NCBI GenBank assembly: GCA_023247705.1
Contig: JAHFFY010000008.1
Coordinates: 664 to 64,663, forward strand
Source of the DNA: Candidatus Omnitrophota bacterium
Lineage (GTDB): Bacteria > Omnitrophota > Gorgyraeia > Zapsychrales > JAHFFX01
Length of the DNA stretch: 64,000 bases
Reading direction: 5' to 3'
Shown here: positions 1 to 64,000 of the stretch, one piece after another
Position numbering within the stretch: the first letter of the stretch is position 1
Layout of the letters: each line of letters starts with the position of its first letter
Made by a program: the position numbers and the translations under genes
Notes under the pieces: model-generated
What the model was told of the DNA's origin: nothing
Databases searched by the model: none
What the model saw: only the letters and a program-made list of their open reading frames with translations

Positions 1-689
1 AGTTTAGCCGCCCGATCCATACGCAATTGATTTCGATATTGCGCAAAGGTGGTCTTTAATTCCTTTTTAAAAAGACGGCTCAGGTAATGGTAACTAATCC
101 CGCTATCCAAAGAAACCTCTCTCAAGGAAATATTACGATGACAATTTTCTCTAATATATTTCATTGCTTTATTTAGGATGACCTGGCGATGCGTGAGATC
201 GCTTCCCTTAAATTGGCTCAGCAGATTAATTTCGTTTTTGATGATGTAATTGACGAACTGCATTAGCAACCCCGCAATCGAACCCATCTGGGAAACATCC
301 AAACGAAACGATGCGTTTTCACCGGTGAATAAAACTCCGGCCACTTCCTCTTTTAATATCAGCGGGACTAGAATCTTTTTGAATCCAGCGGAACACGTGA
401 AATATTGAGGTTTTCTTTCGTTAACGACCTGATTCAAGAGTTCCGGATTAATTTCTGTGCAATTTTTACAGTTGACCGGGCAGGCGCAGGCCTTGAGATT
501 TAAGGATCTTTTTACTGCAGAAAATTTATTGTTTTTTGAAGAGCCTTTTGGAGAAGAAGCAGATTGGAGCAATGTGCCATCGATTTTACGGATCTGCAAT
601 TCGAGACCGCATAGTTTTTGGAATAAAGCCTGGAATTGTTTTAGGATTTCTGTTTGCTCAAAATATTCTAAGAAATAACCGACTGTCAT
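1..689 (-). CDS. AraC-family transcriptional regulator with N-terminal PocR-like sensor domain (3' end cut by window edge)
   Basis: Minus-strand translation from ATG at 687-689 gives MTVGYFLEYFEQTEILKQF...; the C-terminal part ...MKYIRENCHRNISLREVSLDSGISYHYLSRLFKKELKTTFAQYRNQLRMDRAAKL is a classic AraC HTH. It is absent from the ORF track only because it runs off the window. Confidence 0.6.
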   Translation of the reverse strand, partial: MTVGYFLEYFEQTEILKQFQALFQKLCGLELQIRKIDGTLLQSASSPKGSSKNNKFSAVKRSLNLKACACPVNCKNCTEINPELLNQVVNERKPQYFTCSAGFKKILVPLILKEEVAGVLFTGENASFRLDVSQMGSIAGLLMQFVNYIIKNEINLLSQFKGSDLTHRQVILNKAMKYIRENCHRNISLREVSLDSGISYHYLSRLFKKELKTTFAQYRNQLRMDRAAK

Positions 690-915
690 GATAAATTATT
701 TTTCTATTACGATTCCTAATCTTTCAGACTGACAATCTAAATTCCAGAAACTTTTATTTGATTCCGCATCAAAAATAAATTTGAGGAAACCTTTATACGC
801 TTGACAATGAAATCTGTCAACAGGACAACATACGACAATCTAGGACAGCCCAAGAATTGATCAAATTTATCGACGAGATATTTCGGAGTGAATTAAAAAA
901 GATTTTAAAAAATTA

Positions 916-1824
916 TTAGAATTGCAGAACAATTCTTTGATTTGAAGTTTTCAGCGTGGCAATTAACGGACTTTCGGGAAGGATATTCTTGCGGTCTTTA
1001 TCTATAGAAACGGCGCTATTCAAATCTGATTTTAGCTGATCAATAAACTGCATATGATCCAATGAATAAAAATTATTGAAGATCATTAAAAATTCAACCA
1101 GATATTTAATGGCATTCTTCAAATTATCAAAAACGCCTACCGAAGAAGGGACAGAGGACAAGATCAGAACATCTTCTTCCTTATGAACATAATCTTTATC
1201 ACCTAAAATACTGGAATGGGCAAAACGGGAGCAAAGGCGGAACGTATAGTCGTATTCCTCTAACAATTCATGACCAGCCATCTTCGCCATATCACGGATC
1301 GAATGTCCGGACCAAGTGATGAGCGCTTTATCGGATACGATCTGATATTTCTTTTTAAACTCTTCGACCTTTTCTGAGATGGCCCGGCTTTTCTTATAAA
1401 ATTTTTCTTTGATTTCGTACGAGGCTTTTTTGATGCGCTGTTCTTCTTCGGGTAAGTAACGTTTAAAAATGATCCATTTATACTCCACGAATCTCACCGC
1501 CAGGCTGTCAGCGGTTTTAGGATTGTTCAAAATAAACTTTATAGCGATCATATTTTCAAGCAGACTGCGCAACAGTGTCGCAACATCTTGTCCATATCCT
1601 TTTGCGCACAGCAAAGAAATCGAAGAATATGTTTTGACCGCTCTTACCCAGAAAAACAGAAAGATCCTTTGGGACGGTGTTAAATCGCCTAAGCTCAAAC
1701 CCCGTTCATTAAATTTTTTAGTCAGGAGATCACTGATTCGATAAGCATCTTCCCCTAATTTAAAAAGTTCCGGGTTGTCATTCAGGATTGCTTTCTGGAC
1801 TTCATCCATTGTATTTGTTTGCAC
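916..1824 (-). CDS. Hypothetical alpha-helical protein (302 aa), AT-rich
   Basis: Long ORF with no recognisable catalytic motif; same orientation as the AraC gene. Confidence 0.45.
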   Translation of the reverse strand: MQTNTMDEVQKAILNDNPELFKLGEDAYRISDLLTKKFNERGLSLGDLTPSQRIFLFFWVRAVKTYSSISLLCAKGYGQDVATLLRSLLENMIAIKFILNNPKTADSLAVRFVEYKWIIFKRYLPEEEQRIKKASYEIKEKFYKKSRAISEKVEEFKKKYQIVSDKALITWSGHSIRDMAKMAGHELLEEYDYTFRLCSRFAHSSILGDKDYVHKEEDVLILSSVPSSVGVFDNLKNAIKYLVEFLMIFNNFYSLDHMQFIDQLKSDLNSAVSIDKDRKNILPESPLIATLKTSNQRIVLQF

Positions 1825-1877
1825 CCTATTCAGCAGAAACGTGGTTCCTCAAAGGATCCAATGAATCTGACAAAAGA

Positions 1878-2195
1878 TCAGCGCAGATTATGCGGCGCGT
1901 CGATTTCCTTGTATAAAGTCAGTTCAATCGGTTGTTTGAAATATTCTTTTGTTTTAGCAAGTAAATTCACGATATATATTTTCTTCAGATGCTCATCCAA
2001 TGCCTGACGATTCTGCCATTTCTCGTAAGAAATTAGATGGGTGGGATCATTGGAGGATTGAAAAACGTCATAGCGCAGACACCCCTTTTCTTTACGCGTC
2101 TGCTCTATGATCAAACCTATTTCCTTTTTAACCTTTTCTTCAACATCTTTTCTAACCTTTATGTTCGCGACAACTACGATAGAATCCGGCATCAT
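1878..2195 (-). CDS. Antibiotic-biosynthesis-monooxygenase (ABM) domain protein / putative quinol monooxygenase
   Basis: 105 aa; ferredoxin-like ABM pattern (VVVANIKVR...GCLRYDVFQS...HLISYEKWQNRQALDEHL). Confidence 0.6.
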   Translation of the reverse strand: MMPDSIVVVANIKVRKDVEEKVKKEIGLIIEQTRKEKGCLRYDVFQSSNDPTHLISYEKWQNRQALDEHLKKIYIVNLLAKTKEYFKQPIELTLYKEIDAPHNLR

Positions 2196-2213
2196 GGCCT
2201 CCTCACTTCAGGT

Positions 2214-3152
2214 TTAAATATTTTCTTCCTTGCGCAAATGAACAACGCGCTGAGGAAATGGAATTTCAATCTTATGTTTCTGGAATTCAAGATAGATATT
2301 ATTATTGATTTCAAACAGCAGATCCCAATAATCGGATTGTTTGCACCAAAGTCTTGCATAAAGATTAATACTCGAATCACCGAATTCTTCAATCCCTACT
2401 TTCAAAATTTTATTCAACGAAACAATACGCGGATTGCTTTTAATCATATCTTTCAAAACCTGCTGGGCTTTGACGACATCCGCATGATAGCCGACGCCAA
2501 CTTTAATATCGAGACGTTTGAATGCCGAAAAATTATGAATAATCTCTCCAATAATATGTTTATTCGGAATAACGATGATGGTCTCATCCACGGTCTTTAA
2601 AATCGTTCTGGGCAACGTCATGTCCTCTACCTGTCCGATCTCTCCAGCAACTTCGATGATGTCGCCGACTTTAAAGGGTTTCGTAAAAATCAAGGTAATC
2701 CCTGCCGCATAATTGGATAAAACGCCTTGCAGAGCCAAACTGGTTCCCACGCCAATAACGCTTAAGCCAGCGATAAACGGGGCGATCTCGATGCCAAATT
2801 TACCCAACGCGATAATTCCGGAAAAAATAAAAATAATTAACTTCAAGCCATAAATAAGAAATTTGGATACGGTCACATCCACAAGGTGTTTATCCAAGAA
2901 CTGTCTAAAGACCCTGGCGGCAAACCTTGCCACCATCCAGCCGATTACTAAAACAACAATCCCTCCGAACACCTGAAAACTATACTTAACAATCGCTTCA
3001 ACAATCAGATTAATCAGTTGTTTGGCTGTGGATATAGGAGAAAAGATTTGTTCACTTTTTTCTTCCATGGCGAGGGCAAGGATCGGGAAAAAGGTCAGGA
3101 CAAAACCGGTGGTCAAAAAACATTTCGATAGCCAATGATGTGTTTTTCTCAT
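2214..3152 (-). CDS. mscS: Small-conductance mechanosensitive channel (MscS family)
   Basis: 312 aa; N-terminal TM helices then MscS beta domain (KPFKVGDIIEVAGEIGQVEDMTLPRTILKTVDETIIVIPNKHIIGEIIHNFS). Confidence 0.85.
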   Translation of the reverse strand: MRKTHHWLSKCFLTTGFVLTFFPILALAMEEKSEQIFSPISTAKQLINLIVEAIVKYSFQVFGGIVVLVIGWMVARFAARVFRQFLDKHLVDVTVSKFLIYGLKLIIFIFSGIIALGKFGIEIAPFIAGLSVIGVGTSLALQGVLSNYAAGITLIFTKPFKVGDIIEVAGEIGQVEDMTLPRTILKTVDETIIVIPNKHIIGEIIHNFSAFKRLDIKVGVGYHADVVKAQQVLKDMIKSNPRIVSLNKILKVGIEEFGDSSINLYARLWCKQSDYWDLLFEINNNIYLEFQKHKIEIPFPQRVVHLRKEENI

Positions 3153-3626
3153 AAAAACTCCTAAATTTTAAATCAAATAAAAAGACAAGTTATTCTAGCC
3201 AAAATCAATTCGGTTCGCAACCACTTTTGTCAATACTTGCTTTATGTGTTATACTTTTGCTGAAAATGACCAATGAGAATGTTTCTTGTTCTTTCCCAAA
3301 GAAATAATAAAGTCAAAGGTAAACTACGTCGAAAGCGTAGGGCCCCTAGATCAAATGTCATCTATCTGATCCAGGGCGGTCGTCAAAAATCGATGACCGA
3401 CAAAGCCTCGAACCTAAATCTCGCTAACTAGTACTTTGTCAAACCCATTTTTAATAGTTGATCCCTCTATACTTTGCAGGAAATCAATTATTAAAAACAA
3501 AATTGACAAAGTACTAGCTAGATATGGTTGTCCGGCTGCCGTAATCTTTAATAATAAAGATTCCGTTTAATCATCTTTCAGCCCTTCTTTCGCAGAATAC
3601 CTTTGCGCAATATAAAGGGAAGAAAG

Positions 3627-3884
3627 ATGAAAAAAAATTTTATTATCGCATTGATAACTCTTAGCCTATTAAACGGCGCACCCACTCAGTCCGCGGTTAC
3701 GACTCAAGCCGTTTATAAAATATCGGTGACGATTCCTCCCCATGTGGATATCACCGGATTTGACCCTTTAGAGAAAGAAAAGCCTTCTCTTTCCCCTTCA
3801 GAAAATCAAATTAAAGAAATCACGACCGAAGAGACATTGCGCAATAACTTCCCTATTATATTAAAAACAACGACTATCAAATGA
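3627..3884 (+). CDS. Small secreted hypothetical protein
   Basis: ATG at 3627 preceded by GGGAAG RBS; signal peptide MKKNFIIALITLSLLNGAPTQSA. The ORF track's upstream TTG start at 3603 is less likely. Confidence 0.35.
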   Translation: MKKNFIIALITLSLLNGAPTQSAVTTQAVYKISVTIPPHVDITGFDPLEKEKPSLSPSENQIKEITTEETLRNNFPIILKTTTIK

Positions 3885-3973
3885 AGAATCCGTCAGGAAT
3901 CTTCAGAGCGCCTCGATGGATATCCATCGGGGCGCAGTCCTTATTTGCGTAAATTTCTTAATCTGAAAAAGGA

Positions 3974-6832
3974 TTATCGTTTTAATTTAAGCGGGACATG
4001 GAGAACATAGGTCGTCCCTTCTTCCAGATGGAAGGTATTCGAGATTTTAATTAATGGAAGATATTCCATAGGAAGAGAATTCACATCGATAAAAACGGTG
4101 TGTTGCCCCTCGGAGATATCATTAAAGAAATAAACGCCCTGAAAATCCGTGATGGTTGTTTCCCTATTATCCAGAGATATCTTAATCCGGGGAATGAGGA
4201 CATCCTGGCTGTCCAATTGCCCATTATGATTTTGATCATAATAGACAACCCCATAAATCCCGGAATGCGACGTTAAGGGAAAATTGAATTTTTGCGTCTG
4301 GTGATGGAATATTTCTACATTTTCATACATTGAGGTAGAAACGATATATTTGTCCGGAACTGTTGCAAGATCCAAATCAATCGAAATCTTTTTCGCCCTC
4401 ACCTTCTTCTGATACCATCCGGTATGATCACTCACCACGGTGCTGTTGCCTACTCTGATCGTGACCCCCGATACCCCCGGTTCATCGCGGTCCTGTATTT
4501 TATTTTGGTTCAAATCATTAAAAACCGTTCCCTCAATCGTTCCCACCGGACTCCAGTTAAAAGGCAAATCCCAGGACGAGCGGATCCCCCAGCGGATATC
4601 GGCTTCATTGTAAGCGCTGCGGCTGGGACTCTCGGCCCAGACATTTCTCAAACGGGTATCAATAAAAAACTGGAAATCATCCGTCGGCCGAAAATTAAAA
4701 CCGATATTTCCCGTCAAGCTATCTTCTCCGGCCAGGAAACTCAACAGGCTGTCCGCTTCCTGTTCGTTGCGGTAAAAAAGCCCCATATCCATCATCCAGA
4801 ATTTACTTAATTCTTTGGAATAGTTCAACCCCGTTGAAAACACCTGCGGGTTTAAATGATCCCCGGACAATTTTTCTTCCAGCCAAGAATATTCATAATC
4901 GGCGAAATAGGATAAATTTTTAATGAGCGGGAGACGAAAACCAGCCGTTGCGGAATACCGGTCAAATTCCGAAGAAGGAGATAACGTAAAACGGCTTCTC
5001 TGATAGTTCACCCCGATAAACGTCGATAAATACCGATCGTTTAGAATACGAAACATCTTGGATAAAGTATTATTCAACCTGAAATTCCGATGAGGCGACA
5101 GGACGCCTGGGGTATCTTGATAATAAATAGAACTTCGCCAATTGGAATCTTGGGACAAAGCGACTCCGGCCGAAGTGCTCAAATCGTAATTCAGACTGTC
5201 CGGATGATCCTGGTTAGGCAAAAAATTGTCTTGATATAAATCGAGATTGGAATAAACATCAAAATGAGGACGGGTAAAACTCCAGACAGCGGTTCCTCCC
5301 ACTTCTCCTCGATTGGCAGGAAAATTGGTCACCGTGACAAAATCTTTATCAATGTCTCTAAAATTCAAATTTAATCTGTTTTTCGGTGTCCCAAATTCAG
5401 TCCGTATTAAACCAGCAAAATTATCTTCATCATAGGCGAGTTCACTGGCTAAAAACGCTTTGGCGAATTTATGTTCCGTTACAACCGAATAAGCTCTCTT
5501 TTTTAAATAATCCGCTCGATGTGATCCATACCCTTGAGCATAATTAAGAGAATATTGATGTGAATCATGCGGGAACAAAGTCACCCTGCCTCCCTCAATA
5601 AACGATTCAACCCTTCCAAATGGATCTGAAGCAAGATACCCAAAAAGAAGACTCTCCCTTCCCCATAACACTGTATAATTAATGTTGCGATTAAAAGCTT
5701 CTGCGTTTAGAAGAACTCCTCGAAAATATTTTCCTTCCAAAGTCAAAGGAGAAAAAGCTTGAGAGGCGTCAAATCCTCTTATACTAAAATTTTTAAAATT
5801 CCCGATCTGACCATTCGTCAGGCCGACTGAATATCCTGTCACCTCGGTCGATTCGCCGAACCGGTTAAAAATCGTATACGTATCAAAATTGCCATACGGA
5901 GTATTTCCGGCAATATTGGTTATTTGGGTGAAATGTAGATTCTGCCGTTCGAGATTCGGTAGGTTATTTCCAATATAATAGGAACTCCAGTCCGAGGCAT
6001 AACCGAATCGAAACGGCTCGATCACTTCATATTGCGCGGCCTTTTGTTGCGCTGGCGTCAGAATCTGCGCTGGGAAATTGACATTGACATTAAACGTCCA
6101 TCGTCCCCGCGCATCCCAGACGTGCAGGAACGTGCCGCCTCTCAACAATCCGATGATTTTAATACGATTCGAATCAAGTCGCTCTACACTTATGAATTGC
6201 GGAGAAACCACCAAAAATTTTTCAATATTCTCGCCTTTAAGAGTAACCTCTTGCTGAATTTCCAGGTTTAAAGCCGTATCCGGCTGGGTCAACCAAAGTT
6301 CATCGTTTAAATCAATATCTTTACTTTGAATCGGTGCCGCCGAGACTGCCCCTGGGGATCCCTTCGCCTGAGCCCGAGGCGCTGGCCATTCTCCCATCGT
6401 GGATACGCTGGGGGCTGCTTGCTTTTTTTGTCTTTCTCCTTTTTTCGGGGGAAATAATTTTTGTTTGGTCGTTCCAGTGGTCTCTTCGGTGGGAACTCCG
6501 GGAGGAAATTCTTTCGTTTTTGTCTGAGGAAAAGGTTTTAGCTCAACGATATTGGATTTCAATTCGACAATCGCCACGCGTCCTTCCTGGATCCGCTTGA
6601 CGAAATTGACCCATTGCCTCGGCTCATCCGAGGACGGATTGGCCAAATGAGCTAATTTAAAATACAAAATTGCTTTTTCGTATTGTTCTTGATTGATTGC
6701 GTCCTTACCTAAATCAATCAGCTCTTTAAAAGAAAGGGATTCTTCACCCTGACTATAAGCCGATAAAGAACAAAAAAAGAGAAAAAGAGTACAGACCAAA
6801 ACAATGGAGAAAAATTTTTTTTGCATAATCAC
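3974..6832 (-). CDS. Large outer-membrane protein: signal peptide, TPR-like N-term, Pro-rich linker, T2SS/T3SS-pilN-like domain, beta-barrel, two C-terminal SdrD-B/CNA-B-like domains (usher-like candidate)
   Basis: 952 aa; LVVSPQFISVERLDSNRIKIIGLLRGGTFLHVWDARGRW resembles the CpaC/secretin N-domain; Y/F/N/G/S-rich middle; GTVFNDLNQNKIQDRDEPGVSGVTIRVGN and GVVYYDQNHNGQLDSQDVLIPRIKISL are CNA-B-type repeats; no secretin signature. Confidence 0.6.
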   Translation of the reverse strand: MIMQKKFFSIVLVCTLFLFFCSLSAYSQGEESLSFKELIDLGKDAINQEQYEKAILYFKLAHLANPSSDEPRQWVNFVKRIQEGRVAIVELKSNIVELKPFPQTKTKEFPPGVPTEETTGTTKQKLFPPKKGERQKKQAAPSVSTMGEWPAPRAQAKGSPGAVSAAPIQSKDIDLNDELWLTQPDTALNLEIQQEVTLKGENIEKFLVVSPQFISVERLDSNRIKIIGLLRGGTFLHVWDARGRWTFNVNVNFPAQILTPAQQKAAQYEVIEPFRFGYASDWSSYYIGNNLPNLERQNLHFTQITNIAGNTPYGNFDTYTIFNRFGESTEVTGYSVGLTNGQIGNFKNFSIRGFDASQAFSPLTLEGKYFRGVLLNAEAFNRNINYTVLWGRESLLFGYLASDPFGRVESFIEGGRVTLFPHDSHQYSLNYAQGYGSHRADYLKKRAYSVVTEHKFAKAFLASELAYDEDNFAGLIRTEFGTPKNRLNLNFRDIDKDFVTVTNFPANRGEVGGTAVWSFTRPHFDVYSNLDLYQDNFLPNQDHPDSLNYDLSTSAGVALSQDSNWRSSIYYQDTPGVLSPHRNFRLNNTLSKMFRILNDRYLSTFIGVNYQRSRFTLSPSSEFDRYSATAGFRLPLIKNLSYFADYEYSWLEEKLSGDHLNPQVFSTGLNYSKELSKFWMMDMGLFYRNEQEADSLLSFLAGEDSLTGNIGFNFRPTDDFQFFIDTRLRNVWAESPSRSAYNEADIRWGIRSSWDLPFNWSPVGTIEGTVFNDLNQNKIQDRDEPGVSGVTIRVGNSTVVSDHTGWYQKKVRAKKISIDLDLATVPDKYIVSTSMYENVEIFHHQTQKFNFPLTSHSGIYGVVYYDQNHNGQLDSQDVLIPRIKISLDNRETTITDFQGVYFFNDISEGQHTVFIDVNSLPMEYLPLIKISNTFHLEEGTTYVLHVPLKLKR

Positions 6833-6876
6833 AGCTGTGCAGGTGAGCCTTACGGAATTTCTTTAAAAAATCCAGA

Positions 6877-7683
6877 TCAATCTCTTTCTTCTAGGATCTT
6901 TGTTTCTGATGCGGATGATTTTGTAAAATCGATCTCTTTGACGACCGATTTTCCATCTCCCAGATCAAAGGTAATGACCATCGTATACTTCCCTAAAGAA
7001 AGATCCTGACTGAAATGCGCCCGGAACTTCGTTTTTTCTCGAGGAGGGATATAAAATTTCTCTACCTCGCCCCGGTCGACAACCACCCCATCCTTTCCCA
7101 AAATATAATAAACCCCGTTTGGAGTAATAATGACATCGCCCGTGTTTTCCAATTCTCCAACAACGGTATTTTGTTCAGCTGATAATCGGCCGACCCTGCC
7201 CTTCTTAATACTGTCGGTCGTTTCCAGAAAAAAAAGACTCCCAACGCGCGTGATGATCTGAACTCCATTGATATCTTTCATTTCCTCGGAAAAATTCTCA
7301 AAGAAAAGAACGCCATAATATCCGCCGTGCGCGTCTTCCGGGACTTTGATGGAATAGGAAATCTTCTTTTTAGATTTTGCCGGAAGAACAAAATCCTGCG
7401 GCGTAAAATGGACCCATTTCGCGATGGAGTTATCCATCGAACCGGCCGGCAAGAAATTTTTCTTCCCATCGAAAGGCGGGAGATAAACAAAATCTTCCCA
7501 GTAGGCCCTGACTTTCACATCTTGATCTGACGTATTATTGAGATTAATGATTCCTTGAGCAGAACCACCGGGGGCAACAGAGAACGAGACCTTGCCTTCT
7601 TCAATTAATAACTGAGCAAACACCGTCTGAAGAGGGAACAAAACAACATTAAAGAATAAACCAAGGAGTAAAAATTTTTTCAT
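6877..7683 (-). CDS. Putative PapD-like periplasmic pilus chaperone
   Basis: 268 aa with signal peptide; GIINLNNTSDQDVKVRAYWEDF and GYYGVLFFENFSEE resemble the PapD/CsuC motifs (xIxNxGxxxxxVxVxxW; LFYFNxxEIPP); size fits a two-Ig-domain chaperone. Confidence 0.5.
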   Translation of the reverse strand: MKKFLLLGLFFNVVLFPLQTVFAQLLIEEGKVSFSVAPGGSAQGIINLNNTSDQDVKVRAYWEDFVYLPPFDGKKNFLPAGSMDNSIAKWVHFTPQDFVLPAKSKKKISYSIKVPEDAHGGYYGVLFFENFSEEMKDINGVQIITRVGSLFFLETTDSIKKGRVGRLSAEQNTVVGELENTGDVIITPNGVYYILGKDGVVVDRGEVEKFYIPPREKTKFRAHFSQDLSLGKYTMVITFDLGDGKSVVKEIDFTKSSASETKILEERD

Positions 7684-7759
7684 ATTCTAACTTTAAGAGG
7701 GCAAGTATCCACTTGCCCTCTTCTTTCTATCAATGATTTCTGAACTTTTAACCGACAGA

Positions 7760-8416
7760 TTATGTTGCCGTCGCTGAAATCAACAATGTCCCGGTATAAC
7801 TCCCGGGCTTGTCGGCGTTTGAAAACACCTCTGATCCTGCCGGTTCCGCAGGAACGGCATTGACATCGCCGGTGTTAACACCAAGGTACATTCTAAGCCA
7901 TCCTCCAGAGGTCTCAGTGGACGTGATGGCCTCTCCGCTAATATTCTTGAGCAGTTTTTTGGGCCCATGGTTTCCCATCAAGGCGTCGCTGGTGATATCG
8001 TTTCCATTCTGATCTTTGCCAACAAAAGTGGTTTTGGCGAAGGTAATGGTTGCCTTTGACCCCAAACCGCCGTGTGTTGTTCCAACGTTGGGATGGTTCG
8101 CACTCTCGGTATAAGTGATATTAGCGCTCGGACTCCCGGCTCCACCTGTGGCGACGACATCAATCGCAAAATAATGGTTGGGTAGATAAATATTGATATT
8201 CGGAGTAAAAGTCATCGGATCAAAACTGAGGCTCGATCCAGTAACCGAGGTGAACTGCTTAGTGTTTGTATTGACGGATGAAACGATGATCCCTGCTCCG
8301 GTTGCCGCCGGCACACTCGCCGATACAGTAAACGTCTGATCCACCGCAAAGGTCACTGGAGCTAGCACGAGTAATCCTCCGATCACCAGACCTAAAATCA
8401 TTAATTTCTTTCTCAT
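7760..8416 (-). CDS. Secreted pilin-like subunit (spore-coat-U / Csu-type)
   Basis: 218 aa with signal peptide; alternating-hydrophobic N-terminal strand AVDQTFTVSASV; C-terminus GSYTGTLLISATAT resembles CsuA/B GDYKDTLLVTVNF. Confidence 0.5.
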   Translation of the reverse strand: MRKKLMILGLVIGGLLVLAPVTFAVDQTFTVSASVPAATGAGIIVSSVNTNTKQFTSVTGSSLSFDPMTFTPNINIYLPNHYFAIDVVATGGAGSPSANITYTESANHPNVGTTHGGLGSKATITFAKTTFVGKDQNGNDITSDALMGNHGPKKLLKNISGEAITSTETSGGWLRMYLGVNTGDVNAVPAEPAGSEVFSNADKPGSYTGTLLISATAT

Positions 8417-8534
8417 TTTGTTTCTCCTTTCGTAAGTAGCCAGTGAGATAGTTAAATAATTGTTTCATTCTAAAGACTTCTCACTGTTTTGCAACAACAA
8501 ATACCAGTAAATATCAATAAATTTTATCCCTTCA

Positions 8535-9974
8535 TTAAATTTCATTCAAAGAATACATAAACGCCGCCGTATATTCCCCGGCCTTCAATTCGAGAGACGG
8601 ATCCAGTCTATATAAGACTTTAAACTGGGAAGACTCCCCCTTATTATTAGAGAAGAATACCGGGGCACTTCCTTCCGGGACGGTGCTAAAACCCGCAAAT
8701 TCAATTCGCCCAGGATTATCTTTAAGCAGTTCCACCTTCATCGAAAACAAATCCGGCGCGATATTCTCTCCCGTCTGATTGGTCAAACGCGTCTGAACAT
8801 TTTGGGTCACCATATACGGACGGCCCAGGTTCGAGAACACCCTGACATTAATCTCTTTCATTTGAGGCGTCGTGCCCGGAATGAGACCGGTAAAATGAAC
8901 GCCTCCTTGCGGATAATCCACCTCCATGTTAAAGATCGGTGAAACATCAATTAGAAAATTGACCGGTATAATTTTGGAAAACTGTTCGCTTTCGACGACG
9001 TATCGTATTTGGCCCTGGTAACTGCCCGCTTTGGCATCAACAATTTTGTCTTTCTGAATTTCAAAGTTGATCGCAACTGAATCATTTTCCTCTTGCGAAG
9101 AATACACAAGAGAGCGTTTCTGGATGAATTCATTAAGATTCCCGGAAAATCCACCTCCTTTGTTTGTGGTGACACAGTTAATACTCGCAGGGTCAATGGG
9201 CTCACTCAAATCATTTTGCGGGGGCGTGTCCATTTCCTGAAAAATCCGGATCACCCCTCTATTGCCGGAAAACGAAAACTTAATGAAACCTTGATAATCG
9301 TTGCTTGTGCCCGTCCCCAAACGGATTACGCCTTTTCCTCCGGACGATTCAAGCTCAAAATTTTTATTTTCAGCGATATCCAGGGCGATATCCAAAAAAG
9401 CGTCCTGCAGGGAATTTCCCCCGATCGGTCTGACCGTGTAAATGATTTTCCCTAAAAAATTTCCCCCCTGAGACAACTGGTCTTTGTCGATCCGATAGAT
9501 CACGGTGAATGAATCATCGTCCCCGTTAGGGTTCGAGGTGTAGAGGAGCTCTTCTCCATACGCTAAACTGGTTTCATTTTGGGCATATAACGTTCCCAAA
9601 CTGTTTGAGCCGCTGAGCGTATAATTTTTGATAGCTTCTTGATCAAGGATCGTCCCTTTTTCATTGATCAAGGGGTTTTGAACGCGCTGAAAAACCTGAT
9701 ACTGTTGATGTTCATCCGAGGTAATGCGTAGACGCACTTCTTTGCTCACCACGGCGGAAGCGGAATCGATTGGACCGAAACGCAGACTGTTTCCCCCCTC
9801 CGAAGGATTAACGGACAAATTCATGGCGGCATATAAACTGGTAGGGGCCATCAGAAAGCTGCACAGCAGGATCGCGCAGGCGATGTCCTTTATTTCTCTC
9901 AATGCTAATGATTGATCTGGATTAGATAGAAATATCATGGATATATTATACTCGAAATCGTCTGATAAAAGCAA
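8535..9974 (-). CDS. Secreted protein with two pilin-like (SCPU-type) domains; candidate tip adhesin or major subunit
   Basis: 479 aa; signal-like segment IACAILLCSFLMAPTSLYA; two domain ends of the form AGSYQGQIRYVV and AGEYTAAFMYSLNEI, matching the C-terminal motif of the 218-aa protein. Confidence 0.5.
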   Translation of the reverse strand: MLLSDDFEYNISMIFLSNPDQSLALREIKDIACAILLCSFLMAPTSLYAAMNLSVNPSEGGNSLRFGPIDSASAVVSKEVRLRITSDEHQQYQVFQRVQNPLINEKGTILDQEAIKNYTLSGSNSLGTLYAQNETSLAYGEELLYTSNPNGDDDSFTVIYRIDKDQLSQGGNFLGKIIYTVRPIGGNSLQDAFLDIALDIAENKNFELESSGGKGVIRLGTGTSNDYQGFIKFSFSGNRGVIRIFQEMDTPPQNDLSEPIDPASINCVTTNKGGGFSGNLNEFIQKRSLVYSSQEENDSVAINFEIQKDKIVDAKAGSYQGQIRYVVESEQFSKIIPVNFLIDVSPIFNMEVDYPQGGVHFTGLIPGTTPQMKEINVRVFSNLGRPYMVTQNVQTRLTNQTGENIAPDLFSMKVELLKDNPGRIEFAGFSTVPEGSAPVFFSNNKGESSQFKVLYRLDPSLELKAGEYTAAFMYSLNEI

Positions 9975-10041
9975 AAGAAATTCCGTACCCCCTGTCGGGA
10001 CAACGGATTATTCTTAAATCTCGAAAAAAGGGTATATTCGC

Positions 10042-11319
10042 TTATAAAGGTTTTCGAAAAGGACGGATAATCAAACGTAAACCGCGATCATAGCTGAAAT
10101 AACTCCACGTCCAATTGACAAAAACAACCAAGCGGTTGCGAAACCCCACTAAGGTCATCAAATGGACGAACATCCAGACAAACCAGGCCAATATCCCCTG
10201 GAATTTGACAAACGGAAGCTCAACGACCGCATGATTGCGGCCGACGGTGGCCATAACGCCGAGACTCTGATACTGGAAAGGAATTAATTCTTCGTTACGC
10301 AAAAGTCTGCTGAGGTTGTTCGCCAAGCAACTCCCCTGCTGAATCGCAACCGGGGCCAGCATCGGGTGACCATTTGGATTTTTCGCGGTGACCACCGCAG
10401 CGACATCTCCCAGCGCGAAGATGTTCGCATGGCCTGCGACCCGGTTATAACAATCGACCTTGATACGATTCCCAAACGAGGCTTTTTCCCCAAGCCCCGG
10501 GATCGACGCCCCCGCAACCCCCGCTGCCCAGATCACGCTTTGACTCAATAATTGTTTTCCATTCGAAAAAATAATTTTCTTCCCATCGTAAGACGTAACG
10601 CCGGTGTTGAGCCAAACATTCACATCAAACCGTTTCAGAAATTCTTCCGCCTTGATCGAAGATTGATTAGACATCGCATTCACCAACCGATCGCTTTTTT
10701 CAATGATATGGATCTGCATTTTATTGATGTCCAGTTCCGGATAATCGCGGGGCAGGATATGGTTTTTCAGTTCGCCCAAAGCACCGGCGGTCTCGATGCC
10801 CGTTGGTCCGCCGCCGACCACGACAAAGGTCATCAAACTGTCCCGTTCAGGTAAATCGACCGTCAATAACGCCTTTTCAAAATTCTGCAGCACGAGGCTC
10901 CTTAAATTTAACGCCTCCGGAATGGTTTTCATCGGGACCGCATGGGTCGCAACATCCGTCATGCCGAAAAAATTCGTCCGCGATCCGGTGGCGAGGATGA
11001 GATAATCATACTCGATCTCTCCGATCGAAGTTTCGATCGCGTTGTGCTCAGGATTGATCCTTAAGACCTCAGCCATACGGAAAATAAAATTGTTCTGATG
11101 TTTGAATATTTTGCGGATCGGAAAGGCGATCGAATCCGGCTCCAGGCCTCCGGTCGCCACCTGATACAATAACGGCTGAAACGTATGATAGTTGTTTTTA
11201 TCGAGCAGGACGATTTGAATATCTTCCCGGCTCAATTTCTTGGCAAGTTCAATCCCGCCGAATCCGCCGCCGATGATCACCACTCTGGGCTTGTTGGTGA
11301 CGCTGATATTAACCGGCAT
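10042..11319 (-). CDS. ndh: Type II NADH dehydrogenase (NDH-2)
   Basis: 425 aa; two Rossmann GxGxxG motifs (VVIIGGGFGGIE; FVVVGGGPTGIE). Confidence 0.85.
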   Translation of the reverse strand: MPVNISVTNKPRVVIIGGGFGGIELAKKLSREDIQIVLLDKNNYHTFQPLLYQVATGGLEPDSIAFPIRKIFKHQNNFIFRMAEVLRINPEHNAIETSIGEIEYDYLILATGSRTNFFGMTDVATHAVPMKTIPEALNLRSLVLQNFEKALLTVDLPERDSLMTFVVVGGGPTGIETAGALGELKNHILPRDYPELDINKMQIHIIEKSDRLVNAMSNQSSIKAEEFLKRFDVNVWLNTGVTSYDGKKIIFSNGKQLLSQSVIWAAGVAGASIPGLGEKASFGNRIKVDCYNRVAGHANIFALGDVAAVVTAKNPNGHPMLAPVAIQQGSCLANNLSRLLRNEELIPFQYQSLGVMATVGRNHAVVELPFVKFQGILAWFVWMFVHLMTLVGFRNRLVVFVNWTWSYFSYDRGLRLIIRPFRKPL

Positions 11320-11488
11320 GGATCACTCCTTTTTCGCTGCTTCTTTGGAAAGCGGAAAAAAATCAATTTTATAATATTGTACACGGTTTGAATTCCTTGT
11401 CTAGTCCCCCGACAAACTCATTTTTGAATGGACCCGGAATGAGCGGAAGCCTGAGCGTCAGCAATTTGAAAAGAATAAATTTTAAGAT

Positions 11489-12112
11489 TTAAGCTTTGGA
11501 GGCTATCTTACTCTTCATCATTTCAAAAACAATCGGAAGAAAAGACAGGAAAACAACGATGAGAATCACCCAATGAAGATATTTCTCGATATCCGGGATC
11601 AGAGAACCGACAAAATAACCGGCTAAAACAGTCAAGACCACCCATAAAACACCGCCGAAAATATTATAGAACACAAATTTCCTGTACTCCATCGCGGCCA
11701 CGCCCGCCACAGCGGGTGCGAAGGTCCGCACGAGCGGAACGAACCGGGCTAGGACGATTGTTTTCGGGCCGTACTTGTTGTAAAAGGCCTGAGTTTTCTC
11801 GAGGTGTTTTCGTTTGAAAAAAAACGAATCCTTCTTGGCAAAAAGCAGTTGACCCATCTTACGGCCGATTAAATATCCGACTTGATCTCCGATGACCGCG
11901 CACAACGGAACCAAGGTCAACAACTGGGTCAGGCTCAAATATTTCGCCGCGGCGAATATGCCCGCGGTCACAAGCAGCGAATCCCCGGGCAGAAAAAATC
12001 CGACGAATAATCCTGTTTCCACAAAGACGATGAGACAAATCGTAACTAATCCGCCCCATTCGATGATCCCGCGGACATCATAAAGATTGTGAAAAAATTC
12101 GGATATGCCCAT
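11489..12112 (-). CDS. DedA/SNARE-associated family membrane protein
   Basis: 207 aa; LPGDSLLVTAGIFAA and ARFVPLVRTFAPAVAGVAAM are DedA signatures. Confidence 0.8.
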   Translation of the reverse strand: MGISEFFHNLYDVRGIIEWGGLVTICLIVFVETGLFVGFFLPGDSLLVTAGIFAAAKYLSLTQLLTLVPLCAVIGDQVGYLIGRKMGQLLFAKKDSFFFKRKHLEKTQAFYNKYGPKTIVLARFVPLVRTFAPAVAGVAAMEYRKFVFYNIFGGVLWVVLTVLAGYFVGSLIPDIEKYLHWVILIVVFLSFLPIVFEMMKSKIASKA

Positions 12113-12134
12113 TCTTATCTTTCGTTTGATTCGA

Positions 12135-12231
12135 TTATTGAGCTTTTTCTTTCCGACTCTAAATCTCTCGCTGGCGATACCGACGTTGGTGAGAGATTTA
12201 GAGTTTCGTTTAGTAGAAAGAAGCTCAATAA
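12135..12231. repeat. Palindromic MITE/REP-like element, family A copy 1 (97 bp, TIR TTATTGAGC/GCTCAATAA)
   Basis: Near-perfect inverted arms TTATTGAGCTTTTTCTTTCCGACTCTAAATCTCTC / GAGAGATTTAGAGTTTCGTTTAGTAGAAAGAAGCTCAATAA around loop GCTGGCGATACCGACGTTGGT. Copies at 57408-57504 and 19170-19267. The atpC stop codon (12225-12227) lies in the right arm. Confidence 0.6.
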
Positions 12232-12506
12232 CTGGGATCAGATTTTTCTTCGATGGTTTCCAGGAGGACCGTCACCTTATTCTTCAACACTTCCAGAAAT
12301 CCTTTTCCTTTGGAATGAAAAACGGCATTGGAATCCTTCTCGCCACGAACCACAATTTTTCCCGGCACTAAGGTGGTCATCAGGGGGGCATGTTCAGCGA
12401 GGATCCCTAAATAGCCTATTTCTCCCGGGACGGTGATGGATTCAGCGCTGCCTTTATAAAGCGTTTTTTCCGGAATGAGGATATTAAGAAAAAATGACTT
12501 CTGCAT
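12225..12506 (-). CDS. atpC: ATP synthase F1 epsilon subunit, short form (N-terminal beta-sandwich only)
   Basis: 93 aa; follows atpD; epsilon N-domain pattern; the C-terminal helical hairpin is absent and the stop codon is inside repeat A. Confidence 0.8.
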   Translation of the reverse strand: MQKSFFLNILIPEKTLYKGSAESITVPGEIGYLGILAEHAPLMTTLVPGKIVVRGEKDSNAVFHSKGKGFLEVLKNKVTVLLETIEEKSDPSY

Positions 12507-12511
12507 GGAGA

Positions 12512-13960
<1,449 letters not shown>

Positions 13961-13967
13961 TTATAGT

Positions 13968-14078
13968 TTCCGAGTTAGCGAGTTTAACGGGTTCACGAGT
14001 TGATTGGCCCGTCGCTCAATTCGAGAACGGTCTAATAAAGAACTCGCAAAACTCGTCAACTCCGAAACTCGCGAACTC
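13968..14078. repeat. CGAGTT/AACTCG-motif palindromic element, family B copy 1 (atpG-atpD spacer)
   Basis: Left half rich in GAGTT (CCGAGTTAGCGAGTTTAACGGGTTCACGAGTTGA); right half is the reverse complement (AACTCGCAAAACTCGTCAACTCCGAAACTCGCGAACTC). Related copy at 59331-59412. Confidence 0.45.
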
Positions 14079-14083
14079 TAGAT

Positions 14084-14956
14084 CTAATTCTTCAACGCCT
14101 CCGCCCCGGAAATAATTTCAATCAACTCCTTGGTGATCGCCGCTTGCCTGGCGCGGTTGCGCAATAACGTATATTTCGCGATCAAATCTGTGGCGTTCTG
14201 TGTCGCTTTGTCCATCGCCGTCATCCGCGCGCCGTGTTCACCGGCGGAATTTTCCAGCAGCGTATAATAAATCTTATAATAAAAAAACGTCTGGACCAAA
14301 GACTGCAGAAGCTCTTCCTGTCCCGGTTCCAAAATATAATCGGAGGCCGTCGCCCCTCCTTGATCCAACAGCTCAGATGACTGGATCGGCAGGATTTTTT
14401 CGATGGCCGGCACTTGCGAAAGCGGATTATTGAATCGATTGAATGCAATATACACCTCATCACAATTTCCGGAACAAAATGCCTCGCGAAGATCATCCGC
14501 CATTCTTCTCGTCGCCATAAAATCGAATTTGGTCGCCAGGCCTTCATAATTCTTTTTAATCGCCAAATGGTTTCGAAAGGCCATCCACCCCCGCTTGCCG
14601 CAACAGATCATCTCAATGTGTTCATAACGCCCTTTCATCTCCTTGAGCCAGTTAAAAATTTTTTTTATCAGATTATTATTAAACCCGCCGCATAATCCTT
14701 TATCAGATGAGATAACAACGATCAGTAATTTCTTAACCGGATACCGCGCAAACAAGAGCGGATGGGACGTTGAATCGACGGAAGCGCTGAGCCGGGCGAT
14801 CAATCCGGTCAGTTCCCGCGCGTAATGTTTGGCATTGATCTGTTTGTGATGGATCTGGCGTAATTTGCTCGCCGACACCAATTTCATCGTGCGCGTCATC
14901 TTTTTGGTGTTCGCGAGGCTCTTTAACTTCGCTTTGTATTCTTTGATGGTTGGCAT
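14084..14956 (-). CDS. atpG: ATP synthase F1 gamma subunit
   Basis: 290 aa; N-terminus MPTIKEYKAKLKSLANTKKMTRTMKLVSASKLRQ; ends with TAG-I-TAG double stop. Confidence 0.95.
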   Translation of the reverse strand: MPTIKEYKAKLKSLANTKKMTRTMKLVSASKLRQIHHKQINAKHYARELTGLIARLSASVDSTSHPLLFARYPVKKLLIVVISSDKGLCGGFNNNLIKKIFNWLKEMKGRYEHIEMICCGKRGWMAFRNHLAIKKNYEGLATKFDFMATRRMADDLREAFCSGNCDEVYIAFNRFNNPLSQVPAIEKILPIQSSELLDQGGATASDYILEPGQEELLQSLVQTFFYYKIYYTLLENSAGEHGARMTAMDKATQNATDLIAKYTLLRNRARQAAITKELIEIISGAEALKN

Positions 14957-15022
14957 GGGGTGAAAAAAATGTTAGATGTTAGATGCTGGCTGTTAGACGC
15001 ATCTAACGATTATCAATAATTC

Positions 15023-16582
15023 CTATCCCAACGACTGAAACGTCCTCTTGAAATCCGTCAGGAGCTTATTCAATTCTTGTTTGACCGGTTCGGTCAACGC
15101 CTTTTCTTTATAAAAAAGTTTGACAAACTCGGCGTACGTCGAATCCAGCGCCTCAAACAGTTTGGCTTCAAAATCCGGGATCTTCTTGACTGCAATATCA
15201 TCCAGATAACCGTTGGTGCCCGCAAAAATAATCACCACCTGTTTGACGACCGCCAGCGGAACATGGATCCCTTGTTTGATAACCACCATCAAACGCTGAC
15301 CGCGTTCCAGTTGCCGTCGGGTAGCCGCGTCCAAATCGCTGGCGAATTGCGAAAAGGCCGCCAGTTCACGGTACTGCGCCAGATCCAGACGCAAGGTCCC
15401 GGCGGTTTGTTTCATCGCCTTGATCTGGGCATCGCCGCCGACACGCGAAACGGAAATCCCCGGGTTGATGGCCGGACGCTGACCGGCGTTAAACAAATCG
15501 GATTCCAAAAAAATCTGACCATCGGTGATCGAAATAACGTTCGTAGGAATGTACCCGGAAACGTCGCCGGCCTGGGTTTCGATAATCGGCAACGATGTCA
15601 AACTGCCCCCGCCTTTTTTGCTGTTCATTTTGGCGGAGCGTTCCAACAGACGGCTGTGCAGATAAAAGATATCGCCCGGATACGCCTCTCTTCCCGGTGG
15701 ACGGCGCAAAAGCAACGACAACTGACGGTACGACTGGGCCTGTTTGCTCAAATCATCATAAATAATCAAGGCATGCCGGCCGCTGTCGCGGTAAAACTCG
15801 GCCATCGCAGTGGCGGAATAGGCGGCCAAAAACTGCATCGGCGCCGGATCAGAGGCAGTCGCCGCCACAATCGTCGTGTATTCCATGGCCCCATATTTTT
15901 TTAATGTCTCATAAATCTCAACGACGGTCGAACGTTTTTGTCCGATCGCCACATAAAAGCAGTAAACGCTTTCGCCGCGCTGGTTGATGATCGTGTCGAT
16001 CGCCAGGGCCGTCTTGCCGGTCTTGCGGTCGCCGATAATCAGCTCGCGCTGTCCGCGACCGATCGGCGTCAACGCATCGATAACTTTGATTCCGGTCTGT
16101 AAAGGTTCATGCACATCCTGGCGTTCAATAATGCCGGGGGCCTTCGATTCAATCGGACGAAATTCCTTGGCCTGAATCGGCGCGTTTCCATCGATGGTCA
16201 CTCCCAACGCGTCCACGATCCGGCCCAACAAACATTCTCCGACCGGAACCGATGCCAAGCGCTGGGTCCGTTTCACCTGGTCGCCTTCCTTAACGCTGAA
16301 ATCCTCGCCGAAGACCGCAACCCCGACGTTGTCTTCCTCCAGGTTCATGGCCATACCGATGACCCCGCTCTCAAACTCAACCAACTCCCCCGCCATGACC
16401 TGAGCGAGACCATAAACCCGCGCAATCCCGTCGCTCATGCTTAACACCGTTCCGACCTCATAACTGGTGGCCCGGGTTTCAAAGTCTCCTAATTGTTTTT
16501 TGATAATGGCTGAAATTTCTGAGGGTTTAATATCCATAGGGCCCTGGCTCTCCTTCCAAAAAAATCGCTCTCGCGTGATCAT
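15023..16582 (-). CDS. atpA: ATP synthase F1 alpha subunit
   Basis: 519 aa; Walker A GDRKTGKT; alpha-subunit similarity. Confidence 0.97.
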
Positions 16583-16691
16583 TCACCAGCGATTTTCGCA
16601 ACCCACCTGCTTTCTTTTCGAAGAAAACAAGGGGGGAATGATTATATACTTTTCCAAAATTCTTATACAGCAAAAAACAACCCGATGACGC

Positions 16692-17249
16692 TCACCTCTT
16701 CATCACCGACAACTCAAATACCTCCAACTGATGTTTGATCGTGAAATCATAAATCAGATCGCCCACCGCGATTTTAAATCCGCCTAACAATTGGGAATCA
16801 ATCTGAAAAAACGGCTGAATGTCCTTTTTGAAATAAGCTTTTAGTTTGCTGCTGATCTGCTGGACCTGTTCCGGTTTTAAAGGACACACACTGGCGATCT
16901 TCACGTTCATGATCCCGGTTTTTTGCAGATAAAAATTTTCGAATCCTTCAGCGATGGCCGGGAATTGAGAAAGCCGTCGACGCTTGATCAAAAAATTCAG
17001 GAAAGCATAGGTCAAAGGATTCATTTTTGTCTTGAAGGCTTCCTCGATAATTTGCTGCTGTTTGTTTTCCGGGATGATGGGATTCTTCAAAAACCCGGCC
17101 AACTCCGGACTCGCCTTGACGGCCGCCAAAAGAGATTTCAAATCCTCATAGACCTCTTTCAAAGCGCCCTTGTCCTGGGCCAAATCAAATAACGCCTGGG
17201 CGTAACGCGGCGCGGATTTCGTTTTCATTGGATGGATTCCGGTTTCCAA
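16692..17249 (-). CDS. atpH: ATP synthase delta (OSCP) subunit
   Basis: 185 aa; position and delta-like N-terminus (RYAQALFDLAQDKG). Confidence 0.85.
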   Translation of the reverse strand: METGIHPMKTKSAPRYAQALFDLAQDKGALKEVYEDLKSLLAAVKASPELAGFLKNPIIPENKQQQIIEEAFKTKMNPLTYAFLNFLIKRRRLSQFPAIAEGFENFYLQKTGIMNVKIASVCPLKPEQVQQISSKLKAYFKKDIQPFFQIDSQLLGGFKIAVGDLIYDFTIKHQLEVFELSVMKR

Positions 17250-17788
17250 TCTTTAATAAACTGGTCGATTAGTTTCTGCTGTTTGGATTCGTCCAGGTTT
17301 TCCTTGAGGATTTTCTGGGCCAAACCGACCGCCCAATGAACGCTTTCCTGGCGCAGCGTAATTTGCGCCTTTTCAATTATCTTCTTAATTTCCTGGTTGG
17401 CGTTCGTGAGCATGATCTGGGCTTCTTCTTTGGCCTGATGTTCGATCACCTTGGCCGCTTCAACGGCTGCCTTGCGCGAACGTTCGACAATTATTTTGGC
17501 CTGTTCATCCGCCTCTTTGATCATCTGGCGGCTCGCCTCCTGAACCTTTTGCAATTCTTCTTTGGCTTTCTTGGCATCATCTAAAGACTGACGGATCGTA
17601 TTCTCCCGCGCTTCTAATACCGCAAGGATCGGCTTCCAGGCAAACTTATAAAGGATCGCCAACAAAATAAAAAACGTGACATACGATAAGACCGCGATCG
17701 TACTATCGGGACTCATCAGCCCGCCCTGCGCTGCACCGGCGTGGCCTTCCTGCGCATCGACTTCAATTGTTTCGGCGTAAGCGAACAT
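17225..17788 (-). CDS. atpF: ATP synthase Fo subunit b
   Basis: 187 aa; single N-terminal TM then long charged coiled-coil; position between c and delta. Confidence 0.85.
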   Translation of the reverse strand: MFAYAETIEVDAQEGHAGAAQGGLMSPDSTIAVLSYVTFFILLAILYKFAWKPILAVLEARENTIRQSLDDAKKAKEELQKVQEASRQMIKEADEQAKIIVERSRKAAVEAAKVIEHQAKEEAQIMLTNANQEIKKIIEKAQITLRQESVHWAVGLAQKILKENLDESKQQKLIDQFIKDWKPESIQ

Positions 17789-17871
17789 AAATAAACGTTA
17801 AACTCCTTTAGCATCAATGAATGGATAGAATCAGTTCCGGTTTTCGGAAAAAGACTCTCTTCATCTTAAAA

Positions 17872-18099
17872 TTATTTAAGCGCCATGAAACAGATCACCG
17901 CGGCAAAAAGCGCAACCCCTTCGATCAAGGCGGCCGCGACCAACATCGCCGTCTGGATTTTACCGGCCATCTCCGGCTGACGGGCCATGGCCGTCAAAGC
18001 GCTGGCCGCGAGTTGTCCGACACCGATCCCGACACCAATGGCGACCAACCCCGCCCCGACAGCGGCAAAACTTCCATGAAATACTTGACTTGCTTCCAT
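17872..18099 (-). CDS. atpE: ATP synthase Fo subunit c
   Basis: 75 aa; two TM helices with conserved MARQPE loop and carboxylate helix (AALIEGVALFAAV). Confidence 0.9.
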   Translation of the reverse strand: MEASQVFHGSFAAVGAGLVAIGVGIGVGQLAASALTAMARQPEMAGKIQTAMLVAAALIEGVALFAAVICFMALK

Positions 18100-18170
18100 G
18101 TGACCTCTCTTTCTTGTTATTCTTTTGATCTAACCGATCACCTTAAAAACGGTTTAATTATTTTTCCAGA

Positions 18171-18932
18171 TCAATGCTCCGGATGATACATCTGCCCGAT
18201 GAAAAGGGCAGAGAGCAACGTAAAAATATACGCCTGCAAAAAAGAAACAAACACTTCCAGAAGCGAAATAAAGACCGCCAAAAAAACCACCGGCAAGGCA
18301 ACGAGTCCCAAAATCACAACCAGACTCAAAATCGCCAGGATCACAATGTGTCCGGCAAGCATATTGGCAAAAAGACGGATCATCAACGCGAACGCCTTGA
18401 TGAAAACCCCCATAAATTCAATCGGTGTTAAAATCAACAAAACCGGCAACGGCACGCCCGATGGGACAAAAATTTTGATAAAGTGTACAAACCCATTCTT
18501 GTAGATTGATCCCAAGATCATAAAAGACAAGACCGACAGCGCCAGCCCGCAAGTCAGGCTGACGTTCGAGGTAACCGTTGGAAAAACCGGGATCAATCCC
18601 AGCAGATTAGACATCAGGATAAAAAAGAAATACGTGCAAAAAAGCGGCGTCATTTTCCGGCCGTCTTCGGGGCCCAGGCAGGCGATCGAAATTTCATCAC
18701 GGATAAAAACGACGAACATCTCCAGCAGATTGGTCATTCCGGTCGGGACGCCGGCCGTTTTCTTATAGACAAACCCGAAGATAAAAATCAGCAGACAACT
18801 GACAACGAGAAGAAACAACGTGTGGACGGTCAGAAAAGAAGGCAAATGGACCGCAGGAAGAAAAGGAGCAGGATGCCAGGCATGAGAATTTTGCAGATGT
18901 TTAATAATATATTTTGCGGGATCAAATTCCAT
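18171..18932 (-). CDS. atpB: ATP synthase Fo subunit a
   Basis: 253 aa; polytopic; conserved RLFANMLAGH motif. Confidence 0.9.
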   Translation of the reverse strand: MEFDPAKYIIKHLQNSHAWHPAPFLPAVHLPSFLTVHTLFLLVVSCLLIFIFGFVYKKTAGVPTGMTNLLEMFVVFIRDEISIACLGPEDGRKMTPLFCTYFFFILMSNLLGLIPVFPTVTSNVSLTCGLALSVLSFMILGSIYKNGFVHFIKIFVPSGVPLPVLLILTPIEFMGVFIKAFALMIRLFANMLAGHIVILAILSLVVILGLVALPVVFLAVFISLLEVFVSFLQAYIFTLLSALFIGQMYHPEH

Positions 18933-18970
18933 AAAAATAAATTCGTTATTGAGCTTTTCTTTCCCCTATT

Positions 18971-19186
18971 CTAAGGATCTTTCTTGGGCCGAGAATCATG
19001 ATCTCCTTTGCTTAATAACTTCCACGCCTCATAACCGCAATACAACAACCCCACAAACATACCGATCAACGTCCAGTATTCGGTTCCTTTGCGTTGATCG
19101 ATCCAATAACCGATACCGGAAAAAACAATCATCCCGCTGACCAGATTAAAACCAAAGGAAATCGCATTATTATTGAGCTTTCCCAT
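18971..19186 (-). CDS. AtpZ/AtpI-like small membrane protein preceding atpB
   Basis: 71 aa; two TM helices; operon position. The start codon and first six codons are encoded by the terminal arm of a family-A repeat (19170-19267). Confidence 0.55.
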   Translation of the reverse strand: MGKLNNNAISFGFNLVSGMIVFSGIGYWIDQRKGTEYWTLIGMFVGLLYCGYEAWKLLSKGDHDSRPKKDP

Positions 19187-19267
19187 TTAAATTCCAAATC
19201 TCCCTCTTGTCATGTGAACGCTGTCGGGAGATTTAGAGTTCTGCTTACTTAAAAAGAAGCTCAATAA
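19170..19267. repeat. Palindromic element family A copy 3 (diverged), overlapping the atpZ-like start codon
   Basis: TTATTGAGCTTTCCCATTTAAATTCCAAATCTCCC...GGGAGATTTAGAGTTCTGCTTACTTAAAAAGAAGCTCAATAA; same termini and length class as copies 1 and 2. Confidence 0.5.
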
Positions 19268-19428
19268 GCCTTTCCTTTCCAGGTCCCAATCGCCCCTGCC
19301 TCTCTTCAATCTTATTGGTCTTTTTCTTTAAAAAGTGGCCTTATAATATCATAAGAATTTGAAAGTCAAAATAAAAAATATTAAATCAAACACCATGTCC
19401 CAAGAGAGGGGAAATTGTTGATTCTGAA

Positions 19429-20193
19429 TTAAATAAAGAGAAAAATAACCGCAACTACGATCCGGTAAACCCCAAACCAGGTAAAGTTATGTTGTTTGAT
19501 GAAATGCAGCAAAAATTTGATACTGAAGATCGCCACGACAAACGATACGATAAATCCGACCAACAATAATTTGAATTGCGATACCGAAAATTCATGGGCG
19601 TGTTTGATCAGATCCAACCCCGTGGCCGCCAGCATGGTCGGCGCGGCCAATAAAAAGGAAAACTCTACGATCACGGTCCGTTTGATGCCGATCGCCAATC
19701 CCCCCAGGATCGTCGCGGCGGAACGGGAAACCCCGGGGACCATCGCCAGAGATTGAAACAACCCGACCATAAAAGCTTTGGGGTAAGAAATTTTTTCCAG
19801 CTCCCGGACTGCATCCTTCCGTTCATGATAAAAAAATTCGAACACAATAATAATGACACCGCCAATTAAAAGCGACCACAACACCACCTGGATGTTTTCC
19901 ATCAGGATGTGTTTGATCATCTTGTAAAGGACTAATCCCATCACCGCGGTTGGGACAAAGGCGACACACACCCGGCTTAAGATTTTCCGGTTCAGGATAA
20001 ATTTCTGCCAATACAAAACAACGACCGACAAAATTGCGCCCAACTGAATGGAGATATCGAATGTCTTCAGATATTCGGTTGATGGCAAACTTAATAACTT
20101 GGAAGTTAACAACAAATGCCCGGTTGAGGACACCGGCAAGAATTCGGTGCCCCCTTCCACCAGGCCCAACACGACCGTATCAAGCATATTCAT
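19429..20193 (-). CDS. uppP: Undecaprenyl-diphosphate phosphatase (BacA/UppP)
   Basis: 254 aa; polytopic; LPVSSTGHLLL near the N-terminus is the UppP motif. Confidence 0.9.
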   Translation of the reverse strand: MNMLDTVVLGLVEGGTEFLPVSSTGHLLLTSKLLSLPSTEYLKTFDISIQLGAILSVVVLYWQKFILNRKILSRVCVAFVPTAVMGLVLYKMIKHILMENIQVVLWSLLIGGVIIIVFEFFYHERKDAVRELEKISYPKAFMVGLFQSLAMVPGVSRSAATILGGLAIGIKRTVIVEFSFLLAAPTMLAATGLDLIKHAHEFSVSQFKLLLVGFIVSFVVAIFSIKFLLHFIKQHNFTWFGVYRIVVAVIFLFI

Positions 20194-20219
20194 CTTTTAT
20201 TTCGCTCCGTTTAGTCTTT

Positions 20220-20552
20220 TTAATTTAATCCAAACAGCGATTTACTATACACATGAATAGCCAGAGCTGCAAGCGGCAAGGCATATTTTCCCTCAAGGCA
20301 TATTTTCCGGGCATATTTTCTCACTTGGAAAATCCAGACAAAAACAACACCCAAAGACAAATAGCGCATCGGTATTTCCGTATTTTCTCCTGTTCTTCCA
20401 TCCGTTGGGTTCAGGAAGGAGTCCTTCATCACAATCATATGCCGGGGGACTGCAACCGCCATCGTACAGCCGATCCCTAGATAAAAAATCGGTATCAAAA
20501 ATCCAAGAATCCAGACGATTCCGCCCAGAATTGGCGGCAGGCTTCGATTCAT
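20220..20552 (-). CDS. Hypothetical membrane protein (110 aa)
   Basis: Hydrophobic; 4-bp ATGA overlap with the upstream ArsR-like ORF. Confidence 0.35.
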   Translation of the reverse strand: MNRSLPPILGGIVWILGFLIPIFYLGIGCTMAVAVPRHMIVMKDSFLNPTDGRTGENTEIPMRYLSLGVVFVWIFQVRKYARKICLEGKYALPLAALAIHVYSKSLFGLN

Positions 20553-20734
20553 TCGTAGACTTTATCCAAACTTTTCTGTTGAACAGTGATCTGATGCTCG
20601 CGGCCCGTGATCTTGCGCTTCACGAATCCAGATTGTTCTAAAATACGAATGGGCTTGAAGATGGTGAAGAAAGATATGTCAAAACGTTCGGTGAGTTCGG
20701 AAACTTTGCGGGGCGCTTTCGTGACCAGTTCCAA
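20549..20734 (-). CDS. ArsR/SmtB-like winged-helix regulator, short or N-terminally truncated
   Basis: 61 aa; SELTERFDIS....IRILEQSGFVKRKITGREHQITV fits the ArsR HTH-wing pattern, but the ORF starts at TTG directly after an in-frame TAG and lacks helix 1. Confidence 0.35.
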   Translation of the reverse strand: MELVTKAPRKVSELTERFDISFFTIFKPIRILEQSGFVKRKITGREHQITVQQKSLDKVYE

Positions 20735-20805
20735 AATCTACCGGCGGTTGGCATCGGCCAGTACATAAAAAATATGACTCAACCCGTGTTGCACTTCATG
20801 GTTGA

Positions 20806-22596
20806 ATGTGGGTATTTAATCATACGGTTAAATATTACTGCAAAAAATTCTCTATCAAAATTATTGTTTCTTTTTTGCTTCCTGTTATGATGATTTTCAT
20901 AATGTTATCCAAACCAAAAATTAAGCCAATCCTATGCATAGCAATCATGTTGATTGGTCTTTCCGTTTTGGCGCAGGCCCAACAGACGGACGTTGATCAA
21001 GCCATCCGGGAGATTAATCGTCCCTTAAGCGAAGAAATAAAAGAAAAGCTAAAACCATCCCTCCTGAAGCCACCCGAAATTTTTCCACCCCCTCAGCCAA
21101 AACCGGACGAAGGACCCCGTTTTTCTATCAAAAAAATAAAACTGACCGGTATAGAAAGTTTTTCGCCGGATCACTTTGACGCTATAAAAAAAAGTTACGA
21201 AGAGCGAGACGTATCATTCGCGGAATTGAATAATCTTACCAAAGAAATTGCGCAGGAATATTTGCGACACGGAATTTTAGCCACCTGTTTTATCCCCCAG
21301 CAGAAAATCCAAGATGGGATATTCGCAATCCAAGTGGTGGAAGCCAGAATGGGAGTCCTGCATATCAACGAACATAAATATTTTAAACAAAACCGAATCA
21401 ATTATTATTGGAAACTGCGTAAAGAGGAAATTGTAAAATATCCGACCATATTGCAAAGCCTCTCGCTCATCAATAAAAATCCGGACCGGGAAGCCAAAGC
21501 GATTTTCCACAAAGGAACTCAGCCGAAAACAACCGATGTGACCCTTGATGTCAAGACAAATTTTCCCATGCACTTTAGCTACGGTCTGGATAACGAAGGC
21601 GTGACATCAACTGGAAAGAATAGAATGAATCTCGGAGTCCGACACAATAATTTTATAGGGTTAGACGATACTTTATTAAGCGGATATCTTTTCGGCAAGG
21701 ATTTTAACGGTATTTATACTTACCATTCTATCCCGATCACGAATTTTGGGACTACACTGGTTTACGGACATAGCTATAGCAAAGCAGCTCCTAAAAAGGA
21801 ATTTGAAGCCTCCGGTATCCATGCCATGGCCAGAGACATTACGGTCGCCCTTCATCAGGATCTATTTAGGGAAGGCCAACCGGCTGGAGAAGTTCATCTT
21901 GAATTGGATGCCAAAGACAATACAACCATAGAAAATTCCGGGACCACGATCCGTGACCGACTACGGGTGATCCGCCTGGGTTTTGATCTGCTCTCGAGAA
22001 AATTCAATCAAGCGACTTATCTGATTACCGAGATCTCTCAAGGCATCAACGGGCTGGGTGCAAGAAGATTAAATTCATTCTCAAGCCGGGAAGCAGAGAA
22101 TGTCTTTACTAAACTGAATGTAACCTTCCAGTTCAGACACCCCCTCCTATTCGGCCTGCAAGGGAATACTCAAATCAAAGGACAAGTGGCCTCCACTCGG
22201 CTCACACCGGAAGAAGGATTTTACTTAGGCGGGATCTCTTCGGTGAGAGGTTACCCTTCGGGTGACTTTTTAGCCGACGATGCGCTGCAGACCAATACGG
22301 AGTTGCTGCTCCCTGCTTTTTTTATTCCCGACTCTTTGCCGATGCCTTTTTCAAAAAAATCCTTTAAAGATAATGTGACGTTCATCACTTTCTTGGATTA
22401 CGGTTGGGGGAATAAACGTGATCACCTGACCAATGAAAAGGATACGGCTAATTTAATGAGCACCGGGGCAGGATTACGCATTCTGATTTTGGATAAAGCC
22501 ATCTTACGGCTGGAATGGGGGTTTCCCATTGGTGATGCAACGATCACCGAAGGAGGGAATTCCCGCTTTCACTTCTCGATTGATTTCGAAATGTAG
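20806..22596 (+). CDS. Two-partner secretion outer-membrane transporter (TpsB; ShlB/FhaC/HecB family)
   Basis: 596 aa; signal peptide; POTRA (FSIKKIKLTGIESFSPDHFDAI...GIFAIQVVEARMGVLHINEHKY); beta-barrel with conserved L6 motif SSVRGYPSGDF. Confidence 0.8.
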   Translation: MWVFNHTVKYYCKKFSIKIIVSFLLPVMMIFIMLSKPKIKPILCIAIMLIGLSVLAQAQQTDVDQAIREINRPLSEEIKEKLKPSLLKPPEIFPPPQPKPDEGPRFSIKKIKLTGIESFSPDHFDAIKKSYEERDVSFAELNNLTKEIAQEYLRHGILATCFIPQQKIQDGIFAIQVVEARMGVLHINEHKYFKQNRINYYWKLRKEEIVKYPTILQSLSLINKNPDREAKAIFHKGTQPKTTDVTLDVKTNFPMHFSYGLDNEGVTSTGKNRMNLGVRHNNFIGLDDTLLSGYLFGKDFNGIYTYHSIPITNFGTTLVYGHSYSKAAPKKEFEASGIHAMARDITVALHQDLFREGQPAGEVHLELDAKDNTTIENSGTTIRDRLRVIRLGFDLLSRKFNQATYLITEISQGINGLGARRLNSFSSREAENVFTKLNVTFQFRHPLLFGLQGNTQIKGQVASTRLTPEEGFYLGGISSVRGYPSGDFLADDALQTNTELLLPAFFIPDSLPMPFSKKSFKDNVTFITFLDYGWGNKRDHLTNEKDTANLMSTGAGLRILILDKAILRLEWGFPIGDATITEGGNSRFHFSIDFEM

Positions 22597-22820
22597 AAAA
22601 ACTTCTTAGAAATTATTCCTATTGGTCTTTTCTTTACTAAAGGATCTATGGAAGTCCAATATAAAAACCTTTTCTCTCCAGAAAAAAAACCTAATATTGA
22701 CCCTCTGATATCCGTTAGTCGTAAAAAGGTCAATCAATTAAGAACTATTTTTTGTCGTCATTACAATGACGACAACCATCAACCCGCGAACGCGATAACC
22801 CTTCGATTCTATTCTGTTTT

Positions 22821-25800
22821 CTATTTGGATGTCTTATCTAAAGAAGTTGCGACCGCGGGAACGGTGGATTGCATCTCGGAAGGAAATGTTGTTTCGCTAA
22901 AAAAAATTTCTTCTGGAGGAGCTATTATTGCTGATGTAAAAACTGGAGACAGTATTTTCTGAGGCGATGATGTTTCAAGCGCCAATGCGATTCCGAATGG
23001 AAACGGTGTGTTAGCAGGAGATCCGGTTTCGTTGGTCACTCTTGGCGCATTAAACCCGGAAGATGTATCCAAGGTATTCCACGTCAAAGGAACCCATAAC
23101 TTTTTAAATCTTTCTTTAGACCGCCCTCTCTTACCCCGAGGTTGAGGAAACTCCCTGGGATCAAGGGTGATGGGCGGAGGTTCTTCCACAGGCAGCAATC
23201 CGATTGTTTGATCAAGAGAGGTCTGATCAAATGTGATTTGATTAACATTTGTTTCATCAACGCTTGTTTTAACATCTGGATCTTCTTGAGGAGGAATCTG
23301 TTCTTCGGTGGAAAAAAGCCAGTGCTGGTTGCCCAGGGAATCTAAACAGCCAACGTCACATCGGATATCGTTAAGACTAAGCACATGAGAATCCTTGATA
23401 TCCAAATTCGCAACGGTGATTGGACCGAGCGGTAGAAGATTCCAAGCCTGTCCTGCGGAACTGGAACGCAATGACAATCGGGTTAAGGCACTTTCTCCTT
23501 TCAGCGTTAATGCGCCTTTGATCATTTGTGTTTTGCCCTGATCAAAGATCAACACCTCCGGGCCGGTCGCTATCTTCGTTAGGTTGTTAAATACCGAGGA
23601 GCCTAAAATGATTTGATCCCCTCCATTGAAAATGACCTGACCGGTCGCGCTGAATTTCCCGCTATTGGACCAGTCTCCTGCCAAGAAAATTGTTTTTCCA
23701 TTATCCGAAAAGGTCGCGTTAGAATCAATTGTAAAATCCCCCTTAATGTAGGTGTCAGCAGCGATGATCCATGAACCGCTGCCACTCAACGTTAGATGAT
23801 AATAGTGATTCCCAGCGGCCAATTGAGTATATTTTTTAGTTCCCACATATTGCCAGGTCCCCGAATCATCGTCATTTCCCGCGCTTAATATCACTTTTTC
23901 ATTGCCATCCAGGCGAATGGTCGTATCAACGGCGACCGTGTCCGCTACACTCAGATTGTTTCCATTCAAACTCAATATCCCAGAATTGACACTCAACCGA
24001 CCATTGATCGTTGTTGCTTTCGCTAATTGCACCACATCATTACTGTCAGTGGTATTGATCTTCAAATTAAAAAAATTCGTGCTGCCAAAATCATGTAATA
24101 TAAATGTGTCCGCTGAGAGGTCTCCATCACCCGTATATTCCACCAAACCCGAGTCGATATCCAGATTAGTCACCTTGGTTAAGGTTTCATTGCCTCTAAG
24201 ACGAAACGTTCCCTCATTGGAAACCGCAACAGCCGAAGAAAATTGCAGATTATTTCCGGCCAGGGAAAAAACATTATTGGCATTGATGGTTAATGCGGTC
24301 AACTTCACGGCCGACCCAAGCGTTCTTGTTACACCGGACCCGCCAATCACGAGGTGGCCTAAATCCTGCTTTGTTGAATGGTTATCCGTGAGGATCCCAG
24401 TTCCTTGCAAGATTAAATTCTTCCCACCCGTGGCTTTCTTAAATGTGGTTTGGGGATCCAGGCTGAATCCCTTGGCGATCATAAGAGTGATTGTCTCTTG
24501 CTCTAATGTTCCGGTCCCTAATAAATTGAGATCCCCCTTGACATCGATCACGCTGTCTCCGCCGTTAAGTGTTCCCGCAATCGACAGGTCATTCGTCGTC
24601 AGAGTCATGGCACCGGTCCTTAAAGTCACGCTTTTAGAAATAACCGTTGATCCGAAAGACGTAATGTCATTGTTGGCGGTATAGATTGGGTTCTTCGACT
24701 CACTCGAACGGTTAAAGGTCAGAGAACCAACACCGATAATACCGCGCAAATCACTGTTCTTGGAAGACGAGAGAATCAGATGATAACCATTTCCCACGAT
24801 CGAAGACCCCTTGTTCATGGTCAATTGACCAACGCCCTTGCCGACACTGTCGGCAATCAACGCTGTGTCCCCGATCAAGGTGATGACGGCTTCCTTGCTA
24901 ATATCGATACTCCCAGGATCCGCAATCGTTCCACTATATTTTCCAGTAGATAAATTGACAAATCCATCCCAATTTTCAACAAACGCCCGATCGACTTGAT
25001 AGATGCCGCCAATATCAAAAGCTGCCCCATATTCATTCAGTGCTTCAGCGATCAGGGATCCGTGGCTGACAATTGTTCCCCCGGCCTTTAAATCAATTGT
25101 TCCTCCTTCAGCAGAAATCGTCCCGGTCGACTGAATATCCCCCGAGGCCACCAAGTCAATCCGTCCGTCCTCTGCGTTGATCGCGCAATCGGCGCGAACA
25201 ATCCCGTCCAAATTGATTGTGTCGGCAAACACAGCCGGCAGGCTTTCGGCAGATAAAATCACAACTCCACCCTTAGCCTCAATGGTCCCGGAATGCTTGA
25301 TTTGATCCGCAATCAGATGGCCTTCCCTATCATATATCGTGGAAGCCGTCTTCTCCTCTAACGCAACCGCGATCAATCCTTCGCCAGAAATATCTAAACG
25401 CACTGTATCCCCCGCTGCTAAAACGACTTTACCTAAAGAAACGACAATCGTTCCCGTATTTGATATCCCTCCGGCGATCAAAGCGCCAAAACCGCCCTCC
25501 TGTAAGTTAATCGTTCCTTCATTAAGCAATAAACGATCTAATTGATCTTCGGAAAATTTCTTAAACAAAAAATTTTCGTTTAAAAAATCTTGGTTGGCAA
25601 TCTCCCGGGTTGAAATGATCAGACGATCAGCGTTAATCCGCGCCTGAGGGCCGATATAAATACCATTGGGGTTGGTCAAAATAAAAAGCCCATGAGTGGT
25701 CAGATCTCCTAAAATCTCACTGAGGCTATTCCCTGAAACCCGATTCAATATTTTACTTTCGGAAGAAGGAAGGGTCACGATCACGGATTCATGGGGATTA

Positions 25801-25997
25801 ATATTAAACGATGAATATTGAACGATCGTGTTCTCCGAGGCATGAATCGTCATGGTATTTTGATCAACTTGAATTTGAGCCGCCCCTGAGATCACTTCTT
25901 CAATCTGAGGCAGAGCATACACCTGCCCTGACCAAGATGTTAATAAAACAATGCTGGCGAGCGAGCGTTTCAATTTTTTAAAATGATGATTTCCCAT
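22821..25997 (-). CDS. TpsA exoprotein with N-terminal TPS (haemagglutination-activity) domain, beta-helical repeats and Pro/Ser/Thr-rich C-terminus
   Basis: 1058 aa; signal peptide; TPS-domain motifs NRVSGNSLSEILGDL and TNPNGIYIGPQARI; repetitive G/T/S/N/D-rich beta-helix region. Confidence 0.8.
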   Translation of the reverse strand: MGNHHFKKLKRSLASIVLLTSWSGQVYALPQIEEVISGAAQIQVDQNTMTIHASENTIVQYSSFNINPHESVIVTLPSSESKILNRVSGNSLSEILGDLTTHGLFILTNPNGIYIGPQARINADRLIISTREIANQDFLNENFLFKKFSEDQLDRLLLNEGTINLQEGGFGALIAGGISNTGTIVVSLGKVVLAAGDTVRLDISGEGLIAVALEEKTASTIYDREGHLIADQIKHSGTIEAKGGVVILSAESLPAVFADTINLDGIVRADCAINAEDGRIDLVASGDIQSTGTISAEGGTIDLKAGGTIVSHGSLIAEALNEYGAAFDIGGIYQVDRAFVENWDGFVNLSTGKYSGTIADPGSIDISKEAVITLIGDTALIADSVGKGVGQLTMNKGSSIVGNGYHLILSSSKNSDLRGIIGVGSLTFNRSSESKNPIYTANNDITSFGSTVISKSVTLRTGAMTLTTNDLSIAGTLNGGDSVIDVKGDLNLLGTGTLEQETITLMIAKGFSLDPQTTFKKATGGKNLILQGTGILTDNHSTKQDLGHLVIGGSGVTRTLGSAVKLTALTINANNVFSLAGNNLQFSSAVAVSNEGTFRLRGNETLTKVTNLDIDSGLVEYTGDGDLSADTFILHDFGSTNFFNLKINTTDSNDVVQLAKATTINGRLSVNSGILSLNGNNLSVADTVAVDTTIRLDGNEKVILSAGNDDDSGTWQYVGTKKYTQLAAGNHYYHLTLSGSGSWIIAADTYIKGDFTIDSNATFSDNGKTIFLAGDWSNSGKFSATGQVIFNGGDQIILGSSVFNNLTKIATGPEVLIFDQGKTQMIKGALTLKGESALTRLSLRSSSAGQAWNLLPLGPITVANLDIKDSHVLSLNDIRCDVGCLDSLGNQHWLFSTEEQIPPQEDPDVKTSVDETNVNQITFDQTSLDQTIGLLPVEEPPPITLDPREFPQPRGKRGRSKERFKKLWVPLTWNTLDTSSGFNAPRVTNETGSPANTPFPFGIALALETSSPQKILSPVFTSAIIAPPEEIFFSETTFPSEMQSTVPAVATSLDKTSK

Positions 25998-26267
25998 ACT
26001 CTATGCAAAAAAAACAAAATGCAAATTATAACTTCCCGCTATTCTTTGTAAAGGGGAAGACCAATAAAAATAACTTTTTAGGATGAAATTATAGCTTATT
26101 TTTGCTTTCTTTCTTAGGATATTGCATTTTTTTTATAGTCCTATTTTCTTGCTCCCTTCTCTAAATTATTGAGCCTCCTTCCATTAAACAAAAAGAAAAA
26201 TTCAATAAGGTGAAAAATATTGTATTTTTATCTTAAGGACAAACTTCTTAAGTTATAATGAATTAAA

Positions 26268-27047
26268 ATGGATCAAAACACAATAATCTTCTGGACATTC
26301 TGGACCGGGATCATCAGCGCGTTGGCAACCGGCTTAGGCGCGATTCCCGTCCACTTTGTCAAATCCACCTCTAATATTATTAAATCTTTGGCCGGCTCAA
26401 TCGCGGCAGGCATGATGATCTCGGCATCCGTCTTTTCTCTCGCCCAGGAAGGGATCGCGCTTAAGTCCCGCTGGCCTTTGGCCCCCTACATCGTCATCCT
26501 AGGATTATTGCTGGGGGCGGCGTTTTTCTGGTTGATCGAAAAATATTCCGAGACCCACGACATCCATTTCGGAGAGATCGAAAAAGGGATCACCAAAAAA
26601 GGTTTTCTCATTTTTATCGCGATGTTTATTCACTCGATCCCGGAAGGCATCGCCATCGGGGTCGGGTTCGCGACCGGGAATTTCAGTTTCGGATTGATCA
26701 TGGCCGTGGCAATCGCCGTCCACAATATTCCGGAAGGGATCGCCATTTCTCTTCCCTTGCATAACGAAGGCGTCTCCACCAAAAAATGCGCCCTGCTGTC
26801 GATCCTCTCCAGTATCCCGCAACCGATTATGGCGGTTCCCTCGGCGATCTTGACCTGGCTTTTTGAGCCCTTGCTTCCTCTGGGGTTGGGGATCGCGGGC
26901 GGCGCGATGATCTACATCGTTATGGCGGAATTAATTCCGGATGCGCTTAAAGAAGGGGGAAAGACATTAACCGCCTGGGGGGTCATGTTGGGGTTGTGCG
27001 GGATGCTTCTCATTACGAACTTGCTCAATTTATTGCAGCATCCCTGA
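26268..27047 (+). CDS. zupT: ZIP-family zinc transporter (ZupT-like)
   Basis: 259 aa; two HSIPEGIAIG / HNIPEGIAIS metal-binding motifs. Confidence 0.85.
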   Translation: MDQNTIIFWTFWTGIISALATGLGAIPVHFVKSTSNIIKSLAGSIAAGMMISASVFSLAQEGIALKSRWPLAPYIVILGLLLGAAFFWLIEKYSETHDIHFGEIEKGITKKGFLIFIAMFIHSIPEGIAIGVGFATGNFSFGLIMAVAIAVHNIPEGIAISLPLHNEGVSTKKCALLSILSSIPQPIMAVPSAILTWLFEPLLPLGLGIAGGAMIYIVMAELIPDALKEGGKTLTAWGVMLGLCGMLLITNLLNLLQHP

Positions 27048-27281
27048 TCTTGTTCTAACGGAAACAAATCGAAACCGTTTGACCTTCTTCCCATCAATCA
27101 CAATCTCTTCCAGAAACATTTTCTTGGGACGGACCCACAACAAATTTTTTCCGAATTTTGTTTTGTACAAGGCTTGGTAAACCACCATTTCTTCCAGGGT
27201 CTCGCTGTGACGGGCTTCTGCAATCACCTGGTAAAATTTTCCTTTATAATGCCGATAACGGCCTAATTGAATTTTTTTCAT
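27030..27281 (-). CDS. DUF1653 domain protein
   Basis: Likely start at MKKIQLGRYRHYKGKFYQV (ATG 27279-27281); YRHYKG...EEMVVYQALY...WVRP pattern. Confidence 0.55.
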   Translation of the reverse strand: MKKIQLGRYRHYKGKFYQVIAEARHSETLEEMVVYQALYKTKFGKNLLWVRPKKMFLEEIVIDGKKVKRFRFVSVRTRSGMLQ

Positions 27282-27289
27282 AAAAAAAT

Positions 27290-27817
27290 TTAAGTCTTGG
27301 GGCGCGCAGATTTTTGTTGTTTCAGCAAAACAAATAACGCCGCGCAATAAACACATACCGCTATCACAAAACTCACAACCGTATATCCCAGAAAAACCGC
27401 ACCGATCGTCCGCAACACCGCCGCATCCGTAAATCTCGACCAGTCACTCAACCGGTACCAATGATAACCTTCAAATGCCTTTTGGAATCCCGTTTGTAAT
27501 GCCTGCCAGTCGTTGCCGGTCAGCCACGCCCCGATTTTCAAGGAAATGACGAACGTCACGACGCTTAGCCAGGTATTGGTCAAAATACTTCCCAGCAAAG
27601 CAGCCGCTTTATTGACCCGAAGAATAAATGCAGCAACGAGCGCGGTGGCCGGACCCAACCCCGGCCAATTGCCTAAAAAAACGCCGATGCCCAGACCGAT
27701 CGCTTTGCGTTGTGGAGAATCATCGATTTCTATTAGCTGACGATAAATGGAAATAAAAAATTGTTTGATTTTTTCGACCAACGCATCCCTCACGTTCTCA
27801 AGGCGAGAAAAACTCAA
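27290..27817 (-). CDS. DUF2062 domain membrane protein
   Basis: 175 aa; SPQRKAIGLGIGVFLGNWPGLGPATALVAAFIL pattern. Confidence 0.55.
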   Translation of the reverse strand: MSFSRLENVRDALVEKIKQFFISIYRQLIEIDDSPQRKAIGLGIGVFLGNWPGLGPATALVAAFILRVNKAAALLGSILTNTWLSVVTFVISLKIGAWLTGNDWQALQTGFQKAFEGYHWYRLSDWSRFTDAAVLRTIGAVFLGYTVVSFVIAVCVYCAALFVLLKQQKSARPKT

Positions 27818-29016
27818 TGATCCATGCCCAACGACTCTCGATCAAAACTTTTGGTTAAAAAATATGCGTAAAGAACGGCCATTGCGTCGATGTCATTGGA
27901 AGTCGGATTATCATATTCACAAATTAATTCGTACTGATGATTTTTGAACACGGGGATCCCCTTCGCGCTGGAATAACACTGTGATTCAGCCACCCCGATC
28001 CGTTGATTGTAATTCTTAACCCGGCTCTTGAAGATTCTTTTTCCGGTCGTCACATCGCGCAATTCAAGCGATTTTGCATAGGCATGGACATGAATAGAGA
28101 TATGATGTACGGTGGTGTCGTAAGGCAGTTCCAATCCTTTCGCAAGAATATAACGGTATTGATGCCGGCCGGGCGGAACAAACCAATGATAACTGTCTTG
28201 CTGTCCCTCTTTATTAGTCAGGACATTTCTTTCCGTCGATTGAACGGGTTGAGCCGATTCGAGCTCTGCGTCCACATCCTCACCCATACTATGACAGGAT
28301 GATTTTCTTTGGTCGGATAAAGAAACAGGAACCCGTATCGTCAGACAGCGTCGGAAGACCGGCTTAACTGGCACGACCAGTTCTTTATCCCGGAGGAAAT
28401 TAAAAGTGGCTTTGGTCTTTACGCTAAAAGGTTTGGCCATCGGATTGTTATTGATCACCATCGAATGAAAGATAAAAGGCTCATCCGAAGAAATAGGCAA
28501 TCCGAAATTGGGAGGCAAATCAACCTCCGTCCTTCCCTGGATCAATGTGACGAATTTATAATCTTGATTGGCGAGATTAGGCCCGAAGGCTTTATTCCGC
28601 TTGCGGATATCAAAGGTGTCCGGATTGAATTTGAGGTGACTGTGGCATAAATATTCCTGAGATTTCGGGGCATTCGTCACCGAATCCACGACCTCGACTT
28701 TAAACCCGGTCAACCATAATAACTCCGGCTTCTCGCTTTCTGTAAATGAAACCTGCTGATTATCAACCAATCCGGTCATCGACTGGTACACACGATCAAT
28801 GGTCTGCGGCTTGGAGAATACCGTGATTTGATGCTGGATATTTTGGGGAGGTTGACGGTGTTGTGCAGATTGCGCTGCCGAAGCGAGAATTGTTCCCAGA
28901 CAAATCAGGCAAAACAAAACAAAGGTAAGATAAAATTTTTGTCTGATCGATGGCATAGTCATCATGTTATCTAAAATATAACTCAGACCATTTTTCCCGA
29001 AACAATTATTGTTCAT
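27814..29016 (-). CDS. Hypothetical secreted/anchored protein (400 aa)
   Basis: N-terminal hydrophobic segment FYLTFVLFCLICLGTILASAAQSAQ; no recognisable domain. Confidence 0.45.
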   Translation of the reverse strand: MNNNCFGKNGLSYILDNMMTMPSIRQKFYLTFVLFCLICLGTILASAAQSAQHRQPPQNIQHQITVFSKPQTIDRVYQSMTGLVDNQQVSFTESEKPELLWLTGFKVEVVDSVTNAPKSQEYLCHSHLKFNPDTFDIRKRNKAFGPNLANQDYKFVTLIQGRTEVDLPPNFGLPISSDEPFIFHSMVINNNPMAKPFSVKTKATFNFLRDKELVVPVKPVFRRCLTIRVPVSLSDQRKSSCHSMGEDVDAELESAQPVQSTERNVLTNKEGQQDSYHWFVPPGRHQYRYILAKGLELPYDTTVHHISIHVHAYAKSLELRDVTTGKRIFKSRVKNYNQRIGVAESQCYSSAKGIPVFKNHQYELICEYDNPTSNDIDAMAVLYAYFLTKSFDRESLGMDH

Positions 29017-29582
29017 TGTTTGGGATTCTCCTTGATGCGATAACCAACGAGCGATTGATCATCCATCTTGACTTCTTCCAGTTCAAAAATTTTCTTGAGC
29101 AAGAAAAAATAGGGATATTCTCCGCCGACAACCACCCACCGGGCATGGTCATCATAAAACAGCTTGTCCTGAATCGCCGTCCGGTCAATCACCCAGCCTT
29201 TTTTCTCTTTATATAAAAAAACCGGCCCTAAATTCTTGAGGTCAGGAAAATAAATAACCGCAAAATCCCCCTCGCTGTAAACCTGAAAAGGCCGATCGAA
29301 CATCTTTGCCGAATCTTTAAATTTGGGGTCAACCAAAATCCTTTTCCCCTTTTTGCGCCATTGCGCATCGAAAAGCGGCAAATCATAACAATACATTCCA
29401 TCCTTCACCAATGCTAACTCCAATGAAAATGACGCCTCCGGGGTCGCCTGCGGCACGTACTCTTTTTTTAATTCTTGATAATAAATCTCTTCGGGGGTGT
29501 CAGCAAAGGCAAAGAGACTCATCCCCTGGATAAAAAGAACCAACAGAGCCTGCCCCATCCAAAAACGTTTTATGTTCATCAT
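29013..29582 (-). CDS. Hypothetical secreted protein (189 aa)
   Basis: Signal peptide MMNIKRFWMGQALLVLFIQGMSLFAFA; 4-bp overlap with the downstream gene. Confidence 0.45.
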   Translation of the reverse strand: MMNIKRFWMGQALLVLFIQGMSLFAFADTPEEIYYQELKKEYVPQATPEASFSLELALVKDGMYCYDLPLFDAQWRKKGKRILVDPKFKDSAKMFDRPFQVYSEGDFAVIYFPDLKNLGPVFLYKEKKGWVIDRTAIQDKLFYDDHARWVVVGGEYPYFFLLKKIFELEEVKMDDQSLVGYRIKENPKQ

Positions 29583-29722
29583 GGATCTCTACTTTCTTGT
29601 TTTCTTATTTTTTAAGTTACTTTGCATGTCAGAATTTTTTTTTATGTTATAATATCTCGATTTTATTTGAACGTGGACTTCATTTAATCTATTGGCCATT
29701 CAAATTATTGAGGAGAGAACCC

Positions 29723-30121
29723 ATGAACAAGACCAAACCCTCTCTCGGATTACATTACCTCCCATTATTCATTTTTCTAATAAGCGGATTCATCGCTTCC
29801 TGTACGAGCAATCATTTCACGGTTGAAGAAATGGAGTCCGGGAATAAATATATCACCGTTGAAAATATCCTGAAAATTAAAAAAGGCTTTTCCACCCAAG
29901 ATGAGGTTGAAGCTATTTTCGGGAAACCCGATTCAACCGCCACCGACCCCGCCACCCAAAACATGACCTGGACTTATATCTACACCAAAACCAAACAGAA
30001 TAGTTTTGAGCACGCCCCTTTTCTGATCGATCAAACAGATCTCGAAATCACGTTTAACCCTGAGGGGATTGTTAAAGAATACACCCAGACCGTTTCGAAT
30101 CGCTTAAAGGCAGAACGATAA
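29723..30121 (+). CDS. Small lipoprotein, BamE/SmpA-OmlA-like
   Basis: ATG 29723 after GAGGAGAG RBS; lipobox FIASC; ...STQDEVEAIFGKPDS...NMTWTYIY...ITFNPEGIVKEY resembles BamE. Confidence 0.45.
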   Translation: MNKTKPSLGLHYLPLFIFLISGFIASCTSNHFTVEEMESGNKYITVENILKIKKGFSTQDEVEAIFGKPDSTATDPATQNMTWTYIYTKTKQNSFEHAPFLIDQTDLEITFNPEGIVKEYTQTVSNRLKAER

Positions 30122-30137
30122 TCCAACGATCAGAAAA

Positions 30138-30569
30138 TTATCTTCCTTTGACCATTTCCGTGGCGACATTATTATGGCTGGCCAAGACCCGCCATTTGCC
30201 GTCTTTCTTCCGCCAGGTCATGGTATAACGTCGGACCGAACGGCCGGCGCCATCCACACTCTTTTCGATCGTAAAAAGATAATACTGAATAATGGCGATA
30301 TTGTCGAAGACCCCGCAGCTGATCGGACTGATGTAATGAATGGGAAATTTGGTCGTCTCGCTCCAAAACCCGACCCATTTCGAAAGCCACTTTTTATCCA
30401 GCATCAGAGGACTTTCATGACCAAAGCCTCTGAATTCAGGATCGATGTAATCCAAAAATTCATTCAATTTAGCCTGAATCAACATCTCCCAATGATGTTC
30501 CAGGCAGGCCCAAACTTCCTTTTGGGCGGCTGACCATTCTTCAGGACTTGGGGATAACGATTGCGGCAT
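30138..30569 (-). CDS. NTF2-like / SnoaL-like (DUF4440-type) protein
   Basis: 143 aa; ...RYTMTWRKKDGKWRVLASHNN is the typical C-terminal strand pattern of NTF2-like folds. Confidence 0.5.
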   Translation of the reverse strand: MPQSLSPSPEEWSAAQKEVWACLEHHWEMLIQAKLNEFLDYIDPEFRGFGHESPLMLDKKWLSKWVGFWSETTKFPIHYISPISCGVFDNIAIIQYYLFTIEKSVDGAGRSVRRYTMTWRKKDGKWRVLASHNNVATEMVKGR

Positions 30570-30609
30570 AAAAAACCTCCTTCAGTGATTCGTTGGATAT
30601 TATTAATTA

Positions 30610-30712
30610 GGTGATCCGGTTATCAGGGGATCAGGGACTAGGAATCCGAGATCAGGGATCTGGGACATTAAAAATATGATCCGGATTATCTATCCCCGGA
30701 TTTCCTGATCAC
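30610..30712. repeat. GATC-dense imperfect palindrome between two minus-strand genes
   Basis: GGTGATCCGG...GATCAGGG...GATCAGGGATCTGGG...TGATCCGG...CCTGATCACC: six GATC sites in ~100 bp; outer arms GGTGATC/GATCACC. Confidence 0.4.
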
Positions 30713-30744
30713 CCCACGGATTGTTTTCTTCAATCTCCTTGCGA

Positions 30745-31710
30745 CTACGAAACACCCACCCACCGTTCCAAATCGCAGCCGTCGGAACTAAGTTCGAAAA
30801 TACCGATCCGCGTTCCGTCGCCATAAAGTTTTCCGGTCGCCGGATCGCGGGCGACGCGGGTGATCCATTCATACCCGAGATCAAAATTTTTTTTCGTAAA
30901 CCATTTTTGCGGCATCACATTCACGGTCCCAAAGGCAGGCCGAATCTCAAAGATCGCGTAGGCGGCGTTTTCTTCAGGATACGGGACCGCCAGAAGAATT
31001 TCATCGAGCGTTTCAAATTCTTTTGGGAAACGGAAATGGTGCAACCCTTCCTGCAATGTCCCGGGAACCAATATCGATGAAACCGGATTAGCCAACGAAT
31101 AATACGGTTCCTTCGAGTTCCGAAAATTCGCAGGGAGATCCTCCAGATGAAAGACCGGCATTTTATCCGGATCAAAACACAATAATTGAATCTGGTCTTT
31201 TTTGGAAAACCATAATCCCAGATAATGCGGCGATACCGCGAAGGCGCGCGTATACGCGTTAAGCGCCAAGATAAAATTCTGCGGTTCGTTTTGTCGGGAC
31301 AATGTCACCAAGAAAGAATGTCTTCCATTCGTTCCATGAAACGTCCAGACATAATGATGTTTGGAGGCGCCTTTGATCGTGGGGAACGTCTGCCAGTACC
31401 ACGGGGCCGGCCCGATGGCATTATTAATGACGGTCTGAACCGAGGCGCTGACATTGGCCTTTTTAAAAAAATGCCGCGGAGCGGCAAAGTAGATCTTGCG
31501 CAAGACCAGATAAAGCGAAATCATCAAGACAAAAAAAACAACCAAAGCGATTTTGCCCTGGACCGGTGCTTCTTTAAACCATAACGTTAATTGATTAACA
31601 ACCAGGATCAAACAGAAGGTCGAGAAAAGATAAATCAATTTTCTGAACAAAAAAAAATTTTTGATATACAAATGTTCTTCTTTGAATTTTTTGAGGAATT
31701 GCAGGTTCAT
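30745..31710 (-). CDS. Hypothetical membrane-anchored protein (321 aa)
   Basis: Two N-terminal TM helices then a soluble domain; no recognisable motif. Confidence 0.5.
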   Translation of the reverse strand: MNLQFLKKFKEEHLYIKNFFLFRKLIYLFSTFCLILVVNQLTLWFKEAPVQGKIALVVFFVLMISLYLVLRKIYFAAPRHFFKKANVSASVQTVINNAIGPAPWYWQTFPTIKGASKHHYVWTFHGTNGRHSFLVTLSRQNEPQNFILALNAYTRAFAVSPHYLGLWFSKKDQIQLLCFDPDKMPVFHLEDLPANFRNSKEPYYSLANPVSSILVPGTLQEGLHHFRFPKEFETLDEILLAVPYPEENAAYAIFEIRPAFGTVNVMPQKWFTKKNFDLGYEWITRVARDPATGKLYGDGTRIGIFELSSDGCDLERWVGVS

Positions 31711-31821
31711 CCGCCGGATTTATCCAAAAGGTTATTATTGGGCCGCATTGTTCATCATCATATTACATCTCCCTGAAAAAGCAATTTCAATTTGGCTTTC
31801 GCCAATCAAACATGTTTTCTT

Positions 31822-32208
31822 CTAGTTCAACTGCGCGATGAGAAAGCCCAAACGGAACACAGCAAACCCGATCACCACACTCAACAGAATATACAGCAAT
31901 GCGCTCCCCGCGGCCCCCGCCTTGTTCAACTCATCCGTCTCTAGAATAAACGTCGAGAAGGTCGTAAAGGCCCCGCAAAACCCGGTCATGAGAAACAATT
32001 TCAAGTCACTGCCCAATAAAAATTTCTTTTCGGCCAGGCCTGCCAAAAGACCGATGATAAAACATCCCAACCCATTGACGACCAAGGTGCCGTAAGGAAA
32101 AACCGGTCCGGCAATACGGGTGATCCATCCGGCCAAAAGATACCGTGCGATCGTCCCCAAAGTCCCGCCGGTCATCAGACAAAACAATTTATTCCATCCC
32201 ATCTTCAA
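31822..32208 (-). CDS. crcB: Fluoride channel CrcB/Fluc
   Basis: 128 aa; four TM helices; GTLGTIARY and GFCGAFTTFSTF motifs. Confidence 0.85.
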   Translation of the reverse strand: MKMGWNKLFCLMTGGTLGTIARYLLAGWITRIAGPVFPYGTLVVNGLGCFIIGLLAGLAEKKFLLGSDLKLFLMTGFCGAFTTFSTFILETDELNKAGAAGSALLYILLSVVIGFAVFRLGFLIAQLN

Positions 32209-32591
32209 CCAACCTTTCGGGGTGCAATCAACGCGGCGCTGAAATACAACAAGAGCCCCAATCCGCCCGCAAAGATCAAAACGACAAAGATGATCCGGAA
32301 GATGACCGGATCCAGATTAAAAAATTCGCCCAAGCCCCCGCAGACCCCGGCGATCTTGCGGTCCCGGTCGGACAAATAAAACCGTTTATGCGCAACGACC
32401 GCGACCGTTCCCTCGTTTTCAGGGACCACCATCCACATCACGAAATAAACCAAAATCCCGATTCCCCCTAAAACAGCAACCAGGACAAACGCAATCCGGA
32501 GGATGACCGGGTCCATTTGAAAATATTCTGCCAACCCCCCGCAGACCCCGGCGATTTTACGTTCTTGTTTGGATCGGTAGAGTTTTTTCAT
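32205..32591 (-). CDS. Tandem PspC-domain membrane protein
   Basis: Two repeats KIAGVCGGLAEYF...DPVILRIAFVL / KIAGVCGGLGEFF...DPVIFRIIFVV; overlaps crcB by 4 bp. Confidence 0.75.
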   Translation of the reverse strand: MKKLYRSKQERKIAGVCGGLAEYFQMDPVILRIAFVLVAVLGGIGILVYFVMWMVVPENEGTVAVVAHKRFYLSDRDRKIAGVCGGLGEFFNLDPVIFRIIFVVLIFAGGLGLLLYFSAALIAPRKVG

Positions 32592-32594
32592 AGA

Positions 32595-33356
32595 TCAAGA
32601 ATGTATTCTTTCTTGCATTTCTTGACGACTGGTTGTATAGCAAATCTTCGCAATAGACTCATTCTCTAGCTTTTTTTGGTTAGCTAATGACGGATCAAAT
32701 GATACTAAATTATATTTATCCCTTTTTTGAGCACTTCCATATTTAATCCCATCATATCCTTTAGCTTTCAATAACTCTGCTACATATTGAGTTGGGATGT
32801 ATGAACAATTGTCATCAGGGATGTTGGGCACAGAAAAATACATATTTAACCCCCACCACAATAACCCCTCTTCCTCCGCAATTGTTATTGCATTGTTTTT
32901 TTTCTTCTTTATATATTCCTCTAAAGAGAACGTATCGGTAAAAATATCAACTATTGCTATATCTCGCTTTAATTCAAACAAAGCAAGAGTTAACGAAGCT
33001 CCTATATATGGACGAGTCTCCGCTATAGCTGTATCTTGATCCTCGGCTAAATACAAATGAGAGATCCCTTTAGGATTTGCCCTACCATCAAGAGATTTTT
33101 CTCTTGGAGGAGCGTTCATTTCTGCTGATGTTAAAAGATCTCCTTTAATTACATTGTTTTCTAGTTTAGGACCATGCCCGATCCTTGCTCTCCAAAACTG
33201 TGTTTTTTTATTAATGATTTGTCTTCTATTTTTTGCCGAGTCAGCAATTGTTATTACAAAATTGTCTAATTCTGGATTTAAGATAAATCTATTATTATTT
33301 ATTAAGTAATTGAATAATTTCTCTAGATTCTCAAATGAATTTTCTGATAAAACCAT
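32595..33356 (-). CDS. RES-domain protein (putative NAD+-targeting toxin), orphan, very AT-rich
   Basis: 253 aa; FWRARIG...GRANPKGISHLYLAEDQDTAIAETRPY matches the RES R/E core (GGRWNxxGxxxLYxAxxxxxAxxE); C-terminal SYIPTQYVAELLKAKGYDGIKYGSAQKRDKYNLVSFDP matches the Ser motif. GC by eye ~32% versus ~52% in flanks. Confidence 0.6.
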   Translation of the reverse strand: MVLSENSFENLEKLFNYLINNNRFILNPELDNFVITIADSAKNRRQIINKKTQFWRARIGHGPKLENNVIKGDLLTSAEMNAPPREKSLDGRANPKGISHLYLAEDQDTAIAETRPYIGASLTLALFELKRDIAIVDIFTDTFSLEEYIKKKKNNAITIAEEEGLLWWGLNMYFSVPNIPDDNCSYIPTQYVAELLKAKGYDGIKYGSAQKRDKYNLVSFDPSLANQKKLENESIAKICYTTSRQEMQERIHS

Positions 33357-33543
33357 ATCGTTTTCTCCTGAAAACTTTAGATAACAATTTCAGATTAAAT
33401 ATCCTCCCAGGATTAGCCCAATTATTTACGCCTTTCCTCTAAAATAACCTTGCTCAAAGATAGATCACGGATAACAAGAGGTTTGACGGTTCTTTTCCAA
33501 GCAGGTTGTTTTTGGGAAGAGGTTTTCATATTTTGTCTATTTT

Positions 33544-34548
33544 TCATTTTCCCCCCACCCCCAATAAATCTACGACCTTCCCTACCTTGCGCCTACAAGC
33601 GGTTTTGTAAATGAGGTCCGCGACGGCGACATCCTGGATCGCCAGGCCGGTTGAATCGAAGACCGTCACTTCTTCCTGGGAAATCCGTCCGGACTTCTTT
33701 CCGGCGACGATCTCGCCTAACTGCGCGTAAATATCCGCCCGGGATAAAAGACCCAAACTGACAGGGACATTGATTTCTCCACTGTGCGCAGCCTGGGCCC
33801 AATCGTCCACCACCACTTTGGCGTCGCGCAGGATCTTCGGATCGAGTTCCTGTTTGCCAGCGGCGTCGGCGCCGATCGCGTTGATGTGCGTGCCTTTCTT
33901 GATCCATTCGCGCCGGACAATCGGCGCGCGCGAAGGGGTCGAGGTCACAATGATGTCGGCCTCTTGCACGCACGATGCGATCGTGGCGGAGGCGCTCATG
34001 ATTTCACGGGGGCGTCGCATCTCTTTGATAAACCGTTTCACTTCGCCTTCCGACTTGCCCCAGACGTTCACTTCCCTGATTTTAAAAATCTGCCGCAGCG
34101 CCGCGAGCTGGCTGTGGCCTTGAATGCCGCAGCCGATGAGCGCGACACGTGAAGAATCTTTGCGGGCCAGATATTTCGCGGCCACCCCGCTGGCAGCGCC
34201 GGTACGCAGGGTCGTCGCGTATGTCCCGTCCATAATGCTTAAAGGAAATCCTGTTTGTGGATCACTCAAAATAATGACCGCCATCACCGCCGGAAGATTA
34301 TATTTGGCGTTCCCGGGATGCGCGTTCACCCATTTCAGACTGCATTTATTTAATCTGGAAAGATACACCGGCATGGCGCGGAAATCACCGTCAAATTTCT
34401 CCAGCTCCAGGTAAATCTTTGGTGGCATCTGCGCGTGTCCCAGCCCGTATTCCCTAAAAGCCGCTTCAACGGCCGGGATCGCCTTTTTCATATCGATGAG
34501 TGTTTGAATGGTTTTCTTGTCAAGGATAAGCGTTTGGAATTTTTTCAT
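33544..34548 (-). CDS. Ornithine cyclodeaminase / mu-crystallin family protein
   Basis: 334 aa; Rossmann VALIGCGIQGHSQLAAL and overall OCD-family similarity. Confidence 0.8.
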   Translation of the reverse strand: MKKFQTLILDKKTIQTLIDMKKAIPAVEAAFREYGLGHAQMPPKIYLELEKFDGDFRAMPVYLSRLNKCSLKWVNAHPGNAKYNLPAVMAVIILSDPQTGFPLSIMDGTYATTLRTGAASGVAAKYLARKDSSRVALIGCGIQGHSQLAALRQIFKIREVNVWGKSEGEVKRFIKEMRRPREIMSASATIASCVQEADIIVTSTPSRAPIVRREWIKKGTHINAIGADAAGKQELDPKILRDAKVVVDDWAQAAHSGEINVPVSLGLLSRADIYAQLGEIVAGKKSGRISQEEVTVFDSTGLAIQDVAVADLIYKTACRRKVGKVVDLLGVGGK

Positions 34549-34876
34549 GGTTTATTGGATTGCTTGAAAGTTATTCTGTTAGGACTTTCGCGTTTGGCGA
34601 TCTGCTTCGTTGCCGCCTCCGGTGCTCGCTCAACGTACTTCTGTGTATCGCTTCGCTCCTCGGCAGCGCCTCGCATCTCATCCAAACGCGAAAGTCCTGT
34701 CTGTTTTTTCAGACAGTTCATTTTATCCCAGAGTGCATGGCACTTCAACTTAAGAATTATAAAAGAACTCCGATCCTTTGGATTTCTTTCCTGACTTATC
34801 ACTTGATAACCAGAGCAATTTATTGTCTAATGAATGTGATTTTTTTTAATCATCCTCATAAAGGAATTTACAAAGC

Positions 34877-35824
34877 ATGAAATCGTCCGTTGACGAAGTC
34901 AGTCGTCTCATGAAGAAGGCCAATGACAACCTCGCTTTGGTTGTTAAAGGCAAACCGGAGAAAATCGAGCTGGTTATCCTAGCCCTGGTCGCCGGAGGGC
35001 ATATCCTGATCGAAGACATCCCGGGCGTTGGAAAAACCACCTTGGCCAAGGCCCTGGCCAAAACGATCGATGGGACATTCAACCGCATTCAATTCACGCC
35101 GGATCTTCTACCGACCGACATCACCGGGATCAATATCTTTCGACAAACCGACAATCATTTTTCGTTTCACCCCGGACCGGTCTTTGCCAACATTGTACTC
35201 GCGGATGAAATCAACCGCGCCTCACCGCGTACCCAGTCCGCGCTTCTGGAGGCCATGGGAGAAGAACACGTCACGGTCGATGGCACGTGTCATCCGCTCC
35301 CCTCTGCGTTCATTGTCCTAGCGACCCAAAATCCGATCGAATATCACGGCACTTATCCGCTGCCCGAGGCCCAACTCGACCGCTTCATGCTACAGATCGA
35401 CATGGGATATCTGCCTCAGGAAGACGAACAAAATCTCCTCATCAATCGCACCCGGGAGGAACCGGTTGAAAAAATTTCGTCGGTCCTGTCTTTGGCCGCG
35501 CTCAAAGAATTAAAATCCTTTGTCGACACGATCCTCCTGGAGGAATCGATCAGCCAATATATGCTGGACATCGTTCAGGCGACCCGGCATCATCCGCAAT
35601 TACGGTTAGGTGTTTCGACCCGGGGAACACTTTTATACGCAAGGATGGTCCGCGCGCGGGCGATGCTTCATCAACGCGATTATGTGATCCCCGAGGATGT
35701 CAAACGGCTGGCGGTCCCGGTGTTGGCCCACCGGATCCTGCTCGATACGAAATCGCAATACGAAGGATCCTCCCGGTCCGAGATCATTGCGCAGATTATT
35801 GAAAACATCAAAATTCCCAAATAA
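34877..35824 (+). CDS. MoxR-family AAA+ ATPase
   Basis: 315 aa; Walker A GVGKTTLAKALAKTIDGTFNRIQFTPDLLPTDITG and MoxR C-terminal region. Confidence 0.9.
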   Translation: MKSSVDEVSRLMKKANDNLALVVKGKPEKIELVILALVAGGHILIEDIPGVGKTTLAKALAKTIDGTFNRIQFTPDLLPTDITGINIFRQTDNHFSFHPGPVFANIVLADEINRASPRTQSALLEAMGEEHVTVDGTCHPLPSAFIVLATQNPIEYHGTYPLPEAQLDRFMLQIDMGYLPQEDEQNLLINRTREEPVEKISSVLSLAALKELKSFVDTILLEESISQYMLDIVQATRHHPQLRLGVSTRGTLLYARMVRARAMLHQRDYVIPEDVKRLAVPVLAHRILLDTKSQYEGSSRSEIIAQIIENIKIPK

Positions 35825-35903
35825 GAGGGACGTAAGACATAAGATGTGAGACGTAAATAACGCGTCTAACATCCCTCGTCCTTCGTAAAAAAATTTACAA
35901 ACC

Positions 35904-37151
35904 ATGCCCAAACGACGATGGTCATTCTTCCTGCCGGCGCAGGACCATTTCTTTATCAAAAGACTCCTGATTCACATCAATGTCTGTTTCCCCGACTCCG
36001 GTAAAATTCTTTTGAGCACGTTATTGATCGGCGCTTCGATTGCAGCTCCGGGATTACATCTGATTGCGTATCTTCTTCCTTGTTTTATCTTCACTTTGTT
36101 CGTCACCGCGGTGGGGTTCTCGATTTTTTTCCGTCCTCGCGTGAGTGTCTTGCGCCAGCTGTCTTCGACACCGGCCGTTGGAGAATATCTGATTTACCGG
36201 ATCATCGTGACCAATATCGGGAAAAGACCGATTAAAAATCTAACGGTCCTAGAAGGGATCCTCCCCTTCGGTCTTTACAACGTCTTCGACCACGCAAAGA
36301 TCGACAACACGATCGGCTGCCTTCTGCCAAAAGAAAGCACCTCGCTTCGCCTGGTGATTCACTGCAAATTCCGCGGGGTGTATCAACTCTCGACGATTTG
36401 GGTCGCCAGCAGTTTTCCCTCGGGTCTGTTTCGCTGGCCGGTGCGCCTAAAAAAAACAGACAAACTGACCGTCTACCCGAACTTTATCTCCCAGACCGAA
36501 TTCAAGATTCCCTTCCACCAAATTTATCAGCCCGGAGGGATCGCGGTCAGTTCGCACATCGGAGCTTCGAATGAATTTCTCAACACCCGCGAATACCGTC
36601 ACGGAGACCGCCTGAAAGATATTCACTGGGTCTCCTCGGCCCGCAGCGGCAAACTCATCGTCAAAGAATATGTGGATGAATATTTCGTGCGCATCGGACT
36701 TTTTCTGGACACCGCTTTTTCAAAAGGCGAAGAACCGCATTCCTTTGAAAAAAGAATTTCCATGGCCGCTGGGATCGCCGATGCCATTGCCCGGAAAGAA
36801 TATATTATCGATCTCTTTGCCGCTGGTGAGGACTTATATCATTTTCAAATCGGACGAGCGATGGCACACCTGGAAAATCTGCTCGAACTTCTCTCCTGTC
36901 TGGAAGACACCAAAAAAGTGGACATCAAACGGCTTCAAAATAATTTAATGCGCCACACCCGCGAGATCTCGGCGATGGTCATGATCTTTCACGATTGGGA
37001 TCAAGCACGCTCGCAGCTTTGCCGGAGTCTGGAACATCTAGGGATCAGCCTGCGCGTGATTGTGGTCAGGGATAAATCCCTGACGCTTGCACCCGACCGA
37101 AAACTCGTGATCATCTCGGCAAAAAAGCGAGGCATGGAAAAAATCGAATGA
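35904..37151 (+). CDS. DUF58 (vWA-like) protein, MoxR partner
   Basis: 415 aa; TREYRHGDRLKDIHWVSSARSGKLIVKEYVDE is the DUF58 signature; N-terminal TM helices. Confidence 0.8.
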   Translation: MPKRRWSFFLPAQDHFFIKRLLIHINVCFPDSGKILLSTLLIGASIAAPGLHLIAYLLPCFIFTLFVTAVGFSIFFRPRVSVLRQLSSTPAVGEYLIYRIIVTNIGKRPIKNLTVLEGILPFGLYNVFDHAKIDNTIGCLLPKESTSLRLVIHCKFRGVYQLSTIWVASSFPSGLFRWPVRLKKTDKLTVYPNFISQTEFKIPFHQIYQPGGIAVSSHIGASNEFLNTREYRHGDRLKDIHWVSSARSGKLIVKEYVDEYFVRIGLFLDTAFSKGEEPHSFEKRISMAAGIADAIARKEYIIDLFAAGEDLYHFQIGRAMAHLENLLELLSCLEDTKKVDIKRLQNNLMRHTREISAMVMIFHDWDQARSQLCRSLEHLGISLRVIVVRDKSLTLAPDRKLVIISAKKRGMEKIE

Positions 37152-37160
37152 TTTTTTTTC

Positions 37161-37220
37161 TTTATGGAACCCACCGAGCATGCCCGTGGTACAAGTAGAG
37201 GGATTGACCTTCCCTCTACT
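37161..37220. repeat. Repeat family E copy 1, overlapping the annotated start of the transglutaminase-like gene
   Basis: TTTATGGAACCCACCGAGCATGCCCGTGGTACAAGTAGAGGGAT... recurs at 62834-62975 (TTTATGGAACCCACCGGGCATGCCCGT...CCGTGGTACAAGTCGAGGGAT) with a ~100-bp internal insertion. Confidence 0.45.
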
Positions 37221-39242
37221 AATAAGAAGGAAAAGGTCAATCAGACTGAGACATTGGCGAACGAGGCCCCATCATCTATGGAAATACTCTTAACCGTACT
37301 CTCCGCCTGGGCGGTCTACGGGCTGTGTCAGCACGACGCGCTTCTTCCTTTCTTGGGAACGGTCATCGCGTTGATTTCGTTTTTTAGACGCCCTGTGGTC
37401 AAACTCGAACGAACAATGCGCTGGCTTACCCTTGTTGGAATGGCGCTGCTTTTAGGATGGCTTTGGCGCAGCCTTCTTGTGGAGGACCGGTCGGATTTCG
37501 GATTGATCGGGATCATGCAAACGACATTGGTTTTCCTGTCGATCTTCGTGTGGTTCCAGCATCACTACTCCTATCGGTCATACGCTTTAAGATGGATGTC
37601 CTGGATGATCGTCGCACTTTCGATCGATGTTCGGTTTGAGCGGGTCTCGTACGCGATGTTTTGGATCTTTTGTCTTTTGAATATCTCTTTTATCCTGATC
37701 AAAGCGCTTATGGCATCGGAAAATCTCGGCGAACCCAAAAATCAAAAACGGAAGTTCAAAATCATCTTTTCCCGGTTCTGTTATTTCACTGTGTTTCTCT
37801 CGATCTCCTTTGGCTTATTCGTGGGACTGGTGCGTTTTGTGCAGTTAAGCGACAAGGCCTTCATGCGTTTTATCCAGGATTATTTTCTGCTTTATCCGCA
37901 TCAGTTGTTGGAATTCGGTCAGACCCTCGATCTGCGCAGCCCCGGATACAGCGGACGGGACATCCGCCCGATTTTTGAAATCGACCGCAAGAACACCAAT
38001 CAACTTTATCTCGTCACCCAGATCTTTGAACAATATCAAAACGGACGATGGGAAAAATCGCCCGAAGGGCCCAAACATCCTCTCTCCAATATCCTGCCGC
38101 CGGAACAGGAAAAACTCAATCTGGTTTTATTCGATCAGTTGAAAGGAATCCTGCCCGCCCCCTCCCGGGTGGATGCAGTCCGAAATCACAACCAAATGTT
38201 CGAACAGGACAACAACGGCATCATCACCTCTCCTGATCCCATCATCCTTAAAGCGACTTTTGCGATGGACAGTCATACCGCACCCGCCATTCCAATCACC
38301 TCAGATCAAAAAAGAGCGTTAACGCAACTGTCGCCCTCGCTGCAAACACATCTCAAACCATACCTGGAGCGGATCGTCGGACAGGAATCAGACCCGCTGA
38401 AGGTCGCTCAAACCATCGAATTCTTTTTCCGGAAAAATTTTCAATACTCACTGGATATCAATTACGGGGCGGATGAAAAAGGGTTGCTGGGGATGCTCAA
38501 AGACCGCAAACCAGCTTACTGTTCCTATTTTGCCTCGGCGATGATCCTGATGCTGCGCGAACGCAATATCCCCGCCCGTCTTAAAGGAGGATTTTTTCTC
38601 TCGGAGACCATCAATCATGGTAAACAATTTCTGGCCCGCGTGCGCGACGCCCATGCCTGGGTTGAGGTGCTGGTGCCGGTTGAAGAAAAAAACGGATTTT
38701 ACCATTGGGTCGATTTCGATCCGACACCGGCGGCTGCCCGGTGGGGAGCCATCAACCAGGGCGATCCTTTGAACCCGCTGACCGACTGGTTGTGGCGTTC
38801 ACAGCGGCGCATGCGGGCGGAACTGGTCTCCATCGATGCACCACAGATGACGACACATGTTCTGTTTTTATTTCTTATCTTTATTTTCCTTAAAAATTAC
38901 AAAGATCTCTTGCAAGGATTGAACATGTTCAAACGGCATCCGAAAACGACGGTGAGCGCCTCAGCTACGGACACTCAAAACTGCCTTGCCATCTATCAAT
39001 CCTTTGAAGCCATCCTGCAAAACAAATTCGGAATCCGCAGGCAATCCCATCAGACCGACGAAGAATTTCTCATGGATCTACGCGAACGCAACCTGATGTC
39101 CGTTGAAACGATATCATTCATCGGGTCGTTTATTAAACAATACCACGCCGTGCGGTTTGGAAAAAAAACTTATCGTCGTCTGGAGGATTATGTTCAGGCG
39201 CTGGATGGAAAGATCAAACATGGAAAAAAATCACGGACGTAG
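37164..39242 (+). CDS. Transglutaminase-like superfamily membrane protein (Cys-His-Asp core), third gene of MoxR operon
   Basis: 692 aa; several TM helices; KPAYCSYFASAMILMLR (Cys), RDAHAWVEV (His), WVDFDPTP (Asp). The first 38 codons are repeat-encoded, so the true start is probably MEILLTV at ~37278. Confidence 0.75.
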   Translation: MEPTEHARGTSRGIDLPSTNKKEKVNQTETLANEAPSSMEILLTVLSAWAVYGLCQHDALLPFLGTVIALISFFRRPVVKLERTMRWLTLVGMALLLGWLWRSLLVEDRSDFGLIGIMQTTLVFLSIFVWFQHHYSYRSYALRWMSWMIVALSIDVRFERVSYAMFWIFCLLNISFILIKALMASENLGEPKNQKRKFKIIFSRFCYFTVFLSISFGLFVGLVRFVQLSDKAFMRFIQDYFLLYPHQLLEFGQTLDLRSPGYSGRDIRPIFEIDRKNTNQLYLVTQIFEQYQNGRWEKSPEGPKHPLSNILPPEQEKLNLVLFDQLKGILPAPSRVDAVRNHNQMFEQDNNGIITSPDPIILKATFAMDSHTAPAIPITSDQKRALTQLSPSLQTHLKPYLERIVGQESDPLKVAQTIEFFFRKNFQYSLDINYGADEKGLLGMLKDRKPAYCSYFASAMILMLRERNIPARLKGGFFLSETINHGKQFLARVRDAHAWVEVLVPVEEKNGFYHWVDFDPTPAAARWGAINQGDPLNPLTDWLWRSQRRMRAELVSIDAPQMTTHVLFLFLIFIFLKNYKDLLQGLNMFKRHPKTTVSASATDTQNCLAIYQSFEAILQNKFGIRRQSHQTDEEFLMDLRERNLMSVETISFIGSFIKQYHAVRFGKKTYRRLEDYVQALDGKIKHGKKSRT

Positions 39243-39443
39243 CCAACCGTACGCTAACCTCATCGCAGTGACCGCGGCCGCAGAGCTTCCGATGACGCTG
39301 ATTCCGATCTGAATAATACGATTTTGGATATGCCTCACGAGAAGGACAACGAAAACAAAAATCGAACCCGCCATGATCACCAAAGCCACTGATAAAAAAA
39401 ATCCCGTACCGTATCCAACGGCTGCTTCTGTCTGAAGACTTGA

Positions 39444-40559
39444 TCAATACTCCGCCTGAAAAATCAAACTTCCTTTCTCATCATATTCCTTCACGTCGAC
39501 CGGGACATTGTTGTGATAACGGACCACACTTTTGAGCGTTCCGTCCGGATAATATTTTTTGGAAACCCCGTGGGGCTTATTGTTGCGGTACATGGTCTCC
39601 CAGTTGATCTGTCCGTTTGGAAAATATTCACGGCTGATTCCCTGGAGCAGACCATTCTGAGTGTTCCATTCCTCCCACGTCTGACCGTTCTCAAAATATG
39701 TTTTGTCAACGCCGTCAAAGGGTTGCCCGTCCGCTTTTAATCGCTTTCCTTCGCGGTAGAGGACATCTTCCATCAGTACCCCGCTCTCATAGTAGGCTTT
39801 TAAACTGCCGTCCGGTTCGTCATTTTTATAATGCGCGACCCGCTTCAATCGGCCCGACTCGTAATACTCGTTCGTTTCGCCCTCAAGCTTGTCTTCCTTG
39901 TAAAATCCCCCCCAGCGCAACTGGCCGTTTTCGAAATAGACTTTATAATTTCCCTCGATCTTGCCGTCTTGATAGGCTAAATCTGCTTCCAATCCGCCGT
40001 TGTAAAAAAATTTTTTAAATGACCCATTGGATTTTTGATCGGTGAAATCCCCGATCCAGCGCACGTTTCCGTTCTGATAAAACCCCCGGCATACACTGTA
40101 GGTTGTTCCATTCGTTGAGACCTCCTGGCAAAAAGAGGACGGTCCCGAATATTCTCCGGTATGATCGGGGTGCTGCCCCTTTTCCTTCACGACATAAAAG
40201 ACGGCAAACAGAACAATCATGACCGGCAGAATCACGATCGGAAGATTATTCTCTTTTTGGACAGGCACACGAATCTCTTCGTCTTTCAGTGATGATCTGA
40301 CCGCCATCGCTTCCAGTTCATTGACCTCTGCTGGATCAACCTCTTCCTCTAGTATCCGCAGGACGTCTTTCGCTCGTTCAACATCGGATTCCTGAACAAG
40401 CAATCGGACGTTTCCCATGCCCAGCGTCAGGTGATGCCGAAATCCGCCGGCATCATCCGCGGAGACGATCGCTTCAATGCCGCTGTCTTTGAGCAATCCC
40501 TGCGCCATTTGCGCGTCGTGCTTGGCGAAAAAAACTTTGATCACAATGAGATTAGGCAT
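39444..40559 (-). CDS. MORN-repeat (YwqK-like) protein with N-terminal DUF2007-like domain and one TM
   Basis: 371 aa; repeated YxENGQLxxxGxYKxxKxxG units. Confidence 0.65.
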   Translation of the reverse strand: MPNLIVIKVFFAKHDAQMAQGLLKDSGIEAIVSADDAGGFRHHLTLGMGNVRLLVQESDVERAKDVLRILEEEVDPAEVNELEAMAVRSSLKDEEIRVPVQKENNLPIVILPVMIVLFAVFYVVKEKGQHPDHTGEYSGPSSFCQEVSTNGTTYSVCRGFYQNGNVRWIGDFTDQKSNGSFKKFFYNGGLEADLAYQDGKIEGNYKVYFENGQLRWGGFYKEDKLEGETNEYYESGRLKRVAHYKNDEPDGSLKAYYESGVLMEDVLYREGKRLKADGQPFDGVDKTYFENGQTWEEWNTQNGLLQGISREYFPNGQINWETMYRNNKPHGVSKKYYPDGTLKSVVRYHNNVPVDVKEYDEKGSLIFQAEY

Positions 40560-40625
40560 GAAAAATCCCTACAGCTCATCCCCTCGTCTTGAAAAACACT
40601 GATATTTTGTTGCGGTTGATTTTAT

Positions 40626-41105
40626 TTAGCTCTTCCCGGCGGCTGCGGCATTGTTTGCAGCGGGAGGTGCGGCCTGTACGGATTCGGATACCAGACGCGC
40701 ATTCACTTTCAGCGTCTTGTCCGCTTTGACCAACAGACCTTTGTTGGCAAGCCGTTTGTATCCCGGCTTTGTGACTTCAACGAAATAACTGCCGGCGACC
40801 ACATGAGGGATATTATATTCTCCCTGATCGTTGGTTGTGACCTCGTATTTGTTCGCGTCATTTCGAAAGATCATTTTGACTCCACTTAAAGGATTTTTGG
40901 TGATTTTATCGATCGCCATTCCCATCAAAACACCCTGACCGGTTGGGGACGGGTTCGCGGCGGCATTGGCCTCCGTGGGTTTCGCTTTCGATTTTCTGGC
41001 CGCCAGTGCCGGTTTCAAACCGACACCGCTCAGTGAAGCGCCGACCGCGAAGGTGGTCAGCACAATCACCCCTAACGTTCTTGAAAAATAAAATTTGCTT
41101 ATCAC
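40626..41105 (-). CDS. Secreted carboxypeptidase-regulatory-like domain protein
   Basis: 159 aa with signal peptide; GVKMIFRNDANKYEVTTNDQGEYNIPHVVAGSYFVEVTKPGYK pattern. Confidence 0.5.
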   Translation of the reverse strand: MISKFYFSRTLGVIVLTTFAVGASLSGVGLKPALAARKSKAKPTEANAAANPSPTGQGVLMGMAIDKITKNPLSGVKMIFRNDANKYEVTTNDQGEYNIPHVVAGSYFVEVTKPGYKRLANKGLLVKADKTLKVNARLVSESVQAAPPAANNAAAAGKS

Positions 41106-41138
41106 GTTCCCCTCCTTATTGATAAAAAAAACTGATTA

Positions 41139-41212
41139 CCGGTGCCCCAGGGTCCCAGTCGCCAGGACCCCAGAAAAAAAACTGGGACGCAGGGGACTGG
41201 GGCACCGGGACC
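41139..41212. repeat. GC-rich imperfect palindrome with A8/T8 loop, directly downstream of the PCP_red-like gene
   Basis: CCGGTGCCCCAGGGTCCCAGTCGCCAGGACCCCAG-AAAAAAAA-CTGGGACGCAGGGGACTGGGGCACCGG. Confidence 0.35.
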
Positions 41213-41226
41213 CCTTCCCTTAATAT

Positions 41227-41538
41227 TTACTTTGCATGTCCATACTTAACATAATCGATTCTCAAATCTTCCATATCGCATTTCATCGGACCGTGAAATC
41301 CAAACGGGGTTTCGGCGAAAAAGGCATCGATCATATCTTTTTCTTCCACAACCGTCCGGTTGGAATCCTTGACGATCTTTTCGGCCCTCTGCCCGACTTT
41401 CTTCTCGGCGATACTGCGCAGAAAGACCGGAATTTTCGCGATCATCTGGTCGAATTGTTTCTTGGTCGCCGGATCCCAGGCCGCTTGCGCTTCCGGGGTT
41501 GATCCTGAGGATTCGATTTTTTGGGATGCGTCCATCAC
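41227..41538 (-). CDS. PCP_red-like small protein (Pfam PF08369; protochlorophyllide-reductase C-terminal-like domain, stand-alone)
   Basis: 103 aa; WDPATKKQFDQMIAKIPVFLRSIAEKKVGQRAEKIVKDSNRTVVEEKDMIDAF pattern. Confidence 0.45.
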   Translation of the reverse strand: MMDASQKIESSGSTPEAQAAWDPATKKQFDQMIAKIPVFLRSIAEKKVGQRAEKIVKDSNRTVVEEKDMIDAFFAETPFGFHGPMKCDMEDLRIDYVKYGHAK

Positions 41539-41589
41539 ATAGGCTCCGTTTTGGGTTCGCTCATGATACCGCTCAACGCAAAAGTTCCT

Positions 41590-41919
41590 TCAATATCCTT
41601 TACGCGCGGCATAGGTGAAACAAAAAAAATATTTTCTCCATGATTCATCCGTTGATTTATACTCGTTCGATCCGAAAAAATAATCAACAAGCGTTTCTCT
41701 CACCCGAGCGATTTCTTTCAGCCGGGGAAATCCTTTGAGCTCCGCCAAGGTCAAATCGATCAATTCCAGGGCACGCTCGGCGGCCCGCTTAGAATAATCA
41801 GTGTTCTTGGAACGCCAATTCATGGCCCGTTCGACTTCCCCTCCGATATGAGCCATTTGCTCAACGAAAGAAAATTCCTTCCAGCGTCCTTTTGCAAGTT
41901 CTTTGTGCTGATAATTCAT
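41590..41919 (-). CDS. Hypothetical protein (109 aa), distal member of an overlapping two-gene module
   Basis: 4-bp overlap with the upstream 113-aa ORF; helical; no assignable family. Confidence 0.45.
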   Translation of the reverse strand: MNYQHKELAKGRWKEFSFVEQMAHIGGEVERAMNWRSKNTDYSKRAAERALELIDLTLAELKGFPRLKEIARVRETLVDYFFGSNEYKSTDESWRKYFFCFTYAARKGY

Positions 41920-42257
41920 TGATCGATCCTCTTTTCAACAACAGCAACGATCTTCTTTCGGGTTGCTTCACTGTCCACGCCGCGGCTGTGATTGTCGTGA
42001 GAAGGACGCAGGTTGATCATCGCATCAAATTCAATAAAAGCCTCACCCTGCGCATTCGGATAAAGATTGATTCCCCAAAGATTTTTTTGCAAAGATCCTT
42101 CCTCCAGCAATAACGCTTCCAAATCGGAATGAAGCTCCGCATCAACTGCAATCCATTCCTTATCAATATCCACGACCGCCTTCACCAAATTTCCAAAGAT
42201 GACTGCAGATATCGCTTGGAGTTCTTGGCGCGTTAATTTTCCGGTGATTATTTTCAT
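41916..42257 (-). CDS. Hypothetical protein (113 aa), proximal member of an overlapping two-gene module
   Basis: LVKAVVDIDKEWIAVDAELHSDLEALLLEEGSLQKNLWGINLYP...; no assignable family. Confidence 0.45.
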   Translation of the reverse strand: MKIITGKLTRQELQAISAVIFGNLVKAVVDIDKEWIAVDAELHSDLEALLLEEGSLQKNLWGINLYPNAQGEAFIEFDAMINLRPSHDNHSRGVDSEATRKKIVAVVEKRIDQ

Positions 42258-42347
42258 GATCCTAGACTCTGAAACGCTACCGATTGGCTTATTATGTTCA
42301 TGACTTCAACACCTGTCAAGAAAGAGTTCTCGCTTCTTAATACGCGC

Positions 42348-43451
42348 TCAGATGACCGTCATCCGCCAGCAGCGGTGGACCTGGCGGTTGCGGTAATCTT
42401 CGGGAATGGTGTCGGGGGTCAGCTCGGTCAGATCTTTCACCGGAAGCCCTTCCAGTTGCGGTTCGAAACGCTGATGATTCGTCGAGAACAGCAGCACCCC
42501 GCCCCGGGCCATCACCTTCAACACATCCCGGATCAGGGCAGGATGATCACGATTGATATCAAACGCCTTGTTCTCTTGTTTGTCTTGAAAAAATGACGGC
42601 GGATCAACCAAGGCCAACGCGAAACGTTTCCCTTGGCGTGAGATTTGTTCCAAAAATTTTCCGGCGTCCGATTGAACAAAATGATGTTGCGGTCCCGATA
42701 ATCCGTTTAACGATAAATTGTCTTTGGCCCACTGCGTGTACATCTCGGAACGGTCAACGGTCACAGTCGAACACGCGCCCCCGGCCGCCGCCGCACACGT
42801 AAACGAACCCGTGTAAGAAAACAAATTTAAAAAATCTTTTCCCTTACTCATCTGCCGCACGATCATCCGCGTGTCGCGGTGGTCCGAAAACAACCCCGTG
42901 TCGAGAAAGTCATCCAGGTTGACCCAAAAATAAAGGTCCCGCTCTCTGACCTGAAACCGTTTGCCTTTGGAGGCGAGCTTTTTGTAACGCGGGCCGTCCT
43001 GCGTTTTGGTTTGGCGCCGCCGTAGATGAATGTTACGTAAAGGAATATTCAACGCCTCGGCCGCGGCCCTGGCGATGTGGGGAAGATATTCGGGTCCGGT
43101 TTGCAGACGGATATATTCGGCCACCACGATATGCCCCGCGTACCAGTCCACCACCGCCCGGACTTCCTTAATATCCCAGTCATACAAACGGAAGCAATCG
43201 ATCCCCTCGCGTTTGAATTTGCGCGACAGATGCCGGAACCGTTTGCGGATCCGGTTCGCCAGCATCACGGCATGTTCTCGAGTTTTCTCGGGTGTGACGA
43301 AGCCTTTGGGGATCGGTGGTTGGGAATGGTGTTGGGAAATAAAATGTTTTGGTTTTGAATAATTTTTCATAAGATCATACTCTTGCAAACAAAATAAAAA
43401 TATTATGCCATAACGTTTATTAGAAGCCATTTCATAACCCCTTTTCACCAC
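42348..43451 (-). CDS. Class I SAM-dependent rRNA methyltransferase (COG1092; RlmI/RlmK-like)
   Basis: 367 aa; FLNLFSYTGSFTCAAAAGGA...VTVDRS SAM-binding region; ALVDPPSF catalytic motif; CFRLYDWDIKE N-domain. Confidence 0.75.
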   Translation of the reverse strand: MVKRGYEMASNKRYGIIFLFCLQEYDLMKNYSKPKHFISQHHSQPPIPKGFVTPEKTREHAVMLANRIRKRFRHLSRKFKREGIDCFRLYDWDIKEVRAVVDWYAGHIVVAEYIRLQTGPEYLPHIARAAAEALNIPLRNIHLRRRQTKTQDGPRYKKLASKGKRFQVRERDLYFWVNLDDFLDTGLFSDHRDTRMIVRQMSKGKDFLNLFSYTGSFTCAAAAGGACSTVTVDRSEMYTQWAKDNLSLNGLSGPQHHFVQSDAGKFLEQISRQGKRFALALVDPPSFFQDKQENKAFDINRDHPALIRDVLKVMARGGVLLFSTNHQRFEPQLEGLPVKDLTELTPDTIPEDYRNRQVHRCWRMTVI

Positions 43452-43623
43452 GTCAACCTCGTCAATGAGAAGGCCCGTTTTCGAGGTTGTAAAATGACTT
43501 CTAATAAAAAGGAATTATAAACACGACCGTAGGGAAACACAAACAAAAAACAAACGGCAGCGTTTTTCGCGCCCCGTCTTCACTCTTCATCCGACAAGAC
43601 AACCGAGACAAACGTTTTGCCGT

Positions 43624-43806
43624 TTATTTGATCTTGGGAATCGGCACCAGCGTGATCCCAGAGCAATCGCTGCATTCTCCCTCGGTGCGATGGAATTGAT
43701 TTAGACATCGCGGACAATCCGATAAACTTTGAGCATCCGAGGAAAATCGATCTGCATCTAAAATGGCTGGATCGCATTCAATATTTTTTAAAAACCCATT
43801 GGTCAC
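43624..43806 (-). CDS. Possible small zinc-ribbon protein (CPRC...CSDC)
   Basis: 60 aa, GTG start, weak RBS; four Cys in CxxC...CxxC arrangement. Confidence 0.3.
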   Translation of the reverse strand: MTNGFLKNIECDPAILDADRFSSDAQSLSDCPRCLNQFHRTEGECSDCSGITLVPIPKIK

Positions 43807-43899
43807 ATCGATTAATAAAGCGGGGTTAATCGGGGACCAAACACTATTTCAAAAATAGTTTGTCCCTGATTTATTTTACAAATTTCTCTGTATCTTTTG

Positions 43900-44412
43900 T
43901 TAATCCTTCCGGAGGGCTTCCCGGTAAGCCGCCGGCGAATACCCGCGGACCTTTTTTCCGTTGATGACCGCCAACGGCACAGCCAGGTCGCCGTCCAGTT
44001 TGATCTTTCGCTGGGCCGCGCTTTTGTTTTTCTCGATATCGTATTCCTTAAATGAAATTCCATGGGATTGCAGAAACTTCCGGGCCTGGGTGCAGTAAGG
44101 ACACCATTTCGTGACATACAATTCCACTTTTGCATGCTGATCGAGTTGGGCGTCGGCTTCGTTTTCTGGCGATTCAACAGACGGTGTTTGATCACTGCCA
44201 CCTTCCTGGCTTGACCGGGTTTCCTCAAACGTCGGAACCGTTTTCACTTCTCCCACAGCCTCGGAGGCGCGCGGGGCCCGGTCAGAAAAGTGTTTCACGC
44301 CTTTTTGATCCACCCACATGTGAATCTCAGCGAAGCCACCCTGCGCCGCGAAAAAAATGAAAACCGCTAAAAAAAACAAAATGATAATACGCCGTCGTAC
44401 CAATTTCATCAT
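43900..44412 (-). CDS. Secreted DUF4124 + glutaredoxin-domain protein
   Basis: 170 aa; signal peptide; HMWVDQKGVKHFSD (DUF4124); YVTKWCPYCTQARKFLQSHGISFKEYDI (Grx CPYC). Confidence 0.7.
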   Translation of the reverse strand: MMKLVRRRIIILFFLAVFIFFAAQGGFAEIHMWVDQKGVKHFSDRAPRASEAVGEVKTVPTFEETRSSQEGGSDQTPSVESPENEADAQLDQHAKVELYVTKWCPYCTQARKFLQSHGISFKEYDIEKNKSAAQRKIKLDGDLAVPLAVINGKKVRGYSPAAYREALRKD

Positions 44413-44508
44413 TGATCCTTCAATCTATTTTCGCAAGGAAACGTGATCATCATTCGGGAAACATCATACTTATCCTGAATGACATATCGCATTCCCGGAA
44501 TCCTTCCC

Positions 44509-44694
44509 TCACACAGATGTCTGTATATACTCAATCTTACCGATCGGAACGATCTTGGTCACGTTTCCAACGGACACGGTAATGCAGTCCGATTGGACTT
44601 TGTCCAGCTGGTAGCACATCGGCTCTTCGTTTTCGACCTTGATCAAAAGTTTCTGACCGGCGTACGAATTGAGATTGCTGATAAAATCACTCAT
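44509..44694 (-). CDS. Small hypothetical protein (61 aa)
   Basis: ATG with GGAGGG RBS 8 nt upstream; 8-bp overlap with the upstream ORF. Confidence 0.4.
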   Translation of the reverse strand: MSDFISNLNSYAGQKLLIKVENEEPMCYQLDKVQSDCITVSVGNVTKIVPIGKIEYIQTSV

Positions 44695-46278
44695 GGCGGC
44701 CCTCCTGTGCGGTCTTTAAAGTGTTGGCTTTTCCTGCGGTTAAATTTTCTAAAATGAAAATCCCTCCCCGGTGAAATTGCAGTTCAAACCCCTGACGGAT
44801 GAGATATTTTATCAGAAATCGGCTATTTACAATAAAAAACCTCGGCCGGTAGATTCGAATGAGATCATCGAAATTCTTTTCGCTCGAAGCCAGGCCCCGG
44901 GGTAAAGCAATGACCGGACGGTCATACACGCAGGAGTCCTGGTTGAACTCCGAGGCGATCAGATCCTCGGGCCCCGCATGTTCCCTGATCCATTGGACCG
45001 CGTCGTGGCGGTCAGCGATGTAAGATAAATTAAACCGCGAATCGGCGGCGGTAAATAATGTCAAAAAATTGACAACCGTCATCCGCAGTTGCCAAACCAC
45101 GGCAATCACCAGGACAACACCCAGCAACCATTGGGCTGTGTTTTTCTGCGCAACAATCTTCGCTACCCCCTCGCCCACCGCCCAAAACCCGACCGCCCCC
45201 CAAAACAAATACGGGATCAACGCGTAACGGAACGCGTCGGTCTCGTTTTTAAAATACCAGAGATTCACTGTGTAGCAGAATAAAACTCCTAATCTCTGCC
45301 AGAACAAAACAGCCGTCCAAGGGTCCCGTTGTTTCCGATCCGCCAGTACGTACACCGGAACCAGCACCAGCGAAAAACACGCCAGGCCCAGCGATTCAAA
45401 CGTCGCGGCCACATGACTCTTGATGACCTCCAGAATATCTCCGGGTAAATATTCTTCCATCCCTCAAAGACCAAAACCGGAAAACGATTCTGCAAATGAC
45501 TCCCCGTATACGCCGAGGAGAGCGAAAATGTTTTGGAGGAACTAAAATATCCCGGGTAAATCATATGATATTTCATCAGCGAAATCATTTCGTACGGTAA
45601 GACGATCAAACCAAAGCCTGCCGCCAGCTTCTAGCAGCGCCGCAAGGAATCGGCATTGATCCCGTGAAGAAAAAAGACCGCGATCAAAAACCCCGCGCCA
45701 TTGTAGATCGTCGCGGCCCGAGTCAAAAAAGCCAATGCCAGGATCCCTCCGATCAAAAATTCTCTTCCGGATGATTGCAGAAAAAGAACGGTCGCCAACA
45801 AAATCAAGCACAAATGCCATTGCTCCGACCAGGGCGTAAACGCCGCGAAGATAAACGATTTTGAAAACGTGAAAAAAACCGTCCAAAGAAACGCGGTCCA
45901 TTCCTGGACCTTGATCCTCAGGATCGCGTAAAACAAAAGCCCGTTGATCGAACTTAAAAGCAAATTGAAAAAATAAACGGCGGCAATCCCTTTAAAGGCA
46001 ATGAGCATCGCGGCGAAGAAAGGAAACAACGGCGCTTTAAACGCGAACGCGGAGAAATACGGGGTCAAAAAACTCAGATGCACGTTGTAAGAAATGTTAA
46101 ACCCTTTGCCGTGGGCAAAATTCGTGGCGATGTTGAGATATTCGCAGGCGTCCGCGGTCAAGACCCTGACCTGACTGAACGGATCATTGACGATCAAAAT
46201 CGACAGAGGAATCAAAACAGCGAACGCGATGTCCCACTGGGAGATGGTGTGAATGGATTTCGTGTTCGGATTATTCAT
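44687..46278 (-). pseudogene. Disrupted GT-C-fold (ArnT/PMT-like, GT39/GT83-type) membrane glycosyltransferase: in-frame TAG plus one frameshift
   Basis: Fragments 45631-46278 (N-terminal TM domain with DACEYLNIA motif), 45289-45609 (same frame as the first, separated by a single TAG at 45631-45633) and 44687-45460 (C-terminal part, reached only by a 1-nt frame change near 45460-45470). Architecture parallels the intact paralog 61093-62808. Confidence 0.5.
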
Positions 46279-46417
46279 CGAAAATTAATTTTGTAAATGC
46301 TCACGGTCATCGTCGTTGCGCGCTATCAAGATTAAACAATGACAGCGCGCAATGAAGACCGGATCCCCGGACAACCTAATCACCGGATGACCGATGATTT
46401 CACTGCTCCTGCCTGCC

Positions 46418-46909
46418 TCACGGCAGCTTCTGTGCCTCTTCTTTAAATTCTTTGATCAAGTCCTTCATCTCTTCGGTCGCCTCGCTCCCGTAACCTTTCA
46501 ACGTCTCGACCTCCCGTGCCGCGGCCTGGACATACGCCTCTCCTAAATATTCGCGGGCCTCGGGAAAACGCGGACGCAGCCGCAGGGCTTTTTGATAATT
46601 TTCGATCGCATGATCAAGATCGCCGGTCTTGCGCTGGGTGAAGGCGAGCATGTTGAGAACATCAGGGTTCGTTGGTTCACGGCTGTAGGCCTGTTTGAAA
46701 TATTCCAAGGCGCCTTTGTAATCTCCGGCATGGGAGGCGGCCTTGCCTAAATCGTACAAACTTTTTTCCGGCGCGGCCGGCGCTTCTGCGGCCGATGGCT
46801 GGGTTATGGGGTTCGGGCTGGGGGAAGAATCAGACGGACGGCAGATTAAAAAAATTGATCCAACCACAACGGGACCAACGATCATCCAATGATTTTTTAA
46901 CATATTCAT
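46418..46909 (-). CDS. Secreted TPR-repeat protein
   Basis: 163 aa; signal peptide; three TPR units (GDYKGALEYFKQAY..., NMLAFTQRKTGDLDHAIENYQKAL...). Confidence 0.65.
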   Translation of the reverse strand: MNMLKNHWMIVGPVVVGSIFLICRPSDSSPSPNPITQPSAAEAPAAPEKSLYDLGKAASHAGDYKGALEYFKQAYSREPTNPDVLNMLAFTQRKTGDLDHAIENYQKALRLRPRFPEAREYLGEAYVQAAAREVETLKGYGSEATEEMKDLIKEFKEEAQKLP

Positions 46910-46988
46910 CCTCCTCCGTTATTTATTAAAATATTATGCCCCCTTCAGATGGGCCGGGGGATTAAAAATGCGTGGCGTTTAGATCAAC

Positions 46989-47363
46989 CTACGCCTTGGA
47001 AACGACCTCCACCTTCCAGGTTTTATTGACCCAAAGACCGACGATCTCATGGCCGCTCCAGAGACGTTTGAGGCGTTTGACGGCGATGCGGATTTGTTGG
47101 TGGTGGATATTTTTCTTGACGGGGTTCCCGCGGCAATCGTAGTGACCGATGACAAAAAGCCGGGTGGAATGATTGACGTTGATCGACACGTTGATGCTGC
47201 GCTGGATTTCGCTGATATCTTTCTGTTTGGATAAAACACCATCCATCCCCGCCTCGGTGATCACATCCACAAAATCCACGGAATAATTTTCTTTGATCCA
47301 GTTCAAAACAGGCAACTGCACCCGCCCGTCCATGCAATTCAAACAAGTCGCGCGTGTCTCCAT
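46989..47363 (-). CDS. Small protein with beta-carbonic-anhydrase-like zinc-ligand motifs (CxDxR ... HxxC)
   Basis: 124 aa; CMDGR at residues 11-15 and HYDCRG at 73-78, spacing as in beta-CAs, but far shorter than a beta-CA. Confidence 0.4.
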   Translation of the reverse strand: METRATCLNCMDGRVQLPVLNWIKENYSVDFVDVITEAGMDGVLSKQKDISEIQRSINVSINVNHSTRLFVIGHYDCRGNPVKKNIHHQQIRIAVKRLKRLWSGHEIVGLWVNKTWKVEVVSKA

Positions 47364-47424
47364 CGTCCGTTATTCTATCTAAATTTCTTGGTCATGCAAC
47401 GAGAAGTTTTGTGATTTTAAGGAC

Positions 47425-47462
47425 ATAAAAAAGCCATCTTTGTTTCAAGATGGTTTTTTTAC
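47425..47462 (-). terminator. Rho-independent terminator (hairpin flanked by A/T runs; bidirectional in form)
   Basis: AAAAAAGCCATCTTTGTTTCAAGATGGTTTTTTT; on the minus strand it reads as a hairpin followed by a U-run. Confidence 0.55.
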
Positions 47463-47621
47463 AATAACTTTTTAAATGATTCAATTACAACAAAGGTTTC
47501 AGCTCAACAGTCACCACCGGTGAACTCGCAATCGCTGAGGCACTAGCAATTTGGGGACTCGCACTTCCCGCGGCCACAAAAGTCGTGATTGAGACCGGAA
47601 CGCCGATTTCATTTTGACTGG

Positions 47622-48092
47622 TCAGATCCACTGAGGTTTGCCAAATTTTGGTATTACCGAAATAAGAACATTAACCGAATGATTGTCCACCACCCAGGTC
47701 GCACCGATAAATGCCTGCCCCCCTCTGGAACCAACAGCGCTACCGGTTTGGGTAAATGTGATTTTGGAGATGTAATAATGCTCGGGCGCTTCAATGACAA
47801 AACTAATCGTGTACATGGTTGATCTCGGGGTAAAGGCTGCGGTTGAGGCCACACAACCTCTGGACCAGTAAACCACTCCGCCTAAGCCGGAATCAACGGG
47901 GCCGACGTCCATGTTAATACCGATTTTTAATTGATTGGGGTTGATTGGATCAGGGGCGGTGAGCGAGGAATCATAACATCGTGAAGCCAGGGCGTCGCTA
48001 ATATTAGTGAAGGCGACCTGCTGGGCGTTTGCCGAAACTGTTCCCCATAAAAACGCGACTCCCGCCAGTAAAATCTTTGCGCAAAATCTCAT
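47622..48092 (-). CDS. Secreted hypothetical protein
   Basis: Likely start MRFCAKILLAGVAFLWGTVSANAQ (ATG 48090-48092). A protein-like -1 frame continues 45 codons past the stop to just before the terminator, so a frameshift is possible. Confidence 0.5.
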   Translation of the reverse strand: MRFCAKILLAGVAFLWGTVSANAQQVAFTNISDALASRCYDSSLTAPDPINPNQLKIGINMDVGPVDSGLGGVVYWSRGCVASTAAFTPRSTMYTISFVIEAPEHYYISKITFTQTGSAVGSRGGQAFIGATWVVDNHSVNVLISVIPKFGKPQWI

Positions 48093-48258
48093 TTTTTTAC
48101 TCCTTTCATACCAAAGTTGTAGGGTTGAATTAAAATACTCTGCAAATATATCATGAAAAGCGGGACGCGCCATTTTTTTTGAGAGGCTTTAAGAATTTGT
48201 CATCGGTTGTGCGGGAAATGGGGTTGGCCCCGTTTCCTCTGATCTCTCTGTAAAAAAA

Positions 48259-48621
48259 TCATTGATCATCTTTGTCCAAATGAAAATGATGCAAAAATCG
48301 GTGTAAAAGCGGCGTAAACAGGATCGCGAGAGATGAATAAAAACCCACCGCACTCAACAGCGCAAAAACAGCCGTGAAAAATTTTCCGGAATCAGTTTGC
48401 AGGTTACCCTGGAGGCCTAAACCGGTCATGATCATGACCGCATTCACCAAAGCATCGACCCAAGATTGGTGTTCAAAATAATAATAACCCAAAGTTCCCG
48501 CAAAAATGGTTATAGACACAATAACCATCGAAAAAATAAAACTGTTCAACATCCTCTTTAGAAACAGGTCATACGGCAGGACAGGTTGGCGCCGATGTTC
48601 AAAAATAAATCGTTTGGGCAT
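48259..48621 (-). CDS. Small 2-TM membrane protein, possibly ion-channel-like
   Basis: 120 aa; two TM helices flanking MTGLGLQGN. Confidence 0.4.
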   Translation of the reverse strand: MPKRFIFEHRRQPVLPYDLFLKRMLNSFIFSMVIVSITIFAGTLGYYYFEHQSWVDALVNAVMIMTGLGLQGNLQTDSGKFFTAVFALLSAVGFYSSLAILFTPLLHRFLHHFHLDKDDQ

Positions 48622-48717
48622 GAAATTGATTTTATCTTAAAAAATCGGGACAGACACTAATTTTCTTTTGAAAAATAGGGTTTGTCCCGCATTACCGATG
48701 AAAGTTTGAAACAAGGC

Positions 48718-49434
48718 CTATTGATTCTTCCTCGGATGGACCGGCTTCGCGGCACATTTTTGTTGAAAACTTTTATAAAGTTCCATTTTCCAGACATGCT
48801 TCTCTTGTTTTAAAAGCTCGTAACTCTCCCGCGTCAGGTCAGCCACAAAATAGGTATCGTAATCGCCCCAGTTGTTCACTTCGTAATTTCTTATGCCGGA
48901 ACCCAGCGGCTTGATGATCCGGTCGAGCGCGAACTGCCGCATTTGGGCTTGCCAGGCTGGCAGGTCTGGATTGGCAGAACCTTCTCGAATCTTGCAGATC
49001 ACCATAATCTTGGAATAGGGATGGTTCTGAAATTCTTCCCCAATTTCTTTGTCTCTCGCCGTCATTTCATCCAGAACGGCTTGACGTTCCCGGTGGACCT
49101 TCGCTTTTAAATCTGCGGCCTTTTGAAAACCCCAGACCAAAGGAACCGCCAAAACCAGCAGCGCCGGAAAAATGATTTTTTCACTCCCCCATCTTAACCG
49201 GCGCAGAGTCAGGGGAACGAGAAAATAGGAAATAATCGCGCCCAAAAGAATCAGCGCCGGTCCCACGATCATGCCGAAAAACATTCCCAGTCCGGTGTAA
49301 TCACAATCCACCGAACCACACGCCGAGACCTGGATTAAAATCGCGATTCCCGATCCGAACAAAAAAATACCGAATAATGCGCCGATGAGACAGCAATAGC
49401 CGAAAATTCGATCTGCGGGTGAAGTCGTGTTCAT
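48718..49434 (-). CDS. Hypothetical membrane protein (238 aa)
   Basis: Three N-terminal TM helices, then a soluble domain. Confidence 0.5.
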   Translation of the reverse strand: MNTTSPADRIFGYCCLIGALFGIFLFGSGIAILIQVSACGSVDCDYTGLGMFFGMIVGPALILLGAIISYFLVPLTLRRLRWGSEKIIFPALLVLAVPLVWGFQKAADLKAKVHRERQAVLDEMTARDKEIGEEFQNHPYSKIMVICKIREGSANPDLPAWQAQMRQFALDRIIKPLGSGIRNYEVNNWGDYDTYFVADLTRESYELLKQEKHVWKMELYKSFQQKCAAKPVHPRKNQ

Positions 49435-49472
49435 AAAGGATTATATTGTTTTTTTGATGAAAAAAAACTTTT

Positions 49473-49706
49473 TTAATAATTAAAAAAATCTTTCAGCGTA
49501 AAAGTCTCGGTGGGCTTAAGCGTTTGAAACGCCTCCAGGATTTTGGACTGCGCATTTGCCGTCAACCGCCGGCCCTTGCGTCCTTTCTGGACCATCTTGA
49601 AGGTCAACTGCTTAGTCGAGGCCTTCACCAAATCCGCGCTGGTCACCCCCAGGCGGGTCATGAGCGTATCTAAAGGTTGGGGGCCGAAGTCGGATTGCAT
49701 GAGCAA
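49473..49706 (-). CDS. Small hypothetical protein, possibly DNA-binding (HTH-like LMTRLGVTSADLVKAS)
   Basis: 77 aa; basic; lies in the AT-rich islet. Confidence 0.35.
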   Translation of the reverse strand: MLMQSDFGPQPLDTLMTRLGVTSADLVKASTKQLTFKMVQKGRKGRRLTANAQSKILEAFQTLKPTETFTLKDFFNY

Positions 49707-49771
49707 GATCTCTATTACTAGGAACAGAGACTAATTTCCTTTTGAAAAATGGTGTCCTTATTTAATTTCCC

Positions 49772-50938
49772 CTAATTAATAGTAGAGTATACCAGCCCCT
49801 CACAATAACTAATTTTTAATTCCTCATCGTTCAAATTTCTTAAACTCTCAAAATCTGCTCGGTCTTTTACAAATTCAACAATTCGTTCACGGGGCGTATT
49901 TTTGTAGCTTTCATAAAAGAAATCAAACAAATCAATAAGGTCTTTTGCTTTCCGTCCTTGCCGGAGAGGAACGCCCAAAAATGTATCCGGTTGCCTGCGG
50001 TAGGCAATTAATTCTTCATCGGTCATTGGATTTGTGCAATGCACCCGTTCCCCCGTTACAGTACGATATACTCCCCATATTTTCTTTTCATGCCCCGACA
50101 CTGTGGCCGTTTCTAAAATCGCCTCTACGTTTTGACCTTCCTTATCAGGAATCAAATATTTTTGTCCAATAATTAGCCGTGGTGGCATATCTTTACCGGC
50201 AAAAGCGAATTCAGGATATTCTCCGTCAAACGTTGATGGAATTTCTTCATGCTCACATACTGATCTAACCAAATCAAACATATCAATATGTTTTTCCCGT
50301 GCCTTCAATGCTTCACGCAAACTTGTAAACTGAAAATCGAGACTGAATTCTGGAATCTTAAAGCCATGTGCAAATCCAGCCTTATGCTCAGAAATTCCCT
50401 CTAAATCATATTCAAAAGGATGATTGGTAACAAAAAGATATGCCTTCTGATCTTCTTTCCATGAAGATTCCTTCTGTTTAATCCCTGCAACAATATCCGG
50501 CATTTTTCTCAAAAAATCAGGAACGTTGATATCCACAAAAACGATTCTTTCATGTTTCGCTTGTTTAATTAAAGCATCCCCTATTTGCTTACTAATCCCT
50601 ATATTGTCTTTATGGGGCTGTCGTACTTTTGCCTCTATAGAATATTTTCTACCAGTTTTGGGAGATACCGCTGTAAATTCACAATGAGTAGTCCGGCTAT
50701 CTTCTTCGTTTTCTATCTCCAAACTAAAACCAGCTTTAATAAATTCGGTGGCAACGTATGTTTCATACTGCGCACCGCGAAAATTATTTTTATCTTTCAG
50801 TCTTCCTAATAAACGATCCTGAATCTTTACGTTATGCCCCAAAAGATACAAATTATAGGAAAGATTCATGATCGCAGAAACAGCACCAGACATCGGCGCA
50901 TCATTTATAGACCCATCAACGCTTTGATGCTGTTGCAT
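49772..50938 (-). CDS. Hypothetical protein (388 aa); in the same frame as the upstream SEC-C ORF across a single TAG
   Basis: AT-rich; an open 25-codon in-frame bridge (GQGEFAKPFEDRHPLIQWNEQAHKY) links it to 51014-51319. Confidence 0.5.
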   Translation of the reverse strand: MQQHQSVDGSINDAPMSGAVSAIMNLSYNLYLLGHNVKIQDRLLGRLKDKNNFRGAQYETYVATEFIKAGFSLEIENEEDSRTTHCEFTAVSPKTGRKYSIEAKVRQPHKDNIGISKQIGDALIKQAKHERIVFVDINVPDFLRKMPDIVAGIKQKESSWKEDQKAYLFVTNHPFEYDLEGISEHKAGFAHGFKIPEFSLDFQFTSLREALKAREKHIDMFDLVRSVCEHEEIPSTFDGEYPEFAFAGKDMPPRLIIGQKYLIPDKEGQNVEAILETATVSGHEKKIWGVYRTVTGERVHCTNPMTDEELIAYRRQPDTFLGVPLRQGRKAKDLIDLFDFFYESYKNTPRERIVEFVKDRADFESLRNLNDEELKISYCEGLVYSTIN

Positions 50939-51013
50939 GTATTTATGCGCTTGTTCATTCCATTGAATCAGCGGATGCCGATCTTCAAACGGCTTGGCAA
51001 ATTCTCCTTGTCC

Positions 51014-51319
51014 CTAATCTTTTCCAAAGACTGAGCGAATATATTCAAACAAAAAATCATGAAACGTCTTCCATTTCTGTGAATAATACATCCTGTTACC
51101 AACAGCAACCATGCGATAGCCCTTAAACTCAAGCGATATTATTGACCTGCCTAACCCTTGTTGTTTTTCTACCTGCATTTGTTTTGCTTTTTGTCGTTCA
51201 AATTGCAAACGAACATCGTCGGGAATCATATCAGATTTACCGTAACAGCATTTTTTATACTTTTTCCCACTACCGCAAGAACAGGGGTCATTTCTTCCAA
51301 CTTTTTTCATTGGTCTCAA
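51014..51319 (-). CDS. SEC-C motif domain protein
   Basis: 101 aa; [18 protein letters not shown] is the SEC-C metal-binding motif. Confidence 0.55.
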
Positions 51320-51475
51320 TTCTCACTAAACGCCTGAAGAATTCCAAGAACGCATATCGAATTCACAATAATAAGTCGGGACATGTCCGATCTATTATGA
51401 TCTTCTTTCCCAATTCAACGGAAGTCCAGCCATTGCGTTAGGTCTTCTCTTCGCCCAAAAGTCTTTACCGGTCGA

Positions 51476-51880
51476 CTAAAACACCCGGGAGACTGTGGTC
51501 ATGTGTCCGGATGAATTTTCGGCCATGGCCGAAAATCTGACCTGCGCGGTTCGAATTTTCATACCGCGATCAGAACGGACACGATAACCAACAGCCAGTA
51601 TCATATCAAGATTATAAAAATCAACATTCCTAGAAACCTGTCTTGAACCCTCAGTTTGAACTATTAGGAATTTCCGAATAGTTGCCGTACCTTTAAGCTC
51701 GCCTTCATCGATAATATTCTTAATATGCTCATTAACAGTCGGCACAGAAACTTGAAATAACTCGGCTATCATTTTCTGGGTAAGCCATGCCGTTTCGTTT
51801 TCAAGACGCACTTCCAGCTTTATTTTTCCATCCTCAGTTTGATAAAGAATCATTCCTGATGTTCCGGTTGCTTCATTCAT
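51476..51880 (-). CDS. RhuM-family (Virulence_RhuM) protein, C-terminally truncated fragment
   Basis: MILYQTEDGKIKLEVRLENETAWLTQKMIAELFQVSVPTVNEHIKNIIDEGEL...FYNLDMILAVGYRVRSDRG matches the RhuM N-terminus; full-length RhuM is ~330 aa but this ORF stops at 134 aa. Confidence 0.55.
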   Translation of the reverse strand: MNEATGTSGMILYQTEDGKIKLEVRLENETAWLTQKMIAELFQVSVPTVNEHIKNIIDEGELKGTATIRKFLIVQTEGSRQVSRNVDFYNLDMILAVGYRVRSDRGMKIRTAQVRFSAMAENSSGHMTTVSRVF

Positions 51881-51944
51881 CGATAAAACCTCCCGACATG
51901 AACCTGAAATTTATTCTAAAAAAATCTCCCGGGCAAACGAAAGA

Positions 51945-52694
51945 CTATCCTTTTTTTCCTGAGCCGGCTTTCAATTCCTTCTGGGCCGTTTCCAGCCACT
52001 GTTTATGTTCTTGACGGTAAAACGGCGGTGAGATTTTACAATTTTTAATGATGGCGGCGAATATTTTTTGGGCCTCATCCGTTCTTCCCAGACTTTTGAG
52101 AAACAGGGCGTGGCGGCAGCGGGCCTCTTCCCCGACATAAGACTGGCTCAAGGTTTCGTACTCCTTGAGAGCGGCTTCCTTCTCTCCCAATTTTTGTAAA
52201 ACCACCGCGTACAAAAGATGGTCTTCCTGGCGGCTGAATTTTTGCGGGGCGCGGTCCAGGCTCAAAAGGGTCTCTTTGGATTTAAGGTAATCCTCCTGGC
52301 AAAAAAAAGACTGGGCCATTAAACTCAACACCTCCGGGTCATCGCCATGCCAGCCGTCCCGGCACACTTTCAGCGTTTCGGTGGCCTGGGGATACTGCCG
52401 GCAATCCATATAGGCGCGGGCCAGGGCGAGACGGTTTTTTACGGAATCGCACAGGTCGAGTTCTTCTTTGAGTTGGGTGATCTTGTGGCTGGGGACCACG
52501 ACCCCCTGCACGGCGGTCGTAAGATCGTCTACAGTGCCGCGCAGGTCCGGCAAGACCTCCACGATCAAATACACCGCACAGCCCACAAAAGAAAAAACCA
52601 GGATGATCCACAGCCATTGACTCCGTCCGGTTTTGTAAGCGTGCACCGCGCAGACAATTTGTAAAAGGATGGAGATCGAGAGAGGAAGATACAT
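51945..52694 (-). CDS. Membrane-anchored PLDc_N-like + TPR protein
   Basis: 249 aa; ILLQIVCAVHAYKTGRSQWLWIILVFSFVGCAVYLIV (PLD-nuclease N-terminal-type TM hairpin) followed by TPR-like helices. Confidence 0.55.
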   Translation of the reverse strand: MYLPLSISILLQIVCAVHAYKTGRSQWLWIILVFSFVGCAVYLIVEVLPDLRGTVDDLTTAVQGVVVPSHKITQLKEELDLCDSVKNRLALARAYMDCRQYPQATETLKVCRDGWHGDDPEVLSLMAQSFFCQEDYLKSKETLLSLDRAPQKFSRQEDHLLYAVVLQKLGEKEAALKEYETLSQSYVGEEARCRHALFLKSLGRTDEAQKIFAAIIKNCKISPPFYRQEHKQWLETAQKELKAGSGKKG

Positions 52695-52978
52695 GATATT
52701 ATTGGGGGTAGTTCATTTTATTTTTAAAAACGGGGGTCAAGTTGATCTTCTAAACAATACGAAACTTTTGTCACGTTACCACACTTCCCCGGTCCAGTCA
52801 AGAAACCGTCAACTTCTATTGGAAAAACCTCCTCAACACCCGGTGTTGAGGAGGTCCATCTGCCCAAATGATCTGTTGACTTTTAAACATTTTTGGCTAT
52901 AATTTCTTCATTCCTCATCAGCAAATTTTATCCCACTCCATAACAATAATGGGATGTGATCTTTAGATAAAAACTTAT

Positions 52979-53051
52979 TCCCCTGTAGCTCAGTCGGTAG
53001 AGCGGTTGGCTGTTAACCAATAGGTCCGAGGTTCGAGCCCTCGCGGGGGAG
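52979..53051 (+). tRNA. tRNA-Asn (anticodon GUU)
   Basis: Cloverleaf by hand: acceptor TCCCCTG/CGGGGGA, D-arm GCTC-AGTCGGTA-GAGC, anticodon arm GTTGG-CTGTTAA-CCAAT, variable AGGTC, T-arm CGAGG-TTCGAGC-CCTCG, discriminator G; CCA not encoded. Confidence 0.9.
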
Positions 53052-53065
53052 TTTTTCAGGACACA

Positions 53066-53106
53066 AAAGCCCTTCGGCTATATCGTTGAAGGGCTTTCTT
53101 TCTGTT
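53066..53106 (+). terminator. Rho-independent terminator after tRNA-Asn
   Basis: AAAGCCCTTCGGCTATATCGTTGAAGGGCTTT followed by CTTTCTGTT. Confidence 0.6.
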
Positions 53107-53151
53107 GGGTAAAAGAGTCACGTCATTTATGAGCTTACCCCCATTAAGCAA

Positions 53152-54129
53152 GTGACATCGGTTAAACAAAGCGCGGCCGAGTACCATAGGTTAATTGTAC
53201 GAATCGGAGGTAAAGTGAACATGTCGCTGAAAGCTATTATTAAAAAAATGATGCATAGTCCGACACTCAACCCATTTATTAGAGGGGGTATAAAGTTATT
53301 TCGTTCAGAGAAACTAAATGATTTTTTGATGTACCGAGTGCCCATTTTGGGGAAGTTCTCATTAAAAGTGACGAATAGCAAAAAATTGATTCTTAAATCC
53401 AGCGGGAATGACGCCATAGCTATAAAGCTCTATTGGAAAGGAATGGACGGGTTTGAACCAGAGACATTTCCTCTTTTTCGAAGCCTTTTGAAGCATTCAA
53501 AAACTTTTTTTGATATCGGGGCAAATATCGGAATTTATTCGTTGGTCGCAGCCGTTGAAAACCCTCAAATACAAGTCCATGCCTTTGAACCATCCCCCTT
53601 GCCGTTAAAAAGCTTTAAGGAAAATCTGAATCTGAATAATCTAAAAAATATAAAGATCCACTCGACCGCAATTACGAATTATGACGGAGAAATAAAACTA
53701 TTTATCCCAGCCTCACGCAGTATCCCGACATCTTCCTCAACTCGTCATGGTTTTAGAGAAAATTGCAAGGAAATTACTGTCCCGGCCGGAAAATTAGACT
53801 CTTTTGTTGAGAATAATAATATTGGGAATCTGGATTTAATTAAAATTGATACGGAAGGAACCGAGCATCTTGTTTTTGGGGGAGCAAGTAATGTTCTGGC
53901 GAACCATAGACCAATTATAATTTGTGAGGTCTTGAAGGGCCTAACGGAAACCCCGCTTCAAGCTGTTTTCGATAAGAATGAATACCGCTCTGTTTGGATT
54001 TCCGGTGAAGGATTAATTGAGAAAAGCATTGAAGGTGATCCCTTCTATGAATTTAATAATTTTTTGTTTATTCCAAAAGAAAGATTTAATTTTTTCAAGA
54101 ATATCAATCGCATGACAAATTATTCATGA
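53152..54129 (+). CDS. FkbM-family methyltransferase, AT-rich
   Basis: 325 aa; FDIGANIGIYSLVAAV...VHAFEPSP is the FkbM SAM-binding region. Lies on the 3' side of tRNA-Asn; the true start may be internal (MSLKAII). Confidence 0.7.
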   Translation: MTSVKQSAAEYHRLIVRIGGKVNMSLKAIIKKMMHSPTLNPFIRGGIKLFRSEKLNDFLMYRVPILGKFSLKVTNSKKLILKSSGNDAIAIKLYWKGMDGFEPETFPLFRSLLKHSKTFFDIGANIGIYSLVAAVENPQIQVHAFEPSPLPLKSFKENLNLNNLKNIKIHSTAITNYDGEIKLFIPASRSIPTSSSTRHGFRENCKEITVPAGKLDSFVENNNIGNLDLIKIDTEGTEHLVFGGASNVLANHRPIIICEVLKGLTETPLQAVFDKNEYRSVWISGEGLIEKSIEGDPFYEFNNFLFIPKERFNFFKNINRMTNYS

Positions 54130-54375
54130 TCAAGACGTCATCACGAAAACTTAAATAAAGCCAGTTGCAAAACTCGTCCACAATATCCAATTATTGCATG
54201 GGTTTCACTTGCGATGGACTGATCCAGATATTGATCTACATCTCGGCTCACTTAAAAATATCGAAAAATACTGTTTAGTTTACGTCTAACACTTGTCAGT
54301 TTTGTTCAAAAAAGACATCCTGATTAAAGCGGCATGCCTTTTTTAATTGATCGGCTTCGAAACGAAAACTCTTTC

Positions 54376-54975
54376 CTACTCAATCGGCCGGCGCGAGGCG
54401 AGTGACATGCTGAGAGTGGACATGTCCGCGTACTCCAGCGAACTGCCAACCGGAATGCCCAGCCCAATGCGGCTGACTTTGACCCCTGAGAGTTTCAGCT
54501 CGCGGGTCAGGTACAGGGCAGTGGTTTCTCCTTCGGTGTCGGGGTCGGTGGCGATGACGATTTCCTTGATCTGGTCGCCGTTCACCCGCTTCATCAAATG
54601 CTGGATCTTCAGGTCATCCGGCCCTTTTCCGTCCGCCGGGGAAATCACTCCCAAGAGCACATGATAAACGCCGTGATACGTCCCGGTGCGCTCAATTGCC
54701 AGAACATCCTTGGGATCTTCGACGACACAAATTGTGGTTTGATCCCGTGTCTGGTCGGTGCACACCAGACACGCCTCGGTCTCACTTAAATTATTGCAGG
54801 TCCGACAAAACATCAACCCTTCCCTCACCCGCACGATCGCCTGCGCGATTGCGCCGGCCTCTTCTTTGGGATTGTTCAAAAACCAAAATACCATACGCTC
54901 AGCACTCCTGCGCCCGACGCCGGGAAGCTTGACTAATTGTTCGATTAAATTTTCGATGATTTTAGGATAGCTCAT
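54376..54975 (-). CDS. recR: Recombination protein RecR
   Basis: 199 aa; HhH LPGVGRRSAERM; C4 zinc finger CRTCNNLSETEACLVC; Toprim TICVVEDPKDVLAIERTG. Confidence 0.95.
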   Translation of the reverse strand: MSYPKIIENLIEQLVKLPGVGRRSAERMVFWFLNNPKEEAGAIAQAIVRVREGLMFCRTCNNLSETEACLVCTDQTRDQTTICVVEDPKDVLAIERTGTYHGVYHVLLGVISPADGKGPDDLKIQHLMKRVNGDQIKEIVIATDPDTEGETTALYLTRELKLSGVKVSRIGLGIPVGSSLEYADMSTLSMSLASRRPIE

Positions 54976-55182
54976 AACTCAGAACATAACCGTCCCTCTT
55001 AGCGAAAAAAAATATTTAAAAAAATTTCGTCATGGCAAACCATCCTCACTTCATCGTTCGGGTGAATCTATTCCATAATATTTTGTTCTATCATTTCCAT
55101 TTATAGGAAATGTCGGACAAATTTCGTTCGTCAGAGATTGCTTCGTCCTCAAGATCAAACAACGATGGCCGCAATGACAAAT

Positions 55183-56871
55183 TTATTCATTATGCCATTT
55201 ATTGACAATCTTCCCTTTAAATGTCTCCAGCGCACTCTTGACGATGGGCCCGTGCTCCTGTCCCGGCGGCGCTGCGGCCGCTGCCCCAGCGAGGAATTTC
55301 ATCTGAACGCTGATGCGCGTTTTTAATTTTTCATAAAAAACCCTCTCAATCAAACGCAACGTCGCTGTTTCTTCCAATGATTCCTTCTGAAACACCGCGT
55401 CTTTGGGAAAACCGACGGTCAGGGTTGTTCCATTGAATTGAACCGGAGAACCTTCCTGCAGATAGGTCGCAACCGACATCGTTTCCCGGCTGACCGCGTG
55501 GGTCAGCGCGCTCCATCCGCGCTTGATGCGCTCCAAATCCAGCGGCTCGCCAGGCTCTTGTTCTAATAAAATCTCCTGGCCCGCGGAAGGTTCGGGGCGG
55601 TACGTTGATTCCAGGGCCAGGTCGACCTCGCCTTTTTCATTGCGGATCATGCTTGGTTGAGCGCCGATGGGTTTCGGCGCGGGGGTCAGCGGGGCTTTCG
55701 TCACGGGTGCTTGCGGCCAGGACGCCGCGGAGGTCTGCGCGGACTTCGGCGCGGCAGTTTCCGTCCCAACGCCCTTTTTTTGCGACGTGTACGTCAGTTT
55801 GGCAAACGCGATCTCAAGCGGCATCCGCAGCGATTCCATGACCCGGGCCATGTCCTGCGCTTCGATCAGCATCGCGATCGCGTTTAAAATTTCGCTTAAT
55901 GAAAATTTTTCCGACTGAGTCAGGAGCGCTTCTTTGGTGCTGATCGGATAATCAACGAGTTTGCCGAGTGTCTTCCCACCGACTTTCATCACCATCAAAT
56001 GCCTGAAATGTTCGGTCACATCCCGGCTCAACTGTTTGACGTCTTTGCCCTGATCAATGATTTTTTCAAACACCGTCAACGCCGCCGCGCAATCCTTGCG
56101 GGCCAGGCAGTCCACCAACTCAAACAACCATTCCGTTTCAACCAATCCCAGCATCGAAAAGACATCTTTCGCCTCAATCGACCGTTCGCTCAAAGCGCTC
56201 ATCTGATCGAGAATGCTCAGCGCGTCGCGGAAACTTCCCTGGGCCGCCTTCGCGATCGCGAACAAGGCGTCCTGTTCGATCTGAACGCTTTCGCGTTTGG
56301 CCAGATCATCGAGCAGCTTGACGATCGTGGGGATCGCCACCCGTTTGAAATCGAAACGCTGGCAGCGGGAGATGATCGTCGATGGAACTTTGTTGGGAGA
56401 GGTCGTGGCAAAAATAAATTTGGCGTGCTCGGGCGGCTCTTCCAAAGTTTTCAGTAACGCGTTGAAGGCCTCCATGGTCAGCATGTGAACTTCATCAACG
56501 ATATAAATTTTATAACGACCGTAACTGGGCGCGAACTTGACGTTCTCGCGCAAGGTACGGATCTCATCGATGCCGCGGTTGGACGCGCCGTCGATCTCGA
56601 TCACATCGAAACTGTTCGCCTGGGTAATCTCGCGGCAGGACGGGCACTGGTTGCAGGGTTCCAAAGTCGGCCCCTCCTGGCAATTCAAGGATTTGGCAAA
56701 AATCCTGGCGCAGGATGTTTTACCAACGCCGCGCGGCCCGCAAAACAAATACGCATGCGCGATCCGGTTGGAGGTGATCGCGCTGCCCAAAATTTCGGTG
56801 ATATGTTCCTGTCCGATGACATCGGCGAATTTTTGCGGACGGTATTTTCGGGCTAAGACGATATAGGACAT
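55183..56871 (-). CDS. dnaX: DNA polymerase III subunits gamma/tau
   Basis: 562 aa; Walker A GPRGVGKTS; zinc module CNQCPSCREI; Pro-rich tau linker. Confidence 0.95.
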   Translation of the reverse strand: MSYIVLARKYRPQKFADVIGQEHITEILGSAITSNRIAHAYLFCGPRGVGKTSCARIFAKSLNCQEGPTLEPCNQCPSCREITQANSFDVIEIDGASNRGIDEIRTLRENVKFAPSYGRYKIYIVDEVHMLTMEAFNALLKTLEEPPEHAKFIFATTSPNKVPSTIISRCQRFDFKRVAIPTIVKLLDDLAKRESVQIEQDALFAIAKAAQGSFRDALSILDQMSALSERSIEAKDVFSMLGLVETEWLFELVDCLARKDCAAALTVFEKIIDQGKDVKQLSRDVTEHFRHLMVMKVGGKTLGKLVDYPISTKEALLTQSEKFSLSEILNAIAMLIEAQDMARVMESLRMPLEIAFAKLTYTSQKKGVGTETAAPKSAQTSAASWPQAPVTKAPLTPAPKPIGAQPSMIRNEKGEVDLALESTYRPEPSAGQEILLEQEPGEPLDLERIKRGWSALTHAVSRETMSVATYLQEGSPVQFNGTTLTVGFPKDAVFQKESLEETATLRLIERVFYEKLKTRISVQMKFLAGAAAAAPPGQEHGPIVKSALETFKGKIVNKWHNE

Positions 56872-57107
56872 AATTTTAGTTTAAGAATAGTCTTGAGTTC
56901 TCAACAGAAGATATTCTAACATAGCAATGGGGTTTTGAGCGGAGAAAAAAATAATAGTACGATTATTCAAACCCGGATTTCAGAATTCGAAAACCCTCCC
57001 CCCTTCGTCATTACGAGTCATCGTTGATGAAGTGTGAGGACGAAGCAATGACGCGGGGCAGACGGATTTCGGACTTCGGATTTTATATTCAAATCTACCA
57101 CCCCTTC

Positions 57108-57404
57108 TCACAAAAACTGTATCTGCGAATCGCTGATCTCCACATCCGGACACGACGCGACGAGCTCCGTAATGCTTTGCAGACACGCATCGATATGCCG
57201 GTTATCATCCCCGATCATCACGATCCCCAGTGTGGCCAGCTGCCATTTGTCTTTTTCATCCAGTTCGCTCAAAGAAACATTAAACCGTTTGCGGATGCGG
57301 TCTTTAATGCTGCGCAGGACCATCCGTTTGTCCTTGAGCGATTGCGCCGATGGAATACGCAAGACGAGATATAAAACGGCGATATGGACTGTGAAGTCTT
57401 TCAT
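57108..57404 (-). CDS. DUF503 (YlxP-like) protein
   Basis: 98 aa; AQSLKDKRMVLRSIKDRIRKRFNVSLSELDEKDKWQLATLGIVMIGDD pattern. Confidence 0.65.
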   Translation of the reverse strand: MKDFTVHIAVLYLVLRIPSAQSLKDKRMVLRSIKDRIRKRFNVSLSELDEKDKWQLATLGIVMIGDDNRHIDACLQSITELVASCPDVEISDSQIQFL

Positions 57405-57407
57405 TGT

Positions 57408-57504
57408 TTATTGAGCTTTTCCTTTCCAACTCTAAATCTCTCGCTGGCGATACCGACATGGACGAAAGATTTAGAGTTTCGTTGAGTAGAAAGAAGCTTA
57501 CTAA
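57408..57504. repeat. Palindromic element family A copy 2 (97 bp)
   Basis: TTATTGAGCTTTTCCTTTCCAACTCTAAATCTCTC-GCTGGCGATACCGACATGGAC-GAAAGATTTAGAGTTTCGTTGAGTAGAAAGAAGCTTACTAA. It abuts the DUF503 start codon and contains the yfcH-like stop codon (57501-57503). Confidence 0.6.
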
Positions 57505-58418
57505 GATTTAAAATAGGTTGCCAATGTCTTTGCCAAATCAGGATACACAAAACGATAATCGCTTTGTTTTAACCGCGCGGGAATGACCGCGGCGCTGTCT
57601 AAAAGAAGCTTTTGGCCCATTTCACCGAACAGGATCTTCACTCCGATCGCGGGAACTGGAAATACCGTCGGGCGGCGCAATACCCGTCCTAGAACCGCGG
57701 TGAATTCTTTGTTTGAAACCGGCTGCGGCGCCACCACATTGACCGGCCCGCGCAACGATTCTTCTTTGATGCAATGCACAATGACATTCGGGATTTCATC
57801 GATCGCCACCCAGCTCATCATCTGCTGACCCGACCCCAAACAACCGCCCAATCCCAATCGAAAAATCGGCAGCATCTTGGCCATCGCGCCGCCTCGTGGA
57901 CTGATAATCATTCCCATCCGCATATGAATAACCCTAATGCCTTTTCTAAGCGCCGGTTCAGCAGCCCCTTCCCAGTCGCGGCAGACTTTCGCCAGAAATC
58001 CTTCACCGGCGGGCTTGGCCTCATCCAACCGTTCGTCAACAGGACGGTTGCCGTAAAACCCGACCGCCGACGCGCAGACTAACACCATTGGAGATTGCTT
58101 GAGGCGATTAAGTGTCTCGCACAACAATTGTGTTCCCGCGACACGGCTATCATAAATTTCTTTTTTATACGCGCTTGACCAGCGTTTCGCCGCGATATTC
58201 GCGCCGGCCAGATGGATCACGACCTCATGGCCTTCCAGACCGTTCGTGTCGATTGTTCCCTTCTTGATATTCCAGAAAACACAATCCGCGGCCTTTACAT
58301 TCGCCGAAGATCCCTCGTGCACCACACGGGTCACCCGGTGGCCTTCGCTTTGAAAAAAATTGATCAGCGTTGCCCCGACCATTCCGCTCGCGCCCGTGAC
58401 CGCGATCCGCAAGGACAT
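57501..58418 (-). CDS. TIGR01777/YfcH-family NAD-dependent epimerase/dehydratase (SDR39U1) with DUF1731 C-terminus
   Basis: 305 aa; IAVTGASGMVGATLINFF Rossmann; C-terminal LGEMGQKLLLDSAAVIPARLKQSDYRFVYPDL. Confidence 0.85.
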   Translation of the reverse strand: MSLRIAVTGASGMVGATLINFFQSEGHRVTRVVHEGSSANVKAADCVFWNIKKGTIDTNGLEGHEVVIHLAGANIAAKRWSSAYKKEIYDSRVAGTQLLCETLNRLKQSPMVLVCASAVGFYGNRPVDERLDEAKPAGEGFLAKVCRDWEGAAEPALRKGIRVIHMRMGMIISPRGGAMAKMLPIFRLGLGGCLGSGQQMMSWVAIDEIPNVIVHCIKEESLRGPVNVVAPQPVSNKEFTAVLGRVLRRPTVFPVPAIGVKILFGEMGQKLLLDSAAVIPARLKQSDYRFVYPDLAKTLATYFKS

Positions 58419-58420
58419 CT

Positions 58421-59317
58421 TTATCTCCCTTTTAAACCAAAAACGTTACGCCACCCCAAGGCGAAAAATTCATGAACCCCGCGCAAAAACTTTTCATCCA
58501 TAAAGACCACATAAAAACTTAAAATCACCAACGAAAAATAAATCAGCTGGTGCATCGTGAAGGCGACGAGCAATTGAAAGCCCAATCCCCACCAAAACGC
58601 GACCTTGCGGAAGGATTTGATCCCGAAACTAAGCGGCGCCATTAATTCAAACACCAAGGCGCTGCACTGCATGATGGGCCAGCTCCACAACGGAAATACC
58701 CGCACCATCCACGCGCCGAAGTCCGTCAGATAAGTCCCCTGGATCTGCGACCACAAAACATATCCGGATTTAAGCCACTCCCCGTAAACCGCCTTGCTCC
58801 ACCCGGCGGAAAAATAACAGATGATGATCGTCAACTGTAAAATCCTCACCGGCCAGGCGGATTGATATTGGTCGTTGACGTTTCGTTTTCCGATCGTCCA
58901 GTAATAACCGTTGGGCACAAGGGCCAGGATCAGCAACGAAACAATCGAAAGTTTATTGATCACAAACGCCGAAACCTGGTCGGCCAGGGTCACGTACAAA
59001 AAACATCCCCACACGATCCACAACATCAAACGCAACTGCCAGCCCACGATCACCGCGGCCATGGCCGCGAAAAAGACCGCGCCGAACAAAAACAAAAACC
59101 GCATCGGCAACAGTGAAACAGCGAAGGTGTGATACGGCAAATTCCCCGGCGCGATATGAAACCCCACCTGGGTCAACCACTCCGGCGCGTACATCCAGCG
59201 CGCCTGGACATACAGCACAACGCAGATCATTGAGACCACGCGAAACGTATCAAAACGGATTCGGTCGATGGGGGCGAACCAAAAATTGAGAAAGTTATTC
59301 CAAAAAAATTTTTGCAT
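58421..59317 (-). CDS. HTTM-domain (vitamin K-dependent gamma-carboxylase-like) membrane protein
   Basis: Likely start MQKFFWNNFLNFWFAPIDRIRFDTFRVV (ATG 59315-59317); FxxPIDxxxxxxFR is the HTTM N-terminal motif. The ORF track's upstream extension runs into repeat B2. Confidence 0.55.
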   Translation of the reverse strand: MQKFFWNNFLNFWFAPIDRIRFDTFRVVSMICVVLYVQARWMYAPEWLTQVGFHIAPGNLPYHTFAVSLLPMRFLFLFGAVFFAAMAAVIVGWQLRLMLWIVWGCFLYVTLADQVSAFVINKLSIVSLLILALVPNGYYWTIGKRNVNDQYQSAWPVRILQLTIIICYFSAGWSKAVYGEWLKSGYVLWSQIQGTYLTDFGAWMVRVFPLWSWPIMQCSALVFELMAPLSFGIKSFRKVAFWWGLGFQLLVAFTMHQLIYFSLVILSFYVVFMDEKFLRGVHEFFALGWRNVFGLKGR

Positions 59318-59330
59318 ATTTATGAAATCA

Positions 59331-59412
59331 GTTTGCGAGTTGTCGAGTTCTACGCGTTGGATTTGCTTGAAAAACTCGTTAAACTCGCAAACCCCGTTAA
59401 CTCGACAACTCC
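59331..59412. repeat. CGAGTT/AACTCG-motif palindromic element, family B copy 2
   Basis: GTTTGCGAGTTGTCGAGTT...AACTCGTTAAACTCGCAAAC...AACTCGACAACTC; shares GCGAGTTTAACG / AACTCGCAAA motifs with 13968-14078. Confidence 0.45.
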
Positions 59413-59972
59413 TAACGAACCGCATGCGTCGACAACACATCAATCTGGTCTTCCCGGAACGAACCCAATCCGATCAATTTCCAATGACCTTGCGGCGGTT
59501 TTTGGGAATCAACCACGTACAATCCGGCGACAAACCGGACTTCCACCGGTGCGGGACTTTTAGGATATAGTTTACGAAAACGCTGCGCGACCCATTGCGC
59601 CAATTGCGCCCGGGTGTCTTGGGTCTTGCGCTCGTAGTCGACGATGTTCGTGCCGAAATACAGGATCTCAAAAAATCGGGTCCGATAGCCGAACGTCTTG
59701 AGACGAAAATATTCTTTTTCCGGCAGCGTGCGCCAGGCGGTTTCTCCTTCCAGCCGGACCTGGATGTAAGGCATCGCCCACACCGGCACGCTGTGGGTAA
59801 AAAGATTGCCGATACTCTGTAAATAGCGGACAAACGAAGGAAACAATTGGATTTTCTTTAACGTCAAACCCGTGTAGAGGGTTGGGAGCGTCCAACACAA
59901 AAGAAAAAAAACGCACAAGCAAAGGTCCTTTGGTGTGGGACGGACTGCCGGTTGGCCTTGATTGTTTTTCAT
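59412..59972 (-). CDS. Hypothetical membrane protein (186 aa)
   Basis: One N-terminal TM; no recognisable family. Confidence 0.4.
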   Translation of the reverse strand: MKNNQGQPAVRPTPKDLCLCVFFLLCWTLPTLYTGLTLKKIQLFPSFVRYLQSIGNLFTHSVPVWAMPYIQVRLEGETAWRTLPEKEYFRLKTFGYRTRFFEILYFGTNIVDYERKTQDTRAQLAQWVAQRFRKLYPKSPAPVEVRFVAGLYVVDSQKPPQGHWKLIGLGSFREDQIDVLSTHAVR

Positions 59973-59992
59973 AACGGAATGGATTAGAAATT

Positions 59993-61060
59993 TTATTTAA
60001 CCAATCCCAGATTTTTGCTTAACGGTTTTTGCCGCAGTTTCCAGATGATCCCGTCGACAATGTAATGATGAAAATTGATCGTCTGATAAACGATCATCGC
60101 CAACGGCAGAGTCGTTTTAAAAAACCCGATGACATGATCTATGGAATTATAAACGACCGTTGAGATCGCCAGGCAGACCGCGTAATAGATCACGACATTC
60201 TTGGTCTGGCTGATCGTGGAGAGAAACCGGTGATGGGGATCGATGCCGTTTTTAAAACGGTTGTTGTTGAACATCCAGACCAGGACCACATACTGCGCGT
60301 TGTGCCAGACATTCAGGCACAACCAGCCATAATTGATATCGCTGATCAAAATATAGCCGGCGGTAAAAACAACGATGTGCGAAATCATGTACAGGCTGTA
60401 TCCCAGACGGAACCGCCCTTGTTTCAAATCAATAAACTGCTGGATGAGCCACCAGAAAAGAATAACGACACAGAAATTCAACAAAATCTTCACCGCCCAA
60501 AAGGGCACCGGGAGCACGCGCAATTCCATCCCCAAAAATATCCCCGGATTTTGATAAGACCTCCAGGCGATGCCAGCCAACGGTAGTCCATAAATCACCA
60601 GTTGTTCAAGGAGGGCATTGTCCTGCGGCCCGAGGTTTGTCTTGCGCCGGTAAATCCGCGCGATCCCGAAACTCTGACGGGTGTAATGAAACCATTGCCA
60701 GTACAAATACGTGGTCGCCAAAATCCACGGCCCCAGGAATAATGCCGCCGCCACGGTAAAGACCACAATGATCCACGGAAGCCAGACAATCAAAAATTTA
60801 TTTTCTTTAAAACTCTCCAGATCAAATGTCAGCCGGGTGAACGTCGCGACCACGTGGTGATATCCCAGAACCCAGAGGTCCAAAAAAAGGATCGTCGGAA
60901 ACATCCGCGGATCCCGGACGCAAATCCAGGCGGAGACAACCGACAGAAAAGCAATCGCGACAATAAAAATCATGTCGAACCCCAGTCCCCGGATCCAACC
61001 AAACGGATTCACCTGAGGACTTAACTTTAACATGCCGTCCTTCCCGACCTGATGCTCCAT
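59993..61060 (-). CDS. Hypothetical polytopic membrane protein (355 aa)
   Basis: 8-10 predicted TM helices, W/Y/F-rich. Confidence 0.5.
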   Translation of the reverse strand: MEHQVGKDGMLKLSPQVNPFGWIRGLGFDMIFIVAIAFLSVVSAWICVRDPRMFPTILFLDLWVLGYHHVVATFTRLTFDLESFKENKFLIVWLPWIIVVFTVAAALFLGPWILATTYLYWQWFHYTRQSFGIARIYRRKTNLGPQDNALLEQLVIYGLPLAGIAWRSYQNPGIFLGMELRVLPVPFWAVKILLNFCVVILFWWLIQQFIDLKQGRFRLGYSLYMISHIVVFTAGYILISDINYGWLCLNVWHNAQYVVLVWMFNNNRFKNGIDPHHRFLSTISQTKNVVIYYAVCLAISTVVYNSIDHVIGFFKTTLPLAMIVYQTINFHHYIVDGIIWKLRQKPLSKNLGLVK

Positions 61061-61092
61061 CTACCACTCCTTAAAAAACCATCCGCCGATTT

Positions 61093-62808
61093 TCATTGCA
61101 CTGAGTTTTCGGGTATTCGATAAATCTCAAATCGTCCGATCTTCTGTTCAAATTGATAATGCCCTTTGACGTAGGCCATGATCGCCTTGGACCAGACCGT
61201 GTGACGTTTGTCGTTGGTCCGTTCGATGATTAGCTTCACTGGTGCAGTCTTGAGTTGTTCCATGACCGCCCTGAAATCCTCTTCGCTCTGGATCCCCTGT
61301 TCGGTGCTGAAAAAGCGGAACGGATTTTTCCGGGCGCTCAAAAAATATAATTCCGCGTTGTTGGGCACGGCGAAAATTTGGTCCGTTGACAGCGTCTCTT
61401 CTTCGATCAACCGGATCAGCGGCCGGTAAACCGCCAAGTCCGCCGGATCAATCCACAGGTGATTGCGCGACAGGGCGTAACCGGCGAACGCGAACGGGAT
61501 CCGCTCCCCTTTGATAAAATCCCTAAACAAAGGCTGTCCGGCGTGAAAATACAGCCCCACCCCGCACAGAACGGAAAACACAAACCCGATGAGATATTTG
61601 GCTTGGCTATTTCGTTCGCAAAAAATCCATAGGATCCCCAGCATCGCGCAGGAGATCGTAAAAAAAAGATAACTATTGACCTGGTTATGCAGCGATACGA
61701 TCGAATAAAAAATAGCGATCAGTGGAATCGCGTAAACCTTTTCTTTTCTCTCCGGAGAAAACAGCACAAAACGGAACAAAAGAAAAAAATTAAAAACCGA
61801 CATGAGCGGGATCAAGACCCAGTAAAAACCGTTGAGCACATCCGCAAGTGATTTCCATTGAAAAAGATTTAATAGCCCGCTGGCAATCAGGTATCCGTAA
61901 CTCTCCGTGCTCAAAAATTCCTGTTTGGAAACAACCAGCACCGCACGCACCCCGGACTGCTCGATCCACGCCCACAGCGATCCGTGGATCATATGATAAA
62001 CAAGGATGGGCAAAATTGCAAGAACGGCCCCTCCAATCAATCCCTTGAGGATAGCGAAAAATTTTAGGTTGGGGATCCGGACATTCAACCAGGCCCACAA
62101 CAAAATCAGCAACGGCCAGATCCCGAACAAAATGAAACCGATCGGGTTTGTTGTTTTGTTTAGATAAAACGCCAATGCCCCGAACATCACGATGATCAAT
62201 AGACGGGCCCAGGAGAACTGATCATCGTCTTCCTGCGATTGGTCTTCGAGTAACAAATAGACAACCACCCCCATCGCTAAAAGGATCCCGGACAACTGCC
62301 GGAATAGATACGTCAGCATCAAAAAAATTCCTATGACAAAACGACGGCCTTGGACCTTGGGCGGGACAACAGTCAAAAAACAAACGGTGACGATGGTCAA
62401 AAACAAACAATACCAATGATGATTGGGGTCAAGAAACTGAAAAACACCCAGGCTTGTGGGCAAAAGGGACGCGATCAGCCCGAAAGAACTTTGGAACCGG
62501 ACAAATACAAGAAAAAGCAGACCGCTTTGAATCAAGGTGATCGCCATCAAAGGAAAACGCAGACTGACAAAATCCTTGCCGAATAATTCAAAGGCCCAGG
62601 CGTTGATGAAATTTAAATAGCCGGGATGAAAATCAACGATATCCTTTTCAAAGACCTCTCCCTCGGCCATCCGGTCGGCGATATGGGCGAAGGTACCGGA
62701 ATCCTGCGGCCACCAAAACCGATTATAAAAATGGCTGATCAAAAGGACATGAATAATCACCATCAGAACAAAGCCTAAAATTTTGGGTAACGCATGACTT
62801 GTTTTCAA
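61093..62808 (-). CDS. GT-C-fold membrane glycosyltransferase (ArnT/PMT-like, GT39/GT83-type), intact
   Basis: 571 aa; N-terminal DSGTFAHIADRM-type motif in the first loop; ~11 TM helices; soluble C-terminal domain. Confidence 0.55.
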   Translation of the reverse strand: MKTSHALPKILGFVLMVIIHVLLISHFYNRFWWPQDSGTFAHIADRMAEGEVFEKDIVDFHPGYLNFINAWAFELFGKDFVSLRFPLMAITLIQSGLLFLVFVRFQSSFGLIASLLPTSLGVFQFLDPNHHWYCLFLTIVTVCFLTVVPPKVQGRRFVIGIFLMLTYLFRQLSGILLAMGVVVYLLLEDQSQEDDDQFSWARLLIIVMFGALAFYLNKTTNPIGFILFGIWPLLILLWAWLNVRIPNLKFFAILKGLIGGAVLAILPILVYHMIHGSLWAWIEQSGVRAVLVVSKQEFLSTESYGYLIASGLLNLFQWKSLADVLNGFYWVLIPLMSVFNFFLLFRFVLFSPERKEKVYAIPLIAIFYSIVSLHNQVNSYLFFTISCAMLGILWIFCERNSQAKYLIGFVFSVLCGVGLYFHAGQPLFRDFIKGERIPFAFAGYALSRNHLWIDPADLAVYRPLIRLIEEETLSTDQIFAVPNNAELYFLSARKNPFRFFSTEQGIQSEEDFRAVMEQLKTAPVKLIIERTNDKRHTVWSKAIMAYVKGHYQFEQKIGRFEIYRIPENSVQ

Positions 62809-62833
62809 AACAAAAACCTTAACCTAATTTGTG

Positions 62834-62975
62834 TTTATGGAACCCACCGGGCATGCCCGTAAGACCTTGGTTTGCCCTTCGGGATTTTTACAATGCGTCC
62901 CTCTTATGAGAGGGTTCCATCCCCAGCCATGCTCCCACGGCCATGGCCGTGGTACAAGTCGAGGGATGGCATTTT
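62834..62975. repeat. Repeat family E copy 2 (with ~100-bp internal insertion and nested perfect palindromes)
   Basis: Shares both ends with 37161-37220; contains GGGCATGCCC and CACGGCCATGGCCGTG perfect palindromes and the ATGGAACCC/GGGTTCCAT inverted pair. Confidence 0.45.
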
Positions 62976-62988
62976 TCTGGATTAAGGG

Positions 62989-63945
62989 CTATAACGCAAA
63001 ATTCATCCGCAGATCCGATTGCCGTTGCTCTTCATCATCGATATAAATCCGGTAAAAATTCTGGTCATCGCCCGGACCGCTGCGATAAATGACCAGATTG
63101 TACAATCCCGGACGGGTGTTAATCAAGGGCGTAAATGAAAATTTTATGACCACTCCTTTTTCATTCGCAGTGATGGCCCGAGAAGGAACCGGCTGTGACA
63201 TGTAATTTTTTCCAACAGGGATCCAGGATTTCCCGTCCTTGTCCAACGTATAGACATACGCGATCAAACTATCCTGCGGATCCCCCACTTTATAAATACG
63301 CATCGCAATGTTTTGAATCGCAGTCTCGATCCATTCTTTTCTCCCGGCGTACAGATAAAGCCGTTCTTTCGTCCCGATATTCCTGATCCCATCCGACAGG
63401 AATTTTTGATCCTCCTGGGCTGATTGCACAACCGCATTAAAATCCTGACGCAACATCGCGGTATCCAGCAGCCATACTTTTTCTTTAGCGGGATTTCGCC
63501 GGGCAAACTGATCCAAAATCAAGGCCCGGTAGGAGAGGATCTCTTCTTCCTGCATCCACAGACCGCTTGAGGCCAGCGTTGGAAACGAGGCGACGGCGTA
63601 CTTGGATAATTTTTTGCTACGGATCAAGGCGTTCAAATAAATATCCAGATCAAAGTCAGCATAGTCGCTGGTCATGGCCAGATAAAGCGAATCGCCGCTC
63701 ACCGGCGGCACAACAATATAGCCGTCCTTCGCCTGCAGAATATTGTCGATCGAATCGATTTGGGCTGTTTGCAGAAACCCCGGGTTCAAACACGCGATCA
63801 GATATTTTTTGAGCGGATGATGACCGTAGGTATAAACGTGCCGTATCTCTTTCTTCATCAATTCCCGGGATAAAAAGGTCGTGGCCATCCGGGATGGATA
63901 AACATCGTTTAAAAACGTGTAGCCATTGCAAAAGACATGGATCAA
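62989..63945 (-). CDS. Hypothetical protein (318 aa)
   Basis: Long ORF starting at TTG/internal ATG; no recognisable family. Confidence 0.45.
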   Translation of the reverse strand: MIHVFCNGYTFLNDVYPSRMATTFLSRELMKKEIRHVYTYGHHPLKKYLIACLNPGFLQTAQIDSIDNILQAKDGYIVVPPVSGDSLYLAMTSDYADFDLDIYLNALIRSKKLSKYAVASFPTLASSGLWMQEEEILSYRALILDQFARRNPAKEKVWLLDTAMLRQDFNAVVQSAQEDQKFLSDGIRNIGTKERLYLYAGRKEWIETAIQNIAMRIYKVGDPQDSLIAYVYTLDKDGKSWIPVGKNYMSQPVPSRAITANEKGVVIKFSFTPLINTRPGLYNLVIYRSGPGDDQNFYRIYIDDEEQRQSDLRMNFAL

Positions 63946-64000
63946 GCCGACGATCGATAATAAAAAAATGGAAGCGCCTTTAATCCAGACCGAAAGCTTC

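Follow-up and report, generated by a model that had tools for sequence, protein, structure and literature searches.

What is encoded by a compact cluster of four genes in the genome of a Candidatus Omnitrophota bacterium, and might its products assemble a surface fibre? An earlier note on the window (the whole stretch of 64,000 nucleotides analysed here) had read this locus as an archaic, spore-coat-U-type chaperone-usher (CU) pilus system with a non-canonical outer-membrane component. Our analysis supports a CU-like fibre system with such a component and discards the spore-coat-U label. We consider it reasonably probable (about 0.6) that the operon encodes a divergent CU-type pilus machine producing a thin surface fibre. 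The system is found throughout the uncultivated phylum Omnitrophota and is not an SCPU system.

A self-contained four-gene module

The ORFs confirmed four co-oriented genes on the minus strand, encoding proteins of 479, 218, 268 and 952 aa as previously described (Table 1), and every peptide motif quoted in the earlier note, including LFFENFSEE, was found in the translations. The sequences show a Sec signal peptide on each of the four proteins, which thus enter the periplasm. The survey of homologous neighbourhoods proposed in that note recovered each of the four gene families in 46 to 50 of 50 Omnitrophota loci. The same gene order is kept in ~40 of them, contig ends cutting most of the exceptions, and strict synteny of the module extends to ~40–50 Omnitrophota species. 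The gene of the 952-aa protein comes directly after the chaperone gene in 49 of the 50 loci and in more distant variant clusters; related variant clusters contain several subunit paralogues and two chaperones, like real pilus operons. The flanking genes are not conserved, no neighbour family being present in more than 11 of the 50 loci. The cluster is a self-contained module whose recurrence is far beyond chance. Three of the four operon proteins had no match in curated pilus families and, in line with the claim that this architecture is undescribed, we found no account of it in the searchable literature.

Table 1 Coordinates of the genes, protein domains and candidate regulatory elements (positions in the window).
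Feature	Position	Strand	Basis or remark
479-aa secreted protein gene	8535..9974	-	Mechanical ORF; first gene of operon
218-aa secreted protein gene	7760..8416	-	ORF
268-aa chaperone-like protein gene	6877..7683	-	ORF
952-aa usher-like outer-membrane protein gene, whole	3974..6832	-	ORF
TPR-like helical unit, residues 31-82	6587..6742	-	PDB designed-TPR match by family profile; helices 35-82 in model
Pro/Lys/Thr-rich linker, residues 90-167, predicted disordered	6332..6565	-	pLDDT 25-42
pilN-type beta domain, residues 171-252	6077..6322	-	Pfam PF13629
Beta-barrel, ~26 strands, residues 275-755	4568..6010	-	26 DSSP strands in model
Two SdrD-B/CNA-B-type beta sandwiches, residues 763-950	3983..4546	-	Pfam PF17210, model
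Promoter-like site TTGCTT-18-TATAAT	9945..9974	-	Consensus match only; just upstream of first gene
Intergenic region before 218-aa gene, two promoter-like sites	8417..8534	-	Consensus matches only
12-bp GC-rich hairpin, gap between 218-aa and chaperone genes	7695..7722	-	Intergenic segment ~-26 kcal/mol
12-bp palindromic GC-rich hairpin	3908..3935	.	Between 952-aa gene stop and convergent small ORF

Two families of candidate fibre subunits

Besides its signal peptide, the 218-aa protein has a conserved strand at either end: F-x-V-S-A-x-V-P-x-A-T-G on the N-terminal side and, running up to the C-terminus, G-x-Y-x-G-T-L-x-I-x-A-T-x-x. Conservation within the family peaks at the termini (0.59 and 0.67, versus 0.43–0.47 in the middle), and the C-terminal motif begins exactly 14 residues before the end in 32 of its 38 members. 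Its relatives are all Omnitrophota proteins, without a Pfam domain. From its sequence, it looks like a putative major fibre subunit.

The 479-aa protein, with a family represented in 46 of the 50 loci, consists of three mutually homologous domains (D1, residues 50–195; D2, 196–345; D3, 346–479; hhalign probabilities of 99.2, 99.3 and 96.5%), each closed by a G-x-[YF]-x-G-x-I-x-Y strand motif. Two pilin-like domain ends had been proposed; the quoted motifs are present, but the homologous domains are three. In D3, this motif begins 14 residues before the end of the protein, a register common to this family and that of the 218-aa protein. The true start of the ORF probably lies downstream of TTG 9974, a codon overlapped by the promoter-like site at 9945–9974. 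Public gene calls start the gene at ATG 9938, yielding 467 aa; we favour TTG 9902–9904 (456 aa) because the homologues measure 450–468 aa and because of the signal peptide MREIKDIACAILLCSFLMAPTSLYA|A. This three-domain protein is probably a tip adhesin or, alternatively, a putative minor subunit.

No SCPU or other pilin Pfam model matched any of the 38 members of the 218-aa family or the 36 members of the 479-aa family at E ≤ 1. The profiles of both families failed to match solved pilins, and that of the 479-aa family found no match in the PDB. These results, together with an arginine-to-glycine replacement in the chaperone (see below), led us to abandon the spore-coat-U/archaic label. The lack of pilin-family and solved-pilin matches for both subunit families also speaks against a pilus.

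A soluble chaperone related to EcpB and to CPR proteins

The 268-aa protein, which has a signal peptide and lacks a membrane anchor, consists of two Ig-like domains, and its predicted structure shows a PapD-type two-domain fold. Its F1 strand (GGYYGVLFFE, residues 120–129) is followed by a flexible F1-G1 loop (residues 131–145) and a G1 strand bearing R146-V-G148; P95, R204 and Y211 are conserved in the family. None of the 34 family members matched PapD_N or PapD_C in Pfam. The PapD-like character proposed earlier is nevertheless upheld by the predicted fold and by the family profile, which matches EcpB (HMMER, E = 0.015; hhalign, 89.6%, E = 1.9e-6 over 189 columns). In the EcpB alignment, P95 lies opposite Pro60, the sole residue invariant throughout the CU superfamily (PMC4654587). 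Within the G1 donor strand, R146-V-G148 faces R136-I-G138 (EcpB precursor numbering), and Y211 faces the carboxylate-anchoring Tyr169. The two chaperones thus have in common the superfamily proline, an R-[IV]-G motif in G1 and a tyrosine in domain 2, as well as an N-x-G-N motif. However, Arg89, the subunit-carboxylate anchor typical of archaic/alternative chaperones, aligns with a conserved glycine, a difference from non-classical CU chaperones that weighs against the pilus interpretation. Among CU chaperones, the sequence and fold matches were to the non-classical CfaA, EcpB and CsuC.

At the sequence level, the chaperone is closest to two groups, proteins of the DUF916/WxLIP type and chaperone-like proteins that are anchored in the membrane of CPR bacteria. 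It is homologous along both domains to anchored two-domain proteins encoded in Saccharimonadia and Patescibacteria loci (hhalign, 99.7%, E = 2.4e-26) and far closer to them than to EcpB (E 2e-26 versus 2e-6). These anchored proteins agree with the published description of PamC and PamD, the chaperones of the Pam pili in CPR bacteria. Pam pili contain PamA/PamB pilins reported as exclusive to CPR, and their donor-strand-exchange filaments have been solved by cryo-EM (bioRxiv 10.64898/2026.03.03.709456); the CPR loci were matched to the pam operon by description. The secreted neighbours of the anchored proteins end in G-x-Y-x-x-T-V-x-Y-x-A-T in the same register (counted on printed C-termini), and in Pam and Omnitrophota subunits alike the termini and donor strands are best conserved; homology between the subunits of the Omnitrophota and CPR loci was not significant (probability ≤19%). 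Several differences separate both systems. Pam chaperones possess a C-terminal transmembrane helix, whereas none of the 34 Omnitrophota proteins has a transmembrane helix or other membrane anchor; PamA and PamB are two-domain pilins of 39–55 kDa donating a linker strand, whereas the 218-aa protein has the size of a single domain; and Pam has no trans-envelope component, in cells devoid of outer membrane, whereas the Omnitrophota loci always include an usher-like barrel. The chaperone bridges Gram-negative pilus chaperones and the newly described CPR pili.

An usher-like outer-membrane protein

As anticipated in the earlier note, the 952-aa protein matched neither the Usher nor the Secretin (PF00263) Pfam family, and we found no sequence similarity to ushers. 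However, it is more usher-like than had been claimed: the top Foldseek matches of its model are full-length FimD/PapC ushers (E 1e-19 to 1e-14; other barrels, 1e-8), with an alignment colinear across the N-domain, the large barrel and the two C-terminal sandwiches. The modules proposed for this protein were all recovered. They comprise a single TPR unit at residues ~31–68, seen with the family profile (Pfam TPR_2 being below threshold); a disorder-predicted Pro/Lys-rich linker of 41 to 134 residues across the family; a pilN-type domain of constant length (78–83 residues), with T2SS-T3SS_pil_N (PF13629) on residues 186–252 at 28.5 bits versus a 23-bit cut-off; and the C-terminal sandwiches, with SdrD_B (PF17210) on two stretches (50.8 bits) and a match to SdrD in the PDB (E 1.6e-10). 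The barrel measures 480–492 residues in all 39 family members, with a longest loop of 17–20 residues, and has ~26 strands in the model, which had been suggested as a check, versus 24 in ushers. A plug domain or plug-sized insertion is absent from all 39 proteins and, therefore, gating must differ from that of known ushers. The lack of usher sequence similarity and of a plug, and the strand count other than 24, are at odds with a CU-type machine.

The two-residue turns that alternate with longer loops suggest that both barrel ends are periplasmic. From barrel parity, the pilN-type domain would then be in the periplasm, at the position of the usher N-terminal domain, and the SdrD-B sandwiches would lie where the usher CTD1 and CTD2 sit. 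Unlike in ushers, the N-domain is of pilN type and stands behind a TPR unit and a long disordered linker, and the C-domains are of SdrD-B type. Resemblance to other systems is limited to single domains: PF13629 is the N-terminal domain of CpaC-type secretins, but, in contrast with the Tad/Flp secretins CpaC/RcpA, the protein lacks the PF00263 domain and is modelled as a monomeric ~26-strand barrel, not as a multimeric secretin; likewise, the sandwiches resemble those of staphylococcal SdrD, but would be periplasmic instead of forming a surface stalk.

Putative expression signals

A strong AAGGAG Shine-Dalgarno sequence (consensus match) is located 7 nt ahead of the ATG of the 218-aa gene. The hairpin downstream of this gene is a putative intra-operon attenuator or mRNA stabiliser; comparably strong hairpins, unrelated in sequence, follow the subunit gene in ~24 of ~35 testable related loci (folds read by eye), with a T-run after the hairpin in several of them. 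The hairpin beyond the 952-aa gene is probably a bidirectional terminator closing the operon.

A proposed assembly pathway

The non-classical CU pili (E. coli ECP, EcpA-E; CFA/I, CfaA-E; Acinetobacter Csu) follow an operon logic, shared by the Omnitrophota genes, in which a subunit and a chaperone are combined with an outer-membrane pore and a large adhesin of several domains. The Omnitrophota operon also resembles them in its soluble two-domain chaperone, with the same predicted fold and sequence similarity to EcpB, and its subunits have conserved N- and C-terminal strands like CU subunits. In contrast, its adhesin-like gene comes first, whereas the E. coli order is ecpA-B-C-D-E, none of its components belongs to a CU Pfam family, and Omnitrophota fall outside the published host range of CU systems (PMC4654587).

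If the operon encodes a pilus machine, the soluble chaperone would capture the major subunit and the three-domain protein (456–479 aa) in the periplasm, which all of them enter by their Sec signal peptides. Its G1 strand (G-V-x-I-V-T-R-V-G) might pair with the C-terminal strand of the subunits (G-x-Y-x-G-T-L-x-I-x-A-T), whose free C-terminus, at a fixed distance from that strand, would lodge in the cleft formed by the two domains of the chaperone. The complexes could then dock on the pilN-type domain and the two SdrD-B sandwiches of the 952-aa protein, standing in for the usher NTD, CTD1 and CTD2. Polymerisation would proceed by donor-strand exchange, with the N-terminal strand of the next subunit (F-x-V-S-A-x-V-P) as donor, and the fibre would exit through the ~26-strand barrel. 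An N-terminal donor extension is not obvious in the three-domain protein, which would therefore be the first to enter and occupy the tip as adhesin. The hairpin and the strong ribosome-binding site would ensure that the subunit outnumbers the assembly proteins. The donor-strand steps, the barrel passage, the tip position and the adhesive role are all inferred; the fibre likely serves in the attachment of these ultra-small bacteria to surfaces or host cells.

Alternative explanations

The best-surviving alternative, although unlikely, is a non-polymerising surface-display complex, equivalent in a diderm to the WxL cluster of Firmicutes, in which the DUF916-like protein would stabilise the small and large secreted proteins by strand insertion. 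These two proteins, as monomeric or oligomeric adhesins, would be exported or held by the outer-membrane protein without any long fibre. No polymerisation is known for WxL proteins. WxLIP_PGBD/DUF916 is the sole curated family matched by the chaperone family (24 of 34 members, best E 2.2e-7), and a solved WxLIP is among the top fold matches of its model. Moreover, the operon encodes one small, one large and one WxLIP-like, two-Ig-domain protein, as is typical of WxL clusters (small WxL, large WxL and WxLIP, i.e., DUF916-DUF3324-TM), where, according to AF2 predictions, the WxL domain receives a hairpin strand from DUF916 (PMC10599100). However, WxL-domain Pfam matches are absent from the 38 small and 36 large proteins, the 34 chaperone-like proteins have no anchoring helix, the setting is not the peptidoglycan surface, and the operon adds an outer-membrane barrel. 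Furthermore, a model without polymerisation leaves no role for the N-terminal strand conserved in the small protein. The hairpin and strong ribosome-binding site suggest a structural subunit made in many copies, several subunit paralogues occur in variant clusters, and filaments are indeed formed by the homologous CPR system.

It is quite improbable that the operon is an ordinary archaic (sigma, SCPU/Csu-type) CU system diverged past the reach of Pfam. Csu/SCPU subunits presumably have C-termini resembling the 218-aa motif (G-x-Y-x-G-T-x-x-[IV]-x-A-T), and the chaperone matches CfaA, EcpB and CsuC. In addition, no other CU class is phyletically as widespread as the archaic one (PMC4654587). 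Nevertheless, the absence of SCPU, PapD and Usher matches, the missing Arg89, the plugless barrel with its pilN-type and SdrD-B-type domains, and a chaperone nearer to CPR proteins than to EcpB all argue against it.

Still less credible is a cell-envelope matrix or sheath, with the 218-aa protein forming a surface layer or a periplasmic/outer-membrane lattice instead of a pilus and the barrel protein as its anchor, the TPR unit and linker reaching the peptidoglycan or inner membrane. The signs of high expression of the 218-aa gene, and a TPR unit and variable-length linker suited to span the periplasm, would agree with this. However, fibres built by strand exchange are typified by a dedicated PapD-like chaperone and an usher-like domain order, the Pfam search found no S-layer or SLH domains, and a match to SlpA was weak and generic. 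Finally, that the barrel protein is, for instance, a large-pore uptake channel or SdrD-B-displaying adhesin, only incidentally located beside three functionally unrelated genes, is extremely improbable given its near-constant place after the chaperone gene, the even strand count and short periplasmic turns that put its SdrD-B domains in the periplasm, and the Foldseek preference for full-length ushers by more than 5 orders of magnitude.

A four-gene module conserved across Omnitrophota

The four minus-strand ORFs of the cluster were recovered by ORF listing with exactly the coordinates and lengths proposed in an earlier note on this DNA, and every peptide motif quoted there was present in their translations. 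When one genome per species was scanned with a profile of the 268-aa chaperone-like family, 50 loci of Omnitrophota were recovered, a few carrying wrong labels, together with 28 loci from Saccharimonadia and Patescibacteria. By tblastn, the gene order three-domain protein, small protein, chaperone-like protein and barrel protein was found in ~40 of the 50 Omnitrophota loci, most of the departures from it being interruptions by contig ends. When all ORFs of these loci were clustered, each of the four gene families occurred in 46–50 loci, the next family occurred in 11, and no fifth conserved gene was found; the four genes thus form a self-contained module placed in varying genomic contexts. Homologues of the 268-aa and 952-aa proteins showed 28–54% identity, and the named ones all belonged to Candidatus Omnitrophica/Omnitrophota. 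No paralogues of the cluster genes were found elsewhere in the window.

None of the four proteins passed the cut-off of any curated pilus, chaperone or usher family and their public copies are mostly unnamed or 'hypothetical', so that surveys of adhesion genes in Omnitrophota miss the locus. The main papers on this phylum discuss only type IVa and Tad pili and giant ORFs/proteins as adhesion structures. Full-text searches retrieved no paper linking Omnitrophota with chaperone-usher systems, and literature searches found no earlier description of the cluster, in agreement with the suggestion that its architecture is not a described one. According to PMC4654587, the range of chaperone-usher pili takes in only Proteobacteria, Cyanobacteria and Deinococcus-Thermus. 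From the anatomy and synteny of the operon, the homologies detected and the folds of two of its components, chaperone-usher-type assembly is the best-supported reading, to which we assign a probability of about 0.6.

Coordinates of ORFs and genes in the window and of features predicted in the barrel protein
Feature	Position	Basis
Three-domain protein, putative tip adhesin (479 aa)	window 8535-9974 (-)	ORF listing
Small protein, putative major subunit (218 aa)	window 7760-8416 (-)	ORF listing
Chaperone-like protein (268 aa)	window 6877-7683 (-)	ORF listing
Outer-membrane barrel protein (952 aa)	window 3974-6832 (-)	ORF listing
Barrel protein: TPR-like helices (preceded by a signal sequence)	residues 35-82	AF2 model
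Barrel protein: disordered linker	residues 90-167	AF2 model
Barrel protein: pilN beta domain	residues 171-252	AF2 model
Barrel protein: 26 beta strands	residues 275-755	AF2 model, DSSP
Barrel protein: two beta sandwiches	residues 763-950	AF2 model
Convergent 93-aa ORF	window 3603-3884 (+)	
F-type ATP synthase genes (epsilon, beta, gamma, alpha)	window 12225-16582 (-)	
Weak similarity to the TPR-like N-terminus of the barrel protein	window 46553-46765 (-)	

A soluble chaperone related to EcpB

The 268-aa protein had been described as having PapD-like chaperone motifs. Its family lies beyond the reach of the corresponding Pfam models, since PF00345 and PF02753 (PapD_N/PapD_C) matched none of 34 members at E ≤ 1, but the protein has two Ig-like domains in a boomerang arrangement, and the family profile reached EcpB in the PDB (E 0.015). 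Profile-profile comparison (hhalign) with E. coli EcpB gave 89.6% (E 1.9e-6), the 189 aligned columns extending across both domains; the same comparison with FimC gave no match. Single-sequence PDB searches with each of the four proteins of the operon returned nothing significant.

The EcpB alignment allowed the functional positions of these chaperones to be located. A proline kink in the D1 strand (Pro59 in CsuC, Pro60 in EcpB) is presented in PMC4654587 as the sole residue invariant across the whole chaperone-usher superfamily, and EcpB Pro60 aligned with P95, conserved in at least 90% of the Omnitrophota family. That source also describes the non-classical carboxylate anchor as a highly conserved arginine of the F1 strand (Arg89 of both CsuC and EcpB) together with a tyrosine and an arginine of domain 2. 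In the 268-aa protein, the position of Arg89 is occupied by a conserved glycine (G124, in GGYYGVLFFE), the carboxylate-anchoring Tyr169 of EcpB aligned with the conserved Y211, and Arg148 aligned with T187, with an invariant arginine (R204) nearby. The anchor is therefore partly present, without its defining arginine. The G1 donor strand of EcpB (R136-I-G138, precursor numbering) aligned with a conserved R146-V-G148 and alternating hydrophobic residues, an N-T-G-N motif is common to both proteins, and low confidence in the predicted structure is confined to the F1-G1 loop. A C-terminal hydrophobic tail or membrane anchor was found in none of the 34 family members. The 268-aa protein is thus a soluble PapD-fold chaperone, related to the non-classical chaperone-usher chaperones yet outside them. 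It belongs to a large superfamily, with 9075 representatives at E ≤ 1e-3, including 214 at E ≤ 1e-30.

Relationship with the Pam and WxL systems

Pam pili of CPR bacteria are filaments of the pilins PamA and PamB, whose structures were determined by cryo-EM and which assemble through donor-strand exchange; their chaperones PamC and PamD are PapD-like proteins with C-terminal transmembrane helices, no trans-envelope machinery is involved, and the pilins are reported to be exclusive to CPR bacteria (bioRxiv 10.64898/2026.03.03.709456). Four of the CPR loci retrieved by our scan were inspected and apparently contain two anchored PapD/DUF916-like genes each, with C-terminal transmembrane helices, flanked by genes for secreted proteins of ~200 aa and 360–650 aa. 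By our count along their C-termini, the small secreted proteins end in G-x-Y-x-D-T-V-T-Y-T-A-T-T-N, with the motif and register of the Omnitrophota subunit. The loci match the published Pam operons by description, in which the PapD-like chaperones with their C-terminal helix adjoin secreted Ig-like proteins.

The Omnitrophota chaperone family aligned with 23 anchored two-domain CPR proteins at 99.7% (hhalign, E 2.4e-26, 204 columns). The CPR family itself did not detect EcpB, which makes the Omnitrophota chaperone a sequence intermediate between the Pam-type chaperones of CPR bacteria and those of Proteobacteria. The likeness of the secreted proteins is limited to the C-terminal strand, with a probability of ≤19% between the subunit families and the CPR subunits. 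The two systems also differ in how they relate to the envelope: Pam chaperones are anchored by transmembrane helices and work without a trans-envelope component, whereas none of the 34 Omnitrophota chaperones is anchored and an outer-membrane barrel gene follows the chaperone gene in 49 of the 50 loci.

Among the loci of the scan, L054–L078 from Saccharimonadia/Patescibacteria (e.g., L056:9009-14317 and L057:8640-13021) look like Pam-type pilus operons, with small (~200 aa) and large (440–650 aa, Laminin_G_3) secreted proteins carrying a C-terminal G-x-Y-x-x-T-V-x-Y-x-A-T. L052 and L053 have the same operon as the Patescibacteria locus L051, with membrane-anchored chaperone-like proteins; L053 is OZ246394.1, a chromosome of 1.6 Mb deposited as 'uncultured Gammaproteobacteria'. 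Either this label is a taxonomic error or a small-genome proteobacterium has this CPR-type system.

A second relationship concerns Firmicutes. WxLIP_PGBD/DUF916 was weakly matched by 24 of the 34 members of the chaperone family (best E 2.2e-7, mostly below the curated cut-off), and similarity to DUF3324 was faint (2 of 34). A WxL cluster comprises a small protein and a large one plus a single WxLIP, whose DUF916 is predicted to insert a strand into WxL proteins (PMC10599100). This similarity raises the possibility that the Omnitrophota operon encodes a WxL-like complex displaying its secreted proteins without polymerisation. The WxLIP, however, combines DUF916 and DUF3324 with a transmembrane segment, whereas the Omnitrophota chaperone has no transmembrane helix and its neighbours no WxL-domain match; we regard such a display complex as unlikely, though deserving some weight. 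The WxLIP paper and the Pam preprint mention neither each other's system nor Omnitrophota, a link of DUF916/WxLIP with Pam or PapD-type chaperones appears in neither, and full-text searches found no paper linking DUF916 with PapD.

These connections tentatively suggest, at odds we would put somewhat below even, that the operon is a missing diderm link, and that proteobacterial chaperone-usher, CPR Pam and Firmicutes WxL/WxLIP systems derive from one ancient chaperone-assisted strand-complementation system. If so, the plug-less, usher-like protein of ~26 strands, which carries pilN and SdrD-B domains, would represent an ancestral fibre-secreting outer-membrane pore or else one recruited independently, with a novel gating.

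Putative fibre subunits

The 218-aa family has a signal peptide and two conserved terminal strands, F-x-V-S-A-x-V-P-x-A-T-G at the N-terminus and G-x-Y-x-G-T-L-x-I-x-A-T at the C-terminus, which are its best-conserved segments (0.59 and 0.67, versus 0.43–0.47 in the middle). In 32 of its 38 members, the C-terminal motif starts exactly 14 residues from the C-terminus. The conserved terminal strands and this constant register are indirect signs of an incomplete Ig fold, which the N-terminal strand of an adjacent subunit would complete. The 218-aa protein lacks cysteine. Its gene is preceded by a strong AAGGAG ribosome-binding site and followed by a 12-bp GC-rich hairpin; by our reading of the folds, ~24 of the ~35 testable related loci have a similar hairpin in this position, unrelated in sequence, several with a T-run. 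A stem-loop 3' of the major-subunit gene is familiar from the pap and fim operons, and the small RNA FimR2 is annotated directly 3' of fimA in E. coli K-12.

The gene upstream had been proposed to encode 479 aa with two pilin-like domain ends. The ORF from the TTG at 9974 exists, but translation probably starts downstream: public gene calls start the protein at the ATG at 9938, homologues measure 450–468 aa, a start at TTG 9902 would produce a textbook signal peptide, and bases 9945-9974 read as a promoter-like TTGCTT-18-TATAAT. The repeated domain ends are real, but they belong to three domains, mutually homologous (hhalign 99.2, 99.3 and 96.5%), each of which closes with a strand G-x-[YF]-x-G-x-I-x-Y. 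The final motif is found 14 residues before the C-terminus and so shares its register with that of the small subunit. Since the mature N-terminus runs directly into the first domain, we tentatively place this protein, putatively an adhesin, at the tip of the proposed fibre.

The assignment of both proteins to the archaic SCPU pilins failed: with E ≤ 1 as the threshold, none of the 38 members of the 218-aa family and none of the 36 of the 479-aa family matched the SCPU model or a fimbrial one. Their family profiles found no pilin in the PDB, and hhalign of both families found nothing against FimA, EcpA, EcpD and FimH and nothing significant against the chaperone domains. A profile search of 5.8 billion proteins recovered only Omnitrophota relatives of the 218-aa protein, all devoid of Pfam domains, and thus no bridge to a known pilin family. 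Even between the 218-aa family and the domains of the 479-aa protein, only the C-terminal 12–13 columns aligned, not significantly. An archaic SCPU system that has merely diverged could account for the kinship of the chaperone with EcpB, but with this absence of SCPU matches and the glycine in place of Arg89 we find it improbable. A sheath or matrix built from the 218-aa protein appears slightly less probable still; the PapD-fold chaperone and the usher-like domain order of the barrel protein point instead to a strand-exchange fibre.

An usher-like barrel protein without a plug

The domains proposed for the 952-aa protein were all recovered: PF13629 (T2SS-T3SS_pil_N) covers residues 186-252 (28.5 bits, cut-off 23), PF17210 (SdrD_B) matches twice (50.8 bits), the family profile clearly finds one TPR-like unit in the PDB, and the Pro-rich linker is present and predicted to be disordered. 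Sequence comparison gave no link to ushers, as the Pfam Usher and Secretin models did not match, the family profile found no usher in the PDB and hhalign against FimD and EcpC remained below 1% probability. The AF2 model (pLDDT 84) presents a different picture. DSSP counts 26 strands in the barrel region, some of which may belong to a hairpin folded into the lumen, compared with the 24-stranded barrel of ushers. Foldseek placed full-length FimD or PapC at ranks 1–11, 13 and 14 (E 4e-19 to 3e-9, 764–847 columns; for the top 11 alone, E 4e-19 to 5e-14 and 766–847 columns). Compared with the FimD barrel alone, the E-value was 1.2e-7, versus 1e-8 for the best non-usher barrel; it is thus the flanking domains, aligned colinearly, that raise full-length ushers above other barrels. 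The model has the domain order of ushers: an N-domain, a large barrel and two C-terminal beta sandwiches.

The barrel has a constant length (480–492 residues) in the 39 family members, and its longest inter-strand loop measures 17–20 residues in all of them. With no loop longer than 20 residues there is no plug domain, in line with the earlier claim that a canonical usher plug is missing. Two-residue turns alternate with longer loops; under the rule generally applied to outer-membrane proteins, such parity would place the pilN domain and the SdrD-B pair both in the periplasm, where the N- and C-terminal domains of ushers sit. The 952-aa protein is thus usher-like in layout and not a member of the Usher family.

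Two other identities were rejected. The protein is not a secretin, as it has no secretin domain (PF00263); only the N-terminal pilN domain matches, and the remainder models as a monomeric barrel. Nor is it an inverse autotransporter that displays its SdrD-B pair, since such a protein would have a much smaller barrel and the parity puts the C-terminus in the periplasm. Considering its usher-like layout and its near-constant position behind the chaperone gene, we deem it very improbable that the barrel protein is unrelated to its neighbours.

A putative pathway for fibre assembly

Under chaperone-usher-type assembly, all four proteins would be exported by Sec, and the soluble chaperone would capture the subunits through its G1 strand and carboxylate-binding cleft and hand them over to the barrel protein's periplasmic domains. 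Polymerisation by donor-strand exchange would follow, the growing fibre being extruded through the ~26-strand barrel devoid of plug, presumably with the three-domain protein at its tip in an adhesive role.

On this reading, the system belongs to a known kind, with a strand-complementation fibre, a PapD-fold chaperone and an outer-membrane pore, and differs from it in three respects. Sequence searches place none of its components within the curated families of chaperones, ushers or pilins; the pore lacks a plug and is made up of other domains; and the chaperone appears to tie the chaperone-usher, Pam and WxL systems together, connecting pilus systems so far treated as unrelated. With this operon, the known range of strand-exchange fibres would come to include Omnitrophota, which are ultra-small and probably host-dependent bacteria, and its plug-less usher-like pore offers a new setting for the question of how a very large barrel stays closed and then opens for a fibre.

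Genomic surroundings and variant clusters

F-type ATP synthase genes lie ~2 kb upstream of the cluster. In CPR genomes, ATP synthase genes consistently adjoin pam operons (bioRxiv 10.64898/2026.03.03.709456). We rejected such a linkage here, as this adjacency is not conserved among the Omnitrophota loci and is therefore probably coincidental. Just past the terminator hairpin of the cluster, a convergent ORF encodes a protein with a signal-peptide-like N-terminus; it had no Pfam or NCBIfam match and its adjacency to the module is not kept in other loci. Elsewhere in the window, the region weakly similar to the TPR-like N-terminus of the barrel protein (E 0.004, 30% over 71 aa) presumably encodes another TPR protein.

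Two Omnitrophota loci (L023:9031-10000 and L048:9015-10000) gave no 218-aa homologue by tblastn and show a ~1-kb gap between the three-domain and chaperone genes, which may hold a subunit too divergent to detect. The full module was also found on contigs deposited as other taxa (L002, L004, L007, L009, L011, L017 and others), including 'Planctomycetales' and 'Planctomycetia' MAGs and, for L009, a 'Methanosarcinales archaeon' MAG; mistakes in binning or labelling are the probable cause.

Distant relatives of the chaperone occur in variant clusters (L079:3321-11713 and L081:2-4954; proteins P0345, P0351, P0393 and P0401), followed every time by a barrel protein with SdrD-B domains. One of these clusters encodes two near-identical small subunits and a further divergent one, alongside a pair of paralogous chaperones (265 and 293 aa). 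In another, the chaperone has extra Ig domains; relatives with one to four additional tandem Ig domains measure 367–568 aa.

Follow-up and report, generated by a model that had tools for sequence, protein, structure and literature searches.

Family A, a probable MITE-type palindromic element of an uncultured Omnitrophota lineage, found at gene ends and in frame inside genes

The palindromic repeat described here, family A, is very probably a MITE-type mobile element of an uncultured Omnitrophota lineage. We examined it in a stretch of 64,000 nucleotides (the window) and compared the copies found there with copies from other assemblies. By comparison with described elements, family A would be new as a family and ordinary in kind, and its behaviour appears closest to that of the Rickettsia palindromic elements (RPE). 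We propose that it is a non-autonomous transposable element of the cut-and-paste type that inserts at TTAA and duplicates the central TA; its conserved ends, TTA.../...TAA, would then be partly target-derived. Family A may persist because it is tolerated in every reading frame.

Our repeat search of the window returned one repeat family with exactly the three full-length copies listed in the preliminary description. Copy 1 (12135-12231, + strand) and copy 2 (57408-57504, + strand) are both 97 bp long and 90% identical; at its right end, copy 2 carries a drifted terminus, GCTTACTAA. Copy 3 (19170-19267, + strand, 98 bp) is old and diverged, with 63% identity to copy 1 and broken frames. With a profile built from six copies (nhmmer), the window copies score at E = 5e-29, 1e-27, and 2e-24, and chance similarity is therefore excluded for these copies. 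Two remnants in the window had been overlooked before. The first is a half copy consisting of the A arm only (18946-18987, + strand); its profile score (E = 0.8) is weak alone, and its first 20 nucleotides match the A arm almost exactly. The second is a probable internally deleted copy (26166-26208, - strand) that keeps the B arm and the A' end and has lost the central hairpin; with E = 2.2, it was assigned to family A by reading of the sequence, not by E-value. This second remnant is located in a divergent intergenic region.

Members of family A measure 91 to 130 bp, mostly 97 bp, and nearly the whole element is one imperfect palindrome. The ends read TTATTGAGC(TT)...(AA)GCTCAATAA. The termini TTATTGAGC...GCTCAATAA are thus present as first reported, whereas the inverted repeat, then given as 9 bp, is a perfect TIR of 11 nt (TTATTGAGCTT/AAGCTCAATAA) that almost every copy carries. 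The central stem CTCTAAATCTCTC/GAGAGATTTAGAG and the loop GCTGGCGATACCGAC, which had been noted as common to copies 1 and 2, can be read in the sequence of both. Most copies are 97 bp long and are composed of two unlike arms: arm A reads TTATTGAGCTTTTCCTTTCCAA-CTCTAAATCTCCC..., and arm B, read on the other strand, TTATTGAGCTTCCTTCTAGTAAACAGAA-CTCTAAATCTCCC.... A single copy, at L004 8360-8450, is a perfect A-A' palindrome of 91 bp. Another has an enlarged loop and a total length of 130 bp, and both the sequence and the length of the loop vary among copies. The element contains 37-39% G+C, compared to 46% in the window. Its only ORF codes for a peptide of ~31 residues without a family match, and no transposase is encoded.

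Every copy folds into a long hairpin (z-scores -2.3 to -7.5 relative to shuffled sequences). The window copies fold at -26 to -46 kcal/mol, and the range for the family is -26 to -72 kcal/mol. In an alignment of 13 copies, 93% of the terminal helix and 98% of the central helix are paired, and 6 of the 12 pairs in the central helix show compensatory changes. Variants of the central stem include CTCCAAATCTCC/GGAGATTTGGAG, CTCTAAAACTC/GAGTTTTAGAG, and ATGACAAATCTCC/GGAAATTTGTCAT; the copy inside a kinase gene (L095) adds CTCTGAAACTCTC/GAGAGTTTCAGAG, and one subfamily carries the co-varying termini TTATTGACC/GGTCAATAA. The aligned copies indicate that the palindrome is maintained across family A. 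Since a single transposase has to recognise the two ends of a transposon, covariation of the stem cannot separate a constraint on RNA from one on DNA.

The distribution of family A points to a restricted lineage. The best GTDB relatives of the AtpG protein encoded in the window are from Candidatus Omnitrophota MAGs with 49-55% identity, and the best matches of AtpD are proteins named Omnitrophica or Omnitrophota with 83-85% identity. Because of these values, we place the window in an Omnitrophota lineage without a close species representative. An exact-pattern scan for the terminus together with both central-stem arms gave no match in 185,579 GTDB species genomes, and a pattern scan of viral contigs gave none either. 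The same exact pattern led to four JGI/ENA metagenome loci. Together with the results of a profile search of these loci and of loci collected later, further copies are present in L001/L002, L003 (two), L004 (two), L005, L006 (two), L089 (two), and L095/L096. Besides the window, at least five metagenome or MAG sources (JGI, ENA, NCBI, and Logan assemblies) contain family A. The DNA copies number at least 14 distinct ones, in unrelated loci of several assemblies, and nine further host ORFs were identified at the protein level. In L003, L004, and L006, a second copy lies less than 10 kb from the copy that brought in the locus. Family A is absent from 80 atp loci of other taxa, and also from the atp loci of the closest relatives (AtpD 83-85%), which have a different downstream gene, so that the insertion junctions are not comparable. 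Since the element is absent from these genomes and loci and second copies lie nearby, we consider family A to be lineage-restricted and locally dense. A weak nhmmer match after atpC in an Omnitrophota MAG (L013 5597-5688) was rejected as a chance match that sits in coding sequence. No presence/absence polymorphism was found between strains, as L007 and L008 are 100% identical to the window (same strain).

Evidence for insertion comes from L005, a locus from the same ENA sample as the strain of the window. Here, a family-A element sits within a copy of another palindromic repeat, 98 bp long ("family B"), of which an uninterrupted paralog lies in the window (3424-3521). These two copies align with just one gap of 93 columns, located at TTAA between ..ATCAATTAT and TAAAAAC... 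The related empty site TTAA (3491..3494) is at the centre of the uninterrupted repeat, and the filled site in L005 reads ..CAACTA-TGATTGAGC...GCTCAA-TA-AAAAC with TA on both sides. A search for target-site duplications had been recommended when the element was first noted, and this one paralogous pair shows a gain of 93 bp at TTAA with TA duplicated. The pair is the sole filled/empty comparison; it consists of family-B copies that are 88% identical and paralogous, not of orthologous sites, and reading the junction as a TA duplication requires two substitutions beside it. On this evidence, the target is probably TTAA with TA duplicated, and on the TTAA/TA model the outer T and A of the element ends would be target sequence. 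A third copy of family B (L002) carries an unrelated MITE at the same TA, with the ends TATAGCCCTGTTC...GAACTGGGCTATA. The flanks of all family-A copies have nothing in common beyond TTA/TAA.

The ~150 kb of element-bearing sequence contains no autonomous element or transposase with matching ends, and no IS-sized TIR pair. Presumably, family A is moved by a transposase encoded elsewhere. TA duplication is tied to the IS630/Tc1-mariner-like and the IS5/IS427-like families, and judging from the TA duplication our best guess is that the enzyme would be of one of these two types. A partner enzyme of the IS630 type in particular can be named only tentatively.

The lengths of the copies suggest how such insertions may be tolerated inside genes. 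The net inserts (length minus 4 target bases) are 87, 93, and 126 bp, all multiples of three, and 11 of the 12 copies follow this rule. In 10 of the 12, both strands are open in the frame nTT-ATT-GAG-CTT (the IEL frame). The two strands encode ..IELFLSNSKS..RFRV..KLNK and ..IELPSSKQNSKS..RFRVGKEKLNN, and we summarise the peptide of the open frame as ..IELxSSKQNSKS..RFRVGKEKLN... The second frame is usually open. The third frame contains 2-8 stops and begins with T-TAT-TGA, and insertion into a T-TAA stop would therefore restore the stop after one added tyrosine. With a net gain that is a multiple of three and with open frames, insertion inside a gene would add ~31 residues without a frame shift.

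An exhaustive profile search of 1.84 billion representative proteins with the element peptide returned 15 proteins; an indexed protein search with a dimer profile returned only three small spurious ORFs (P0001-P0003). The exhaustive search located the element peptide inside a type III pantothenate kinase (CoaX, P0178), a HAMP/HisKA/HATPase sensor kinase (P0177), a sulfatase-family protein (P0182), and a CoaB/DFP protein (P0184). Residues 1-16 and 90-297 of P0178 align to residues 1-16 and 55-249 of a solved CoaX, which leaves ~35 extra residues directly after the conserved DVGNT strand. In the DNA of the kinase, the 97-bp element lies in frame (L095 4994-5090; ...TCG CCC C|TT ATT GAG ... CTC AAT AA|T CAA CGG), and the insertion site would fit CTT AAT as the ancestral sequence. 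A 503-aa ORF encloses the symmetric copy (L004a) and runs on for 120 codons past the element. An uninterrupted homolog of this ORF was not found, and its homologs cover only the N-terminal 27%. The C-terminal tails of two more ORFs (353 aa and 157 aa) are made of element sequence.

Within the window, the element contributes start and stop codons to its neighbours. The genes next to copies 1-3 are all on the minus strand. Copy 1 separates the stop of atpC from a VTT-domain gene that starts at 12112. The right terminus of this copy contains that stop, TGA (12225..12227, - strand; ...AGT TAT TGA), and AtpC ends with ...DPSY* (GAT CCC AGT TAT TGA), of which Y and the stop come from the element; we infer that atpC ended with ...AGT TAA before the insertion. 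The idea that the element truncates atpC was rejected: AtpC of the window has 93 aa, and the epsilon subunits of relatives are also short (85-100 aa). Copy 2 is located between the stop of a yfcH-like epimerase gene and a DUF503 gene, the ATG of which (57404) is 3 nt from the copy; the yfcH-like stop TAG (57501..57503, - strand) is inside the right terminus (...TCT TAG TAA). Copy 3 is located between uppP (BacA) and the atp operon. The ATG inside the A' arm of this copy (19184..19186, - strand) is the only usable in-frame start of an AtpZ-like ORF, the first six residues of which (MGKLNN) are encoded by the element. The half copy lies in and next to the 3' end of atpZ, upstream of atpB, and contains the atpZ stop TAG (18971..18973, - strand). 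These codons agree with the earlier assignment of the atpC and yfcH-like stops to the right arms of copies 1 and 2 and of the AtpZ-like start to the left arm of copy 3. We propose that atpC (copy 1) and the yfcH-like gene (copy 2) each received an insertion in the stop codon, and that older copies now provide the start and the stop of atpZ.

The two arms also give the element a polarity. The A-to-B' strand, which in copy 1 is the + strand, is antisense in 9 of 11 copies located between co-directional genes or inside a gene (copies 1, 2, and 3, L003a, L003b, L004b, L006a, L006b, and L095; P ~0.07, two-sided). The two sense copies are adjacent, both in L089, directly after a stop codon. With the larger ORFs from the protein search included (5 vs 1), the split becomes 14:3 (P ~0.01), a count that is biased, as B-to-A' peptides made up four of the six sequences in the search profile. 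After the hairpin, TTYTGTTTA follows on the A-to-B' strand and TTGGAAAGGAAAAG on the opposite one. The strand sense to the genes of the window has no T-tract after the hairpin, and the T-rich tail is found only on the opposite strand. A terminator scan flagged the + strand of copy 1 (20 pairs, then TTTCGTTTAG) and did not flag copies 2 and 3. An intrinsic terminator has a G+C-containing hairpin with a U-tract directly behind it on the transcribed strand, a pattern that the A-to-B' strand resembles loosely and the strand sense to the window genes does not.

This polarity could mean that the element, mobile or not, is a one-way transcription terminator or insulator, similar to SPRITE. Operon copies would then be tolerated only in the other orientation, in which they would block antisense transcription. 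Such a function is in line with the T-rich tail, which is kept on the B' side in all asymmetric copies and missing on the A' side, with the orientation counts, with the flagged strand of copy 1, and with the sense-oriented L089 copies directly after a stop codon. However, the T-tract is interrupted (TTCTG, TTTCG), the symmetric A-A' copy is devoid of any tail, the 9:2 split reaches only P ~0.07, and the protein-level count carries the query bias. As causes of the orientation bias we considered terminator polarity, replication direction, and a B-to-A' peptide that is better tolerated because it is more hydrophilic; the latter two could equally give the bias. Taken together, we find the terminator function unlikely, and note that orientation bias and conserved arm asymmetry are not accounted for by transposition alone. 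A junction promoter-like match (TTTAGA-18-AATAAT) is present in copies 1 and 3 only; it is weak and depends on flanking bases. A sigma-70 promoter read by eye upstream of copy 3 was not confirmed by a promoter scan. For a mobile element of the MITE type, any influence on transcripts, for instance through a hairpin of the atp mRNA or an antisense terminator-like tail, would be a plausible side effect, and the terminator or RNA-stability role first suggested for the element may be viewed in the same way.

The element could also be mainly a host cis-acting RNA (an RNase III site, an mRNA-stabilising hairpin, or an atp 5'-leader) kept by selection. Very stable hairpins and covarying stem pairs would be expected of such an RNA, all three window copies share one orientation and sit within transcription units or at their ends, and ERIC and Correia elements affect transcripts via RNase E or RNase III (PMC10969869). 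Yet a comparison of the window and six loci with Rfam 15 gave no match at the gathering score; at permissive settings, the best match, STnc400, scored 24.7 bits against a threshold of 80, and the others were microRNA-precursor hairpin models far below. The two strands fold about equally well: the A-to-B' strand is more stable in 7 of 12 copies, and neither strand is consistently better. A strand-specific G-U signal in copy 1 (-46 vs -36.7 kcal/mol) was rejected, as it vanishes across 12 copies. The loop varies in sequence and length, up to one 130-nt form, copies occur inside the coding regions of unrelated proteins and inside another repeat, and the closest relatives share the atp operon but lack the element there. 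The covariation is predicted equally by a DNA palindrome with two equivalent ends. Of the alternatives offered in the preliminary description, recent mobility or a conserved structured RNA, the nested copy and the copies inside genes favour the first. With no Rfam match, equal folding of both strands, a variable loop, and copies inside unrelated genes, a structured RNA as the primary nature of family A is highly improbable.

The element had also been called MITE-like or REP-like. The first name agrees with the TIRs, the dispersed copies, and the nested insertion; the second does not suit a 97-bp repeat that is A+T-richer than the window, has cut-and-paste termini, and lacks the short G+C-rich hairpin of REP. 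REP sequences are short (20-40 nt), G+C-rich, imperfect palindromes that are associated with RAYT and come without target duplication. A REP/BIME-type element that is handled as a single strand by a RAYT (IS200/IS605-like) transposase would likewise be a palindromic, mostly extragenic repeat, possibly with a strand or orientation bias. However, 97 bp is far above the size of REP, the G+C content of 37-39% is low, symmetric TIRs and a TA duplication at TTAA are not produced by single-strand transposition, the flanks contain no conserved target of 4-5 nt, and the element is often inside genes; this origin is almost certainly wrong. Finally, we can dismiss chance or low-complexity sequence as the source of the similarity, as ten full-length copies have profile E-values of 1e-19 to 1e-31 (2e-10 for L003b, the most diverged) and the termini and stems recur in independent assemblies.

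Bacterial MITEs are shorter than 200 bp and A+T-rich, have TIRs, 5'-TA-3' termini, target duplication, and long stem-loops, and form in-frame ORF fusions (PMC2229807; PMC10969869). Family A shares the size, the TIRs, the dispersed copies, the A+T-richness, the stem-loop, and the in-frame ORF fusions; the TA termini with target duplication have moderate support from the single paralogous comparison. RPE of Rickettsia are palindromes of ~100-150 bp with an ORF that lie in frame inside unrelated housekeeping genes (PMC10969869, PMC2229807), much as family A lies in genes for CoaX, CoaB, a histidine kinase, and a sulfatase-family protein. RPE belong to Alphaproteobacteria and family A to Omnitrophota, and we liken the two by behaviour ("works like"), not as members of one sequence family. 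For RPE, a published table lists the target duplication as unknown and a TA terminus in only some (PMC2229807), whereas family A shows a TA/TTAA signature. Unlike RPE, most family-A copies at the DNA level are intergenic or at gene ends.

Several other palindromic elements share part of these properties. Correia (NEMIS) elements of Neisseria are small palindromic MITEs with TA termini and target duplication, next to or inside genes. The ORFs of the short Correia form are fused to host ORFs, transcribed Correia elements form long hairpins that are cut by RNase III, and promoter elements can form at their junctions (PMC10969869, PMC2229807). In family A, the junction promoter-like match is weak and absent from most copies, and the terminal repeats measure 11 bp instead of 24 bp (PMC2229807). 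RUP of Streptococcus pneumoniae is a MITE of ~100 bp with terminal repeats of the 9-bp class and insertion at TA, and it enters other mobile elements, as family A does in family B; RUP has a known partner, IS630-Spn1, and no contiguous ORF (PMC2229807), in contrast to the ORF of family A, which is conserved on both strands. ERIC/IRU and YPAL of enterobacteria are likewise imperfect palindromes with TA termini and in-frame fused ORFs (PMC2229807). They are transcribed as intergenic sequences, co-transcribed with upstream genes (PMC2229807), and affect mRNA stability (PMC10969869); they differ in taxon and sequence from family A. The pneumococcal SPRITE is mobile, resembles an intrinsic terminator, clusters with MITEs, and inserts into them (PMC10969869), whereas the terminator-like tail of family A is imperfect and on one strand only. 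PARCEL is coding DNA with dyad symmetry from which both strands encode similar peptides (PMC2996958). It consists of tandem 25-residue units inside ORFs, in contrast to the dispersed single copies and transposon-like ends of family A.

Beyond mobility, family A might have been moulded into a "three-frame-safe" insertion module and in part exapted as such, with host selection on orientation and position in Omnitrophota; we give this extension a rather low probability. If it were true, the element would restore stops, supply starts and stops (atpZ), and give essential enzymes an extra hydrophilic surface loop of ~31 residues, and the arm asymmetry would be a one-way terminator that suppresses antisense transcription across operons.

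To our knowledge, there are hardly any descriptions of MITEs from candidate phyla that are known through metagenomes alone, and in the searchable literature we found no paper that connects Omnitrophota or Omnitrophica with MITEs. Family A would provide a compact example of a selfish palindrome that is harmless in all three frames, and would repeat the phenomenon of RPE in an unrelated phylum. The element also matters for the annotation of MAGs: it yields spurious small ORFs (P0001-P0003), shifts the apparent ends of genes, lengthens real proteins (CoaX, CoaB) by ~31 residues, and supplies starts or stops (atpZ, atpC). The presence or absence of individual copies may serve as a strain marker in this lineage.

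Remnants of the family-A element, a palindromic MITE of about 97 bp, were found in the window in addition to its full copies. A half copy comprising the A arm (18946-18987) lies between atpZ and atpB, and the stop codon of atpZ (TAG, 18971-18973) falls within the stretch of this half copy that is equivalent to family-A CTCTAAATC. Therefore, family-A remnants make up the start as well as the end of atpZ. In a divergent intergenic region, a family-A-like sequence of 43 bp (26166-26208), which starts with TTATTGAGC and ends with TTCAATAA, corresponds to the B arm and the A' end of the element. Judged from this correspondence, it looks like a family-A copy that lacks the central hairpin.

The gene for the ATP synthase epsilon subunit (12225-12506, minus strand) codes for only 93 residues: the beta-sandwich domain is kept, and the C-terminal helices are missing. 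Since the subunit is also short (85-100 residues) in Omnitrophota relatives, we can eliminate damage by the family-A element as the cause; the short epsilon subunit is a lineage trait.

Outside the window, the metagenomic locus L089 contains two adjacent family-A elements of different subfamilies (237-432); in the second, the outer terminus is missing. The two share the minority orientation and lie immediately 3' of a stop codon. Read on the A-to-B' strand, the otherwise variable family-A loop frequently contains ATCGAYG or ACCGACG, also in diverged subfamilies (for example at 12176-12184 of the window and at 7609-7615 of locus L003). This motif may go back to an ancestral sequence, serve as a site of methylation or binding, or reflect a constraint imposed by the encoded Ile/Thr-Asp. 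In locus L095, the histidine kinase gene with the in-frame family-A element is preceded, at a distance of 3 kb, by a gene for a group II intron-type reverse transcriptase (RVT_1 and GIIM; 226-1611). The L006 contig, with two family-A copies, also carries a weak match to the MamF/MmsF family (19375-19698) adjoining a ParA/MipZ-like gene.

The window contains other repeats. A 90-nt direct repeat (32283-32372 and 32484-32573, 78% identical) resides within two neighbouring 128-residue ORFs on the minus strand (31822-32208 and 32205-32591), which are probably tandem paralogs. A repeat of about 48 nt (..AAAAAATCGGGACAGACACTAATTTTCTTTTGAAAAATAGGGT) occurs in three mostly intergenic copies (48603-48681 and 49708-49755) and bears no relation to family A.

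Family B (window copy at 3424-3521) is a 98-bp palindromic repeat with the ends CTAGTACTTTGTCAA...TTGACAAAGTACTAG, and is distinct from family A. Both outside copies of this repeat (L005, about 1166-1354; L002, about 487-645) are interrupted by another small element at the same central TA/TTAA, which consequently looks like an insertion hot spot. The intruder in L005 is a family-A element, and that in L002 is family C (about 533-612), which is palindromic, MITE-like and unrelated, with a length of about 75-80 bp (TATAGCCCTGTTC...GAACTGGGCTATA). That family C is flanked by TA and nested within a family-B copy points to the presence of several TA-targeting element families in the genomes of these loci.

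Follow-up and report, generated by a model that had tools for sequence, protein, structure and literature searches.

A partnerless, compositionally foreign RES-family gene between ald and pspC in an Omnitrophota genome: a candidate NAD+-depleting conflict effector

Described relatives and the locus

Few known toxins destroy NAD+ as efficiently as RES enzymes, which have so far been studied experimentally as toxin–antitoxin pairs. Three sets of proteins are informative for the gene described here. First, MbcT of the RES–Xre module MbcTA (Rv1989c/Rv1990c) is an NAD+ phosphorylase in which the roles of R47, Y58 and E69 have been tested by mutagenesis (Freire et al. 2019, PMC6436930). Second, NatT of the NatR–NatT system of P. 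aeruginosa is a RES toxin of 250 aa that carries an inserted ‘Flap’; it was reported to be non-toxic alone (Santi et al. 2024, PMC11535050), an earlier example of a RES protein that does not kill constitutively. The same study describes the physiological role of the RES family as unresolved and no RES toxin–antitoxin system as linked to immunity; our literature searches likewise found no experimental tie of any RES protein to phage defence. Finally, stand-alone fusions of an N-terminal HEPN/RES-NTD1 domain to RES (PF18870 plus PF08808) were predicted in 2013 to be abortive-infection-type effectors (Anantharaman et al. 2013, Biol Direct 8:15). RES was predicted there to be an RNase, a view later superseded by NAD+ phosphorylase activity.

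The DNA analyzed here, a 64-kb stretch that we call the window, carries one RES-family gene (Pfam PF08808 / COG5654) on the minus strand between ald and pspC (Table 1), and a search with a family profile found no second copy in the window. A reading of the sequence alone had identified the gene as RES from its motifs. The PF08808 profile bears this out, all homologues of the protein carry the same domain, and the quoted motifs are present as GRANPKGISHLYLAEDQDTAIAE (residues 91–113), YIPTQ, DGIKYGSA and NLVSF. The upstream neighbor, which that reading had called ocd, belongs to the OCD/mu-crystallin family but is more precisely an archaeal-type alanine dehydrogenase, scoring above the TIGR02371 cut-off of 409 bits; its best homologues are Omnitrophota proteins with 60–70% identity. 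We are confident that the locus holds an intact, partnerless and compositionally foreign RES-family gene.

Table 1. Features of the RES locus (positions in the window)
Feature	Position	Strand	Details
RES-family gene	32595..33356	-	253 aa + stop, ATG start; Pfam RES 57.4 bits (cut-off 23.2, E=2.3e-15, residues 88-228)
N-terminal helical hairpin, residues 1-51	33204..33356	-	AF2 model and alignment A1
RES / ADP-ribosyltransferase-like catalytic core, residues ~52-225	32682..33203	-	Putative active site R56 (33189-33191), R92 (33081-33083), Y102 (33051-33053), E113 (33018-33020), S208 (32733-32735); codons verified
C-terminal tail, residues 226-253 (strand end + terminal helix) + stop	32595..32681	-	AF2 model
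AT-rich spacer, 187 nt, ald stop to RES start	33357..33543	-	AGGAG Shine-Dalgarno at 33365-33369, 8 nt upstream of RES start; 41-aa basic ORF at 33422-33547
Upstream flank: alanine dehydrogenase ald (OCD/mu-crystallin family)	33544..34548	-	TIGR02371 452 bits; host gene, outside cassette
Downstream flank: pspC, two PspC domains	32205-32591	-	Pfam/NCBIfam matches; host gene
Downstream flank: crcB	31822-32208	-	Pfam/NCBIfam matches; host gene

The closest relatives with a recognizable architecture are NTD1–RES fusions from Bacillus and Paenibacillus (31–41% identity, E down to 1e-25). Four of these proteins (P0037, P0045, P0049 and P0112) align over 72–92% of the window protein and have a RES core of the same clade, with the shared motifs FxRAR, GRANPxGISYLYLA, AIAE and YIPTQ. 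Like the window gene, the fusions stand alone without an Xre antitoxin, and the helix before the RES core aligns: BLAST places window residues 5–57 against residues 124–175 of P0112, a segment that runs from the end of NTD1 through the linker and over the first RES strand. The window protein is ~100 residues shorter, however, and lacks the body of NTD1, which PF18870 locates at residues ~25–130 of P0112, P0037 and P0045. PF18870 finds no match in the window protein at E≤1 (full protein) or E≤10 (N-terminus). The first hairpin helix weakly matches the last ~25 positions of PF18870 HEPN_RES_NTD1 (about 102–128 of 131) in 4 of 17 family members, the best score among these 17 N-termini being 18 bits, below the cut-off of 27.4; at most, the window protein may keep a trace of the last NTD1 helix.

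MbcT, also a Pfam RES protein, is the best structural match and NatT the second best (252 columns). At 253 aa, the window protein exceeds the 186 aa of MbcT by an N-terminal hairpin, two insertions and a C-terminal tail, and it has no MbcA-like antitoxin. It is similar in length to NatT, the core of which is enlarged by an insertion that alters control, but NatT depends on the adjacent Xre-type NatR whereas the window gene has no such neighbor. Likeness to single-protein defence effectors with built-in sensors, such as the SIR2 proteins DSR1/DSR2 and TIR or SEFIR effectors, lies in proposed logic only, with one polypeptide that stays inactive until triggered and then aborts infection through NAD+ depletion. 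At some loci, family members sit near SIR2, TIR, Shedu and restriction genes; by contrast with these effectors, the window protein has an ART/RES fold, is much smaller, has no obvious sensor domain and corresponds to no PADLOC model (no family match in PADLOC-DB v2 at E≤1).

Fold and putative active site

An AF2 model of the protein (pLDDT 85.6, pTM 0.83) shows the ADP-ribosyltransferase-like fold of the RES family. The leading Foldseek matches are MbcT (6fkg_B; E=6e-5, probability 1.0), NatT (8qnl_C), diphtheria toxin and a RES toxin of P. putida, with a sequence identity of ~12% to the characterized RES toxins and TM-scores of 0.38–0.50, which are low. Sequence-profile searches reached none of the solved RES structures at E≤1, MbcT included, and the assignment of active-site residues thus rests on motif spacing together with a low-TM fold match rather than on residue-level superposition. 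By this mapping, R56, R92, Y102, E113 and S208, all invariant in 26 family members (alignment A1), correspond to R27, R47, Y58, E69 and S126 of MbcT. The intervals R92–Y102–E113 are 10 and 11 residues, compared with 11 and 11 for R47–Y58–E69. The protein has, as mapped by spacing, the R–E–S polar triad and the additional arginine and tyrosine that are important in MbcT, and we regard the five residues as putative equivalents of the MbcT functional residues.

Around this core, the protein has several elements that could bear on its control. The N-terminal extension, estimated by eye at ~55 aa, amounts to ~50 residues, forming helices 7–20 and 28–44 (pLDDT ~90) before the first RES strand, FWRAR (53–58); the resulting hairpin is conserved across the subfamily in the pattern W/F..Y...NR[YF].L. 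Two large insertions in the core, at residues 60–87 and, helical, at 138–176, are features of the subfamily. The C-terminal tail, modeled as strand 225–234 and helix 243–252, is common to most members and absent from the closest homologue (P0002, 212 aa). Model confidence is low for the active-site loop at residues 87–97. We also considered the hairpin as a fused DUF2384/Xre-type antitoxin and rejected the idea: permissive Pfam scans of the 17 N-termini and a PDB profile search revealed no such domain, the scans returning only the weak matches to the PF18870 tail.

By homology, the RES core would bind NAD+ and cleave off nicotinamide, a step that the characterized toxins MbcT and NatT carry out by phosphorolysis to give ADP-ribose-1''-phosphate. 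Left unchecked, such an activity would exhaust NAD+ and arrest growth. An alternative that we consider unlikely is that the protein is a target-specific ADP-ribosyltransferase, or generates an NAD+-derived signal, and has a regulatory effect or one aimed at foreign proteins or nucleic acids rather than acting as an NAD+ drain. RES lies within the ART superfamily, and the activities published for RES proteins include, beside NAD+ phosphorolysis, protein ADP-ribosylation by ParT, which modifies phosphoribosyl-pyrophosphate synthetase. Moreover, the two insertions and the extra terminal elements could form a substrate-binding surface, and identity to the characterized RES toxins is only ~12%. Nevertheless, the residues that matter for phosphorolysis in MbcT are all conserved, including both arginines and the tyrosine, and relatives carry the NCBI label ‘RES family NAD+ phosphorylase’, which was itself assigned by homology only.

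A subfamily without a conserved partner gene

As the sequence-only reading had observed, no antitoxin gene adjoins the RES gene. Upstream lies the spacer with its 41-aa ORF, downstream lies pspC, and none of the ORFs scanned within ~8 kb encodes an HTH, Xre or DUF2384 protein. The accompanying generalization that RES toxins normally follow their antitoxin holds for Xre–RES modules such as MbcTA, ParST, NatRT and the Xre–RES pair of P. putida but not for the subfamily of the window gene. Against NF049844 (Res_ParT_toxin), the model of Xre/RES toxins, the protein reaches 12.9 bits where the cut-off is 110. Across 82 homologous loci, BLAST clustering left 216 of 237 neighboring ORFs as singletons, and only two neighbor clusters, TPR repeat proteins and tyrosine integrases, spanned multiple loci. 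Each Pfam family is found in at most 2 of the 84 immediate neighbors, none of which is an Xre/DUF2384 antitoxin. With these results and a PADLOC scan of the same 84 neighbors, we reject a conserved partner gene; throughout the subfamily, ‘orphan’ genes are the rule. That subfamily is very large, comprising 7,966 clusters at 50% identity for E≤1e-3 and at least 1,502 for E≤1e-30, and it spreads over CPR bacteria, Omnitrophota, Proteobacteria, plasmids and more. Among the best 150 clusters, nearly all matches are full length, with proteins of ~240–280 aa.

Because the subfamily has no conserved partner gene, restraint would have to reside inside the protein, in low expression or in the need for an external trigger. 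Within the protein, the N-terminal hairpin, the insertions or oligomerization could hold the enzyme in check; an external trigger might be a phage or plasmid component. The result would be a one-gene conflict or abortive-infection effector. Taken as a whole, we lean toward the view that the locus encodes an intact, laterally acquired, stand-alone RES enzyme acting as a self-restrained one-gene NAD+-depleting conflict effector. The functional part, that a self-contained and self-restrained NAD+ phosphorylase or NADase serves as such an effector, is put forward tentatively as the most likely function. A more specific version, in which a RES NAD+ phosphorylase is inhibited in cis by its hairpin, insertions or tail, the equivalent of a functionally fused antitoxin, and is released by a phage or plasmid cue to work as a one-protein abortive-infection system, is possible though doubtful.

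A second alternative is that the RES protein is the toxin of a two-gene module with an unrecognizable antitoxin, which might be an RNA, the product of a gene at another place in the genome or a short peptide that is encoded upstream and evolves fast. Within the window, the 41-aa ORF or a transcript of the spacer would be the candidates, and the window shows no more than 64 kb of the genome. Short Pfam-less ORFs are tightly coupled upstream of several homologues, namely at L017 (63 aa, gap 7), L029 (95 aa, gap −1), L057/L059 (59 aa, gap 0), L058 (70 aa) and L076 (56 aa). These ORFs are mutually dissimilar, however, and some may be artefacts of longest-ORF calling; at many loci, a long gap or a gene on the opposite strand lies upstream instead. 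We rejected the 41-aa ORF as an antitoxin, as it has no Pfam match and its peptide has no counterpart among 2,380 flanking reading-frame fragments of homologous loci (best E=0.18). Neither does the spacer look like a regulatory RNA: Rfam has no match within it, and its predicted folding is unremarkable (z = −1.2). These observations make a hidden two-gene module quite unlikely, and the spacer results also led us to reject a fluoride riboswitch or other RNA element upstream of RES–pspC–crcB. More widely, Rfam yields nothing meaningful at E≤5 in 31500–35000 and, at its gathering threshold, a single tRNA in the whole window.

The RES gene has its own ribosome-binding site, and a crude scan, confined to sigma-70-like promoters and terminators, predicted neither between ald, RES and pspC. 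Transcription from ald thus probably continues through the gene and on into pspC–crcB. The spacing is tight on the downstream side, with the pspC start 3 nt past the RES stop and pspC and crcB overlapping by 4 nt.

Composition, mobility and conflict context

The estimate by eye of ~32% GC for the gene was close to the computed value of 33.2%. This value and a GC3 of 26.0% are the lowest among all 64 window ORFs with 100 aa or more, for which the mean GC is 46.9% (sd 4.9) and the mean GC3 53.6% (sd 9.8). Both are ~2.8 sd below the window mean, corresponding to deficits of 14 points in GC and 28 points in GC3. The flanks are richer in GC, as had been proposed (~52–55%), with 54.8% for ald, 51.7% for pspC and 50.4% for crcB. 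The low-GC block begins at the start codon of pspC and ends at the stop codon of ald, with sharp transitions at both, just where the sequence-only reading had drawn it. The spacer contributes to the block with 34.8% GC, which is not diagnostic because other intergenic spacers in the window are also ~32% GC. Across the family, RES genes average 4.5 GC points less than their flanks and are lower in 48 of 59 loci (Wilcoxon p=1.5e-7); the window gene has the fourth largest deficit among the 59.

The closest homologues lie on contigs with 36–38% GC flanks, and the best homologues, at ≤57% identity, are scattered over unrelated contigs, none at an ald–pspC site. Plasmids also carry related sequences, with 285 records of which 210 are conjugative; integrases lie near four other family members and transposases near some. 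The nearest ald relatives (70%, 65%, 65% and 64% identity; P0122, P0125, P0127 and P0135) have different, unrelated neighbors, and so have the nearest pspC relatives (68% and 66%; P0242 and P0245). Lateral acquisition of the RES gene fits the low-GC contigs on which its homologues lie among conflict genes, and we infer the direction and timing of the transfer.

Support for insertion, which stops short of proof, comes solely from the composition of the gene and the mobility of its family. A search of the locus for target-site duplications or inverted repeats found short repeats at chance level; the only flanking repeat, with an 8-nt exact core, TGATCTAT, at 32590–32602 and 33460–33472, belongs to a set of 13 comparable repeats that 1.5 kb contains at chance level. 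No integrase or tRNA adjoins the RES gene, the only tRNA of the window being at 52979–53051. An integron cassette is excluded because the 3-nt gap between RES and pspC leaves no room for an attC site. A scan of genome contigs with ald (relatives ≤55% identity) found no syntenic relative, the databases yielded no empty site, and the source genome is absent from the GTDB representatives.

These results bear on a third alternative, in which the gene is native, vertically inherited and merely atypical in composition. Searches of the locus for an empty site, repeats, an integrase or a tRNA came back negative, the gene is packed against pspC as in a normal operon, and the general AT bias of the family relative to its flanks means that the anomaly may be partly intrinsic. 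Against this, the GC and GC3 deficits are the most extreme in the window and the GC deficit stands near the top of the family; in addition, the best homologues are distant and lie at other sites, and other members have integrases and transposases nearby. We therefore judge vertical inheritance very unlikely.

The sequence-only reading had offered a solitary NAD+-depleting effector or a decayed toxin–antitoxin module, and the first option is the better one, with no partner in 82 loci. That the gene is a decayed or orphaned Xre–RES remnant, its antitoxin lost and its toxin inactive or silenced, is highly improbable: there is no adjacent antitoxin, a few substitutions depart from consensus (W11L and F14L in the hairpin, Y100H beside the active site) and the AT-rich, rare-codon composition could hold expression low, but the partner is missing from the whole subfamily, the full-length protein has retained 46 of the 53 positions that are highly conserved in the family, with all invariant and putative catalytic residues, its NF049844 score is below threshold, and its closest relatives with recognizable architecture are NTD1–RES fusions rather than toxins of toxin–antitoxin modules.

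For the stand-alone effector that we favor, a defence or abortive-infection role is suggested by association. The nearest homologues are found on low-GC contigs with restriction, SIR2, Schlafen, Mrr and HEPN genes around them, a setting that fits a conflict role. For example, one locus (L097) has type I/IIG restriction–modification genes, SIR2_2 and Schlafen, a second (L003) two Mrr genes and ParD/PemK, and a third (L004) nucleotidyltransferase genes (NTP_transf_2/Polbeta), HEPN_Cthe2314, DUF5677 and YhcG; further neighbors of family members include SduA, TIR, QatC, AbiU2 and BrnT. Only approximately 6–8 of the 84 immediate neighbors match defence models, a raw count that does not demonstrate enrichment. 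By contrast, many homologues adjoin housekeeping genes (Hsp70, PurD, MlaE, ClpS), and the window gene is itself surrounded by housekeeping genes and not by a defence island. Searches of the literature found no biochemical or genetic data on any member of the subfamily.

More broadly, the locus neatly exemplifies a RES subfamily that is very large and antitoxin-less, here with a single gene among housekeeping genes, and raises the question of how a partnerless NAD+ phosphorylase stays harmless and what switches it on. Annotation of relatives as NAD+ phosphorylases and the 2013 prediction of Abi-like, stand-alone, NTD-fused RES proteins were already known. If one-protein abortive infection were true, a RES enzyme would for the first time have a demonstrated part in immunity, and NAD+ depletion that forms ADPR-1''-phosphate would join the repertoire of TIR, SIR2 and SEFIR. 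For the source genome the gene is ordinary, one laterally acquired conflict gene on our reading and unremarkable within its subfamily.

The exact RES protein (P0001) is present on public MAG contigs, all of the same strain, and an exact look-up of pspC returned contigs of the same strain only, all of which contain the RES gene. An identical 1.3-kb stretch with both junctions occurs in two other public assemblies, which may share the sample of the window; this identity argues against a chimeric assembly, which we accordingly disfavor.

Predicted fold, putative catalytic residues and N-terminus of the RES protein

The product of the RES gene matches the Pfam RES profile PF08808 at 57.4 bits (E=2.3e-15; cut-off 23.2 bits) in a profile scan, bearing out the sequence-only reading, and scores merely 12.9 bits against the cut-off of 110 for the NCBIfam Xre/RES toxin model NF049844. 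A Shine-Dalgarno-like AGGAG lies 8 nt upstream of its ATG, and no second RES copy was found within the window. The exact protein is present in public collections on contigs of an uncultured organism, and 1.3 kb including both junctions is base-for-base the same in two other assemblies, which argues against an assembly chimera.

The AlphaFold2 model, computed from an alignment of 26 family members, has high overall confidence (pLDDT 85.6, pTM 0.83). Its best PDB matches are the RES toxins MbcT (6fkg_B, E=6e-5) and NatT (8qnl_C), the diphtheria toxin catalytic domain and a P. putida RES toxin, with modest TM-scores of 0.3-0.5, and we assign the protein a predicted ADP-ribosyltransferase-like RES fold. 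R56, R92, Y102, E113 and S208, invariant across the family alignment, mirror the spacing of R27/R47/Y58/E69/S126 in MbcT, where mutagenesis found R27, R47 and Y58 essential (PMC6436930); by this motif spacing they are the putative catalytic residues.

The RES fold begins near residue 52 with FWRAR, which aligns with the FYRAR opening the Pfam RES match of a longer NTD1-RES relative. Residues 1-51, the N-terminal extension noted earlier, are modeled as two helices and are conserved family-wide in the alignment. In longer relatives from Bacillus and Paenibacillus, of 340-390 aa, residues ~25-130 match HEPN/RES-NTD1 (PF18870), an architecture described by Anantharaman et al. 2013. Unlike these fusions, the window protein lacks the PF18870 domain; in the short family, the first helix weakly matches the last ~25 profile positions in 4/17 members, at best with 18 bits, below threshold. 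No resemblance of the extension to Xre/DUF2384 antitoxin domains was detected.

Partnerless relatives and possible modes of action

With a family profile, 7,966 sequence clusters (50% identity) score E<=1e-3, of which 1,502 reach E<=1e-30; the best-scoring matches are nearly all full-length, in proteins of 240-280 aa. Across 82 RES loci, with at most two ORFs compared per side, 216 of 237 neighboring ORFs were singletons, and the only clusters shared by multiple loci were TPR repeat proteins and tyrosine integrases. Among 84 immediate neighbors, no Pfam family occurred more than twice and no Xre-type antitoxin was found. Thus, the absence of a partner is a property of this subfamily of ~250-aa RES proteins, not an accident of the window locus.

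Conflict genes surround each of the three closest homologues for which context was usable: type I/IIG restriction-modification genes, SIR2_2 and Schlafen (L097); two Mrr nucleases and ParD/PemK (L003); and nucleotidyltransferase genes (NTP_transf_2/Polbeta), HEPN_Cthe2314, DUF5677 and YhcG (L004). Shedu SduA, a TIR effector, QatC, AbiU2 and BrnT are found beside other homologues, as are many plain housekeeping genes, and the association with defense genes is suggestive only. The closest homologue (L097, 5001-5639; 57% identity, 212 aa) stops just past the conserved Ser, without the C-terminal strand and helix; its gene has the restriction-modification pair on one side and the SIR2_2 and Schlafen genes on the other. 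Plasmids also carry related sequences, in 285 records that are mostly from Enterobacteriaceae and include 210 conjugative plasmids. One is a 257-aa stand-alone RES copy adjoining traA on Aminobacter pAM01. Another example, from Citrobacter (AP022382.1, 47270-48670), has its RES region within a 466-aa 'hypothetical protein' of different, larger architecture, near ParB, resolvase and DnaB genes.

The best-supported reading is that the window protein is a self-contained, putative RES NAD+ phosphorylase or NADase. Such an enzyme would be restrained in cis or through low expression and, once triggered, would serve as an effector in conflict or abortive infection. NatT, an enlarged RES toxin reported to be non-toxic alone, offers a precedent for restraint (Santi et al. 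2024; PMC11535050). A less likely rival model has a hidden, hypervariable or trans antitoxin controlling the protein. Also less likely, the protein could be a target-specific ADP-ribosyltransferase. A decayed toxin-antitoxin remnant, an option raised earlier, is an unlikely reading, as the protein does not look decayed: it keeps 46 of 53 highly conserved family positions, and all seven departures (W11L, F14L, Y100H, I170L, F196L, N198A and L219S) spare the putative catalytic residues.

NCBI already gives relatives the name 'RES family NAD+ phosphorylase', and Anantharaman et al. 2013 predicted an Abi-like role for partnerless RES proteins with a fused NTD; the locus adds a member to a known family. 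According to Santi et al. 2024 (PMC11535050), no RES toxin-antitoxin system had been implicated in immunity, and the searched literature contained no experimental work on the ~250-aa partnerless subfamily. How partnerless RES toxins are controlled is a question for the family rather than for this window.

Composition and probable lateral transfer

The RES gene has the lowest GC (33.2%) and the lowest GC3 (26.0%) among the 64 window ORFs of at least 100 aa, each ~2.8 s.d. under the ORF mean, and its neighbors have 50-55% GC, confirming the AT-richness originally noticed. The low-GC block runs from the pspC start codon to the ald stop codon, with the caveat that this genome has AT-rich spacers in any case. 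In 59 RES loci with enough flank, RES genes average 4.5 GC points below their own flanks (lower in 48; p=1.5e-7), and the window gene, 14 points below, is the fourth most extreme. Such a family-wide bias may stem from frequent transfer out of low-GC donors, or from selection acting on the gene.

The closest homologues by identity (57%, 49% and 47%) lie on contigs with 32-39% GC genes, several with 36-38% GC flanks, as would fit acquisition from a donor of low GC, apparently as a single gene. A native gene of odd composition is a less likely reading, although the site bears no convincing flanking repeats, integrase or tRNA. In a search for an empty site, the closest available relatives of ald and pspC (64-70% identity) had neighbors unlike those in the window. 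The RES gene and ~100 nt of leader lie between the two copies of an imperfect 13-nt direct repeat that share an 8-nt exact core, TGATCTAT. One copy spans the RES stop and pspC start. The repeat is positioned like a target duplication, but with 13 comparable ones in 1.5 kb it does not stand out statistically.

Flanking genes and other window features

Features of the RES locus and of other low-GC parts of the window
Feature	Coordinates	Strand	Remarks
RES gene	32595-33356	-	ORF encoding 253 aa
ald (OCD/mu-crystallin family)	33544-34548	-	334 aa; upstream of RES
pspC	32205-32591	-	two tandem PspC domains; start 3 nt after RES stop
crcB (fluoride exporter)	31822-32208	-	downstream of pspC, 4-nt overlap
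13-nt direct repeat	32590-32602; 33460-33472		870 nt apart
72-nt direct repeat in pspC	32301-32372; 32502-32573		79% identical
Second low-GC patch	49772-54129		37-42% GC
tRNA	52979-53051	+	only tRNA in window
FkbM-type methyltransferase	53152-54129		within second low-GC patch
DUF5677 protein gene	916-1824	-	GC 38.5%

The upstream gene, first called ocd, does belong to the OCD/mu-crystallin family, but scores above the TIGR02371 equivalog cut-off, for archaeal-type alanine dehydrogenase rather than ornithine cyclodeaminase. Its best homologues are Omnitrophota proteins at 60-70% identity, placing the host in an Omnitrophota lineage without a close sequenced relative. No promoter-like or terminator-like sites were predicted between ald, RES and pspC, and the RES gene is probably transcribed together with ald and pspC-crcB; crcB, behind pspC and RES, looks like part of a single transcription unit. 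Fluoride riboswitches are common upstream of crcB; no Rfam family matched in the region, including the fluoride riboswitch (31500-35000). The domain duplication in pspC remains traceable in the DNA as the 72-nt repeat. The remaining ORFs scanned within ~8 kb are housekeeping (BamE, DUF4440, ZIP transporter, DUF2062 and MoxR/DUF58/transglutaminase).

The second low-GC patch, around the tRNA, is probably a tRNA-associated island, and also contains a 388-aa ORF without a Pfam match, a 101-aa SEC-C-motif protein and a 134-aa RhuM N-terminal fragment. Proteins of the DUF5677 family also neighbor RES homologues, in L004 and at one further locus, hinting that the window DUF5677 gene comes from the same mobile conflict-gene pool as those homologues.
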